The notes: a model not told the origin generated them from the letters alone. Numbered from the stretch's first letter, positions 1 to 64,000 are shown. The stretch: DNA of 64,000 nucleotides from Heteronotia binoei (GCF_032191835.1 NC_083223.1:248620001-248684000); one strand, 5' to 3'. Translations and numbers: made by a program.

Positions 1-109
1 TTCCTCAGAGGGTTTGGTCTTCAGGTCCCCAAGCATTCTTGTCACTCTCCTCTGTTCACATCCTTCTTAAAGTGAGGCTTTCTGCCTGAGACTCTGGAGG
101 GGTCCCATT

Positions 110-297
110 CAGTAGTGGTGGGAAGTGCCATCAAGTCACAGCCAACTTATGCAAGGCAGGAGGTGTTTGGCCATTGTCTCAGTGTTAACAACCATAGACA
201 GCTTTGGTGGTCTCCCATCCAAATACTAACCAGGTCCAACCCTGCTTAGCTTCCAAGATCTGATGAGATTGGGCTAGCCTGGGCCATCCTGGTCAGG
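110..297 (-). mobile_element. 5S rRNA-derived SINE (5S-Sauria-like) with RTE-type tail
   Basis: Minus strand reads ...gatcttggaagctaagcagggttggacctggttagtatttggatgggagaccacc (5S internal control region-like), followed by a ...gacttgatggcac tail. Related copies at 11365-11520, 17030-17229 and 48365-48750. Confidence 0.75.
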
Positions 298-587
298 CTA
301 GCCAGTATTGACCTTGGTAGGCCAATAATCTGATTGTAAATAGGGCACCTTCATGTCTGGTCATGCTCATGATTTATGTATTCATTCATTTATTTACATC
401 TTTCTAACCCACCCTCCATTGGGACTCAAGATGACAATATTGACTTACAAACTCAAAAAATAAAAACACAGCAATAGCTCCACAACAGAGAACACAGATC
501 CCTAATATAGCCAAAACCATCTGCAAGAACAGCTTTCATAGGAACGCTTGCCAAAATAACTCCACCTCAGAACCTTTTAAAGAGGCA

Positions 588-800
588 GCAAGGAGAGGCA
601 ACATGGTGTAGTGGTTAAGAACGATAGATTCTGTATCTGGAGAATCCAGTTTGACTCTCCACACTTCCTCCATGTAAAGCCTGCTGTGTGACCTTGCACC
701 AGTCACAGTTCTCTCAGAACTCTCAGCCCCACCTACCTCACAGGGGAGAGAGAGAGAGAAAGTGACTGTAAGCCACTTTGAAACTCATTAGGCTAGAGAA
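588..800 (+). mobile_element. Old MIR/Squam3-like tRNA-derived SINE
   Basis: tggtgtagtggttaag head; gtgaccttg and ctcagccccacctacctcacaggg core; tgtaagccactttg near the end. Confidence 0.7.
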
Positions 801-2657
801 AAGTAAGATAGAGAAACCTTCTTCTTTCTGATGTGAAATAACAGAATCACAAGCCCTTCTCTGTTCCTTCTGGTTGGTCCTGAGAGGTCAGAAGATTCCC
901 CCACCTTGACCATTCCAATTCTCTGCATAGTGATGACAAAGCCCCTTACCCTAGCTTCCTGGGACTGCAAAAAGCCCAAACTGGATTGGTCCCAACAATA
1001 TTGCTCCCAACAAATGGACTAATCTGCCTAGCACTCTGTGTAGTTGATGTGCCTGTCCACTTCAGTCCATGAGCTAGCACAGGGCTGTTCTGTCAGCATC
1101 ACAGCTGTTCAAGCTATCGTGTTCCAGGGGATGAAGAGCTGTCTCACTGCTCCTCCTTGTTATTACACTTCAGATAGCCAGACAGAATAGGCATGCTGTT
1201 TATCCAGAGATCAGACTTAGAACATTTGAAATCACGGCCGACCCCAGACTGGCACCCTAGACTGTCTGGCGCCCCCCCTCCCCACACTGATAATGTCACC
1301 GAGTTACATGGAGGGCACCCAATTTGGTGCCCCCAGAAGGCCAGTGCCCTAGGCAATCACCTAGTTTTCTTAGTGGTAGGGCTGGCCCTGTATGAAATAT
1401 AAGAAAGTTTAAAGAATGAATAAAAGGATACTGTCCAAGCATTTCAGGCTGCACAAGGGAACAAATAAAAGGTGCAAATATGTGTCTTCTTTCCCTACAC
1501 TAGGTACTTCCTAACTGACATTCAGCTTTACTTGAAGCTGTAGTAGTTTAAAGTTCATCATTACTTGCAGTTGTTTAAAGTTCAGCATTAACTTAGTTCT
1601 CCTGGTTGGGACTTCTCTTCATTGTTCCTCGCTTTATGGACAGCCTCATAAAAGGGAAGAAGCAGCAGGTGAGCAGAACTCCACTGCCACTCCCGGATCT
1701 TGTTCTGTATACCCCAAGCACTCAGACTTTTAGGAGGTTGTCTACAGGAGGCTCACCAGGGCACAAAATGCTGGGGCAGGGAGACAAGAGTCCCCTTTCC
1801 GTTTGCCTTTGGATCTATTCAGGAGAAAGAAGAGACTGCTTGATTTCTCTGCTGGCTGCCCTTTGTGTTGCAGAACCAAGGAACAAACAGCTTCAGTTTA
1901 GATTGAGGGGGCGGGGTGGGCACAAAGGATAAGTGCAGATCCTGCCATGGGAAATCTGCATTAGGAATCATTCAGGCACCTCCCCCAGACACACCTTTGC
2001 AAATGTAGCTGTCAGGATTGCTTTGTCAAGGAAAAGAAGACACCTGCAATCCTTCCCCTGATTTTCTCAGTGGGAAGAGCCATCAGAAAGTTGCTTTTGG
2101 CCCTGCTGGTGGTGACCTAAAGAAGAAACAGTAGAGTTACCTGTCATTTTCCTCCAGCAATGGTAAAAGCATCTCCCAAGTGGCTTTTTCCAAGAACAAG
2201 ACAAGAGGAGGTGAGGAAGGAAGGGACCTAGGGAAGAGAGAATTTCCCTCTGAGAAACACAATTGACCTTGGGGAAACTGCATTTCATAGCTGTGGAAAC
2301 TGCATTTCATTTCATAGCTCCTGCCTCCGCTGCATTGCTTCTCTGGCATTCCTTTCCAAGGCAGTCTGCTGTCCTTCTGCAGCACAGCTTTCTTATAGGA
2401 GGGGGTTTCCTGATTTACATCGCTGAACCACAGGTAGAAAGATTTTTTTAAAAAGAAAAAGTGGAAGCTTCTTTTAAGATAACTGGGGGGGGGGAGGTTT
2501 AAGAGAAAGCCCAGCCAGGATGCATTTGCATATTAGGCCACACCCCCTGACACCAAGCCAGTCAGAACTGCGTTCCTACTAAACCCCCCCCCCCCTCCGG
2601 TTATAACCCACTCTTTTTTGATACAAGACTGGGAAATAGAGCAGTACCTACCTAGGG

Positions 2658-3146
2658 CAGGGGTTTCAAACATATGGCCCAGGGGTCGAATCAGGCCCCC
2701 GAAGGGCTCCTATCAGGCCCCCAAGCAATTGGCTGTCATCTGCTTCCTTCTCCCCCTCTCTTGCTTGCTTCTGTATCACAACTTGCTCTGCCAGGCTCGC
2801 TCAATCGCACAGCAGAGCTACTGAGCCAAGCCTCTCTTTCTTCTATTGGATGAGGATCTTCTCCCGCCTGGTCCCCTGGAGAAGGAAGGAAAGAGCCAGA
2901 ACCTCCTCTGCCCAGTTCACTGGATCTTACAGGAGAGATACAAAGAAAGCACCATTAAGACCAACAAGTGCTAATGTTGTAAGCTTTTTTAAAAAAAACA
3001 AAAAACAAACTTTAATTGTGTTTGTGCCCTTTATAAAGTTTATATCTCTGCTATTGCATTGCATTTTATGACACCCATGGCCTGGCCTGACAAGGTCTCA
3101 TTTATATCAGATCCAGCCCTCATAACAAATGAGTTCAACACCCCTG
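2658..3146. mobile_element. Non-autonomous hAT (Charlie-type) MITE
   Basis: TIRs caggggtttcaaac / gttcaacacccctg. Perfect 8-bp TSD acctaggg at 2650-2657 and 3147-3154. Related copy at about 51172-51579. Confidence 0.9.
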
Positions 3147-3696
3147 ACCTAGGGTGTTGCTTCACTTTGTCAACCAGCGTGCATGGGCCAAAAGAACAGT
3201 TTCTGTTACTTTCTCAGGGTAGATTCATGTGAACTGAGAGAAGTGTGGTAGGAATCTCACTGTGCAAGCTTCCAGACAAGCCAGTTTCTGCAGCTGAAAC
3301 ATATGCCCCGCTTCTTACTGAATGCAAATAATTCACTTGTGATCCTATGCAGGCAGAAGTTCCTTATGGAAATGCTGTGAAGCATCACTCACTATTAGCA
3401 CTTAATTCTACATGCCACTGAAATCTGTGGACCAAATTGAGTACAGGGTTGTATTGTGAAGCACTCCAGCCAAATTCTTCTGGCAGAACAGCAAGGTATA
3501 AAGCAGAGGAATGTACCAAACGTCACTGCAGCTAATAATGAAGCCGCTGGCCCTGTGCCATTCTAAGAAAATAAAACAAAAAACTGGGCCACCCATACCT
3601 TGAATAAAACATTGTTGGTCCTAAACTCAAACTTTGTTCCATTGCTTCAAACCAACACAGCTATGCACCTGGGGCACCCACAGACATTCTTGACAC

Positions 3697-3892
3697 CAGT
3701 GTTCCCTCTAAGCTGGGTTAGTGTGAGCTAGCTCACAGTTTTTCAGCCTCCAGCTTACACATTTTTGTCTTAGCTCAGGAAAAATGGCTTCAGATCAAAC
3801 TAATTTATGTAGTAGCTCACAACTTTAATGCCAGTGGCTCACACAAAGTAAAATTGTTGCTCACAAGACTCCACAACTTAGAGGGAGTATTG
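3697..3892. mobile_element. Non-autonomous hAT MITE (CAGTGTTCCCTCTAAG TIR family)
   Basis: TIRs cagtgttccctctaag / cttagagggagtattg; TSD cttgacac on both sides. Further copies at about 26047-26236, 29105-29286 and 35905-36085. Confidence 0.9.
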
Positions 3893-4016
3893 CTTGACAC
3901 CCCAGGTGTGCAGGATATGCCAAGTCAATAAGTAATCCCTTCCTTCAGCAAAAGCTTTTGTTTTGAGCATATGTGCTTCTTGGAAAAACAAAGAATATTG
4001 AGATGAGTTAAGTGGA

Positions 4017-4230
4017 GGGAGGGACGGTGGCTCAGTGGTAGAGCATCTGCTTGGTAAGCAGAAAGTCCCAGGTTCAATCCCTGGCATCTCCAACTAAAAT
4101 GGGTCCAGGCAAATAGGCGTGAAAAACTTCAGCTTGTGACCCTGGAGAGCCGCTGCCAGTGTGAGTAGGCAATACTGACTTTGATGGACCGAGGGTCTGA
4201 TTCAGTATAAGGCAGCTTCATATGTTCATA
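4017..4230 (+). mobile_element. Squam2-like tRNA-derived SINE
   Basis: A box gtggctcagtggta, B box ggttcaatcc, body ccctggagagccgctgccag, tail ggcagcttcatatgttcata. Near-identical to 5549-5765 and 48503-48720. Confidence 0.85.
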
Positions 4231-5197
4231 AGTATTAGTGGGGAGGATTGAATCAGATTGCTCGAATGCCACAGAGGTTAGAAAATCTGGAAGGGGGGAG
4301 TTTCAGAGGATAAGGTGAGATTTCTAAATTGTTGTCTCCTTCCAGCAGTTCTGCATGGGCCCCCTCAGTCACTCACCCTGATGTTTCAACCACAAGTCTT
4401 CACCCCATCAGCCAGGACAGTGCAGTGCTTAGAGTGTTAGATTGGGAGGAAGAGCTGAGCTCAAATTGCCATTTCAACATGAAAATGACTGGATGACTTT
4501 TGGGTCACGCATGCTGCCAGACTGACTGACCTCACAGCCAGGGGGGAAAGTGGAATACAAATAAGGCTCCTTAGGCTGCCTAGGAAGGGTGGGAGGATGT
4601 AAGCCAGTATACACAGGCATACAAACCATTAAAGAGTTGTACAACAGAAGCACAAAAATGTGATGTGACTGTGCCCTTGTGCCCCATCTGGGGTGGCCAT
4701 CTCCAGGTGGGGAAATTCCTGGAGATTTGGGTGTAGAGGCTGTGGAGGGCAGGTTTTGGGAGCAGGGGGATCTCAGCGGGGTGGGGTATAATGACATAGA
4801 GTCTACCCTTCAAACAGCCATTTTTTCCAGGGGAACTCTTATAGCCTGGAGGTCATTTGTAATCTAGGGGATCTTCAAACTCCACCATCTGGAGAAGGGC
4901 CACCCTGAGCCTGTCAGGGGAGGGTGGGATATAAATCTGATAAATAAATAAATAAAACTCAACCACATCCCCACATACAATTGCTCATGTCAAAGCTTTG
5001 TATCCAGCACTGCCTGTTCTCCTCAGCCCAGCAGAAAATGTAGCTCTGGTGACAGTTCTTTCTCTCTTCCAGCAGGCAAATTAGTAAGTGAGTGGCCAGG
5101 CCCCCAAACACTCCTGTCAGCTGTTTTATGCAGACTGTTTGGCCTTCCTTATCCCATTTAGCACAGCAGCTGCACTATAAGCCAGGGCCCTGTGGTT

Positions 5198-5406
5198 TAG
5201 GCTTGCTAACCTCCAGGTAGAGCCTGGAGAGCTCCTGGAATTACAAATGATCGCCAGACCACAGTGACCAGTTTCCCTGGAGAGAATGGCTGTTATGGAG
5301 GATAGCAGTATAGCTGGCTCAGGTCTCTCTCCTCCCCAAACTCTCCCCTTCCCAGTCTCCACCCCCAAGTCTCCAGGACTTTCCCAACCCAGAGTTGGCA
5401 ACCCTA
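5198..5406. mobile_element. hAT MITE of the TAGGGTTGCCA-TIR family
   Basis: taggcttgctaac ... gttggcaacccta ends; TSD-like cctgtggt / cttgtggt. Family members at about 4690-4910, 6350-6605, 13000-13250, 56169-56570, 58489-58671 and 62832-63035. Confidence 0.8.
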
Positions 5407-5548
5407 CTTGTGGTGTCATAGTACAGTTCCCAGGATTCTTGGGGCATTGTTTCTATTTCCCAGTGTTTTTGGGGAAACCCTACTGCTTGAAAGAACAATG
5501 GCTAGACTTCTGGAAAGTCCTGCAGGAGGCAACACCTCAGGCTCCCTG

Positions 5549-5765
5549 ATGAAGGGACGGTGGCTCAGTGGTAGAGCATCTGCTTGGGAAGCAGAAGGTC
5601 CCAGGTTCAATCCCTGGCATCTCCCAAAAAAGGGTCCAGGCAAATAGGTGTGAAAAACCTCAGCTTGAGACCCTGGAGAGCCGCTGCCAGTCTGAGAAGA
5701 CAATACTGACTTTGATGGACCAAGTGTCTGATTCAGTATAAGGCAGCTTCATATGTTCATATGTT
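5549..5765 (+). mobile_element. Squam2-like tRNA-derived SINE
   Basis: Same head, body and tail as 4017-4230, ending in (catatgtt)n. Confidence 0.85.
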
Positions 5766-7187
5766 CATGAAACAAGGCCTCAGTGAGGCCCAATGCACTG
5801 AAATGCAGGGTTGCTAACAGGCCTAGAGAAAAATGCCCTGTCCCTTGTAAAAGAAGCTTAAAGTGTGGAAACGGCAGGTTGAAGCTTTCTTTGGCATGGA
5901 GGTAAGTGACATTCCATTAAGCCTCTAAAGTGGTAGGACTTTTTTTCCCTCCAGGTTCCTGGCAACCCTAAAGCTTATTTCACAGGCTGAAGAAGGCTAA
6001 GTACAATACCTTCAGATGAAGGGCCGCCAAATATATATTGATATTATGTATTGGGACTGTGCCCTGGTCCTGGACTGTACTTCAGTCAATGCTGTTAATA
6101 ATAGATTAGTTCCTTATTACTGGCAATAACAGCGATGCCCACTGGGGCAGCCATTTTGTGAAGAGCCTCCATTAACTCCTCATATACCATTGCAGAAAAT
6201 ATCCAGCCTTCAACAGTTTTTTACAGGGATAATAATAATTACAAGCCTTTGTCACAGGGAACAGATCTTAGTCATCACAATTATAACTGGGGGAGGGGGT
6301 GTTTCAGCCCGTTACGCTTTTTGTGGAGAACAAAGTCCCCAGTAGCGTTGCCAACCTCTAAGTGTGTTCTGAAAACCTCCTGGAATTACTAAGGTTGCCA
6401 ACTCAAGCTTGAAAAATTCCTGGAGATTTGGTAGTAGGCAGAGCCTGGGGAGGGCAGAGTTTGGGGAGGGAGCTTAGCAGTGCTGTGATGCCACAAGGCC
6501 ACCCCCTCCAAAGCTGTTGTTTTCTCTAGAACTGATGTGTCATTTGGAAATCAGTTTTTAATTTCAGGAAATCACCAAGCCCCAGCTGGAGCTTGGCAAC
6601 CCAAATTACAGCTGAATTCCCACTTCAGAAAATGGCTGCTTTGAAGTGCAGACTCTATGGCAAGGGTGGCCAAACTTAACTTACTTAACGTAAGAGCCTC
6701 ATAGAATAAATGTCAGGTGTTGGAGAGCCACAAGGAAGGAAGGGAGGAGGGGGAGGCAAATAGATGGGGGAAGGAAGAAGGAGGGAGAAGTGAAAAGAAA
6801 GCAACTTTAAATACCTTCTCCAAGCCAGTTAACAGGATGGTGTGGGCTTCAAGAGCCACACAATGGCTGCGATCACACATGCTAAATAATGCAGTTTCAA
6901 TCCACTTTCACTGTACTTTCAAACTGGATTTTGTCAGTTCACACAGTAAAATCCAGTTGGAAAGTGCATTGAAAGTGGATTGAAACTGCATTATTTAGTA
7001 TGTGTGATCACAACTGATACGTGTGAAATACCCACATGTGGCTCCTGAGCTCCAGTTTGGCCACCCCTGTTCCATGGCATTATACCCAGCTGGGATCCCA
7101 GTCTTCCCTCTTCCCAAGTACAGCGATTGTGGTGTAGTGAAGTCGAATATGGAGACGCAGGTTTGGATCTCTCTCCACTAAGAATAA

Positions 7188-7482
7188 GAGCCCTGTGGCG
7201 CAGTGTGGTAAAGCTGCAGTAATGCAGTCTGAGCTCTCTCCTCACGATCTGAGTTTGATCCCACGGAACCCGGGTTCAGGTTGCTGGCTCCAGGTTGACT
7301 CAGCCTTCCATCCTTCCGAGGTCGGTAAAATGAGTACCCAGCTTGCTGGGGGGAAAGCGTAGATGACTGGGGAAAGCAATGGCAAACAACCCCGTAAAAA
7401 GTTTGCTATGAAAACGTGAAAGCAAGGTCACCCCAGAGTCGGAAACGACTGGTGCTTACACAGGGGACTACCCTTACCTTTA
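7188..7482 (+). mobile_element. Sauria SINE (Squam1)
   Basis: gagccctgtggcgcagtgtggtaaagctgcagta head, ggttgactcagccttccatccttccgaggtcggtaaaatgagtacccagcttgctgggg core and ggggactacccttacctt tail. Confidence 0.9.
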
Positions 7483-7689
7483 TATAGATACTTTTGTATT
7501 TATTGGAATTAGCATTTATATTGTAGCATAAAGCTTTTCTTGTGGTGTAGTATCTATACAGCCGTTTTGTATATTCTTGGGTGACGTTTTCATTGAGCAA
7601 GGGAGATAATTGGTGTTTCGTTTAGTTAGGGAGATAACTGGTGTTTTTTGGCTGCTTTGCTTTTTCTCCCTGTTCTTGTATTTTCCTTG

Positions 7690-7966
7690 ATTCTGTGAAT
7701 GAGGCAGATCATGAGGAGGAGGGCAGAAGGGGTTGCATCAGTGCTTAGTTCTTGTGGCCCCTTCTTACACACCCAGGGAAATGCTATTTATCACTTTGGG
7801 GTCAGGCAGCAATTTTTCTCCAGGTCAGTTTGGCCAGGGATCTTGGAGGGTTTTTTTGCCATCTTCTAGGCATGGAACAGATGTCACTGGGTGTGCGGGG
7901 GAGGTATTTTTCATGCATTGTGCAGAGGATTGGACTAGATGACCTTCCCACTTGATGATTCTATGA
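7690..7966 (+). mobile_element. CR1 LINE 3' end fragment
   Basis: Ends in ggattggactagatgacc...gattctatga, the typical CR1 3' terminus. Confidence 0.65.
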
Positions 7967-8419
7967 AGATTGAACTGCTTTGGATCCCCAGTGCTAGTGT
8001 CGCTAAGTTTTATGCAAGTCTCTTTAGTATCAGTTTAATCTGAAGCAAATTTAATGTGATTTTTTATCACCACGCCAAAGCTTCAGCTGCCCATTTCCAT
8101 ACATGAAATCTCTACTAAAAAGACACAACATTTTCCTCCCGGCCAGTTGGCAACACTGGTCTCCCTTGGGGGAGGAAAAACGGGATTAAAACCTCTAGGC
8201 CAATTCTGCACTAGATCTTTAATTCTGGTTCAGGCTTGACCCAAAATGACATTCTACACTTGAACCATGGAATTTTGCGTTCCTACCTGTCTGTCTTTCT
8301 CTTTTTCTGGAGGGATAGCCATGTTTGTCTGAAGCACGAGAACAAAGTTTGAGTCCAGTGGCACCTTTAAGACCAGGCTGGTCTTAAAGGTCCCACTGGC
8401 CTTAAACGTTGTTCTTTTC

Positions 8420-8607
8420 CTTTTTTGTTAATTCTCATTTTCCCTTCGCTCCTGTACCAGCTGCTGCGCGGGGAGAAGAAAAGACTCATCCCAAACTCTG
8501 AGCTCCTCCTCCTTCGAGCTCCACCCCTTCCCGCTCCCCAGGCAACAGGAGGGACGCACATTGGGATTTGCAGCGCGCAGGGACGAGTTGAAGGCAGCAG
8601 CGGGCAG
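8420..8607 (+). promoter_or_regulatory. CpG-enriched putative promoter and non-coding first exon of the CCDC121-like gene
   Basis: Local cluster of CpGs in CpG-poor flanks. Donor gggcag|gtaggc at 8607/8608. Acceptor ttctacctttccag lies 8 nt upstream of the ATG at 10081. The pairing of the two sites is inferred. Confidence 0.5.
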
Positions 8608-9173
8608 GTAGGCCTCCTTCCTGGAAAACTTCTGCTTTCTGACTTCCTACAACGTTTGTCACCCATCTCTCCCCCCCTCCCCCGCTTGCCCCCTCTGGGA
8701 TCGTCATCTGTCCAACTTCCTTTTCAAAGCTCTCAAGCCCACCCTCAACCATGGAGTTTTCACCAGACATTCTTGTGCATAGCCCTTTATGCTTTGGGCA
8801 GCAATCCCCCTACAACTTCCAAGAGCCTAGCAGTGCCAGCACGGGGTCTTGTTTTAAGAAGAGACCCCGAAGAATATTTGCAAATATTTGAAATTGTCCC
8901 CCGAATTCCAATTTTGCTGGATTTTGGATTCCACATTTCATATTTCCACAATCCCCTCTTGACATTTATGAATGTGAAAGCTTAGGCTTGTTGGCATCTC
9001 TGTTGTATTGCAGTTTTGGCTGATGTTGAGCTTGAAATTGGATAACCCGTTAGAAATGTCAGATACTAAATGCGCTTCCAGTGACCAAATTCTTGCAGAT
9101 ACCAAATAGGAAATCCTGCAAAAGCCATCTCTTCACATCTGAATATGAGCACAAGGGAGTCTTTTCCCTAGAG

Positions 9174-9583
9174 CAGGGTCCCCACCACCAGGCCGCAGAC
9201 TGGTACCAGTCCATGGCCTGCTAGCAACCAGGCAGTGAGGCAGAGGCACTGCACCGCCCCCGCTTGCCCAGAACCCGGGTGGACAAAAGAGGCAGCACAG
9301 CCCCATCGCTTCTGCCCGCCCAGGACCCAATCAGCTGACTGGTGGGGGTCTTTAAATGGGAGGGGGAGGCAGATTGGCCTTCTGTCACCTGGCCACCTAG
9401 TGGGGAGGTGGCAGAAACAGCCCCCGTCTCCCCCCAATTTAAAGACCCCCACGGGGGCAGGGATAGGGCACGGGCAGGGGGGGCAGCAAAAACCCCAGGG
9501 CCAGCCCCCCCCACACACCAGTTCATGGGAGAATTGTCTTCCATGAAACCAGTCCCTGGTGCCAGAAAGGTTGGGAGCCACTG
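9174..9583. mobile_element. MER1/Charlie3-like hAT MITE
   Basis: cagggtccccacc...ccggtccctggtgcc-type ends (aaaggttgggagccactg); perfect TSD ccctagag. Confidence 0.85.
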
Positions 9584-10080
9584 CCCTAGAGATTCAAACT
9601 GATGTGCTTACCCTGCCAAACAGCTTAGATATGACTCCTCACATGTGTGTGAAATAGCAGTAAGCATTAGCAGCCACTGCTTTTTGCTTCCTTATGCAGC
9701 GGTCTGCTTTGGTTCGCAGTATGGGTAGCTTTAAAGGTGCCTTGTGGCCCAGTTATAGGACTACCAGCCAGTTGGGATAGTGCCAGGGGTCTCTTCCAAC
9801 TATGCACAGCTCAGCTGCTGCCTCCCACAGCCCTGTTGGGGTCTTCTTCTTGCCAATCAGAATGACAAGGGATCTTGTTCATGCCAATCTCTCCCTGACT
9901 ACACAGCCAGTCCTCCCACTGAAAGGGATGGGGGGGGGGCACCCTCCTGCTCACCAAGGCTTTAGCTGCTTCTTCCTTCCCCCCAACCCAGGTCACAGAA
10001 TGCCACTGCCCCACTCTAAGGCAGAAGGCCAAAGCTGCTGATGGCCACAGTTTCTGCTTTCTACCTTTCCAGGCCTCACA

Positions 10081-11022
10081 ATGCCCCCTAAGCGAGGAAA
10101 GAAGGAGCAGCCAGCCAAAGAGGAACCCACAGTCACAACGGATGTTGCTGAGGATGTCATGTTCACCCAAAAATCTGCATTGCTGCTTCAAGACTATGAA
10201 CGTGTCTGCCAGGAACTGGAAAACTTGAAAGTGCGGAGGGTGCAACTGCAGGAGCAGAATGACTTTCTGCAGCAGGAAGCACAGCACCTTCGGTCTGAGA
10301 GCCTGGAGTTCACGAGCTATCTGGGCAAGCGGGCGCAGAAGCGGCATGATGCTGTGGTCTCCCTGAGCGAGGAGAACCGGCAGATGCTGAGGGAGATCCG
10401 GCAGCAACATCAGGAGATGCTTGCCCACTTCCGGGAGCAGGAGAATGCTGTGCGGGATGAGCTGCTGCATAAGGAAGCAGAACTGGCTCGGTTGAGCTCA
10501 GACCTGGAGGGGCTGGGAGAGATCCGGGCCCTGCAGCAGAAACAAATGGCCCGGATTCAGGAACTTCAGCATGAGCTGGCAGCTGCCCGGAAGCAGCAGG
10601 TGGAGCGCCTCCAGGAAACAAAGGCCCACTTCTTGCGGCAGAAGGCAGCCTATGAGGAAGATGCCCGGCAGCAAGTGGAGCGCTTGGCCCAGCAGGCACA
10701 AGAAGTGGCAACGCTGTGCCAGCGGGAACACAGCGAGGAGGTAAAACGGCAGAACCAGGAGCTGCGTCAAGAGCTGCAACAGTTGGTCCAAAGGGCGAAC
10801 GAGCTGCGAAAGCACAAGCAACGGCTTGAGGAACAAACCCAGCGATTGCGGCAAGAACATCGCTGTCTGCAAGAGATAGCTCTTTTGCGCCATGGCTGTG
10901 GGCACCAGGAAGATATCTCGTCAAGAAGCAATGAAACGGGGCATTCTTCGCCAGGGCAACCTGAGACAGAACAGAAGGGTTTGCTTCGATCATCTGCTTG
11001 GTCCCCAAGAGAGTCCCCCTAG
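10081..11022 (+). CDS. CCDC121: Coiled-coil protein of the DUF4515 family (CCDC121/CCDC166/BBOF1-like), 313 aa, single coding exon
   Basis: Uninterrupted E/Q/R/L-rich heptad ORF. Motifs NDFLQQEA..LRSE..F.SYL, RIQELQHEL, HFL.QKAAYE and NQELRQELQQL resemble the family as recalled. The symbol is assigned from synteny with ZNF512 and GPN1. Confidence 0.8.
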   Translation: MPPKRGKKEQPAKEEPTVTTDVAEDVMFTQKSALLLQDYERVCQELENLKVRRVQLQEQNDFLQQEAQHLRSESLEFTSYLGKRAQKRHDAVVSLSEENRQMLREIRQQHQEMLAHFREQENAVRDELLHKEAELARLSSDLEGLGEIRALQQKQMARIQELQHELAAARKQQVERLQETKAHFLRQKAAYEEDARQQVERLAQQAQEVATLCQREHSEEVKRQNQELRQELQQLVQRANELRKHKQRLEEQTQRLRQEHRCLQEIALLRHGCGHQEDISSRSNETGHSSPGQPETEQKGLLRSSAWSPRESP

Positions 11023-14000
11023 CGGAATTAGCTTCCACCCTGTTCTTCTTATATGGCTGAATCATTCCATTCCAGACTGAGTCGTGAAGAAGACAGAATC
11101 ACTGTCCAGGGCCAAAGCAGCAGGAAACAGCCAGATTGGTAGGAGAGGCGCAGATGGCCACTTGATGTGTTTTTGGAACTGGACTTGGATTCAGCTGCCT
11201 GGCTGGCTAGGTGCCACTCATACCATACCATAGAAATATGAATATTTTACCATACAGGGTTGAAGGGTAGAATGGAGACCAGGGCTTGGCTCAGACAGTC
11301 ACTCAAATCCTAGTTTGTCTTAACAAATATTGGTTTCATTTTCTTCTCTAGTCTATAGCCTATGTAGGCAGCTTGAATAGCCCAGGTTTTCCCAGATCTC
11401 CAGTGAAGACTGGGCTTGCTATGCAGAGGAAGGCAATGGCAAACCATCTCTGTTAATCTCTTGCCTGGAACACCCCATGGATGGGATCTCCATGAGTTCG
11501 TTGCAACTCAACGACATGTTCTTTTCTTCTTCTTACATAGCCTGTGTTGCCAACGGATAAGCCAGGATAAAGTCAGGATGCTTTCATTCAGGCTTTACAT
11601 GAAACCATAGGTAAGAAGAGTAAGTATGGTTAATAAACCAAGTTCAGGCTTCAGATTTTGGTTTGAAGGACCTTAATCACACTAACTGGTTTTGCACAGT
11701 GTTTGAACCTGGCTTATAGGAAATGGACTTATTCAAATAGAGGGACATTAATAGATGGACCCAACTCAGAGAAGGGATTGCCATTGGAATATGCCCCCTG
11801 AAAGAAATGTGGGATTGCCTTTATTTGAGGTTTTTCTCAGCAAATCTGGGCATCTCTCATGAATACTTTAAAGTACATGAATGAGCAGGATGAATTGGTT
11901 CCCTAGTTATTCCAGGTATTCTGTCATCCTCCTCTAGTGAACATATCAATTGCTTTCTGCTGAATCAGACCATTTGGAACTTCCAACTCTGTGTTGTCTG
12001 TTCTAAGAAACAAAGAACTGCAGAAAAACAATACCACTTATAACTACAAAATACTTAAAGTATACTGTAAAAAGGCTCTGAAATATATTTCTGACCTTAT
12101 GGATTAACCACTCCCCCCCCCCCCCCAAAAAAGCCCCCTATGTACATTTCAAAAGCAAGAATCGTAAATATAGTGTATAAATTTGTAAATAAATACTGAA
12201 TGCCACTTTACTCCTTCATTTACAAAATTTTCCTTTATTTACAAAGCATGAAGAAAAGATCACATGCGTTTTGGCAATAGTCTTCCTTAGTATTGTTTTT
12301 CTGCAGGGTTTTTTTTTTCTTGGCTTGATTTCTGTTGCAGTTGTTCCCTTTTTTGCTTGCTTGACTGTTGTCTATTTCAACTGTCAGCAGCACTCCAAGG
12401 TCTCAAGCAGAGAGAAAGAATTTCCCCAGCACCTGATCTCTGAGATCCTTTGCCTGGAGATGCCGTGGATGGAGCCTGAGGCCTTCTGCTTTACTGCTGA
12501 GCCATGGTCCCTTGAGACATGCAGGAAGCTCCCTTTTATGGAATCAGACAATTGGTCCAGCCAGCTGACTGTTGCCTTCTCTGACTGGCAGCAGATCTCT
12601 AACATCTTGGGCAGAGAAGGCTTATTTCCCCCTACACACATCTGCTTCATTCCTAGTGTTGAAATCATGCAACTTTAGGCTGTGCTCCTTCCCACATCCA
12701 GATTGCTGCACTCTTTCCTTAGCCAATATGCTCTAGTGGTCAGTGTATCAGACTAGGATCCTGGAGAGCTGGGTTCAAATCTCTGGTATGAAGCTGCATA
12801 GTGAACTTGGGCTAGCTGCTGCTCTCTCTGTCTATAACCTATCTCGTGGGGTTGTGAGGACAAAATGAGAAAGGGAAACCCATAAGCACTGCCTTGAGTT
12901 CCTTGGAGGAAGGTGGGATAAATGATACTAGATAGGGTTAGCAAGGAATCCCCCCCCCCAATTCATACAAATTCCCTATTACCTTGCAGGCCCCTTTCCC
13001 TTGTTTGCAATGGCTTTGCCAAACCCAGCCTCCCATCCCATTGAGACACTTTCTTTCTCTCCAACAGTTGCCTACTTCCAAGGGTGGCTTGGAGTTCTCC
13101 CAGAATTACAACTGATCTCCAGAATGCAGACATCAGTTGTCCTGGAAAAAATGGCAACTTTGGAAGGTGTTCTTTGTGGCATCATTTCCCTGCTGAGCTC
13201 CCTCCCCAGCCTCCACCCCCAAATCTCCAGGGATTTCCCAGCCTGGAGTTGACAAGTGTTGGGAGTATTTGCAGTTCTCTCCCTGATGTCATGAAAGAGT
13301 TAACTTGTTTGTTTACATCTGCGAATTGTTAGTTAACTTAAAAACCAATGAGCTGTCCTGCATGTAGTTCCTGGCAGAGAAAAGGAAGTCTTATTCATAA
13401 TGAGGTGACCTTTAGCCTGGTTATTGGCTGATCTATAGTTTAGTGATGTTATCTGAGATTTTGCACATACACATCTGAGGTTTTTCTTCTTCCTCCCTTT
13501 GTTCTAAGGTCAGATGCTAGAATCCATCTTGGATTAATCACTAACTAGAAAGATATAGCTACTCAGACTTTTTATAGTTTTTATCCTTATGTAACCATTC
13601 CTAATTTTCTTAGTAAACATAATTTTAGTTGATGTACATGTGTGTGCTGCGTCATTGCTTTACACTGCTAAATTTTTACAGTAGCATGCCTAGCATTCGG
13701 CTTCCTGTTGTCTTAGCATCAAGTCTGACTTGAACCCTGTCATGAAGCTGAATCCTACTGCCACTGATTCTATGCTGCCTTCCTTCCCTGAGGAGGCCCA
13801 AGGTTGGTTTGCAGCCAGTTGGTTAGTCTCTTTCTCACTGAAAGTCCTGGGGCCTTAGAAGTTTTCCCTGTGGGCCTACATTTCCCAGACAGCCCGGGAA
13901 TGAACCTGGTGGACTTGGGGGGGGAAAGGTAAGCGAATCACTGCTGAGGCTGAAAGAGAGCATAAAGGACTCTGCACAGGAAGGGAATTGTTCACTCCCA

Positions 14001-14205
14001 AAGCCTTGAAGATGGGCTGAAGTTAGGCTGCTATGGAAGAGAACTGATTCCTCACCCCAAGGTGGGAGTGAGTCTGACTTAAGGGGGTAGGTCAAGTACA
14101 GAGAGTTTTTGTCATGCTGAAAAATTCCAGAGAGATAGCTATATTATAGCCTGTAAGATCAACCACACATATGCTGAATCTGGTTGTATGCCACTGTGTT
14201 TAGAT

Positions 14206-14530
14206 TAGGGGTCCTCAAACTGCGGCCCGCTGAGGACGTTTATGCGGCCCGCCGGGTTATGGCAAAATCAGACCGGAAGTGACGTTCGACCTAAACTCGC
14301 GTTAGCAACGCACACTTCTGGCACTGGGCTGAGGCGGCCGAGACAGAGTGTGAGGTGATACCGAGGTGAGGTGAGTTCCCAGGCCGGGGTGTGTGGTGTG
14401 GGGAAGGGAGAGAGATGCAGAAGATGGAGAACCGATGGCCCGCGGCCTTGTACAGTAACGGCAGTCCGGCCCTCCAACAGTCTGAGGGACAGTGAACTGG
14501 CCCCCTATTTTAAAAGTTTGAGGACCCCTG
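14206..14530. mobile_element. Young Charlie-type hAT MITE with CpG-rich internal cassette
   Basis: TIRs taggggtcctcaaact / agtttgaggacccctg. Perfect TSD gtttagat at 14198-14205 and 14531-14538. Many intact CpGs. Confidence 0.9.
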
Positions 14531-14671
14531 GTTTAGATCCATAAGCTGGTTGACAAGGGCTGGGCGTGTACTCACAGGAGGGGCTCTTGTGCCCCAACCA
14601 GTAGGTCCTATAATCCATGTCTGCCTCTCCACACATATATGAGCCAGCATGGGGGAATGAGTGGACTAGGA

Positions 14672-14964
14672 CAGGAGTGGCCAAACTGTGACTCTTTCAC
14701 ACATATTGTGTGGCTCTCAAAGACCCCACCACCCTATTGGTCAGCTTGGAGAAGGCATTTATCTCTTTAATACCACTTCACCAAGCTAGCTGGCAGCTTG
14801 GAAGATTGCATTTAAAATTAAAGTTTTCTTTCCACCGCCGCTTCCCCCCATCTGCCTTCCTTCCTTCTGGCTTTAAATCATATGATGTTCATGTCTTGCA
14901 GCTTTCAAACATGTGATGTTTTATTCTATGTGGCTCTTACATTAAGCAAGTTTGCCCATCCCTG
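14672..14964. mobile_element. Charlie-type hAT MITE nested in a MIR-like SINE
   Basis: caggagtggccaaact / agtttgcccatccctg ends; TSD gactagga. Related copies at about 6660-6900 and 31554-31846. Confidence 0.85.
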
Positions 14965-17029
14965 GACTAGGATCTACAAGACCCAGGTTTAAATCCCTTC
15001 TCTGCCATGGAAGCTTGCTGAGCAACCTTGGGCCAATCACACATGCTCAGCCTACCCAACTTCACAGGGCTGTTGTGAAGATAACATGAAAGGAAGACAA
15101 AAAATATTGTAAGCCACTTTGGGTCCTCACTGGGGGAAAAGGCAGGGTATAAATGGAAGTAATGGCAGGTTCCATAGACTAGAGCAGGAAGAGTGACTCC
15201 CAGCTGACAGATTCATTTCATATATTCATCTCCCACCCTCTTTGCAACCTGCAAATGAGGCAGTTGCCAATCATAATTAAAACGTAATTTATAGCAAACA
15301 ACATCAGATTAGATTGTTACCCGCTCAGAGCCCATTTGGGAAGGGGCAGGCTATAAATTGAAAATAATAAATAAATAAATTTCAGCCCTGGAGCATCTTG
15401 GAGACCAACAAGAGTTCCAGGGTATATAAGTTTCCAAGAGTCAAAGCTCAAAAGCTTCTACCCTGAAACTCTCACTAGTTCCTAAGGAGCTACTGGACTC
15501 ATCTGTTATACTACAGATCAACATGGCTGCCCTCTGAACCCAACATCAAAGACCTGAATGGATAGCATTACTAAAATCAGTAATGACCAACAGAATGCTG
15601 ATGTGTGGGATGCAGAGGAAAGGAAATGGTTACCAGGGGATCATAAGCAGTGCAGCAGGTCTATGACAGTTCTATTCAAAGATTAAGTGTATAGGAAATA
15701 AGGACAGCAACAATTCAGAACAGTAAACTGTGATGTTACCAATTTGTTCTCATGTTGCTATTCTGACTTTAACACCCAGAGTGAGAAAAGATGTTTTTAC
15801 CTGAGTCCTAAAATAAACCAAGATGTGAATTTTGTCTCCATATCCACTTTAGCAACGCTATGAACAACAACCAGGGCTCATTCTGTTTCATAAAGCATCA
15901 GAACTTTGGTCTGTCAAGGTCAGCATGGTCTGCTCCGAATACCTGATCCTTTGCATCTGGAGGCTACAGGGATTGAACCTGCATGCAAAGCAGATGCTCT
16001 GCAATTGGGTTGCACCCTCACCTCACCCTGGTTACCTTCCAATATAAAATATACCATCACCTCCAAAGAGTGTCCCTCTGTGCAGTCCAAAGATATCTGT
16101 TTCTATTCAAAAGCAAATCTGACATCAACATCTGGGAACATTCAGAACTCAGTGGTAAAATGTTTGGTGTATTCCAAAACACTCTTGCTGCTATCCTGAT
16201 AATTCCCATAATTTAACAAAATCCACCTCTGGGGAGATCCCAGTATGGAATTGGTGAGGTAGAAATGTCAATAGCCAGTAGTTCCCATTTGTTTGGGGCT
16301 TGAGACCAGGCTTTTCTCTCCCTCTACACAGGCACTAAATTAGCATAGCAAAGACAAGCTCTGTGTTCTCATCGGCTGTTACGGTTAGGAAAGGTCACTG
16401 CACTTATCTTGCATTGGAGCTTTGTACAGAGATTTCACATTTCAGAACCTTTCGGCTGCAGCTTTTTTTGATAGTTCTCCTGCTCTGTCCTCACTGTTGG
16501 GTTCAGAGAACAAGGTACACGCTGCCCGAGACTGATCTGCTAGCCCTGCTTTACATTGCAAAAGGACAGTCAAATAGCAAACCGAGAGGATGGAGCTGCA
16601 AATGGATTGGAGACCAGCATTCTTAAAGGCCCACCACTCCAGAACTCATGGTAACCATTTGCTATCGGAAGAAATTCTCAGGAAGGGGTAAGAGTATGAC
16701 AGGCACAGCCAGGGGTCATTTTGTAGAAAAACAGGTGGTGGAGCTCATCCAGGGATTGTTATGCAGCTGCACCTACTATTCAATAGACAAGGTAGGTAGG
16801 TGGGGAGGAAGGGGAACCTTCAAAAAGGTTCAGGAGCTATTTTCCTGTGAGCTCCTGCTAAATTCAAGGCCTGGGCACAGCCTTCATCCTCTGGCACTTT
16901 CCAGGGTAGAAAGAAAGGAGTTATTATTCTAACCTTCCTCTTTTCCGGCAAAGATAAGGGAGTCTTACCCTTGCAGACTCTATTACCTAATCTGCCCTTT
17001 GCTTATTTAGGCACTTTGGAGGCTCTTTT

Positions 17030-17229
17030 TTGTTGTTGTTGTCAAGTCACAACTGACTTAAGGTGACTGTATGGGGCTTTCAAGGCAAGAGACATTCAGA
17101 GGTGTGCTTGCCATTGCCTGCCTCTGAATCATGACCCTGGAATTCCTTAGTGGTCTCCTTTCCAAATACTGACCGGGGCTGACCTTGCTTAGCTTCTGAG
17201 ATTTGGTAAGACTGGGCCATTTAGGTCAG
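17030..17229 (-). mobile_element. 5S-derived SINE
   Basis: Same organisation as 110-297, with an (aac)n tail. Confidence 0.7.
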
Positions 17230-18786
17230 AGTGGAGACCTCCTGCACACAAATACAGGCGATGATAAATGAATTGCAAGTAGAATGAAGTTATTGTTACA
17301 TTTGCAATATTAATCAATGGGGAGACATCTTTTAAATTCTGAGGAACATTGTGGTCACCCCTTCTCAAAAATAAAAGCACAATGCTGAAAAAAGACACAA
17401 AAAAGAACCAACCGAGTGTTTAAATACACCTGACTGGTGTGTCTCTCCGTTTCCATATACTGTCCAGTGTCTGCTGGGAGTTTTTGTTGAGACTAAAATT
17501 CCAGGTATACAGAGGGGCCTGTTCAAACTGGAACCACAGCATACGTGAGGAGGGGACTTAAGCCTTCCCCACTCACCCAATCTGTAAAATAGATAGAATC
17601 TGTATTTTCCCAACCTGAAACAGCTCCAGGGATCTGCTATTTGCCTGCAAGGGAAGCTTCTATATAGCCCATCAATTACATGGACACTTTCTCAACTGGG
17701 CAATCAGCTTTTAATTTTCATAATGTTAAAACTGGAAAGGTATTCTGTCTAGAATTTATCAAATGGTCTAAATGTGACAGATCTTCCAGAATTAATGTTA
17801 TGGACAAATGAGTCAGTGAAACGTTATACTCTCTGACTCGACTTGGTAATTTATTGTACTGCTTTGCCTCCTTGTACAAGCATTTAAAGAAAATCACCAA
17901 GGAAATGCAAGTTTTATACATGTATGGCAGTATTGTCTCAGAATAGTAACTTTCTGAGGAAACATTATATACACTTTGATTAGTTGTTCAGTACTCTTCG
18001 GCCCACTGGAAGGGATTCTTTGCATTCTTAAGAAACATGTTAATAACAACCGCTACACAATTACAGAGAAAATGCTTACTGCAGCCAAAATTATTACAGC
18101 AACTAAATGGCACTTATCAAAGATACCATCACTTAAAAGGTGGCTTATTCAGATCTGGGACTAGTAGCCACTGATAGAACTGTGTAAAGGAACACAGCTC
18201 CCCTGACCCTGTATCTCTTCTTTGCACAGAAAGTTGGCAGAATATTCAGCAAAGAAATGGCAGGGATTGGAGAGAGCAAGAATCAGAGACTTTTTTCTGC
18301 TGTTCTGGAAATCTTTTATTGACCTGTATTTCTGTATTGATATATTTACGAATGTGAGTGCCATGCCTTTAACAAACAAAAAGATACTCCTGGGCAACAG
18401 CCATCCAGACACCCCTTGGAAAGTTCATAAAGACATTTTGATAGGAGAGCTTTCCTCCTGCCTCTGAACAAAGATGTTACATTGAGCTAAGATTAGTTTT
18501 CACAAACTTCAGTGTTGCTTCTCTCCTGCCTATGAACCAAGTCTGTTGTAATGAATGTCATGAATTCTCCACTGGGTGAACTGTCTTGATACGTCTTACA
18601 TCACAGATTCAGTACAAAATCATAACTGGTTACTTGATTTATATGATGGCAAAGATGAAAGGGGAACTTTACCCCCAAGAAACAACGGAGATGGGCAACT
18701 GCTCCTATCTCTTTGTGGCACTGACCTTTGCAACATGGCCCAGCATGCAAGGCAGCTGCCCCAACCCCTCTAATGTTCATGCAGCT

Positions 18787-19001
18787 TGGGTCTGAGGAAC
18801 TGCTGGCATAAGAACATAAGAAAAAGATTAAGACCAGAGGTCCTTCTAGACCAACATTCTGTTTCACACAGTGGCCAACCAACTGTCCTGGAAGGGCAAC
18901 AAACAGTGCACAGATGTTGCCTCTCAGCACCACGTTTCAGAGGTCTATTGCCTCTGAACATGGAGGTTCCCTTTATTAAATGACTAGTAGCCACTGATAG
19001 A
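18787..19001 (-). mobile_element. CR1 LINE 3' end fragment
   Basis: cataagaacataag (reverse of the cttatgttcttatg tail) through gactagtagccactgataga. Confidence 0.75.
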
Positions 19002-19547
19002 ACTGTGTAAAGGAACACAGCTCCCCTGACCCTGTATCTCTTCTTTGCACCCTCTAATCCCACCCCTTACCTATTCCATGAGTACCAAATCCAAACTGAA
19101 ACCCAGGCAATAACCCTCGTCCTCCCCCTCCCAACCCCGTCCCTGTGATCCAATACTAGAAAGAGTGACATTTTATACAATGAACAGAGCTTTGCAGTTG
19201 CAGAGAAGCCACAGAAGGAAATCCCACTCCTTAGGACCGGACTCACTGTTCAAGGTGTAAGCAAGTGAACCAGCAGCCAGAGTACTTTGGGAAGAGACAA
19301 TGATCAATGCTGTGCAAGTATAAGTAATTCCCACAAAGCTCAGTGGGGCCTATACCCAATTTAACTCTCCAGAGGTCCATGGTATGAGTCTCTTTCACAA
19401 CTAATGCAGCCAAACGTGGTCCAGGGAGCAGACAACTCATAATCACTCACTGGCCCCTCTCCGATGCCCTGGCCCTCCCCTACTCAGCCTGCATGCCAGG
19501 ATGCTGCCTGCTGTGCCACTTGCTCTTGAGGGCTGCAGCTGGAGCTT

Positions 19548-22500
19548 TTATTTCCTCCCCCTTTTGTGATCAAGTTTCAGAGGGTGGGCATCCTCTTCTT
19601 CGCTGCTCCTGCTTTCGCAGTCTCCGAGGTGAGAGCGGCCCACCTTCCCCCTCTGCTCTGCACCTGCCCGGGGGGACTTCTTGGGAGACACAGTCCTGAG
19701 CCGCCTCTTGCGGCTGCGGTTGGAGAGGTGCTTCTTGCGCTGCCGCTTTTGCTCCCCTTCCTTCTGCCGCAACTTCATCCGCTTCTCAAAGCTCTTGGTG
19801 GTGGCGGCGTTAACGTCAAACCAGTCCTGAAAGAAAGACACAGAAGATGGTGTTGTGTGTGTGTGTTAGTGAGGGGGGGGGCAGTGTTGAGTAGACACAT
19901 TTGATTTGTTGCTGTGCTTAATCAGCTGCCATTAACTACACAACCAGAGTGAAGCCTTCTCTTGTGGATCAGAACACGTTTGCAAACAAAAATGCTTACA
20001 TTCCATCCCTGAGGCCATAACAGAAAACAGTTGGGATGCTCTGTTCTACTCAGAATGATACCAAAGAAGCCTCTGTAAATAATTTAAGCTATGCCATTGG
20101 GTTAAAAAAACAAAAACAAAACCTAAATAGGGATGTACCTTAGGAAACCTATTGAAGCAATAATTGGTTCACTGATGAAGAGATATAATTGGAACAGGAT
20201 ATATCTAGAATTCCTGTGCGAACTCTGAACTTGAACCATTGGATTAAAAAATTAATTTTGATTGAAATGATATCTTTGGAATTTATTTTCTGATTGCACT
20301 ATACTTTTGAAATGAATGATTACTGAAACTGTGGAAACAATTTTTGGATATTGTACCTGTAAACCCAACTGATTATTGCATTAATGTAATTTCTTATTGC
20401 TTTTGTACTATGATTTCGGGAATTAAAAAGAAATCAGTAAGAATTAGAGAATAAGAGACAGAGACATACTGTATTTAAAATAGGGTATATTGGAAAACGC
20501 TATTACAGCCAAAAAACCTTTTGTATATTTGACTTATGTGCTGTAATTCTTAATCTACATTCCATCCCTGGCAGCTCCAGTTAAAGAATCTCATGCCCCA
20601 AGGGATGAGGAAAACTTCTATCTGCTGAGGCCCTGGCAATCATAACTGATAATATGACCGATGCTCATCTCAGAGGAGGAGGGATATGTAAACAAGGGCC
20701 AGGTGGGAGGTCCACCCTTCTCCCTCCTGCCGCGCATTTCTCACCTCAGCATGCACCGTGTTGATGTGGTATTTGACTCCGCTCTCAGACACAAACTCCT
20801 TTTCACACAGCAGACACTTGTACTTTCCAGCCACAAACTCACCCTACAATTGGAGGGGGGGGGGAGAATCATTTTTGTAGCTTTCCCAGCAGTGAACCTA
20901 AACTAAAGGAGGCAAGAGCCTGCTTTGGGTCCCTCTAGATTGCTTCTCCAGTTAGGCCGGTAGCTCTGTTTATGGTGGGGGATGAGGTTATGTCTTCTTG
21001 GAGCTGGCTGGCTACAGTTGGATGCCAAGGCAGAAGGCCCAGCCTAGGCCCAACACATAGCATGCAGAACTGTGCCCCCAACCTTAAAGGAAGAACTTGT
21101 ACACATACCAGGGTGCAACTTCCCAGGTGGGACTTGAGTCCTGATATGCTGCTGTAGACGCATTCACAGCCCTGGAGCAGAACAAGAAAAAGGCAAAAGG
21201 GGAATCAGTTACCTCCCTGGCATGGTTCAAGATCTGAGGCCAACAGATCTCTGGGCCAGTGGCTGCAAGGGAAGGGGGCTGCCATATTACTAGAAACTCT
21301 ACAGAAGGCTGAAGACCTTGGCTAGAGTGGCAGCAATAGTTGAAGCTACAGAGTTATTCTTTCAGAAGATTTAAACTGGAAATGGATCTTGGAGAAGATC
21401 ACTCAGTAGCATCCGCTTGGAACTTTTCAAGCACTTCAGTCCTGACACCCTCCTCCCTTTACAATACGGGAGTAGGAAATTGACAATTATGGCACTACTA
21501 GAAGGGGGAGAGGTGACTCAGGCAGTAGATCTCAGCAAACCAGCTTGTCACAGAAAGCTGATGGCTCCATTGTGCGCTGCCTAGCCAAGCACAGTTACCT
21601 GGTTGGGGCAGTGGACCCGTCGGTACATCTTTATCTCTGATTTCCACTTGCACAGAACCTCTTGGCTAACAGCGGGCAGCCCTGGCCGAGTGTACTTCAG
21701 CTAAAACAGGAGAGAGTAAATCCAGAAGGCAGCATGAATAGCAGCAACTGGAAAGTCCTGGAGACACCTGCAAACACCATATGATGCAGACAGTTTCCAT
21801 CTAAAACTGTTACACTAACTCTATGAAGAGCCTCCTTCCACAAGCTCCAAACCAAGTTAAGGAGAACAATGATCCTGGAGATACAGCAGAACCCAACAAC
21901 CTTTCTCAGAATGCCAAGAATCTCAGTTGTGAGTAGTGAAGACTGTTAAGATTTCACAAAGGCAAAAAAAGGAACATACCCAAGCTTATAAAGGGCCCTA
22001 AAAGTCAACTAGGAGACTGGATATGACTTTCCAACAAAAGCAATGAGAATTTGCACATGCACTTCCCGTTGTTGAAGAAGATCCCACACTCCCTAACACA
22101 TCTAGAACACTCTCCTGGGAGCAAGCCTTATTGATTAAAGGGTTGGAACACTTTCCCTATGAAGAAAGCTTAAAATGCTTGGGGCTCTTTAGCTCAGAGA
22201 AACGTCAATTGAGGGGTGACATGATAGAGGTTTACAAGATTATGCATGGGATAGAGAACATAGAGAAAGAAGTACTTTTCTTCCTTTCTCACATTATGAG
22301 AACTCGTGGACATTCAATGAAATTGCTGAACAGTCAGGTTAGAACGGATAAAAGGAAGTACTTCTTCACCCAAAGGGTGATTAACACATGAAAGTCACTG
22401 CCACAGGAGGTGGCGGCAGCCGCAAGCATAGACAGCTTCAAGAGAGGATTGGATAAACATATGGAGCAGAGGTCCATCAGTGGCTAGATTGTTGGAACTC

Positions 22501-25500
22501 TCTGTCTGGGGCAGTGATGCTCTGTATTCTTGGTGCTGGGGGGGGGCACAGTGGATGGGCTTCTAATGTCCTGGCCCCACTGATGGACCTCCTAATGGCA
22601 CTTGGGGTTTTTCTGTCCACTGTGTGACACAGAGTGTTGGACTGGATGGGCCACTGACCTGATCCAACATGGCTTCTCTTATGTTCTTATGAAGAGACCT
22701 GACACTGCACTGGAAGTGAAGTTAAATCTTTGTCGGCAAACAGGGATTTGTGCTAGGTAAGAATACCTGCTATTCTTATAGATGCAAGCTGCACATTTAT
22801 TTGCAGACTGCTTTGTTGGTGGTCATTAAGACTAGCCCAACTGTGTTCTGTTATTAGGCAGAACACTAAAACTATATTCCAGATAAAAGAACACAGTTAC
22901 AGAACAACAGTGAAGGTCACAAAGCCAGGAAATGTCAATCTATTCTCACACCTTCCGGTCATCAGGAACAAGATCTTGCAGGACCTTCCTCTTTGGCCAT
23001 TCCTTGGCCAGCTCCTCATTGGCCAGCTCATGTAAGTAGTAGGCAGCCACCTTGGCGGATTTCCTTTGAACTCTGCCTCCGCTTTTTGGTTCAGTATCAG
23101 CATCCTTCTGGTGAGCAGGCCTGCCTTCTTCATGGAGAAAAGTCACCTGGCAAGAAGAACCAAGAAAGACTCCATGGCCATCATTCTGGCCTGCCTGTGC
23201 CCTGCTAGTCCTCTCCATAAGCCTGGTACAAGAGGCTATTGGAGTCCGGATAGGAGTAAGCCCTTGAACAGACACTGAGCAGCCTGTCATTTGCAGGAGC
23301 TCCTTCAGGTCTACCATGCCAAAGGGGACAGAAGCATTTTGGTCTGGTGGCACAACTGAGCTTTGAATCTCTCCCCTCCCCCCTTCCCTGAGTTTGCATG
23401 CTCTGCAACCTGCACAGTGACTCACCGGTCCATGTTCAGATTTCAAGTGGTAAACAAGGCCAGCCTTAGATTTATAACCCTTGCTGCAATGGTGGCACTT
23501 GAGAGCCAGTTTCTCCAGCTCAGCAGCAGCCTTCCCACACTTCTGGGTATGGTAGAGGTATCCCATGACACTGGTGAAGCTGCCTGTGCAGCCCTGGGAA
23601 TACAGGCAAAAAGCACGCAGAACATTCGTTAAGAGAGCCATCGGGTTCGATGACAGAAACAGCTTTGCAATTCTTGCATGTCTGAAACTTGCCAACAGTC
23701 TGGAAAAGCAAGGGGGCCACTCTGCACTGTGGAGGCATGCAGAGCACAGGTCTGAGAAGGAACCTCAACAGGTGGAGCCAGATCCTCCTTTCTCTCCCCA
23801 TTCAACAGAGAAAAAAGTCTGCCACTGGCCAGAGTAATCCCAATGTCACAGGTGCACACTTCCACCCAGATAACCCTGAGCCCTGAAGAGAATGCAAATG
23901 CAAGCCCAGGAGGCTCCTGCTGCTCACCTCTCTTGTGCACTTGAGCTTCCCCATTCGTTTCAGCACCTTCCGCAGGCGGTCTCGCTCGCTCTGCTCATCC
24001 AGCTGGCCTCCTGCCTTCAGCATGGCCTGTGTGCAAAGTAGGGAAGGGAAAGAGTGATCCAGGCCACCACCTCCATGGAGCCGCTCCAGATTACTAAACC
24101 ACACTTGAAGGAGAACTTACTCAGGAGCTGACTTGAATAGCCCAGGATAGCCTGAACTCTTGTCTGGACTCTTGTGGGAGAACCGGAGTGTACGGACTCT
24201 TATCTGGGAGAACCGGGTTTGATTCCCCACTCCTCCACTTGCACCTGCTGGAATGGCCTTGGGTCAGCCATAGCTCTTGCAGGAGTTGTCCTTGAAAGGG
24301 CAGCTTCTGTGAGAGCTCTCTCAACCCCACCTACCTCATAGGGTGCCTGTTGTGGAGGGTGGGGGGGAAGGTAAAGGAGATTGCGACTGCTTTGAGACTT
24401 TAAGATTCAGAATGGAGGGCGGGATATAAATCCAATATCATCATCTTCTGAATATCTCTTGTCTTGAAAACCCAACGAGGGGTCACTGTAAGTCAAATAT
24501 GACTTGATTGCAAAAAAAAGGAGAACAGAAATTTAGGACACTCGCTATGGTGAACAACAAAGGACTGAAAGCTGGCTGTGAATTTATTTGGTTTATAGCA
24601 CTAATTGTTTCTGGGCCTTTCAGGTTTCCAATCTGCAGTGAAGCCTCTAGGGGGCACTGCAGTAATTAGCAGCCTTCTGCTTTCCAGTGCAGGGTATCAG
24701 GAGCCAACATGGCTAACATCAGACCACAGGTTTGTCAAAGGTCCCTAAGCAAATGGGGAAGGCATATCCCATCTTGTACTGTGACAATAAAGAAAGCTGA
24801 GAAGAGACACAGGGTCAGTGGCTTTTCCAGCCTTGATGATCAAGGCTTTTTTGTTGATGTGTCACATCTAGCTTACCAGGCTATTGTGGTCTGCCATGAC
24901 ATGGTACTTCATTCCTGCCAGAGACCGCAGCTGCTTCCCGCAGTGGTGACATGTGAAGAACTCCTGGGAATGACAGAACACATTACCATATTGCCCAGCC
25001 TGCAGGAAATGCTTGAATCAGTCCTTACTATTAGATTTTTCTCCCTAACTGCAGGTCCTGAAGACCCCTAGGAAACTGGGACTTTCTTTTTCTGGTCTGT
25101 CAGTCTCACACATATACACACAGAAGAAACATTTTAGAAACTGCTTTGTTTATTCTTCAGTCCAATAGATAAGGAATTGTTCAGAAAGCACCGTGTCAAA
25201 ACTGCCAAAATTCCAAGGAGAAAGCTTGTTTTTCCATACATGAACGATTTCCCTCTCCTATAACATGAGATAATCCTATGTGGCTGTTAAATTCAACTGT
25301 AAACTAAGCCTGCCCCAGATGTAGAAACTCAGCTCTCCTGCCTCTGGTTAGGAGAACATGGCCTGAAGGAAGCTGGCTTCCCATTGACTCACCTGCTGGC
25401 AGTTGGTCATGTGCTTCTTCAGTCCTTCAACTGTTTTCCTCACAACAGCTCTGCAGGTTGGGCAAGTGACACGGCCCTTATCGAGAATCTCCAAGTACCA

Positions 25501-28500
25501 CCTCTCCTCTGAACTGCCTGCCAGAGAATGGGAGGATCCAGTTTTTCTGTGTACATTTGATCCATACAAATTCTCCTCTTTAAGAGAGGAGGAAGAAGAA
25601 GACTGCAGATTTATACCCCACCCTTCCCTCTGCATCAAGAGACTCAGAGCAGTTTACAATCTCCTATATCTTCTCCCCCCACAAAGGACACCCCCTGAGG
25701 TGGTGGGGCTGAGAGGGCTTTCACAGCAGCTGCCCTTTCAAGGACAACCCCCGTGATAGCTATGGCTAACCCAGGGCCATTCCAGCAGGTGCAAGTGGAG
25801 GAGCGGGGAATCAAACCTGATTCTCCCAGATAAGAGTCCACGCACTTAACCACTACACCAAACTGGGTCTCCAAGGAACATGGGATGGTTCACATCATAG
25901 TCATGGGGTATGGGTGTTCTGACAAGGAGCTTTAGTTGTGTATACATGCCTTAACTACAGGGTTCTCCTTGTGAGATACTACAAAAGGCTGGCTTGAGAT
26001 GCAGCTGAGGTCTCCAGCTACCTTCATGTACCAATAATAACCTATGCTTTCTCTAAGCTGTGGAGTCTTGTTAGCTAAAATTCTAATTTTGTGAGTTACT
26101 GGCATTAAAGTTGTGAACTACTGCTTAAATTAGTTCGCTCTGGGGCCATTTTTCCTGAGCTAAGAAAAAAATGTGCGAGATGGAGGCTAAAAAATTGTGA
26201 GCTAGCTTACACTAACTCAGCTTAGAGGGAACACTGCCCATACTAATTCCCATTTTTATACTGCGTTCAGTATCCCAAATGCTTCACATGCTATTTTTGG
26301 CCTTAGAACAGTCAGTTTTGCTATACCTATATTACAGCAAGAAGACTGAGGCCAAGAGAGAGTGGCTTGCTTAAGGCTACTTCCCGTGTTCAAGGCAGAG
26401 GTGCAGTTTGGACCAGGAACCTTCTAGATCACAACTCATTCTTTTAGCCACTATGCTGTGCTAGCTCTCCTAGTTATATGCTCCAGTGGGCACTCTACAG
26501 CCATCTATGCACCTTCTGAAGCTGTGCATGCAAAGGAGGCCAGATGCATGGCAGTTACTTCAGTGCCAGTGAAACCCAGAGAGCATCACCAAGGACCAAA
26601 GTTTGAGCTTGCATCCACACCAAAGACCTTGCGCAGCAGCCAGTCTCGTATACTTTACCTGCTGGGTATGTTGGTGGGTCTTTTTTTACAGATCGGCTTT
26701 TGGACTTGAGATGAGGCTGTCTCCCCACTTGCTCCTGTTTTCCTGGGACAAACAGAAGCAGCTGTGAGAGCTTGGCATGGCTACCAATATCCTGTCTGTA
26801 TGGCCAAAGCCACACACACCCCCACCTTCATTCTGCAACCAACCAAAGGGAGAGACCAAAGTCCAGAGAAATGCAAAAGGACCCACCCCGTGTGGGATTA
26901 ATCCCCCCAGAGAAAAACAGTTTGCCCATTGTGAAGGCACGTGCACACACACATGTGTGCATGAAGTTGCCACATTATGCTGAACCATGAAGAAAGTTGG
27001 GCTATATGTGTTTTAATAAATAAACAAATAAAATTAGGCCATTGGTCTATGAAGGTCACTATTGTCTACTCAGATTGGGAGCAGCTCTCTGGGGTCTTTC
27101 ATGTCACCTATGACCTGATCTTTAATTGGAGATGCTGGGGAGTGAAACTGAGACTTTCTGTATGCCAAGCAGATAGTCCACCGCTAAGCCACAATTCCCT
27201 CCTCTACTGTGAAGCTCAGAGGACACAATACAATATAAGTGCAGGCAGAAAATTGCCAAGAGAACTACAACTCATGCTAGCATCGGATCTCCTGTTTCTC
27301 TTCCCACAGAGAAGAAGCAAGGAATATACTGCAAATTAGGAAGAAAATCCAGAAGTACTGTACTCACTAGACGCTTTTTGCTTCTTCCCAGAAAACTCCT
27401 CACCGTATTCTTCATCACCGTCTTGTTCTAGTCTGTGTTTCCCCTTGTACACAGAACCTCCAGCTGCAGATAGAACAGAAAGAGGTCAAGGCGGTCAAGA
27501 CTGCAGGAGGAAACGCATTTGCTGAGACCAGCAGCACAACAGCAAGTTCGCTGGGCTCTTTTCTCCATGGGGCACACTGGAAGCAAGTAAACTCCTAAAG
27601 TCAGCCTACAACTCAGTTGACAATGGGCCTTCTGCATACTACAATACTAAGAGACACATGCTCATCAGCAAGCTCCCCTCACCAAATGTACTCATACCTC
27701 CAAGTAGTAGCAATAGTTGATAAATGGAAGGCCCCTCAGGATAAATACATTTCTTTAGGCAGCAATTCTTTAGGTGTTCTTTAAGAATGCTGACCCAGTC
27801 CAATGGAAAAACTTTCAATATTTGTTTCCTTTGCATGATCTATTTTTTTTTTAAAAAAAACATCCCATGCTTTCTCAAAGTCATTCAGAGCAACATGTGT
27901 GGTTTCTCCCTTCTTGATTTTATCTATATAACAACCCTACAAGGTAAGCTAGGCTGAAGTAAAGTGTCTGGCCCAATTTATCTAAGTGATCTTCATGGCC
28001 TTGACTGACTTAATAAAATAAGATCGGATCATAAACTTACAAATGAAAATTTTATTATCCAAGCACATTACCTCATACTCGGACTCATTAAATCTTCCAG
28101 ATGCCTGAACACTATAGGTCAAAAGAGTGTCAGAGTATTTTCAATCTTAAGTTGTGAAAACTTATGCTGATGAACTCCATCTCAGTGAATATTTGGAAGT
28201 TCTTGTACGCTTAAATAAAGGTCTCAAAGAAATGAAAACTGTCTGACATTCTAAAAAAAGAGATCAAATCACACTTTAATTCTAACTGGATGCAGCCGAA
28301 ACCCATTGTTGTAATAAATGAAGTACCTTTCCAATCTTAGGAGCACATGATACCCCAAAGCCCTCCCCCAGTACCTTTCTTCTCCATAACTTTGTTTGGG
28401 GTGGGCTTTATTCCCCTCATCTCCAGCCAGTAAGTTGGCCTGCGGATGGCTCCATTGCTTCCAGATTCTGGGTTTTCATTGCCAAGCCCTTTGGAAGAGG

Positions 28501-29703
28501 CTGACGAAGAATCATTTGAAGTCTCGTCATATTTGTTTTCAGAACTCCGCAAACCTCTGCTGAACCCCTCTGGCTCCTTGGCCCTGAAAAGAGAAGATAT
28601 TTACAAAACATTGTCCCTGCCCAAGCAGGGCTGCTGGACATCCTGGAACTTCCAACAGTCAGAATGGTAGTCGGGGGGTTTAAGGGCTACTTTCTGACAA
28701 GAGGACAGGGAGATTTTTTTTTCTTCCTGTCCCATAATATTAGAACTTAGGGCACATAAGGAAGCAATGAGTAATATATACAGTGTGGACAAATGGAAAC
28801 CCTTTACTCAACAAGTAGTGGAATTCACTGCCAGAGGAAATGTCTTCAAAAGGGAATCAGACAGATTAATAGAGAAGAGATTCATCAGTGATTACTAGCC
28901 ACAGTAACTGAAGGTAACCTCTAAATGCCAGCGCTTGGAGGTAACATGGGGGGACGGCAAATGGCTTTGGACTCTATACCCTGTGTGAAACAGGATGCCG
29001 GACTTGATAGACCACTAGCCTGATTCAGCTGTGCTTAGGCACCTCACAGTCCCTGGACTTAATAGACCACTGGCCTGATTCAGCAAGGTTCAGGCACCTC
29101 ACAGTAAGCTGGGTTAGCGTGAGCTAGCTCACAGATTTTTAGCCTCCAGCTCACACATTTTTGTCTTAGCTCAGGAAGGATGGTCCCAGAGCACATTAAT
29201 TTATGCAGTAGCTCACAACTTTAATGCCAGTAACTCACAAAGTAGAATTTTTGCTCACAAGACTCTGCAGCTTAGAGGAAACATTGCTCACAGTCCTCAC
29301 ACCCTCTCACTTTCTCACAGAGATCAAACACTGCAGGCAACTAGAACCAGGGGGCTCTGAACAAAGCTCACCTTCGGGTTCCCGGTGCTCGCTTGCCTCT
29401 ATGTGGTCTGCAGCGGGACTCAGGTCCGGGACCCTAGCGCCGAGGAACAAACAGAAGAGGAATAAGATGCGCCAGGGAGGTGGGGGGCAGATGCTCAGTC
29501 AGCCTCCTGCAGTCCCCTCGCTTTACTGGCACGGAGGCCGCGTCGCTCGCTCGCTTGCTCCAAGAGAGGGAGGCCCCAGACCCCTCGGTGAGTTCCCACA
29601 CCAGGACATTCAGGCAGAGCCTTTCCGGCCCTCGAACACAACCCCGCCCCATTATCTGGGTTCCCCCTCTCACCAAAGCACTGCCGCCCCCCTGGCCCCG
29701 CAT
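19548..29703 (-). CDS. ZNF512: Zinc finger protein 512, 14 coding exons, 565 aa
   Basis: Exons 29703-29674, 29433-29372, 28583-28375, 27463-27368, 26742-26659, 25517-25393, 24963-24877, 24026-23928, 23593-23426, 23146-22952, 21700-21599, 21171-21109, 20843-20745, 19826-19548. All introns are GT-AG and in phase (1698 nt). Peptides [82 protein letters not shown] and C-terminal HKRGRK match ZNF512. Confidence 0.97.
22125..22690 (+). mobile_element. CR1 LINE 3' fragment (ORF2 C-terminus and 3' UTR)
   Basis: [32 protein letters not shown]; cttatgttcttatg tail. Lies in ZNF512 intron 10. Confidence 0.9.
24176..24448 (+). mobile_element. Squam3-like SINE
   Basis: ggactcttatctgggagaaccgggtttgattccccactcctccac...gggcgggatataaatc. 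Inserted in a 5S-SINE remnant in ZNF512 intron 7. Confidence 0.85.
25585..25870 (-). mobile_element. Squam3-like SINE
   Basis: Reverse-complement full-length copy in ZNF512 intron 5, with a (ttc)n tail. Confidence 0.85.
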
Positions 29704-29952
29704 GCTTGACAGCGTCCTCCGATGCCGTCGTCATCATCCCTAGAGTGAGCCAAAACCTAGACTTCCGGTCAAAACCGAAAGCGGCTATTGGCCTCAGTGC
29801 TCTCTGACGTCGCTCTATCTCTCAGCATCTCTATGGCGAAATTCTTTCCCCGCCCCTTCTGAAACCGGAAGTGCCCGTAACACTTTATAGAAATGACTAC
29901 GAAAGCGTTTCCTCTCTATGCTCCTGGAAGCGAGCCAATAAATGGTGGCAAA
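29704..29952. promoter_or_regulatory. Bidirectional CpG-island promoter shared by ZNF512 and GPN1
   Basis: 249 bp between the divergent ATGs. ETS motifs acttccgg (29761) and ccggaagtg (29865), CRE-like tgacgtcg (29805), CCAAT on both strands (29787, 29935), YY1-like aaaatggccg overlapping the GPN1 ATG. Confidence 0.85.
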
Positions 29953-32900
29953 ATGGCCGAGGCGGGAGCGGGGGTTCGTTCGCCAGTGTGCATCCTGGTG
30001 TTGGGCATGGCCGGCTCCGGCAAGACTGCACTCGTGCAGGTGAGAAGTCGGGTCTTCGCGCACCCAGGAGACGTGGGGAGCCCATGCAGTGTTCAGCCCT
30101 CTTCTGTGGCGCTAGGCTGGGTGGAGGAGGGGGTCTTTCTAGCATGCGTCTGTTTACGAATAACCCACGAAGAGTCCAAGATGTGCACGTCCATAGCTAA
30201 ATACGTAAGCATAGATTCGAGTCCAATACTGCCTTTGAGACCAACAAAATTTTCGGGGTGTAAGCTTTCGAGACTCCTTCGTCAGATATTTCCAAATGAT
30301 TAACAGAACTGCAGCTCATCGTAGCGCCCACTCTAGCTGCTGCCCCTGTATTGACTGACTATGGGGAACTTCCCAAAGCCTCCCCTACTCTCCCTTCTAA
30401 TGTCTTATCACCTTTATGTCAAACCCCAAAAGACCAGTTAGCTTTAGCAGCCTTTTTTTCCACTACAGGTAACTTTGGCTATCCTGTGGCTGCTTGGGAA
30501 TTTCACCTCCACAGCCACCGTTTTCCTTCATAAACAATGATGCTTAAACAAGACTGCAAAGTCTGGAGGCACTGCGGGAAGGAAAAACAGAAGAGCTTCT
30601 GGCAGTAGCTTTATGTTATTGAACTCTAGGTGGTGGGTGGACTTCTGCTCACTGAGTGAAAATCTGGCACTCAAATGTTTACTAAAAGCTTCCTAATAGC
30701 TAAAAAACCCCACAACCTTGCATAGTTCAGCCATGGGGAGAAGCTAAATTTGGCATTTTGGAAGACAGGGCTTATAAAGGAGGATGGTCTTCTAAAAAAG
30801 AAAACTGCTGACTAGTCTGCCATCTGTATGAGTAAATAGAAATCCTTCTCTGTTTGCCTTTATGTTTACTTTTTCATGCATTTCCTGTTACTCTTCCACA
30901 CATCCAGAAACATTTGAGGGAAGGCAGTGTATGAAAGTCAGTGAGTGGTAGGGTTGAGTCCCTATCCTGTGAGGATCCCTCGGTGATGGTTTTTGGTTGA
31001 GATTATAGGGCTTTGTTTGCCAGACATCTTCTCCCTTCTAGCTGATGTGTGCTTGCTTCCTCACAGAGGCTGACTGCCTACCTGCACAGCAAGAAGTCCC
31101 CTCCGTATGTCATCAACTTGGACCCCGCAGTCCATGAGCTCCCTTTCCCAGCAAATATTGGTGAGTTCCATTTTCCAGAAAGTGTTAGCAAGAATAAATG
31201 TGTTGCTGCAGCAGATATTAGTTTGTTAGGATAGTGCAATTGACTGTCAAGATTCATGGTGTTTCATTCAAATGTTAAGGGTGAGTTGGAAGAATATTGT
31301 TATGCCTCTTCAAGACAAAAAAATTACAAGAATATCAGGATTGACTGTAATGGGATTGAACAAGCAACACTACAATTATCACTAATATATATGCATGTTC
31401 TGATTGGGATTGGTGACTTGGCTCAATGTATGATGGGAAACATACACTTAGGTACTCCACCAATACAATACAGCATCATTTCACTACATCAAGAGTAAAT
31501 AAGGGTTTCTGAATTCTCAACCAGTGTGATGTCATAGAGTGTTGGATTAGGATCAGGGATGGTGTGACAAAACTGTGGCTCGGGAGCCACATATGACTCT
31601 TTCACACATATTGTGTGGCTCTCAAAGCCCCCACCACCCCTTTGGCCAGCTTGGAGAAGGCATTTGTCTCTTTAGATCAGTTCGCCAAGCCAGCTGACAG
31701 CTTGGAGAGTGCATTTAAAGTTAAAGTTGATTTCTTTCCACTTCTCCCTCTTTCCTCACCCATCTCCTTCCCTCCCTCTTTCAACTCTCAAACAGCTGCC
31801 GTTTATTCTATATGGATCTTAAATTAATCAAGTTTGGCCACCCCTGATCTGGGAAATTCAGGTTCAGAACCCCATTCTGCCATGGAGGCTCTCTGGGTAA
31901 CAAATCTAGGAGTAATTGAAAGTCTATAAGTGCTATTATTACCATTCTGTTTGAGGGATGTGGGCTGGTAATTTAAAAGGGAGGACTTTAAAACTTGGCT
32001 GGGAATAAATCTCTGTGACTTTGGTGGTGCCATCACCTCTATTGTGATAGTTGCTGCCCTCTTACTGAGAGGAGAGCTGCCTTTCCAGTTTTAACTGATA
32101 ACAGCAGATATAAGAAGCACCTCATTTTTAAATGTAGTCACCTGAAATCACTAGAATTAGGATTTCCAATGCAAGTGAGAGAAATCCCTAAAGTAGAACA
32201 AGACCTTTGAGTTGTCCTGTGTGAGGCAGCAGAAAAAGACTGATATGTCCACATCAGATACTTTATGAAGAACATGAATGGTAGTCAGAAAGACTGCTGT
32301 TTGAGAGTTTAAGGGCTTAGATTTATTCAGAGCGGGTTTGTGCTTGGGTATTTGACCAATTATAACAAACAGTAAAAAAAACCTCCAAAAAAAAGTATCC
32401 GCCCAGTATCCTTTATTAGAAAAAGACAGGTATCAGAACTAGAACTCCAAGCCTTCCTTTCCACAGAGCACTGCTGTAACTATACTGCACAGTAGGGTTG
32501 CCAGGCTACTTTAGCGGTGGGTCCAGAGATGGAGATGATGTCACGTGATGTCTTGTTCCACTGAAAACTCAGATGTGAAAGTGTCTTCTACTGATCCACA
32601 CCCTTGGTCCATCAAAGTCAGTGCTGTCTCCTCAGATTAGCAGCAGCTCTTCAGCGTCTCAGGCACAGGTTTTTGACATTGCTTACTGCCAGATGTTTAA
32701 ACTGTAAGTGATGGGGACTGAGCCTAGGACCTTCTGCATGCCAAGCAGATGCTCTGCCACTGAGTCACAGTGCCTTTTCCATATATACTGTGGGGTGGTG
32801 TAACAGTCAGGGTGATCAATGTGTGGACCAGTAGCTTTGTTCATAAGTTTGTCTAGCTCATACATACCCCAAGATACTTTTTATTCTGCTCGGGCATCTT

Positions 32901-35900
32901 ATCCCTTCTAGCCACACCTCCCACATGTGCTGTTTGTTGCTAGCTAGCATCTTCAGAATATTTGTCTGGTCTTATAGTTAGTGTGGTTGAGAAATGTGTG
33001 TTTGTACATGCATGTTTAGTAGATTTACTAAACATTTGGCTGTGGGTTTTTTGTAAGTTTAGTTGACATAAAGCCTGCCAGGCAGTATTTGGGGGTGGAG
33101 GTGCAGGTGCAACATAGAATGGGAAGCAGTGGTGGAAGAATGGGGAAACAGCAAGCAGGAAGAGGGGAATGGGTTTCTTATTCAGGAGTGCCAAGGGAGC
33201 CAGGGAGTGAAATGCTGCCTCCAAAATAGTCTTCTTTTGTGATGAGACAAATGAGCTCTATGAACAACTTTTTGGAGGTCCTGAGCCAGGCTATTTTGTG
33301 ATGTTTGTGGAGATGGCTGTATTAGCTTCCAAAACTGCCTGATCAGAAGAGATCACTGTAATCTGTCCTTCTGTTTTTTCCCCTAGACATTCGAGACACT
33401 GTGAAGTACAAAGAAGTTATGAAGCAGTATCCTTGCCTTATCTTTAGGTCTGCAGGAGCTACTAGTGGCCATCTGGGAAAGACTGGGGGGGGGGGGGCGG
33501 GATGACTGTTGTGACTGGATCCAGCTAGGCATGATGGAATGGACTTTAGCAAGCTAAATTAATTTGGCTCAGGCTTTTGCTGTTCTAGAAGACCCTAGAG
33601 CACCACTTTGAGTGGTAGGAGAAGGGAGGCTGCTTGTCTGCCTCGCAGTTTCTGATAATAAACTTGGGCCTGCTGATACCTCGATAATATCTGTTTGGAA
33701 GCCAGAGTGTTATCAAGATACCATTCAAAATGGAGATTTGCAGTCAAGCTGTTTAGTCCAGTGCCTGGTTAACCTTTGCCAGCTGCGCCAAGGAAAGGAG
33801 GCCAGAGCAGCACTGGGGGCAGATTGTGTGTTTTCCTCATGTAGGAGTTTCTTAATTGCCAGAGTTCTTCATGGTGCCTCCTCCCTAGCCTAGAATGTTT
33901 CTGAGCTTTCTGGCCTTCCAGACAATTTTTAGGGTCAGCCTGGGCTTTCCCTAATTAGAGAAGGAGAGCTGGGTGGGTTGTACAGTGCAGTGAATTTGCT
34001 TATTTAGGGAAAAAATGCCATCTCTCAAGAAAGAATACCATCTCCCAAGTAAGCTTACAAAATATTTTTATAATAAGGCTGTGGATATGATGTGTATACG
34101 TTACTCACAGACTTTTTTAAGCTTAGAGTTTTGATTCATCAGCAATTCCTGCAAATTAATTGCATATGGCTGTTCGTAGAAAGCCTTTAAGTTCTTCCAT
34201 ATACAAACGGGTGGGGTGTCTAAAATTTCTAAATGGATGTTTGGAACTCCATACCTTACGTGCCTGGATATTTTAGGTGAGCAGGTCCTGCTCTAGAAAG
34301 AAACAGCAGCTAGATTTTGTTGACCTTTAACTTCCTGTCCCTCAGAAGAAGTGTGGTTGAACCAAAACTGATTATGCTCTCCCTGGTCCCAAAATGTTTG
34401 AAGTGAGTTTTCCTGAACACACTGCAGATATGGATTGGGCCCAAACGGTGGCATCGTGACATCCCTCAATCTTTTTGCTACAAGATTTGATCAGGTATGT
34501 TGAGGGGTTTTATTCACATGCTGACGTCACAATATGGTGGGTGAATTTGTAGAAGCTTAATATTCCATCCTGGTTGATCAACCCCCATCCAATGATGGGC
34601 CCTTAACATTCTGGATCAATTAATTGCTAAGGCTCACAGCAACTTAAATTGTAAATAACTGAAAGTACAAAGTAGGTTGAAATAAATCTATACTGCTGTG
34701 TATCTCTGACATTATGAAAATTACTGCTGTTTAAATTCCAGCTGTATTTTATTCTGGCTGTTACTGATTTTTTTTGTTCATTTCATCATATGTTTGTGTG
34801 TTAAGCCACTTTGATCATAATTTGTGGAGGACTGGTTCAGAAATTAAGATTCTGCAGAAACTCTTGGTTGATTCTTTTCTTTCTAACCAGGTGATGAAGT
34901 TTATTGAAAAGCGACAGAATGCATCTCAGTAAGTAAACAAGAGACTCCGGCATGACATTGGTAGATGGGAATGCTAAAGTGGGGAGGGGGGGGAATGCCG
35001 TCTTGTGTTAAGTAGAGATACCGAAAATGGATGAACTTGCATCATCCCTTTCACACTTGGGAATCTTACCCTACTGATGAGGCATGGGAGGATAACAAAT
35101 AACCTGTCTGAAGCAAATTCCCAAGGAACCTTCAGTTTTTCCTCACTATCTCTGTCTGGTCAGTTTTGGGCAGGAATAAGGGAAATTATTGTTGTTCTTG
35201 ATTCTCTACAATAAGCTTTCTGCTAGGTAGTTTGTCACCTACTGCTAAGTGCATCCCCTAGAAAACCCAAGAAGAGATTGCAATAAGATCCGCTCTAGGC
35301 TTGCTTTAGAATGTTGTGGTTTGTTGTTGTTTTTTTAAAAAACCCTTTTATTTCATATGGTTTTTCTGTATGCTGCTTAGCTGATAGCTTCATTTCTGGT
35401 CCATGTTCTGTAGCACAGGATATTTTTCATTACTCAAAAGGAGCTCTCAACAAATAACAGGCATGTAGGTGGGTCCCTGTTCTACAGATAGCGACCATGG
35501 GTTTAGAGTTCCCCCCAGTGCTTGTGGCTTATTATTTTTGTTAATTCCAACTTTATTAAGAAAATGCAATCATACAATATCCATTAACAATTAGTGGTAG
35601 TAGAGAAGCAATAAACATAAAACTATTCCCCAGTAGTTGGACAAAAACACAATGTTGAGTTGGTCCATTTTTACCATTTATACAAAAGGAAAAAAGGGGG
35701 GGAAGAAAAGGGGGGGAAGGAAGGCAATTTTATAATAACACTCAATAGATAGAATAAATTGCTTCTAATAGAGTACTATATTCTTCTTTATTGGCTAAAT
35801 GTTCAAGAAAAGAAAACCAGATAGCCACAAATTTTGAGTCATATTGGTCTGAATCTTAATATGTTAATGAGTCAGTTATTTATCTAAAATATATAGCTCT

Positions 35901-38900
35901 TGGTCAGTGTTCCTTCTAAGCTGTAGAGTCTTGTGAGCCAAAAATCTGCTTTGTGAGCTACTGGTATTAAAGTTGTGAACAACTGGCATTAATATTGTGA
36001 GCTGCTGCATAAATTATTGTGCTCTGGAGTCATCCTTCCTGAGCTATGACAAAAATGTGTGAGCTGGGGGCTAAAAATCTGTGAGCTGTGGTACCATGGT
36101 ATTTGAAATTTGCCTAGGTATTCTAAGTGATTTGTGCAGAAAAACTAATTCTTTTTCTTGCAGGTATGTCCTGATTGACACACCTGGACAGATTGAGGTG
36201 TTCACCTGGTCAGCCTCAGGCACCATCATCACTGAAGCCCTGGTTAGTGTGTGATATTCAGCTTGAATTAGGAGAAAAAAGGTAGGGAGGAGAAGTGTAG
36301 ATCTGTCTCACTTATTGTATGAATGCCCCATCTAGGCATCGTCGTTCCCATGCTTGGTGGTTTACGTGATGGACACTTCTCGCAGCACCAGTCCTGTTAC
36401 TTTCATGTCCAACATGCTGTATGCTTGCAGGTAAGAGGTGTGTCTGGTCCATTTGGCTTATATAAAGGAATGAAGGGGAGGGCCGTCCAGCCTGTTTGGA
36501 TTAGAGTTCTAAAAGGTACCAGTTCTCTAACCATTCTGCTGCTGCTAAATGTTTATTGTGCTCTGCAGCTGTTGTTCCATGGTCATGTTTGACTGGTAAT
36601 GGTCAATTCAGCATTGGCACTTGGAATATGGGGCATTTTCCTCAGACACTAGATTGCATCTGCCATTTTGGGGTTGCAACCAGCATGCCAAAACCCAAAG
36701 GCCAGTTCAGTGGTCTTCAGTCTCCATGATTCTTTCTAGGATCATGAGAAAAAGGGAATGATATGGAAATTTCTTATAGTGTCAGCAGCGTATTTACCCG
36801 AGTTCCTGTAGATCTTTGTCCCAGCAAATTATTCCATTTGTTTTTTTAAAACAGGTCCCCAACCCCCGGGCCACAGACCAGTACTGGTCCGTGGCCTGTT
36901 AGCAACCAGGCCGTGAATTGTATAATTATTTAATTATATATTATAATCTACCAATAGAAATAAAGTGCACAGTTGTATCATCCCAAAACCATCACCCTCC
37001 CCCAGTCTGTGGAAAAATTGTCTTCCATAAACCCGGTCCCTGGTGCCAAAAAGGTTGGGGACCACTGCTTTAAAACATTTCTGTGCCACCTTTGCAGCCA
37101 ACTCAGGTTCCCCAATGTGGTGAACATTAAAATATTTAAATCAATGTGTAAAGTACAAATATATACAATATATTTAAAACAGTTAAATAAAACATGTAAG
37201 TGCATATCAAACACAAACAGGGAGGAGGACCAGGAAAGGCTTAATGAGGGGGCGCCGCACAAAATAAAGAAGTCTTCACTTGTTAGTGGAAGACAATGAT
37301 AGAGGGAGACAAACAGATGTCCCTAGGGAGGGACCTCCAGAGTTTTGATGCCATAACTGAGAAGGTCCTTTCTTGGATTGCCATTCACCTAGCCCCAGGT
37401 GGCAGGGGCACCTGGAGCAAGGCCTCCAAAGATGGTTGGGAGTGGTCAGGCAGATTCCTATGGAAGTGGGTAGTCTTTCAAGTATGCTGGCCTCAAGCCC
37501 TGTAAAGCTTTAAAGGTTGATACCAAGACCCTGAATTGAGCCCAGAAGTAAATTGGGAGCCAGTGGAGATGGGAAAAGACTGAAGTAATATCCATTCTGG
37601 CCACATTTTCTACCAACTGTAGCTTACAGATAGTCTTTGAAGGCAGCCCCACAGAGAGTGCAATACAGTAATCTAATCCAGCATGCAACCCAGTGGCAAG
37701 ATCTTTCCTGCTCAAGAAGGGCCGCCTTTTTATCTAGCTGGAGGCCCGGGTCCAGCAGCACCCCCAGACTAAAAACCCTTTCCTTTGGGGAAGTACGACC
37801 ATCCAGTACAGGAGATGTCCCAATTCCTGGGTCTAGCCCTCCCCCCCCATCAGCAGCACCTCTGGTTTGTTGAGATTAAATTTCAGTTTGCTGGCTCTCA
37901 TCCATTCCAAAACTGCCTCCAGGCACCCGACTTCTGTGGGATCTGCTGGAGCAAAATAGGCCTGAGCGTCATCCACATATTGGTTACAGCTCAGCTCAGG
38001 TCTCCAGATGTCCTCTTACAGCAAGTTGACATAGAGGATAAAGAAGTTGGAACCTTGTGGGACACCAGAGGCCAAGGGTCTAAGCAATGATCACTCAACA
38101 CCACACTGTGAAACCTACCTTTGGGGTAGGACTGGAGCCACAGCAAAATGGTGTCTCCCAGTCCCAGCTACAGAAGATGGTAGAAACCATTATCAAGGAC
38201 AGAATGAGTAGGCACATTGATGAACACGGGTTATTGAGGAAGACTCAGCATGGGTTCTGCAAGGGAAGATCTTGCCTCACTAACCTGTTACATTTCTTTG
38301 AGGGGGTGAACAAACATGTGGACAAAGGAGACCCGATAGATGTTGTTTACCTTGACTTCCAGAAAGCTTTTGATAAAGTTCCTCATCAAAGGCTCCTTAG
38401 AAAGCTTGAGAGTCTTGGAGTAAAAGGACAGGTCCTCTTGTGGATCAAAAACTGGCTGAGTAATAGGAAGCAGAGAGTGAGTATAAATGGGCAGTCTTCG
38501 CAGTGGAGGACGGTAAGCAGTGGGGTGCCGCAGGGCTCGGTACTGGGTCCCATCCTCTTTAACTTGTTCATAAATGATTTAGAGTTGGGAGTGAGCAGTG
38601 AAGTGGCCAAATTTGCGGATGACACTAAATTGTTCAGGGTGGTGAGAACCAGAGAGGATTGTGAGAAACTCCAAAGGGATCTGTTGAGGCTGGGTGAGTG
38701 GGCGTCAACGTGGCAGATGCGGTTCAATGTGGCCAAGTGCAAAGTAATGCACATTGGGGCCAAGAATCCCAGCTACAAATACAAGTTGATGGGGTGTGAA
38801 CTGGCAGAGACAGACCAAGAGAGAGATCTTGGGGTCATGGTAGATAATTCACTGAAAATGTCAAGACAGTGTGCGTTTGCAATAAAAAAGGCCAACGCCA

Positions 38901-39432
38901 TGCTGGGAATTATTAGGAAGGGAATTGAAAACAAATCAGCCAGTATCATAATGCCTCTGTATAAATCGATGGTGCGGTCTCATTTGGAGTACTGTGTGCA
39001 GTTCTGGTCGCCGCACCTCAAAAAGGATATTATAGCATTGGAGAAAGTTCAGAAAAGGGCAACTAAAATGATTAAAGGGCTGGAACACCTTCCCTATGAA
39101 GAAAGGTTGAAACGCTTAGGGCTCTTTAGCTTGGAGAAACGTCGACTGAGGGGTGACATGATAGAAGTTTACAAGATAATGCATGGGATGGGGAAAGTAG
39201 AGAAAGAAGTACTTTTCTCCCTTTCTCACAATACAAGAACTCGTGGGCATTCGATGAAATTGCTGAGCAGACAGGTTAAAACGGATAAAAGGAAGTACTT
39301 CTTCACCCAAAGGGTGATTAACATGTGGAATTCACTGCCACAGGAGGTGGTGGCGTCCACAAGCATAGCCACCTTCAAGAAGGGGTTAGATAAAAATATG
39401 GAGCAGAGGTCCATCAGTGGCTATTAGCCACA

Positions 39433-39481
<49 letters not shown>

Positions 39482-42400
39482 GCCGCTGTGTGACACAGAA
39501 TGTTGGACTGGATGGGCCATTGGCCTGATCTAACATGGCTTCTCTTATGTTCTTATGTTCTTATGGTACCATGCTTGATGGTATCAAAAGCCACCAAGAG
39601 GTTCAGGGTATATTCCCCTGTTTGTGACTTGATGCTGGTCATCCACCAGGATGACCAAGGGTCATACAAGCACGTGGTGGGTCTCAAGATTTTGGGACTT
39701 CTGGCCGCATCCTCAGACTGAACAAGCTGAAAAATATCCCACACAACTGGACCAGTCAGCACCTTGAAATCATCTGACCACATCATGGCTAGAGATCAAG
39801 CGAGAACAAATGCAAGAGATTTTATCTGCTAAGTGCTGAGCAGGCTGCAGAGAGTCTACCTCTGAGTGTTGGTACCTCAGACTAGACAATGCTAATTATA
39901 TTAAATGATGGAATTTATTGCCAGTGGATGTAGTGATGGCCACAAGAACCTCCAGAGGCAGTTAACTTCTGAGTCTAGGAGGGAACATTCGGGGGAGGGG
40001 TCTTGACCTCTATGGCCACTGTGAAACTGGACACTGGGCTAGATGGACCACTTGTCTAATCCAGCAGAGTACCTCTTCCACTGCTTTTCAAATATCAGTG
40101 GTTGATAATTGGCTTTTTGTCTACCCTAATCTTGGAATCTCCTGTCTGATCTGCTTGGTTGCCCAGGATGTGTGTTTGTCCAGAGTGGTCATCTCAGGCC
40201 CCATTCTGTCTCCCAAGCAGTGAAACAGGCTCTGCTTACTCAGCTGCTGTCTCCCTTTGCAGCGAAACAAATTCTGCTGACTCAGCAGCCTTTTGCATGC
40301 TGGGCCATGGCTGTGTGTCTTAACTTCTTGCTCATTTGTGCTGGAAATCCATACCTAGAAGTGGAACGTGACTTTGCCCAAGGCTTTCGCCAATATCCTG
40401 ACCAATGCGTGTTCTTTTCAGTATCCTGTACAAAACAAAGCTCCCATTTATCGTGGCCATGAACAAGGTGAGTGAAATGGTCTTAGTAGCCTTTGATCTC
40501 TCCACATCCACAGTGTTTATGCCCAACCCTGTTTCTCTTCCATCTCATTTATCTCTACCCTTCCACATTCTTGCTCTGTCCCCCCTTGTGGTGGTGGTGG
40601 TGTCATTTGTATGATCTACCTTATATGGGGACATATCTGTTTGTGGGTCCTGGCCGATCAGTTCTGTACCTAGTTGGCTTGTCTCATTGCTAGTTGAGGG
40701 GAAAGGAGATTTAGGTCAGTTTCTAGAAGCACAAGTTGTGCAGGCAGTCCCCTTTGACTTGCTCAAACTGGATACGCAAAGAACTGTGCATGTTCCACAA
40801 GGAGTCATGGGTTCATTGTGTGTGCCTCAGATCAATGTGACTTCTGCTAAGTCTCAGGCTCCAGGAATTTTACTTGTAATGCCAGAAATCAAGAGTAGCA
40901 TTGCCTAGCTCAGTCTGCCAGGTTGACAGGGAATTTGGACTCTTTGATTCCATTTGGTGAGGGTTCTTAGAATAAGGGAGTGCTGTGTCCCGAATAGGTA
41001 GACAGACTTTAGAGGCATGTTTTCCAAACATTCTGTGCCTGCTCTAGGTCGTCCCCTTTCCTTCCATTGACTTTGTTCATTTACATGCTTTCAGTAGGGG
41101 AGGGACGTTCAACATGTTGTGGTTTCCTTATGCAGTGGTTATGACCCAAGGCAGGATGGAGTTAACTGTTTTCAGTTATTTATCTTCCCTGCTCCTCTGC
41201 TGTATCAACAACTTGCACCTGCCTTACCTGAAAAAAAAAACAGTCATGAGGGGCTCTGCCAGTCCTAGCTCAGTGCTGGTAGCTGATACTGCTGCAGCTA
41301 AACTGCTAGGGCTGGAGCAGCTTTTCAAGCAAGGTTAAAGGCACCTGTGTTGCCACTAGCGCTCTTGTTTCTTCTTTGACTCAGACGGACATCATTGACC
41401 ATAGCTTTGCAGTGGAATGGATGCAGGACTTTGAAGTCTTCCAAGATGCTCTCAACCAAGAAACAAGCTATGCCAGTAATTTGACCCGCTCCATGAGCCT
41501 GGTGCTGGATGAGTTCTATAGCTCACTTAAGGTGGGTGCTGTGTAGTCCTTCGCCTCCTGGCTTTTGCCTTGCTTGTTTTTGACTGGAAATCTCAGAACT
41601 GGAGTTAGAACTTCAAGTACCATGTGTATATGAATTTGACATGTGAATACTTAAAGAGATCCGTGAAATTTATAACAAGCAATACTGTCGAGACTCAACG
41701 AAATTTTCCAGAGAATTTTTCCCACCATTGCTTTAGAGTGTCACAGTAGTTCTCTAGAATAATAGAACAATGTTGAATGATTTTGAACTAGGTGATTGTG
41801 AGAAGGCTTGCATTATCTGGCAAAAGGAATCTTGGCCTCAGTTTAAATCCACTTCCTCTTGGGTGACCATGGAAATCACTCTTGCAGCTGTGTTTCCCCA
41901 TCAATAAAATGAAATTCTCATGTTATCACATGTGGAGGGGGGGGCGGTTGCTGCGAGGTAATGTTGTCCATGGAGCACTTTGTTTGCTATAAGCACATTA
42001 GCAACACAATAGAATGTGGGACTCCAAAGCACCTCCAAGAGCGACCTTTGTGAATCTGCTCCCAGTCCTCACCCCAGCATTAACTCTCATAGAAATAGCT
42101 TTTCTTTTATAGGTGGTTGGTGTTTCTGCTGTCCAGGGAACTGGGATGGAAGAATTTTTTGAACAAGTCTCCAGTGCAGTTGATGAATATGAAAGGTGAG
42201 CTGGACTTTTACAGAAAACAAGGATACTCTGAGGCAGAGTACTGCACAGGAGGCAGTTCTGGTCCCCTGGGGTGTTCTTGTGTTTCAAGATGGCCTAAGC
42301 GTAAGGCTGCCCAAACTGTCTTGATGAATAGGTGGTGACCCACCCTTCCAGTCCCTCTTTGGAACTCAGCAATGATATAGATTGCTGCATCTTACAGGTC

Positions 42401-45400
42401 AATGACTAAATGGTTGCATTATCTGAGTCTCTTGGCTGTGTTTTCTGACTCTTGGTACCCCTTCTGCTCAACGTGGTGACCAGAATATGTGGTTTTTTAA
42501 AGCTCAGACCGTGCTCTACACTCCTCATGCACCTTGCTGTGTAGATGTGAGTGCATACTGGAAAGAAAAAATAAAATCTCAGAGGTTTAGTCACACAAGT
42601 ACTGTGTCTACAGCTAACCGCCCAGGACAATGCTGCCTCTGCCCACATAGGAGCTCTCTTTTTGTCTCCAGTCTTGTGTCGGTCCAATTGCTTATGTCAC
42701 AAGCCCATGGAAGCCATAAAGTGATATTTGGAACCAATTTCTTTTATCTCCAGGGAATACCGCCCCGAATATGAACGCCTAAGGAAGAGAATGGTAGGTG
42801 CTTAGCTTCATACCCCTTGTGTTGCCCTGTGCTCTGCTGACTGTAGCTGTGCCAGCCTCTTTCTCTCTGGCCACCTATTGATTTTGGCTTGCTTTTCTTG
42901 ATCTGCCTTTGGGTGAAAATGCCCAGCTCAGTTATCAGCTGATAACTTACCTGGGAGAACCAGGTTTGATTCCCCACTCCTCCACTTAAAGCTTCTGGAA
43001 TGGCCTTGGGTCAGCCATAGCTCTCACAGGAGCTGTCCTTGAAAGGGCAGCTTCTGGGAGAGCTCTCTCAGTTCCACCCACCTCACAGGGTGTCTGTCGT
43101 GGGGGAGGAAGATAAAGGAGATTGTAAGCTGCTCTGAGTCTCTGATTCAGAGAGAAGGGTGGAGTATAAATCAGCAGTCTTCTCTTCCTCTTCCTCCTCT
43201 GGAGTGGGAGAAGGGAGACCCCGTGAGCACCATGGGGGCGGAGTTACAGGCCTGCAGCAGGAGAGTAGGATTAGCAAAAATCTCCCCTCCCATCAGTGGG
43301 CATCCTCTGTAGGATCTAGTCCTGGACATTCTGAGTTGGACCTGCTCTCCCTCTCTCTCCACCTGCACCCCAGGACCCTTCATTCCCTTTTGTTAGTGTG
43401 AACCTCTGTCCTTTTGGTCTTTGATCAGCCCACCTGTTCTGTCAAGAAGATCCGGCAAGCCTTTGTCTGGGAGTAGCTCCTGAGGGAATTTGCAGGCCAA
43501 AGGAGGCAAGCAAAGCAGGTGCAGGCCAGTTAACATGTCTTGCGCTTTAACAGTGAAATGCAGTGGCAGCTGTCTTAGTTGCAGAAAGAATTCTTGGCAC
43601 AATGGAAATGCCCATGAAGAAATGACCCCACCCCCCCATGAAGTGTGTTCAGCTCTAAATTTGGAATCTTAATCAAGGTGCTCTTGGGCACAATACTCTT
43701 GCTGAACCAAAAACTCCTATCAACCTACCTTAATTTAATGAATACTAAAGCTGATGCATTTTGCATCCCTATCCCCTCATTTGGAAAGGCTTCCCCCGTG
43801 GAAGCCCCTCCTGGGCACATCTCCCAAAGAATTTTTTTTCCTGCTTTCGCCACTGCCTGTAAGAGAGCTGTACTTTTTTCAGTGGAATTCCCTCTGTGCA
43901 ACCTCCTTCTCTACTAGCAGGAGAAAAGAGCCTTCTGTTTCTCTAAGGCATCCACTCTTCTCCCACCCTGCCCCACCAGCTTCTCTTTGGATTTAAATGG
44001 GGTTGTCCCTCTATAGTGGGTTGCCCCTCTTTTGTCGTTGTCAGAGCCCTTTTCCAGAGAAGCCTTAGCTTAGGACTTCATGTGGGCAGAAAATACAAAC
44101 CCGGGTGGTAAGAGCAATCAGGGATTCCTGAGGTCACCTTGAGACCCAGTTTAGTGTAGCAGTTAAATGTGCGGAGTCTAATCTGGGAGGACCAGATTTG
44201 ATTCCCCACTCCTCCACTTGCACCTGCTGTAATGGCCTTGGGTCAGCCATAGTTTTTGTAGGAATTGTCCTTGAAAGGGCAGCTTCTGGGAGAGGTCTCT
44301 CAGCCCCATCCACCTCACAGGGTGTCTGTTGTGGGGGAAAGAGGTAAAGGAGATGGTAAGCCACTCTGAGATTCAGGGAGAAGGGTGGCGTATAAATCTG
44401 CGATCTTCTTCTTTGAATCAACATCTGGTGTGTAGTCTGGCTGTGCCTCTCTTGACATGCCCTTTATTTCTGGCTAGGCTGGGGCCTGGCGCTGCCCTGG
44501 CAGATCTTGCCCCGTTTTGCTCCTCGCCTCTCAAGGAGATGCTCCCTGCTTCATCTTGGTCCTCAGTGGCTTGTCTTCCTCTTAGCCAAAACAAGTTGTT
44601 ATGCTAGACCTGTAGGTGAACTTGGATTGTTGTGTTAATGGGAGCGGCCTTGTCTGGGTTGCAGGACAAAGCTGAGAGCCAGCGCCAGCGTGAACAGCTG
44701 GACCGACTGCAACAAGACATGGGCCCCGTCCCTATGGAGAACAGCCCAGCTGGCTCAGGTATGAAGCGGTTTAGGCCATGGGCCTGACAGCATCTTTGTC
44801 ACGGCTGCCCTTGACATTCAGGGCAGTTGTTTGGGGGTGGTAGAAGGTGACAGGCTAGTTCCACTCTGCCTGTCCATTGAGGCCGAGGTTGCAGCGAGTA
44901 TGTGGGTGGGACTGCTGACTGTGCACTCGGTCCCCATGTTCTGCAGGACCCTTCAAGTTCTTTGAGACACAGTGAGGTCAGGAGGGGAAACAAAGATTAA
45001 TGCATTTGCAGATTTCTTTCCAGTAGACAGGAGGCTGTCTGTGTTAACATCTGCAGGAGAAAGCAGCAACTGTCACAATCTTGTGTTCCCCGCCAGGCCT
45101 TGCATGTTGTGGTCTTCAGTGTGTCTAGGGGACCGCCCCCCCCCCCCGGCCCATGGAGTGCCTCTCCATTCTCTCCTTTGAGATTTTCCACATGGTCCAT
45201 CCATCCTTTTTTCCCCCCTGGGACAGCTGTTGGGAACAGAAGCAAGAGGCATGCTGAAAAGGGTGGTGGTGGTGGTGACATCTCTCAGCCCCAGAGGGCC
45301 AGGGGCAAAGTGAGCAGCTGCTTCATTGATTCTCCCAGGCTCAGCCGTTGAGGCTGCATCAGGCCCTTCAGCACTGATCCTGACACGAGGAACTTTGGAG

Positions 45401-46572
45401 GATGAGGATGAGGCCCCGGAGAGTGACACAGATGACGTTGACCATCAAGGTGAGGAAGGCTGTGCTGCAGGTGGAAGTCTGGTAGCCAAGGGCCTCTGGT
45501 AAGACTGCAGGGAGAACCCAGAGTGGCTCACCTTTCGTTGGTTTTGAGCATTTATCTGCAGAGCTACCTAAGGTGAAGAAGAGCTCTCTTTCTTTGGGGC
45601 AGATCAGAGAGGACAAGGGGGAATCAGAACGTTACAAAATATTGGCTACAAAACATTTATATCATAGCTAATTATGAGTAGTTTACAATTGTGTATAGAT
45701 CATGACACTATCTTGTTGTATCTGGAACCTACTAAGCATCCTGTTTTTGCCTTAATTATCAATGCTGTGAGTGGCCTTCCAGAAAGGATTGGCTCTATTA
45801 CATTTGCAGCTTCGTTAATAACAATGCTCCTGCATAACTGAGTCATCATAATGTTGTTCTATTCCTGTAATCAAACTGTGCCATTCCCAGCTCCAGATGG
45901 CTTCTGGAGTATCAGATTCTTCCATCTGACAGTGCTTCCTAGCTCCGTTTCTGGTTCCGCTAAACAGAGGCACTGAAGGGGCTATGCTTTAATGAGCCAC
46001 TCTTACATCATGACCTACAGGCAATGTCAGCACAGCCACTGCCTGCTCAGTAATTCTTACACAAATTCACATTCAGAAGTGAGTTCCTTCTCATTGAGGA
46101 GGGGTGCTGACCTCTTAGCCTTCTTTTCCTTCCTGGAAGGTGGGTGGAAACAGCAGGCTGCTATAGATTTGAATACAGTGCCTTCTCCCATAATCTGCTC
46201 CTACTTTTATGCTAGCTGTCAGGGGAGTGGGGCAGAAGGGGAAGGCTATCTTTCTACCTCCTCCTGCAGGGCTGGTTGTTCTCAACGAGGTGAGTCTTGA
46301 CTCTAAAGCTATTGGTTGGGATCCCCTTAGTCAGGGTTTCTGCTTCCTTCTGGAAAAGTGTGCATGCATATGTAAGCTTCTACACAGAATTAACCTTTGT
46401 TGGTCTTAAAAGTGCCACTGGACTCAAAACTTATTGCTTCAAACCAACACAGCTCCCCCACTTGAATCTCCTTCCTTTTGTTCCAGTGACAGAGGAAAGC
46501 CACGAAGAACCAGCCTTTAGAAACTTCTTGCAGGAGGCCAAACAGCGCTATCCAGCTAGAAGCGGCCACTAG
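29953..46572 (+). CDS. GPN1: GPN-loop GTPase 1, 14 coding exons, 368 aa
   Basis: Exons 29953-30039, 31067-31160, 33387-33426, 34428-34494, 34891-34928, 36164-36242, 36336-36430, 40422-40467, 41385-41531, 42113-42195, 42754-42793, 44665-44758, 45339-45449, 46487-46572 (1107 nt, in phase). P-loop [11 protein letters not shown] loop [15 protein letters not shown] and NKTD motifs; acidic C-terminus. Confidence 0.98.
33427..34427 (+). other. U12-type (minor spliceosome) GT-AG intron, GPN1 intron 3
   Basis: Donor GTATCCTT; branch site TTTCCTGAAC about 9 nt upstream of the CAG acceptor; no polypyrimidine tract. Confidence 0.85.
36852..37067. mobile_element. MER1/OposCharlie-like hAT MITE
   Basis: caggtccccaacccccgggccacagaccagtactggtccgtggcctgttag ... 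ccggtccctggtgccaaaaaggttggggaccactg; TSD ttttaaaa / ctttaaaa. Confidence 0.8.
37250..39790 (-). mobile_element. Decayed L2 LINE (37250-38150 and 39560-39790), interrupted by a CR1
   Basis: Minus-strand peptides LDYCIAL.VGLP.K...KLQLVEN.A, HLHWLP and [10 protein letters not shown] are L2 ORF2-like. Confidence 0.7.
38160..39560 (+). mobile_element. 5'-truncated young CR1 LINE with an open RT domain
   Basis: ORF 38087-39427 contains [37 protein letters not shown] and KFADD without stops; cttatgttcttatg tail. Lies in GPN1 intron 7. Confidence 0.95.
42946..43199 (+). mobile_element. Squam3-like SINE
   Basis: Same consensus as 24176-24448. Another copy at about 44141-44411 in the same intron. Confidence 0.85.
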
Positions 46573-47840
46573 GGGAAGAGGAGGCCAGAACGGGTGGATT
46601 CAAGAACACAAGGATGCTGGAAAGCAAAATTGGTTGGATCCCCTCGGCCCAAGAACAAGCAGCATTGGCCTCAGTGACAGTTCTCTGCTGGACATGCAGG
46701 GGTTGAGTTCAAAACACTTCTCTTTCAAGGAGGATCTGAGACAGGACTTTGGCATTGAACACAGTTCCTCTTCCTCGGTCTTAGGCTTCCTTTGGACAAA
46801 TGTGTGTGCAGCTGGTTTTTTAACTGTTTTAAACAGCCTGGAGAAACTTCCCCTTTCAGGGGGTGCACAGGCAGTTCTGCAGGTGGAGCCCATTCAAGGT
46901 TTCAGCAAGGATTCGGGACTGATGTGTGTGCCTGTCTCCCCCAGTCCGTGTGACCTGAATCCCATGCATGGTGATTTTGTTTTGTTTTGTTTTTCTTTTG
47001 TAACTTATTATAAAATGTATATTTTCCCATTAAGCATTGGTAGTTGGCTGGTTGTTCCTTTGAACGGGGTGGATGGGTAATGAAAGGACAACTTCTGGGA
47101 GAGCCCTCTCAGCCCCGCCCACCCTCACAGGGTGTCTGTTGGGGGTGGGGGGAGGTAAAGGAGATCGTGAACCACTCTGAGATTCAGAGTGGAGGGCAGG
47201 GTATAAATCCAATTTTTTAAAAAAAACCCAGCCTTGTATCTTCCTGCTGCAACAGAAGAGACTGTCCCAAATTACAGGTTAGTGCAAGAAAGGCCATGGC
47301 AGGAAGATTAATTCCCCAGCCTGTTTGGTATGGATAGCAGAAAGCAGCATCCAGAGAATCTATTATTTCTTTTTGAAAAGTTCTAGCCCTCATGGATACC
47401 TTGAAAGTATGTGGGAATCAGCTTGGGGGGGGGGGGGGGGGCCTTTGGAAAGTCAAGCTGACCAGAGGGCAGATCTGTTACAATACCTCCATTTTCCTGC
47501 TGAGCATTTGAAGCTGCCTTAGAGTCAAACCATTTGGCTTGGACTATCTTTGTTTGACTGGCAGTGGGTCGACAAAGTATTTGGGCAGTGGGGCATCTTT
47601 CCCAGACCTGTTGTCCTTTAAGCCAGAAAGCAGCTTTTCATGCCTGGAACCTTCTGCTTGTATGGCAGGTATTCTGCCACTGAGCTGCACCCTATCTGCA
47701 TTCTCCTTGTGGCTTGCTGTTTGTACAAAAGGGGAGAAAAAGATCTGATCCCTTCCCTCCATTCCTCCCTCCAGTTTGGCTATCCTTGCTCTGGCCCCTC
47801 TATAGTAAGTCTGATGGCAGGATGGGCTTTTGAACATAGC

Positions 47841-48750
47841 AGAAGAAGAAGAATTGCAGATTTATACCCCGCCCTTCTCCCTGAATAAGCGACTCAGCGG
47901 CTTACAATCTCCTATGTCTTCTCCCCCCACAACAGACACCCTGTGATGTGGGTGGGGCTGAGAGGGCTCTCAGCAGTTGCCCTTTCAAGGACAACTCCTG
48001 CAATAGCTATGGCTAACCGATGGCCATTCCAGCAGGTGCGAGTGGAGGAGTGGGGAATCAAACCCGGTTCGCCCAGATAAGAGTCTGCACACTTAACCAC
48101 TACACCAAACTGGCTCTCACATATGAAACTCCTTTATACTGAATCAGATCCTCGGTCCATCAAAGTCAGTATTGTCTACTCAGACTGGCAGTGGCTCTCC
48201 AGGCTGAGGTTTTTCACACCTGTTTTCATGACCCTTTTTAGTTGGAGATGCCAGGGATTGAACCTGGGACCTTCTGCTCACCAAGCAGATGCTCTACCAC
48301 TGAGCCACCGTCCCTCCCTTTTGATCTGTTTTTCTTCTTACCAACCAGCTGAGGTGGTGCCTTGGATCGCTGGCTCCATTCATCTAGCTTTCGTGGCTCA
48401 ACATGAAGGTAAGCCAGGCTGGCCTTAGTCAGTATTTGGATGGGAGACCACCAATGAATGCCAGAGTCCCAAAGCAGCAGAAGGCAATGGAAAACTACTT
48501 CAGGGGAGGAACGGTGGCTCAGTGGTAGAGCATCTGCTTGGTAAGCAGAAGGTCCCAGGTTCAATCCCTGGCATCTCCAAAAAAGGGTCCAGGCAAATAG
48601 ATGTGAAAAAACCTCAGCTTGAGACCCTGGAGAGCCGCTGCCAGTCTGAGAAGACAATACTGACTTTGATGGACCAAAGGTCTGATTCAGTATAAGGCAG
48701 CTTCATATGTTCATATATGTACCTCTGAATGTCTCTTGCCTTGAAAACCC
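47841..48750. mobile_element. SINE cluster: Squam3(-) 47841-48118, Squam2(-) 48119-48318, and a 5S-SINE(+) 48365-48750 interrupted by Squam2(+) 48503-48720
   Basis: Each unit is recognisable by its head and tail. The 5S-SINE resumes at acctctgaatgtctcttgccttgaaaaccc after the nested copy. Confidence 0.8.
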
Positions 48751-49799
48751 TCCCCCCTCTCCCCAGCAGCAAAAGGTATTACTCCCCCAATGTGGCTTCC
48801 ATTTCCTCTGACACCAAAGTTAAACTTCATTTATAGATCCCCCCACCCTACCAGGAAAGCTAATACTCCTTAATTTAGCTTCTTGCTGACGCAGGAACAT
48901 AAAATATAACTAAAATTAATCTCAGGTATTGCTAATGCAATGACACATTTTTTATTCCTGCTCTCAGCCTTCTAAGGGATCTTTATGTCCTGTCTGGCAA
49001 TAGGGAGACATTTGATCAACTGCTGATTTTTGTATTTTCAATGAGATGCTTCTATTTTTTGCTGCTTCCTCCCAGAAGGTCAAGGGCATAACCTGACACC
49101 AACACCATTTAAAATCTCTTCAGCTTTTCACACACATGAGACTGAGGCAAAGCTTGAGACATTTTCCCCCTCCTCCCCCTTAATAAAAATCCAGTCTGAA
49201 GAAAAGCCCTGAGGAACTGGAAATGCTGGCATACTTTAGTGTATCCTTGTTGCTGGTCCTAATAAAAGACATCACATAGCCTTTTGTTTTTACATTTCAT
49301 TTTGGGCCAATGCGACTACCTTCAGCCTCTTTCCAAGGAAAAAACAATCCAGCTTTTGATACCAGTGTTAAACAGTCCCCAATTCTCTGAGCACTGACAA
49401 ATTAGAAGAGGGGCTGTGGCTCTGAAAAAGCATCTGTTTTGTATGCAGAAGATTCCAGTTTTAAAAAAGGCCGGGCAGTAGTTGATGTGAAAGATTTCTG
49501 CCTGAGACCCTGGAGAGCTGCTGCCAGTGGTCTGATTCTGCACAAGTGTGTGTGGGTGTACACTTACCAGAGAACGTTCCCTTTGGAGAAGAGCACTGGA
49601 GACTGAGAAGTGTTTTCGACTTTTCGTAGTACAGCACAAAAGGATGCAAGGAGACACTTCTACAGAGCAGCAGATCCCCAGAGACTGAGTGTCTACATTC
49701 CCAAGTAGCTTCAGCCAGCTCCCAGCAGTGTCTGCCAGATTCTATACACTTGTTTTTCCACACATGCATAGAGAAGTTTTGTAAAATTGGAGGTAGAGT

Positions 49800-50066
49800 A
49801 GTCCCCTGTGCAAGCACCAGTTGTTTCCGACTGGGATGACATCCCATCATGTTTTCACAGCAGACTTTTTAGGGGGTGGTTTGCTATTGCCTTCCCCAGT
49901 CATCTACACTTTCCCCCCAACAAGCTGGGTACTCATTTTACCAACCTCGGAAGGATAGAAGGCTGAGTCAACCTTGAGCCAGCTACCTGAAACCCAGTTT
50001 CCGCTGAGATCGAACTCAGATTGTGAGCAGAGAGCTCAGACAGTCCTGCAGCTTTTCCACTCTGTG
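49800..50066 (-). mobile_element. Sauria SINE
   Basis: Reverse complement of the 7188-7482 core (ccaagctgggtactcattttacc..cctcggaagg...gaaggctgagtcaacc). Confidence 0.85.
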
Positions 50067-51738
50067 CCATGGGGCTGCAATAAAATAAATTGTAAAATTA
50101 GCTTTTTTTTTTTTTGCATAAGCCGTGAACCCACCCCATGCATGCCACTTTAGGCTGAGTCTGTAGGAGGGACCTGAGATTCCAATACAGTGGCATCACC
50201 AAGAGTGAGCATCTCCTGACCTGTACGCAGTGCCTGGGGAGCAGTGTCCTCAGATGCCCCTGCCAGAGCCGCTCTATTTGCCATTGTGGAACAGAGGACT
50301 TCAGTTAGTTTCTGCTGAACTGTGGATGGGGAAAAAAGGGAGCGGGGGGAAAGAAAAGCACACATTTTTAGACGTGACCTCAGCATTACCTCGTTGTGAG
50401 GAATTTTGGTCTTTTCAAACAAGCATGCAAGTTGCTGCTTAGGAAAGCGCCCCCCCCCCCCTTTCCAGAAGCTGTTATTTTAGCTCAGCCCAACCCCTAA
50501 ATGGGCATATGGGAACAAGGGATTCTAAATTGTATTCAGGACATGGACATTCCATCTGTGTTTGAGAACCCTTACATATCTCCATAGTTTAGTGGCAGAG
50601 TTCCAGTTTGGATGCTGAAGGTCCTCGATACAAGTCCAGACATCTCCAGTAAAAGGATCTGAGGCATCAGGAGGTGGGAAAGATGTTGCTATGTGGCCAT
50701 TACTGCACACACTGGCAGTGACTTCCACAATTTAGTTTCTCACTGTGCAAATAAATACTTCCTTTTGCCCACCCTGAATCAATTGCTCTTCTTCATTGGC
50801 TACCCTCTGAGTTCTGCTATTAAGGGAGAAGGAGAATGTAGTCTTAATGGTCACGTTTGGTTATTAGTGGCTGTGTTTCAACTGGTGATTTATGGTTACA
50901 CGTCTCCTTGAGCAGGTCTCTGGAGAAGTGGCATAGATAAAATGTTCAAATATTTCTTGACTCGGCAAGTAATTAGACTGTGGAGTTCATTGCTGATGGA
51001 TGTAGTGATGCCTTGAGCATTGATAGTTTGAAAATGGGATTCAATTCATGGGGCTCTGACACCCCACAACAGAGGAAGCTATTGGAATCCAGAATGTTCT
51101 GGAGAATTTTAGGATTTCAGACACATGCTCTGCTGAGGCTGCAGTGGAGCTGGGAACCTGAAGCTCTAGAACAGGGATATCAAACATGCGGCCCAGGGAG
51201 GGCCCCTGGAGGGCGCCTATCAGGCCTGTGAGCAACTCACTGTTGTCTGCTTCCTTCTCTCCCTCTTTTGCTTTCTTCTTTACCATTTGTTTTGCCAGGC
51301 TTGCTCAATCGCACAGGAGCTCCAGAGCAAGGCTCCTCCCTTGGGAAGGAGAACTAGCTTTGCCCGGCTCTCTCTGAGCTACTGAGCCAAGTGTTTCTTC
51401 CTTCTGTTGGCTGAGGTTCAACAAGCCAGTGAGGTGGATTAGGCTGAGTGTATGTGTTTGTGTCCTTTATACAGTTTATATCTCCCCTACCTGGCATTAC
51501 ATTTTATGACACACATGGCCCGACCAGGTCTCATTTATGTCTGATCCAGCCCTCATAACAAATGAGTTCAACACCCCTTGAACCTACTTTTAAGTTGCCT
51601 CTCATTGACCTCTTCTGTCCTTGAGACAGAATCTGGCCCATGGTTTCCCATGAGTGATACAGCCTGAAAACTCATACTGAATCCAACATTACAGAGTATG
51701 TTACAGAGCTCACTGGAAGACCTGTGAAGGAGCCGTAA

Positions 51739-52262
51739 CAATAATAATAATAATAAATTTTATTTGTATCCCGCCCTCCCCGCCGAAGCAGGCTCAGGGC
51801 GGCTGACAGGACATGGTCTACGCCATGAATCGTATAAAACAATTTTTAAAATACAGTTAATAAATACATTTAAAAACAGTTACATAAAAATTTAAAACTA
51901 CAATAAATTAGGTGCTATTTCCAATAGATGTATTCCGGCGGCTAGATATCGTTTTCAGGGTTCCTTATAAGCTTGCAGAAAGAGGGTGGTTTTGCGAGCC
52001 CTGCAGAACTGATTAAAGTCCCGCAGGGCTCGCACTTCCTCCGGTAGTTGATTCCACCAGTGGGGGGCCATTATAGAGAAGGCCTGCTCCCTCGTTACTT
52101 TCAGTTTGGCCTCCTTTGGTCCAGGGATCCTTAAAAGGTTTTGGGAGCTAGATCTTAGTGCTCTCTGGGGAACATGTGGAGAGAGGCGGTCCCTAAGGTA
52201 GGCAGGTCCTCGGCCATATAGGGCTTTATAGGTAATGACCAGCACCTTGTAGCGAACTCGGA
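51739..52262 (-). mobile_element. L2 LINE 3' fragment
   Basis: YKALYGRGPAYLRDRLSP peptide. The (aat)n tail and atcccgccctccccgccgaagcaggctcagggcggct are shared with the copy starting at 57280. Confidence 0.85.
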
Positions 52263-52334
52263 ATATAATAGCAAAGGAGTGTTGCTATCATTGCATCAGC
52301 CCACCCCTGGCCATCCCAACTGTTGCATCTACAG

Positions 52335-53035
52335 ACTCCCATGCTTTTTTGTTGTTGTCCAGTCACACAGTCGGGTCTGACTCTTTGCGACCCCATGGAC
52401 AAAGTCATGCCAGGCCCTCCTGTCTTCTACCATCCTCTGAAGTCTGCTCAAATTTATGTTAGTTACATCAGTAACATTGCCCAGCCATCTCATCTTTTGC
52501 CCTCCCCTTCTCCTTTTGCCTCTGTCTTTCCCAGCATCAGGGTCTTCTCCAGTGAGTGCTCCCTTCTCATTTGGTGGCCAAAGTATTTGAGCTTCAGCAT
52601 TTGACCTTCCAGGGAACAGTCGGGTGATTTCCCTTAGGACTGACTGATTTGATCTTCTTGCAGTCCAAGGGACTCTCAAGATTCTTCTCAAGCACCACAA
52701 CTTGAAAGCATCTATTCTTCTGTGCTTGGCCTTCCTTATTGTCCAACTCTCACAGCCATACATTACTACTGGGAATGCCATCGCTTTGACTATACAGACT
52801 TTGGTTGACATGGTGATATCTCTACTTTTTATTATACTGCCCAGGTTCACCACAGCTGTCCTCCCAAGGAGCAAATGTCTTTTAATTTCATGGCTACAGT
52901 CACCATCTGCAGTGATCTTGGATCTCAGAAATTTGAATTCTGTCACTACTTCCATGTTTCCCCCTTCTATTTGCCAAGGAGTGATGGGGCCAGATGCCAT
53001 GATCTTAGGGGGTTTGTTTATGTTGAGTTTCAAGC
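52335..53035 (-). mobile_element. RTE/BovB LINE 3' fragment
   Basis: MASGPITPWQI.G..MEVV, KITADGDCSHEIKR.LLLGR, VMYGCESWTI.KA..RRIDAF.LWC; (caa)n tail. Confidence 0.92.
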
Positions 53036-56000
53036 CATGCTTTTGGCTTTCTGCAAATTCTGAAAAGCAGAACCATTCAGGAGGGCATTTTATAAATGAA
53101 ACATGGTTGCATTATATATCTGGAAGACATTTTAAGTGGGTATAACCTTATGCCATAAAAGGTTACAAATTACACAACCCCTTACTCACCTTCCTTTTCC
53201 AAACTCACTGATGCAAATTCAAATGTTAATGGGAGCATCTGTGCAACTGGCAGCTAGAGATTCGTTTTATAATCAATAGCAGTATTTGGTGCTAGTCAAT
53301 TATACATTTAGTCAAATGACCTCAAGGTCTTTGGTCTACTTGTTATGCAATAACTGGAACTGGGAATAACATTTGGGGAGAGGGGCTTGAACCCCACTCG
53401 CATTTCCTTGGCTGCTAACCATCACCCCTGCTTTCTCCTGATATGGGGGCCTGTGCTGGAGGGCCCCTGACTGCCTAACTGTAGCAGCAGCACCTCTCTC
53501 AGCCTCTCTGTCACTAGGTCCTCATGAGAAAGCAAACTGAGGACTAGGGGGGCTACTGTGATAAGCAAGGTGATGGCTGTGTGAACTTGGCATGGTGGTG
53601 CCAGAGAGGAGCTGGACAGGCTCAGACTTCTGGGTCATTTAAAGTAGAGAAGCTGCTGCAAGGGGTGGGAATGTGACTTTATTATATTTATGAAAACAGT
53701 TATACAATCCCTCCATTTCTTATGGTTCATGGTGGTAAGAGGGGGAGGGAACAGTGAAGAAGAAGCCTGCTTCAGGCAGCTGCTTCTCCTCTGGTGATTT
53801 CTGGCAAGTGGAAGAGATTAGCAACACTTTCCTTTTCTCTCACTCTGCTTTTCCCCCTCAGCCGCCATCTCCTTCAGTGACTCAGCACCTCAGGGGTTCT
53901 CTCCACATTGAACTTGAGGGTGTGACAGAATCCAGCAGGGCTGTTCTCTGAGGGCAAGTAGTGCAGGCTGACCTAATTGGAGACTTTCGCTTCTACCTGA
54001 GCATTGCCTGCCTTTCAGGAATCCCTCCCTGCTTTCTTAAATGGCCTGAAGGGAAGCTGTCCCAGGGACCAGTTTCTCTTCAGAGTGAAGAATGCCCTGG
54101 AGCCTCCATGCTTGAGAGGAGATGGATGGAACCTAATGATAGACTCACCATTAAGGATACATCAGTCTCCAATTCTGACCTATTTTTTCCCTTTGCTGTC
54201 CCCACCCCCACTTTAGACCAGACAGATGATGGCCATAAAACCAAGGCTATTATTCTTTTCATCTGCTAAAAACATCTTCACTATTTTACATGCTAATTTG
54301 CTGCCCACCTTCTATATGTACTATTGCTATTTCTAATTCCATTTAATTGCCTAAGTGTGCTTGCACACAAAAGCTCACCTTGAATAAAACTTTGTGGGTC
54401 TTTTATGTGCCACTGGACTCATTTTGGAGCTTGAATGTCCTTCTTTTGACATACATTGCACCTTGGGTCCCAGTGGATGGTGGTGGTTGGGGGGAAAGGA
54501 AGGAAGGGGACTCCATCTCAGCATCCTTCCGCACCTTTTTATTGACACACTCTAAACTTGCTAGGAATTGAAAGATGCTTCTCTTTTTTGACTGAGGGAA
54601 AGGGTTCTGCAGCCATCAGTGAGGAAATTATTGTCATGGAGTTTAACTGCTTGATTGCTTTATTGCCTCTTGCTGTGGCCTCTGGCCTCCATGACAATTG
54701 GACCCTACAATCTTTGTCAGTTAGAAATTCTATCATGTGGTAGCACAAGAGGCCTTTACATCAGGATGCTTTACAGTCTGCGTTCCCCTCTGTTTTATAT
54801 TTCTGTAACATCTGGTCTGATAAAGAGTTCTGGGGAAATTGAAAGCTTACACACTGATGGGTTGGTCCTAATAAAAAGAATGACATGGATGGTGGTTTTG
54901 GCTGTTCGCGAGGACAGATTTTTAGTCCAGTGGCACCTTTAATACCAAGCTCATATCTTGAATAGACTTTTGTTGGTGTTAAAGGTGCCAGACTCAAAAA
55001 TCTGTGCTACTGCTTCAGACCAATATAGCTGCCCACCCAGATCTACCTTCATGGTTGGCTGTTTGTTGTTAGTCTTTTACATGCTATCAAATATGACACC
55101 ATCCCTGCAACAGACTCATATGTGGCACTGCCCCTTCTCCTTTTTTCCAGAGTCACAAGGGCAGGTAGGTAATTTCCTTTTCTTTTAACTAACAACTGTG
55201 GCACAAATAGTCAGCTCTTGGCATTCAATATCCAGCAATCTTTGTTTAATCAAACCACAGGCTGATCTTTCTGGCAGGAGGAGTAATTCCCCAAGGCTAA
55301 CCCCTATTTGTGCGATCTTCCTTTCTATATGAAGAAACCAGGCAGAAGACTGGGACTCAACAAGCATTTGCAAAATAAGATGACTGGAAACAGTTCTGAA
55401 GTGCAACCTGAGCCAGAATTTGAATGTTATAATCCAAGCTTTGTCTCTAAGGAGTCTTTGGTTAGTCTCCAAATGGCTGTATAAGGCACACAAGGGGGAA
55501 GACCTAGTATTTTCTGCAAAAATTTAGATCAGAATTTTTCTGTGTCCTTATTGATGGCCATAATCCAAACTGGGATCCCATATAAAAATTTGACACTGAT
55601 CTTATGGTTGAAGACCCTGAGAGCAGCAGGAACATATTGATTGCCCTTAGTATAGTAAAAGCGGGTAATTGCAAGTATGTTGCTGTTAACAGATTTGGTC
55701 ATTTCCTTTTTATGAGCAACTAAGTTTTAACCTTTTTTAAGACTAGCTACCTTGAGACAACTATATCAGCTGGGATCTTGAGTTCCTAAATATTCATGAA
55801 ACCCCTCCTTTTGCAAGTCCAGATAAATTGGCATAATGGTGGGCTAATTTTAAGCAACTGATAGCAGTAATCTGTGCTTTCTGAAGCTGAAGAGTTTAGG
55901 AAAGGGTTTGTTTTAGTTTCCCCACCTGTACCTTGATTAATTTACTGATTTATTTGCTTTATTCTTACCCCACTTTCCTCTCTCATAGGGACCCAAAGTG

Positions 56001-57438
56001 GCTTACATCATTCTTCTCTATTTTATCCTCACAGCAACCTTGTGAGTTAGGATAGACAGAGTGTGTGAGTCACCCAAGGTCCTTCGCAAGCTTCCATGGT
56101 CAATTGAGGATCTGAACCTGCTTCTCCCAGATCCGAATCTTACTCTAATATGCCATGATGGTAAATGCTAGGGCTGCCAATTCCCCACTGGGCCAGGGGG
56201 GTCCCCCACTCCCACCCCCGCTGGGGCATCCCCCTGCTCCTGCCTCCCACTCAGATAGGCAGCAGGAAAAAAATTTTCTTTTTTAAAGGCAGCCTTGCAC
56301 ATATGGTGCTGCATCATTGCAGTAAAAACCTGGAAGTGATACGGAGTAGCAATACAACTCACTGGGAACTCAACAGTTTTATCCTGGAGATGTAGGGGTG
56401 AATCCTAGGGAGCGTAGAATTTGGGGATGTGAGAGACCTTACTGGAACATCATGCCACAGTATCCACCTTCCGAAGCAATCAGATTCTCCATGGGACCTG
56501 ATCTCTATAGACTGGAGATCAGTTGTAATTCTGGTAGGTCTCCAGGCCCCACCTGGAGGTTGGAAACTTTGGAGCAAGTCTTCAAGTGGATTCACTTGCA
56601 GCTTAAAGAGACAAAAGAAGGTGGAGGAGTGTGTGTATACAGAAAATGTCTTTATTGTGTCCACCAAATGAAGTTTCTTTTAAATAATATTCAGTTGAAA
56701 CAAGGACAATAGACAGATGGGGTTAATCTGCATCAGCTTCAAGGGCTAAACAGTTCAGTGACCTTACTATAAATGCTTTGTGCATCTATGCTGTGCTCCA
56801 AGTGTATACAAAAATTTCAAATATCCTATTCCCAATTTCCCTTCCTTTGAGGATAATGTGCTGACTGCAGACTGTATATTGATGTTTTCATAAACCACTA
56901 GCCTGTACATCTCTTGCTCCTTTGAATGATGGTTCAGAACAATAAGGTATTCACAGAGAACACTCTACAGACAAGACTCTTTATGATGTCATTTCTTATC
57001 TCCATTCAGAACCTAATAATCCTGCAGAGGAAGCTGTACCCTCCCATCAAAACAACCAGGCTAATAATTAAACCCCTGAGGATGAAGCAGTGGAAGACAC
57101 TCTCCAGACCTCAAGAGCCAGCCTGTTTGTATCTGAGGAAATGTGTGTGCCTGCTTGAGTGCTCATGCTACTGAGATCAAAGGTTTGCTCCATTTGTTAA
57201 TTTTACTATTCTGTCATTGTACCATTTTACATTCTAAACCACTGCCTACCAGATAATTTTACTTCACTGTCATTGGTTCTTAATAATAATAATAGTACTT
57301 TTTATATCCCGCCCTCCCCGCCGAAGCAGGCTCAGGGCGGCTCACAACATATTAGTTCAATACAATACAGTAAAATCATATAATTCAATAAATACTACAT
57401 TATAAAACCATCATTTAAATCAACATTCCAATTAAAAT

Positions 57439-58671
57439 TAGGCTTCCCAACCCTCCCGCCCTGGCAGGGGACCCCCGTTTTTCCAGCCTCTTCCCCCGCT
57501 CCCCCCAAAAATGGAAGCGGGGGAGGGGGCGAAACGGCGCCAAGGAGCGGGCGACGCCGCTGCGCAGCTGCCGCCTCTTCTCCGTAGCTGCTCCTCCGAG
57601 ATGGGCTCAGCCTGAGGAGCAGCTACAGAGAAGCGTGGCGAGCCCCGAATCTGGGTCCTTCTAGGACCCCGAGCAGCAATGCTGGAGAAGCAAGGGGGGC
57701 GCACTTTGCTTCTCCACCTGGGCCCTCTGCTGGGCCTATGGCTGCGCGGGCGGCAAGGGGCATGCTGGGTCGGCCTCGCGGAGGGAAGCTTGTCGTGCGC
57801 CTCGGCCTGGAAGTGGGAGTCGTCGGCCAAGAGGGTGGAGGTGGCGGCGTAGGACAGCGGCGAGCCCAGGCAGGCACTCTGGCGGAGGGCTTCGCAGGGC
57901 GCGGTGCGCTTGCAGCGCCGCTCTGCCGCGTAGCTCCCGTTGGCCGCCCCCGCCGCGCCCCGCACCAGCCCCCCGGCCCAAGCAGCAGCAGCCGCCACCA
58001 GCCCCCCATCCCGCCCGCCTAGCAGGGAAAAGTGGTGCGTACGTAAAGTTGGGCAGAGGTGCGCCTCGCCTCTCCCTCGCTTCCTTTGTTGCCGAGCCCG
58101 GCAGGCAAGCAGGCAGGGGGCGAAGGAAGGAGGGAGCGCGCCTTGGCCCGGAGCCCCAGAAAGTTGCTCGGGCCGGAGGAGGAGCCCGCCCGGGAATCGC
58201 CCTCTCCAAAAAACACCCCCACCTTCTCCAAGCCACGGGCCCAGGGGACAGGAGCGCGCCCCAGGAGGGGGGGAAAGCGCGCGCCTCACTCAGCCCCAAC
58301 AGCTTAAGGAAGGGAGGGAAGGCGAAAGGAGAGAGGGGCCAGCGCGGGGAAAGGGGTGAGCCCCACCCCTCTCCCCGAGGCATGCAAGCGATCCGACCCT
58401 CTTTCTCTGCCTCTCTCTCTCTCTCTCTCCTGCGCAGGAATGTTTGAGAGGGAGAGGACCCGATCCGGAGTTGCAGTTGCAGCTAGAGTAGGGTTGCCAA
58501 CCCCCAGGTGGGGGCAGGGGATCCCCCGGTTTGGAGGCCCTCCCCCCCTTCAGGGTCGTCACAGCCTTGACCTTGGCTCCACCCCTAATGTCTCCTGGCT
58601 CCACCCCCAAAGTCTCCTGGCTCCACCCCCAAAGTTCCCAGATATTTCTTGAATTCGACTTGGCAACCCTA
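57439..58671. mobile_element. Non-autonomous hAT element carrying captured host sequence (Pack-TIR-like)
   Basis: Left TIR taggcttcccaac, right TIR cttggcaacccta. Identical 8-bp TSD attaaaat at 57431-57438 and 58672-58679. Very GC/CpG-rich interior with no transposase. Confidence 0.9.
57786..58009 (-). pseudogene. SMO: Captured fragment of Smoothened exon 1 (signal peptide and start of the CRD), frameshifted and truncated
   Basis: MGGWWRLLL, then a 2-nt remnant, then [65 protein letters not shown]. Compare human SMO as recalled: [44 protein letters not shown]. Homology stops before the exon 1 donor, and I saw no other SMO exon in the window. Confidence 0.9.
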
Positions 58672-59899
58672 ATTAAAATTAATAGTTATGGTGCTAAGTT
58701 ACAAGTTTTTAATAGATTGATGGTGAAATACAACAGCAGCGAATCTATCATTAGCTCAGCATTCAGCGAAGGCCATCTTAAAGAGAGTAGTCTTGCAGGC
58801 CCTGCGGAATTGCTCAAGACTCCGTAGGGCCTGCACTTCATCCGGCAATTGATTCCACAGGTGTGGAGCTGCGATAGAGAAGGCCCATTCCCTTGTGTTC
58901 TTCAATTTGGCCCCCCTCGGCCCAGGGATATTCAGCTGGTTCTTTCCCCTTGACCTCAGTGCTCTCTGGGGTTAATATGGGGAGAGAAGGTCCCTCAGGT
59001 AGGCAGGCCCTCGACCATATAGGGCTTTAAAGGTAATAACCAGCACTTTGTACCGAACCCGGTATGCAACCGGCAGCCAGTGCAGCCCGCGCAGCCCCGG
59101 CCATATGCGCTCCCACTTTGGGAGCCCTAACAACAGTCTAGCCGCTGCGTTCTGCACCAGCTGCAGCTTCTGGGTTCAGCACAAAGGCAGCCCCATGTAG
59201 AGGGCATTACAGTAATCCAGTCTTGAGGTGACCGTTGCATGGATCACTGTTGCTAGATCCTGGCGCTCGAGGAAGGGGGCCAACTGCCTCGCCCGTCTAA
59301 GATGAAAAAATGCGGACTTGGCAGTGGCTGCTATCTGGGCCTCCATTGACAATGAAGGCTCCAGTAGAACCCCCAAGCTCTTGACCCGGTGTGCCACTTC
59401 CAGTGACACACCGTCAAAAACTGGGAGAGGAATTTCTCTTCCCAGAGCGCCACAACCCAAGCAATCCATCTTCGTTGGATTCAGTTTCAACCCACTCAGC
59501 CTGAGCCAACCTGCCATGGCTTGCAGCGCCAGGTCCAGCTTTTTTGGGACGCAGTCAGGCCGGCCATCCATTAGTAGATAGAGCTGGGTGTCATCCGCAT
59601 ATTGATGACACCCCAGCCCATACCTCCGGGCAATCTGGGCAAGGGGGCGCATGTAGATATTAAATAACATTGGAGAGAGAACTGCTCCCTGCGGCACCCC
59701 ATAATCTAGTGAGTGCCTCTGGGACAGCTCTCCCCCAATTGCCACCCTTTGTCCCCGTCCATCAAGGAAGGAGGAAAGCCACTGTAAGGCCAACCCCCTA
59801 ATCCCTGCATCTTAAATCTGTACCATGTTGCATTCTGGGCCACTGCCTACCAGCTGTGTACGGCTCTGCTCAGCTATGTATGGCTTTGCTCGCTGTGCT

Positions 59900-60000
59900 G
59901 AATTCCTCGTCTGATGAAGTGTGCTTAAGAGCACATGAAAGCTTACATTCTAAATAAAAATTGGTTGGTCTTAAAGGCGCAACTTGACTCCTGCTTTGTT
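59900..60000 (+). mobile_element. Penelope-like element terminal remnant
   Basis: ctgatgaagtgtgcttaagagcacatgaaagcttac...aataaaa..ttggtcttaaagg. Degenerate relatives at about 46340-46450 and 54350-54430. Confidence 0.55.
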
Positions 60001-60375
60001 ATGGCTCCAGATATCTATTGACTGTTATGCGCTTCGGATGAAGCACATTGAAACTTAACTCTAAAGGAGCTTTGCAGCAGGAGGACTTAAAGACGTTGTC
60101 TATACAGAACCCTGAGATTTGGTGGAGGGCTGCCAAAGGGTGGAGGGATTCTCTAGTTGTAATGTTAAGAATGCAGTTCTGACCAGCATGCCACCAGTCC
60201 TTCCAGCTGGGAGGGCCACCCTGTTCCTGCTTGGAAAACACAGCCTGCATCTTTGTGTGGAACTATGTAAGCCATGCAAAATCACATGATAAAAACCAAG
60301 TGCATTGCTAATTATTAACAGCACCATCTCCAAAAGTATGCAAACCAGGGCTACGATACTGAACATATCGTAGCA

Positions 60376-60659
60376 GGAGAGCCAGTTTGGTGTAGTGGTT
60401 AAGTGCGTGGACTTTTATCTGGGAGAACCAGGATTGATTCCCACTCCTCCACTTGCAGCTGCTGGAATGGCCTTGGGTTAGCCACAGCTCTTGCAGAGGT
60501 TGTCCTTGAAAGGGCAGCTGCTGTGAGAGCCCTCTCAGCCCCACCCACCTCACAGGGTGTCTGTTGTGGGGGGAGAAGATATAGGAGATTGTAAGCCACT
60601 CTGAGTCTCTGATTCAGAGAGAAGGGTGGGGTATAAATCTGCAGTTCTTCTTCTTCTTC
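60376..60659 (+). mobile_element. Full-length Squam3-like SINE
   Basis: ggagagccagtttggtgtagtggttaag head through a (ttc)n tail. Confidence 0.88.
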
Positions 60660-62039
60660 ATATTGAACAGCGTTCCTCTAACTTCAACTCTCAAAGAAGT
60701 ATCTTGGCACTCTGAGACATAGGCCTGAAGTAAAGATGCTCTTGGCAACTAATCCTCTAAATCCCAGATCTAGGTGGCAACATCAAGGGAAGGCCTTGGC
60801 CCCTGTGCCCTGATATAGGCTGGCTGTCAGAGGAATTGGTTGGCCATTGTGTGAGACAGGATGCTGGACTAGATGGACACTAGTCTGGTCACTGCTCTCA
60901 ATGCATTCATGAGCGACATGACTAAACATTAGTCAATTGCTCCAAAGAAGTCTAGTGACTACTGGAGCACCAATTGGTGCTTGCAACAGCCACCCATTAG
61001 GGTTACCAGATGTACGACCTCCTTTTTTTGTGCCCATCCTCTTTTGGGCTGTTCTTAAATAACTGATGAAAATGTCTTCTTTGGGGGCTGGAAGGTTAAG
61101 AATATTCCTAGTTAGTAGCAATTATCACAGCTTAAATAGTAGGGGTATTTAAAATGAGATTTGTCATAGTCAAGAAATGTGTTCTCTTTTTTGCTTTTCA
61201 AAATATAGTAACCCTAGCCGCTGCCCAATTGACTAGTTGTTGTTAGCCTTGTTTCTATGAAACTTGTCACCCGCAAGCTATGAAACTTGGCACCTACAAG
61301 CTACATATCCAAATGTTATCATCATATCAGTGGATTCATATATTGCAAAAGTTAGAATTGTTAAGCAGGATAGGCAGGGGGAGAAAGATGGCGCTTTCAG
61401 AAGAACTGCATTTCTAAGAGCACACTGCAGCTTATCAGAAAAGAGTTTAAAAACTAACTCAACCCCACTTTGGAAGTGGGGCACAAGTGGATTTGCGTGG
61501 AAAGGTTCTAAACTGTCTGTTAGCAACTGGCCGCCAAACATGGTTGTGTCTGAAATGGCACCCAAAAACCCCCAGTAGCCACTGGCAGCCCAGACAGTTG
61601 ACAAATGCAGTGTGAATGGGCCCCAAGCATCTGGAGCTGATCTGCTCTGCTAGTAAAACTTTGAGCCACATTCAGCCTGGCCAGTGATGTCTCAGCTCAG
61701 CTCTCCAAGTGAAGCTGATTTCTGTAGTCTGGAGACGCGTTGTGATTCCAGGAGACCCCCCAACAAGCCTGTGAGGTAGGTCAGGCTGAGATTGTCTGAC
61801 AAGGTCATCCAAAGAGCTTTCATGCCAGAGCCGAGATTTGAACCTGAGCCTCGGGTCCTTGTCTGATGCTGCACCAGGCTGCCTGCCTACGGTGAACAAA
61901 AAAAGGGAACTTCCATATATTTCGGCAGAATCCCTCTGAATATCAACGCTGGGAGGGCAGCATCAAAGGCAGGTGTTTGCCTGTCCGCCCTGATGGTTGG
62001 CCCTGCAGGGCAACTTGTTGGCGGGGGTGAAAGAAGAGG

Positions 62040-62800
62040 ATGATGGCAGGGCAGCTTGGGGACTGGGATGGGCGTGTGCTTCTTCCAACTTCTCCGGGCT
62101 TCCCGCGCCCTGCCAGGGCGGCGAGCGAGGCAAAAGCCAAAGCCCTGCCAGAATCCAGATGTGAGGCTGGGGGCCCTTCCAGCGCCGGCGCTTGGCAGCA
62201 GCTGGCTCCCCGGCCGGTCCCCCCGCTGGCGCGCACCAGTGGCCCACGTGTGCGCCGCCCGGGCTGCATTGCGGCTCCAGCTGCTGCCCCGAGCAACCGA
62301 GGGAAGCGATGCAGAGGCAAAGCAGGTGAGAGAGGAGGAGGAGGGGGGGGGGGGGTGAGGCGGCTCCAGGCAAGCGGACGGGCGGGGGTTGCCCTTCCCA
62401 GCTGACGACGGTCCCCTGCCCCGGGAAGGGGTGCGGCTCTGTCCCGAGAAAGGAGAGGGAGGGGGCACCGTCTAGGACAAGGGAGCACCATCTCGAGCGG
62501 TGGTGCAGCGGAGGGAGGGCTCCCTGTGTCTGGCCGGACTGGCTGGAGTGGCGAAGACCGGTGAATGGGGGGTTGAGGGGGGGGTCCTACCAGCCCTCCA
62601 TGCCCCCTCCCTACTGTTGTATGCCGGTGCTCTTCCTGAGGATCTGCGCGCCCCCTTCGGCTCTTCTTGTGGCGTGTCCACGCGAGGGATTCCCCGAGTT
62701 AGAAACAAGAAGTCCCTGATGAAAGCCAAATGAATCGCGGGGGCGGGGGGTGGGGGGGAGAAGAAGAAAAACCGCGCTCCTGGGTTTCCCTGGCTCCCAT
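62040..62800 (+). promoter_or_regulatory. CpG-island-like promoter and probable first exon of an unidentified gene
   Basis: High GC and CpG content with no TIRs or TSD found. E-box cacgtg near 62245. Donor aagcag|gtgaga near 62325. Confidence 0.5.
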
Positions 62801-63475
62801 TGCTCGTCCTCCTCCAAGTCCTGGTCCACGGCTAGGGTTGCCAGCTCCAGGTTGGGAAATTCCTGGAGATTTGGGGGCGGAACATGGGGAGGACAGGGAC
62901 CTCAGTGGGGCACAACAACGCCGCAGAGTACGCCCTCCGAAGCATCCATGTTCTCCAGGGGGACCAGTTTGTGTAGTCTGGAGAGGCGTTGTCGTTCCTG
63001 GAGATCCCCAGGCCCCACCTGGAAGTTGGTATCCTCACCCGCCCCTGCCCCAGTCTGTCCTTCAAGGAGGGACGGCTTTCCCTTTAGTCCCGACTTCCAA
63101 ACAGCCCACAAATCCTGTCCTGGCTCTGTTAACTGGTTTCTCTTATGATTTGGAATCCTATTTTATGCCAGCTTCGCTTTGAAACACCCTTTGTTTTTAA
63201 TCAAAACCTAATGAAGGGACACATCTATATACAAGCAGAAGTGGGCTCTGATTCACAGAGGGATATGCTGTAGTGAATTGTATGCAATTGGGTTAAAGAA
63301 TAGAAAGTGACACTGGGAAGAATAATAGAAAAGTATGGAAGGCAGTTAGAGTGCTCTCCTAATAATAACAACAACTGTCTGCAGTTGAGTCACAGCTGAC
63401 TCAGTGCAACTCCAGGGCCATGGAGTTTTCAAACCCAGAGATGAGCAAAGGTTTGCCATAGCCTTTATCTGCATA

Positions 63476-63736
63476 GAAGAAGAAAACCTTGATTTATATA
63501 TACCCTGCCCTTCTCTCTGAATCAGTCTCAGAGCGGCTTACAATCTCCTTTATCTTCTTCCTCCACAACAGACACCCTGTGAGGTAGGTGGGGCTGAGAG
63601 AAGCTGCCCTTTCAAGGACAACTCTGTAAGAGCTGTGGCTGACCCAAGACCATTCCAGCAGCTGCAAGTGGAGGAGTGCAGAATCAAACCAGGTTCTCCC
63701 AGATAAGAGTCCACACACTTAACCACTACACCAAAC
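63476..63736 (-). mobile_element. Squam3-like SINE
   Basis: Reverse-complement full-length copy. Confidence 0.85.
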
Positions 63737-64000
63737 CATCTTCTTCGGTGGGCTCCCATTCAAGTATTGACCATGGCTGATCCTGTGTAGTTTAGCTTTC
63801 AAGTTCTTTTGAGCTCAGACTGGGGACTGGGCTGAGCTATTAGGCTGCTACTGGGTGCTTTCCTAGACATCCCTAATATGCCATTTGCTTCCTCAAGCAT
63901 TGTCATCAAACACAGAGTTGATGACTCCATTTAACTGTGACTCCAAGAACTCTCTTCTCTGCAACATTGACAAATGAATTTATTTAGCACTGGTTCAAGG

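What the first reader, a model, noticed from the sequence alone, without database searches (positions are those of the whole stretch)
57439..58671. Pack-hAT: a DNA transposon carrying the 5' end of Smoothened
Seen: TIRs and a perfect 8-bp TSD (attaaaat) bound 1233 bp with no transposase. Inside, on the minus strand, are about 480 bp of GC-rich leader, an ATG with a hydrophobic signal-like peptide, an NGS sequon and the first three CRD cysteines in a segment highly similar to SMO, ending just before the exon 1 donor. Established: Pack-MULE/Pack-TIR elements preferentially capture GC-rich 5' gene ends, and SMO is the single Hedgehog transducer. Inference: this hAT family duplicated and mobilised the SMO CpG-island/exon 1 region. 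It could supply a portable promoter, or sense/antisense RNA acting on SMO. I know of no description of this element.
Basis: partly seen in the sequence, partly recalled or inferred. Interest (0 to 1): 0.9.

Follow-up and report, generated by a model that had tools for sequence, protein, structure and literature searches.

The report
Transposon carrying Smoothened's first exon
This 1.2-kb stretch is a decayed copy of a small cut-and-paste transposon that picked up the promoter region and first exon of the Hedgehog-pathway gene Smoothened and spread it to seven places in the genome; such multi-copy gene-carrying transposons are known but rare in vertebrates, and this copy shows no sign of being used.

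Summary
Window 57439-58671 is a 1233-bp element with no transposase, imperfect 12-bp terminal inverted repeats and a perfect 8-bp target-site duplication (attaaaat).

- **Vehicle:** its two arms belong to a non-autonomous family with thousands of copies, nearly all flanked by their own 8-bp duplications.
- **Cargo:** its middle (57780-58487, minus sense) matches only the true Smoothened (SMO) 5' region on another chromosome. That locus has no transposon arms and continues into the remaining SMO exons.
- **Copies:** a whole-genome search finds eight loci carrying SMO-derived DNA. These are the real gene, six full elements and one deletion derivative, each of the seven elements with a different 8-bp duplication.
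- **History:** trees from the cargo and from the arms each group the seven elements together, so there was one capture followed by repeated transposition.
- **State of this copy:** it is dead. There is a frameshift between the ATG and the cysteine-rich part, and two deletions shared with its closest sister, one of which removes the splice donor. Two other copies keep an open ATG-to-donor exon.
- **Expression:** no RNA reads fall on the window copy's cargo.
- **Limits:** the hAT assignment rests on duplication length and repeat sequence only; no matching transposase was found.

This is a new member of a known kind (animal Pack-TIR, Tan et al. 2021), unusual for its copy number. Other unchecked notes from this scan list similar candidates with other genes in this genome.

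The parts
57431..57438 (.). Left copy of the 8-bp target-site duplication (attaaaat)
   Evidence: identical to 58672-58679 and directly abutting the element ends.
57439..57779 (+). Left arm of the vehicle transposon, including the left inverted repeat TAGGCTTCCCAA at 57439-57450
   Evidence: 4141 first-look candidates in the genome, with scored copies 86-96% identical; ordinary copies share this arm and carry their own 8-bp duplications. CpG o/e is 0.63.
57780..57785 (-). Remnant of SMO intron 1 (ccctcc). It lies next to junction B with the vehicle and next to the 22-bp deletion that removed the end of exon 1 and the GT donor.
   Evidence: other copies and true SMO read ...ctggtccG|GTAAGGccccctccg here. 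The window copy and L002 share the deletion.
57786..58009 (-). SMO exon 1 remnant. The ATG is at 58009-58007 and opens the signal peptide, followed by the NGS sequon and the first three CRD cysteines. A net +2 nt frameshift separates the ATG from the NGS sequon.
   Evidence: frames. (all PDB hits are Smoothened, E 4.9e-12). (alignment to true SMO exon 1).
58010..58487 (-). SMO upstream and 5'UTR-derived GC-rich leader. A 54-bp deletion near 58022, shared with L002, removes an upstream ATG.
   Evidence: homology to the true SMO locus (L007) runs from window 57780 to 58482 and stops where the arms begin. One search shows the alignment. CpG o/e for the whole cargo is 0.70, against 0.23 for the window.
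58488..58671 (+). Right arm of the vehicle. It is a 184-bp MITE-like unit with its own inverted repeats (TAGGGTTGCCAAC ... TTGGCAACCCTA) and three 22-bp tandem repeats. The element's right inverted repeat is at 58660-58671.
   Evidence: present at 84-97% identity in every sampled vehicle copy; the repeat motif occurs 3 times in the window against 0.05 expected.
58672..58679 (.). Right copy of the 8-bp target-site duplication (attaaaat)

Best explanation
Window 57439-58671 is one of seven dispersed copies of a Pack-TIR element: a non-autonomous, hAT-like cut-and-paste transposon whose internal segment was replaced once by about 810 bp of the host Smoothened locus. The captured piece runs from about 480 bp upstream of the ATG, through the whole of exon 1 (signal peptide and first third of the CRD) and its GT donor, to about 15 nt into intron 1.

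The likely mechanism is as follows. During repair of a break or excision gap in a vehicle copy, DNA synthesis switched template to the SMO CpG island and back at short shared sequences. Both transposon ends stayed intact. A transposase supplied in trans then moved the chimera repeatedly, making a new 8-bp duplication at each insertion.

Shown here: the structure, the parental locus, a single origin, and repeated transposition. Inferred: the template-switch mechanism and the hAT identity of the transposase.

The window copy is an inert relic. It is frameshifted, lacks the donor, shows CpG loss, and has no detectable RNA.
For: - **Exact boundaries.** Six other copies align to the window element from 57439 to 58671 and no further.
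- **Independent insertions.** Each copy has its own perfect 8-bp duplication: attaaaat, aatttgtc, tttatgtc, ctgcataa, actaagag, ggaagggt, ttgctgtc.
- **Vehicle family.** The arms belong to a family with 4141 first-look candidates. All 26 sampled ordinary copies share one internal sequence that differs from the SMO cargo. Counting the window copy, 22 of the 27 elements tabulated there have perfect 8-bp duplications; adding the six other SMO-carrying copies gives 28 of 33.
- **Parental locus.** The true SMO locus matches only window 57780-58482 and has no arms. It lies on the same strand upstream of the Fz-CRD exon 2 (C8:127428714-875) and the split 7TM exons (C8:127398987-127417771). Ten other Frizzled loci are accounted for separately.
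- **Complete inventory.** A search with cargo only gave 9 candidates and 8 matches: the real gene, six full copies and one deletion derivative.
- **Single origin.** In the cargo tree SMO is sister to all six full copies, and the window copy pairs with L002 at 96/97 support. In the arms-only tree all seven carriers form one clade at 95/93, nested among the vehicles with the long left arm. The window copy and L002 also share two deletions.
- **Divergence.** K2P distance is 0.048-0.079 between copies and 0.087-0.110 between copies and SMO.
- **Junctions.** Two nt are shared at one junction and 5-6 nt (cctccg) at the other.
- **Literature.** Animal Pack-TIRs, mostly hAT, are described, and the multicopy ones are GC-rich (PMC8277862).
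Against: - No autonomous element with these inverted repeats was found. Thirty hAT-transposase loci sampled from at least 2623 candidates lack them.
- The hAT target preference nTnnnnAn is only weakly visible: T at position 2 in 12 of 28 (p=0.05) and A at position 7 in 12 of 28 (p=0.04).
- Junction B carries 2 extra nucleotides, so the microhomology reading is not clean.
- No orthologous empty site could be examined, because no related genome is available.
Confidence: 0.9

Rival explanations
1. The element does something. It could act as a portable CpG-island promoter or first exon producing chimeric transcripts, or as a source of sense or antisense RNA that acts on SMO.
For: - The cargo and left arm still look like a CpG island (GC 0.69, CpG o/e 0.70 against 0.23 for the window).
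- Two sister copies (C1:162.15M and C4:15.8M) keep an open frame from the ATG through the signal peptide to the GT donor.
- Tan et al. report that an appreciable share of animal Pack-TIRs are transcribed, often as chimeras.
Against: - There were zero reads on 57791-58432 in three raw RNA-seq runs, each with about 1 Gb sampled, at 97% identity or more. Only the repeat arms were covered, by reads that continue into unlike sequence.
- An index search with cargo only found just a 0.09 word share in one metatranscriptome.
- The window copy is frameshifted and lacks the donor.
- CpG counts fell from 77 in SMO to 53-65 in the copies. CpG sites account for over half of the divergence between copies, as expected for methylated, unconstrained DNA.
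- The RNA negative is weak: only about 6% of each run was read and the tissues are unknown.
Confidence: 0.05
2. The carrier is a real Pack-type TIR transposon but belongs to a superfamily other than hAT that also makes duplications of about 8 bp, such as P, Merlin or a MULE.
For: No transposase could be linked to these inverted repeats. The nTnnnnAn preference is marginal.
Against: - The duplication is exactly 8 bp in 28 of 33 elements checked, with near-matches in the other five.
- The inverted repeats are short, 12 bp, and begin TAGGG, which fits the hAT YARNG rule (my own knowledge of hAT ends).
- hAT transposase domains are extremely abundant in this genome: at least 2623 candidates, many in open frames of about 940 aa.
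- hAT accounts for 208 of 370 animal Pack-TIRs.
Confidence: 0.1
3. It is the genuine SMO first exon or a functional SMO paralogue, and the transposon-like ends are coincidental. Alternatively, it is a segmental duplication or an assembly artefact.
For: The peptide matches SMO only and the region is a CpG-rich block.
Against: - No Fz or Frizzled exons lie near C1:248.6 Mb. The nearest on that chromosome are about 4 Mb away and belong to a different Frizzled gene.
- The complete SMO gene is on C8.
- The window copy is frameshifted and has no donor.
- Homology between copies stops exactly at the inverted repeats, and each copy has a different duplication and different flanks. That rules out segmental duplication and makes a seven-fold assembly artefact implausible.
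Confidence: 0.01

Closest known systems
Animal Pack-TIRs, in particular the multicopy Pack-hAT-N8_XT of Xenopus tropicalis, which carries the CAPSL 5'UTR (Tan et al. 2021, PMC8277862)
   Same: Both are non-autonomous hAT-type vehicles with an internal segment replaced by a GC-rich 5' gene fragment. In both, the parental gene is on another chromosome, the copies have distinct target-site duplications showing transposition after capture, and there is short shared sequence at the breakpoints.
   Different: - Seven copies here, against three in the frog example. Only 4 multicopy cases were found in 100 animal genomes.
- The cargo is about 810 bp, against a median of 224 bp.
- The cargo is a whole first exon with ATG, signal peptide and splice donor plus upstream CpG island, not only UTR.
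Plant Pack-MULEs and Pack-TYPE elements (rice, Arabidopsis Pack-CACTA; PMC5861414, PMC8903248, PMC6379663)
   Same: The logic is the same: non-autonomous TIR elements acquire GC-rich 5' ends of genes and amplify them. Most copies become pseudo-exons.
   Different: The superfamily differs (hAT-like with an 8-bp duplication, not Mutator or CACTA), the host is a vertebrate, and the cargo here is a single fragment rather than a mosaic of several genes.
Ssk-FB4 of Drosophila melanogaster (Tan et al. 2021)
   Same: A host gene's 5' region and coding sequence were captured by a TIR element and amplified by transposition to distant loci.
   Different: Ssk-FB4 carries a nearly complete gene, is polymorphic and very young, and has protein-level support. 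The SMO element carries only exon 1, its copies differ by about 5-8%, and no expression was seen.

Membership tests
Pack-TIR (non-autonomous TIR transposon carrying a host gene fragment) | Both termini, including the inverted repeats, are shared with a cargo-free transposon family | tested here: met
   The arms 57439-57779 and 58488-58671 match thousands of ordinary copies, and ordinary copies have a different, shared interior.
Pack-TIR (non-autonomous TIR transposon carrying a host gene fragment) | A target-site duplication flanks the chimeric element | tested here: met
   a perfect 8-bp duplication at all seven SMO-carrying copies, each one different.
Pack-TIR (non-autonomous TIR transposon carrying a host gene fragment) | The internal segment is homologous to an identifiable parental gene copy that lacks the transposon ends | tested here: met
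   C8:127446163-912 matches only the cargo; that locus continues into SMO exon 2 and the 7TM exons.
Pack-TIR (non-autonomous TIR transposon carrying a host gene fragment) | No transposase is encoded | tested here: met
   The element is 1233 bp, and none of its five ORFs of 110 aa or more has a Pfam match.
Pack-TIR (non-autonomous TIR transposon carrying a host gene fragment) | Multicopy class: mobilised after capture, from a single origin | tested here: met
   The cargo tree and the arms tree (carriers monophyletic at 95/93) agree. The window copy and L002 share deletions.
hAT superfamily | 8-bp target-site duplication | tested here: met
   28 of 33 elements have a perfect 8-bp duplication, and the other five are near-matches (four with one mismatch, one off by one base in register).
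hAT superfamily | Short terminal inverted repeats beginning YARNG | tested here: met
   The right and inner repeats read TAGGGTTGCCAA. The left reads TAGGG or TAGGC depending on subfamily. The consensus rule comes from my own knowledge.
hAT superfamily | Target preference nTnnnnAn | tested here: inconclusive
   T at position 2 in 12 of 28 (p=0.05) and A at position 7 in 12 of 28 (p=0.04).
hAT superfamily | An autonomous partner with the same inverted repeats that encodes a hAT transposase | tested here: inconclusive
   hAT dimerisation domains are abundant, but none of 30 sampled loci carries these repeats or resembles the arms. Wider sampling was blocked.
Functional Smoothened gene | Exon 1 is in frame with a donor and is followed in cis by the CRD and 7TM exons | tested here: not met
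   Searches show the frameshift and the deleted donor. Searches show no Fz or Frizzled exons near the window.

The most novel reading that the evidence does not exclude
This genome hosts a recently, perhaps still, active hAT-like vehicle family that works as a vertebrate counterpart of rice Pack-MULEs. On this reading it repeatedly picks up CpG-island first exons, and the SMO cassette copies that keep ATG, signal peptide and splice donor (C1:162.15M, C4:15.8M) serve as portable promoter and first-exon modules that give chimeric transcripts or ectopic SMO-like regulation.

Three things hint at this:

- Some ordinary vehicle copies have very short terminal branches, under 1%.
- Thousands of hAT transposase copies sit in long open frames.
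- Several unchecked scan notes describe other Pack-hAT candidates in this genome.
Probability: 0.1. Interest if true: 0.8.

Novelty: new member of a known kind. Interest (0 to 1): 0.55.

Why it matters
Transposons that duplicate gene fragments drive exon shuffling and the birth of new promoters in plants. In animals, a survey of 100 genomes found only four multicopy cases (PMC8277862).

This element is a clean, fully traceable vertebrate example. The parental gene, the vehicle family, both capture junctions, a single origin and seven independent insertions are all visible in one genome. The cargo is a complete 'start module' of a key developmental receptor: CpG island, ATG, signal peptide and splice donor.

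That makes it a good natural test case for three questions: how capture happens, how fast captured CpG islands decay, and whether such cassettes ever get used. It also warns annotators that SMO-like first exons at these seven loci are not genes.

Tried and rejected
- **Paralogous empty site.** The repeat sequence flanking the window insertion also occurs in L003, but the AT-rich stretch around the insertion point aligns too poorly (60% identity overall) to serve as an empty site. I also left both duplication copies in that construct by mistake. It is not used as evidence.
- **Autonomous partner.** Thirty hAT-transposase loci were scanned by regular expression and BLAST for the inverted repeats, the arms and the full vehicle sequence, with no hits.
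- **Is the ordinary vehicle interior also a captured gene?** Its six-frame translations are low-complexity, GC-rich and unconvincing. Not pursued.
- **Literature search for the inverted-repeat sequence.** Only unrelated papers came back.
- **Pfam on the SMO peptide.** No Fz hit, as expected because exon 1 holds only the first part of the CRD. One sub-threshold spurious match (LINC-PINT) was ignored. The PDB sequence search settled the identity.
- **Expression.** A second run search with cargo only found no real RNA holder.
- **ORFs in the neighbouring CpG island (61.9-62.5 kb).** They look non-coding and have no Pfam match.

Full report
**What is in the sequence**

The element runs from 57439 to 58671 (1233 bp). 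It is flanked by attaaaat at 57431-57438 and again at 58672-58679. It begins TAGGCTTCCCAA and ends TTGGCAACCCTA, which makes a 12-bp inverted repeat with 10 of 12 positions complementary. GC content rises from about 0.40 in the flanks to 0.63-0.73 inside. None of its five ORFs of 110 aa or more matches a Pfam family, so it encodes no transposase.

On the minus strand, an ATG at 58009-58007 opens [10 protein letters not shown]. A different frame reads ...[53 protein letters not shown]. A sequence search of the PDB with that peptide returns only Smoothened chains: 14 of 14, best E 4.9e-12, aligned to the start of the cysteine-rich domain (CRD). In this copy the start codon and the CRD segment are in different frames.

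**It is a family, and the real gene is elsewhere**

A search of the window's own genome with 57700-58480 found seven full-length matches at 79-100% identity. It also found dozens of short hits to the first 79 bases only.

BLAST of the element plus flanks against these loci shows two things:

- Five other loci align from 57439 to 58671 and stop there. These are C6:61.52M, C4:130.89M, C1:162.15M, C2:27.82M and C4:15.82M.
- C8:127446155-912 aligns only to 57780-58482. It matches the interior and has no arms.

An eighth locus (C5:65.04M) is a 704-bp internal-deletion derivative that keeps both ends of the cargo.

A second search with cargo only returned 9 candidates and 8 matches, so the inventory is complete at this sensitivity. 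It comprises the real gene, six full copies and one derivative.

The C8 locus is the true SMO gene. On the same strand and downstream of it lie an Fz-CRD exon at C8:127428714-875 and four Frizzled-7TM exons at C8:127398987-127417771. The other ten Frizzled-family loci in the genome are single- or few-exon FZD genes elsewhere. Nothing Fz- or Frizzled-like lies near the window.

**Every copy is an independent insertion**

Each of the seven SMO-carrying elements has the same termini and its own perfect 8-bp duplication:

| Copy | Location | Duplication |
|---|---|---|
| L001 | window | attaaaat |
| L002 | C6:61.52M | aatttgtc |
| L003 | C4:130.89M | tttatgtc |
| L004 | C1:162.15M | ctgcataa |
| L005 | C2:27.82M | actaagag |
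| L006 | C4:15.82M | ggaagggt |
| L008 | C5:65.04M | ttgctgtc |

The flanks are unrelated. This rules out segmental duplication and makes an assembly artefact implausible.

**The vehicle**

The left arm (57439-57779) alone gives 4141 first-look candidates in the genome. I sampled 26 ordinary copies, 720-1454 bp long. They carry the same two arms, and most have perfect 8-bp duplications. Counting all 33 elements checked, including the seven SMO carriers, 28 have perfect duplications and the other five are near-matches.

The ordinary copies share one GC-rich interior in a series of deletion forms. Only the SMO carriers differ.

The right arm (58488-58671) is itself a 184-bp MITE-like unit. It has perfect inverted repeats (TAGGGTTGCCAA) and three 22-bp tandem repeats.

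In a tree built from the arms only, all seven SMO carriers form one clade (95/93). That clade is nested among the vehicles with the long left arm. Some 940-bp vehicles have terminal branches below 1%, so the family was active recently.

**What was captured and how**

The alignment of all copies with the true locus shows the ancestral cargo, about 810 bp in total:

- about 480 bp upstream of the SMO ATG;
- the whole of exon 1, which in the true gene reads [26 protein letters not shown]...AHDKLLLWSG;
- the donor G|GTAAGG;
- about 15 nt of intron 1.

The cargo sits exactly between the inner repeat of the right-arm unit and position 340 of the left arm, and it replaces the ordinary interior.

At one junction the vehicle and SMO share 2 nt. 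At the other they share cctccg, with two extra nucleotides in the product. This pattern fits template switching during gap or break repair, as proposed for animal Pack-TIRs (PMC8277862). It does not prove it, and this step is inference.

The parental locus has no vehicle copy within 1.5 kb.

**History**

In the cargo tree SMO is sister to all six full copies. The window copy pairs with L002 at 96/97 support. That pairing agrees with two deletions they share:

- a 54-bp deletion upstream of the ATG;
- a 22-bp deletion that removes the end of exon 1 and the donor.

The already-deleted element therefore transposed again.

| Comparison | K2P, all sites | K2P, non-CpG sites |
|---|---|---|
| Between copies | 0.048-0.079 | 0.019-0.034 |
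| Copies against SMO | 0.087-0.110 | 0.058-0.078 |

(Both.) With squamate neutral rates of roughly 1-2e-9 per site per year (my own knowledge, uncertain), the burst is on the order of ten to a few tens of million years old.

**State of the copies**

| Copy | State of exon 1 |
|---|---|
| Window | net +2 nt frameshift between the ATG and NGS; donor deleted |
| L002 | further deletion inside the exon; donor deleted |
| L003 | +8 nt frameshift |
| L005 | -1 nt frameshift; donor mutated |
| L004, L006 | open frame from the ATG to the GT donor, with small in-frame deletions |

CpG observed/expected is 0.75 in true SMO, 0.60-0.70 in the copies and 0.23 across the window. CpG counts fell from 77 to 53-65, and CpG sites carry more than half of the divergence between copies. 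The remaining CpG richness is therefore best explained by youth, not by protection from methylation. This is inference.

**Expression**

Three raw RNA-seq runs were laid on 56400-59600 at 97% identity or more. About 1 Gb of each was read, roughly 6% of each run. They gave zero reads across 57791-58432. Coverage was confined to repeat parts, from reads that continue into unlike sequence and so come from other repeat copies.

A cargo-only run search found only a 0.09 word share in one metatranscriptome.

There is therefore no support for the promoter or RNA ideas. The negative is weak, because tissues are unknown and sampling was shallow.

**Superfamily**

Three observations point to hAT:

- the exact 8-bp duplications;
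- short inverted repeats beginning TAGGG;
- a marginal nTnnnnAn tendency (T at position 2 in 12 of 28, A at position 7 in 12 of 28).

hAT transposase domains are also very abundant here, with at least 2623 candidates, many in open frames of about 940 aa.

None of 30 sampled transposase loci carries these repeats. Wider sampling was blocked. I therefore rate hAT as likely, about 0.85, but not demonstrated.

**Surroundings**

The insertion lies between a SINE-like repeat (about 57300-57350) and a LINE reverse-transcriptase fragment (59176-59793, minus strand; PF00078, E 3.5e-15). It is about 3.4 kb from a single-copy CpG island at 62.0-62.8 kb that has no recognisable coding match.

**Comparison with what is known**

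Tan et al. 2021 (PMC8277862) found 370 Pack-TIRs in 100 animal genomes, 208 of them hAT. Only four were multicopy (three in Xenopus tropicalis, one in alligator). The median cargo was 224 bp, and the multicopy cases tended to be GC-rich.

The SMO element meets every defining feature of a multicopy Pack-TIR. It is a new member of that kind rather than something new in kind.

It stands out in three ways:

- It has seven copies.
- Its cargo is about 810 bp.
- Its cargo is a complete promoter-proximal first-exon module of the only Smoothened gene.

I found no description of it.

Other first-stage notes from this scan list further Pack-hAT candidates in this genome, with SLC22A31-like, PTGES3L-like, TERT/RAB26, LONRF and NOTUM pieces. 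I did not test these. If they hold, the genome-wide phenomenon would be more interesting than this single element.

Noticed in passing
window 58488-58671, and loci L023, L030, L036, L040: The right arm is a self-contained 184-bp unit with perfect 12-bp inverted repeats and three 22-bp tandem repeats. Elements of about 490-560 bp with the same two ends occur near other vehicle copies. This unit drew by far the highest RNA-seq depth in the region, from reads that run on into other sequence, so many copies sit inside transcripts.
   Followed up: partly
genome-wide, e.g. G000:C10:48526048-48526281, C1:35329283-35329516: At least 2623 candidate hAT transposase dimerisation domains were found, many inside open frames of about 940 aa without stops. 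This suggests one or more hAT families that are intact and possibly still active.
   Followed up: partly
loci L026-L040 (ordinary 915-950-bp vehicle copies): Some ordinary vehicle copies have terminal branch lengths of 0-1% in the arms tree. They are much younger than the SMO-carrying copies, so the family was mobilised very recently.
   Followed up: no
L004 (G000:C1:162.15M) and L006 (G000:C4:15.82M): Two sister copies keep an uninterrupted SMO exon 1 reading frame from the ATG through the signal peptide and three cysteines to an intact GT donor, with small in-frame deletions. They could act as first exons if transcribed.
   Followed up: partly
window 62000-62800: This is a single-copy CpG island (GC up to 0.72) about 3.4 kb from the element. 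Its ORFs are low-complexity and have no Pfam match. It may be the promoter or first exon of an unidentified host gene or a non-coding RNA. A SINE-like repeat sits at about 62830-63035.
   Followed up: partly
window 59176-59793 (minus strand): This is a LINE reverse-transcriptase fragment (PF00078, E 3.5e-15) directly downstream of the insertion. The flanking 58778-59069 repeat also occurs next to the C4:130.89M copy.
   Followed up: no
window 5392-5406 (minus strand): There is another occurrence of the family's terminal motif (TAGGGTTGCCAACTC) elsewhere in the window. It is probably another MITE copy, but neither arm matches there in a BLAST of the window.
   Followed up: no
L007 / G000:C8:127446.2-127446.9k: The true SMO leader contains an upstream ATG (ctggcgATGgcgagg) about 70 nt before the main ATG. 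It is out of frame with the main ATG and closed by a stop, so it is a possible uORF. It is retained in four Pack copies and deleted in the window copy and L002.
   Followed up: no
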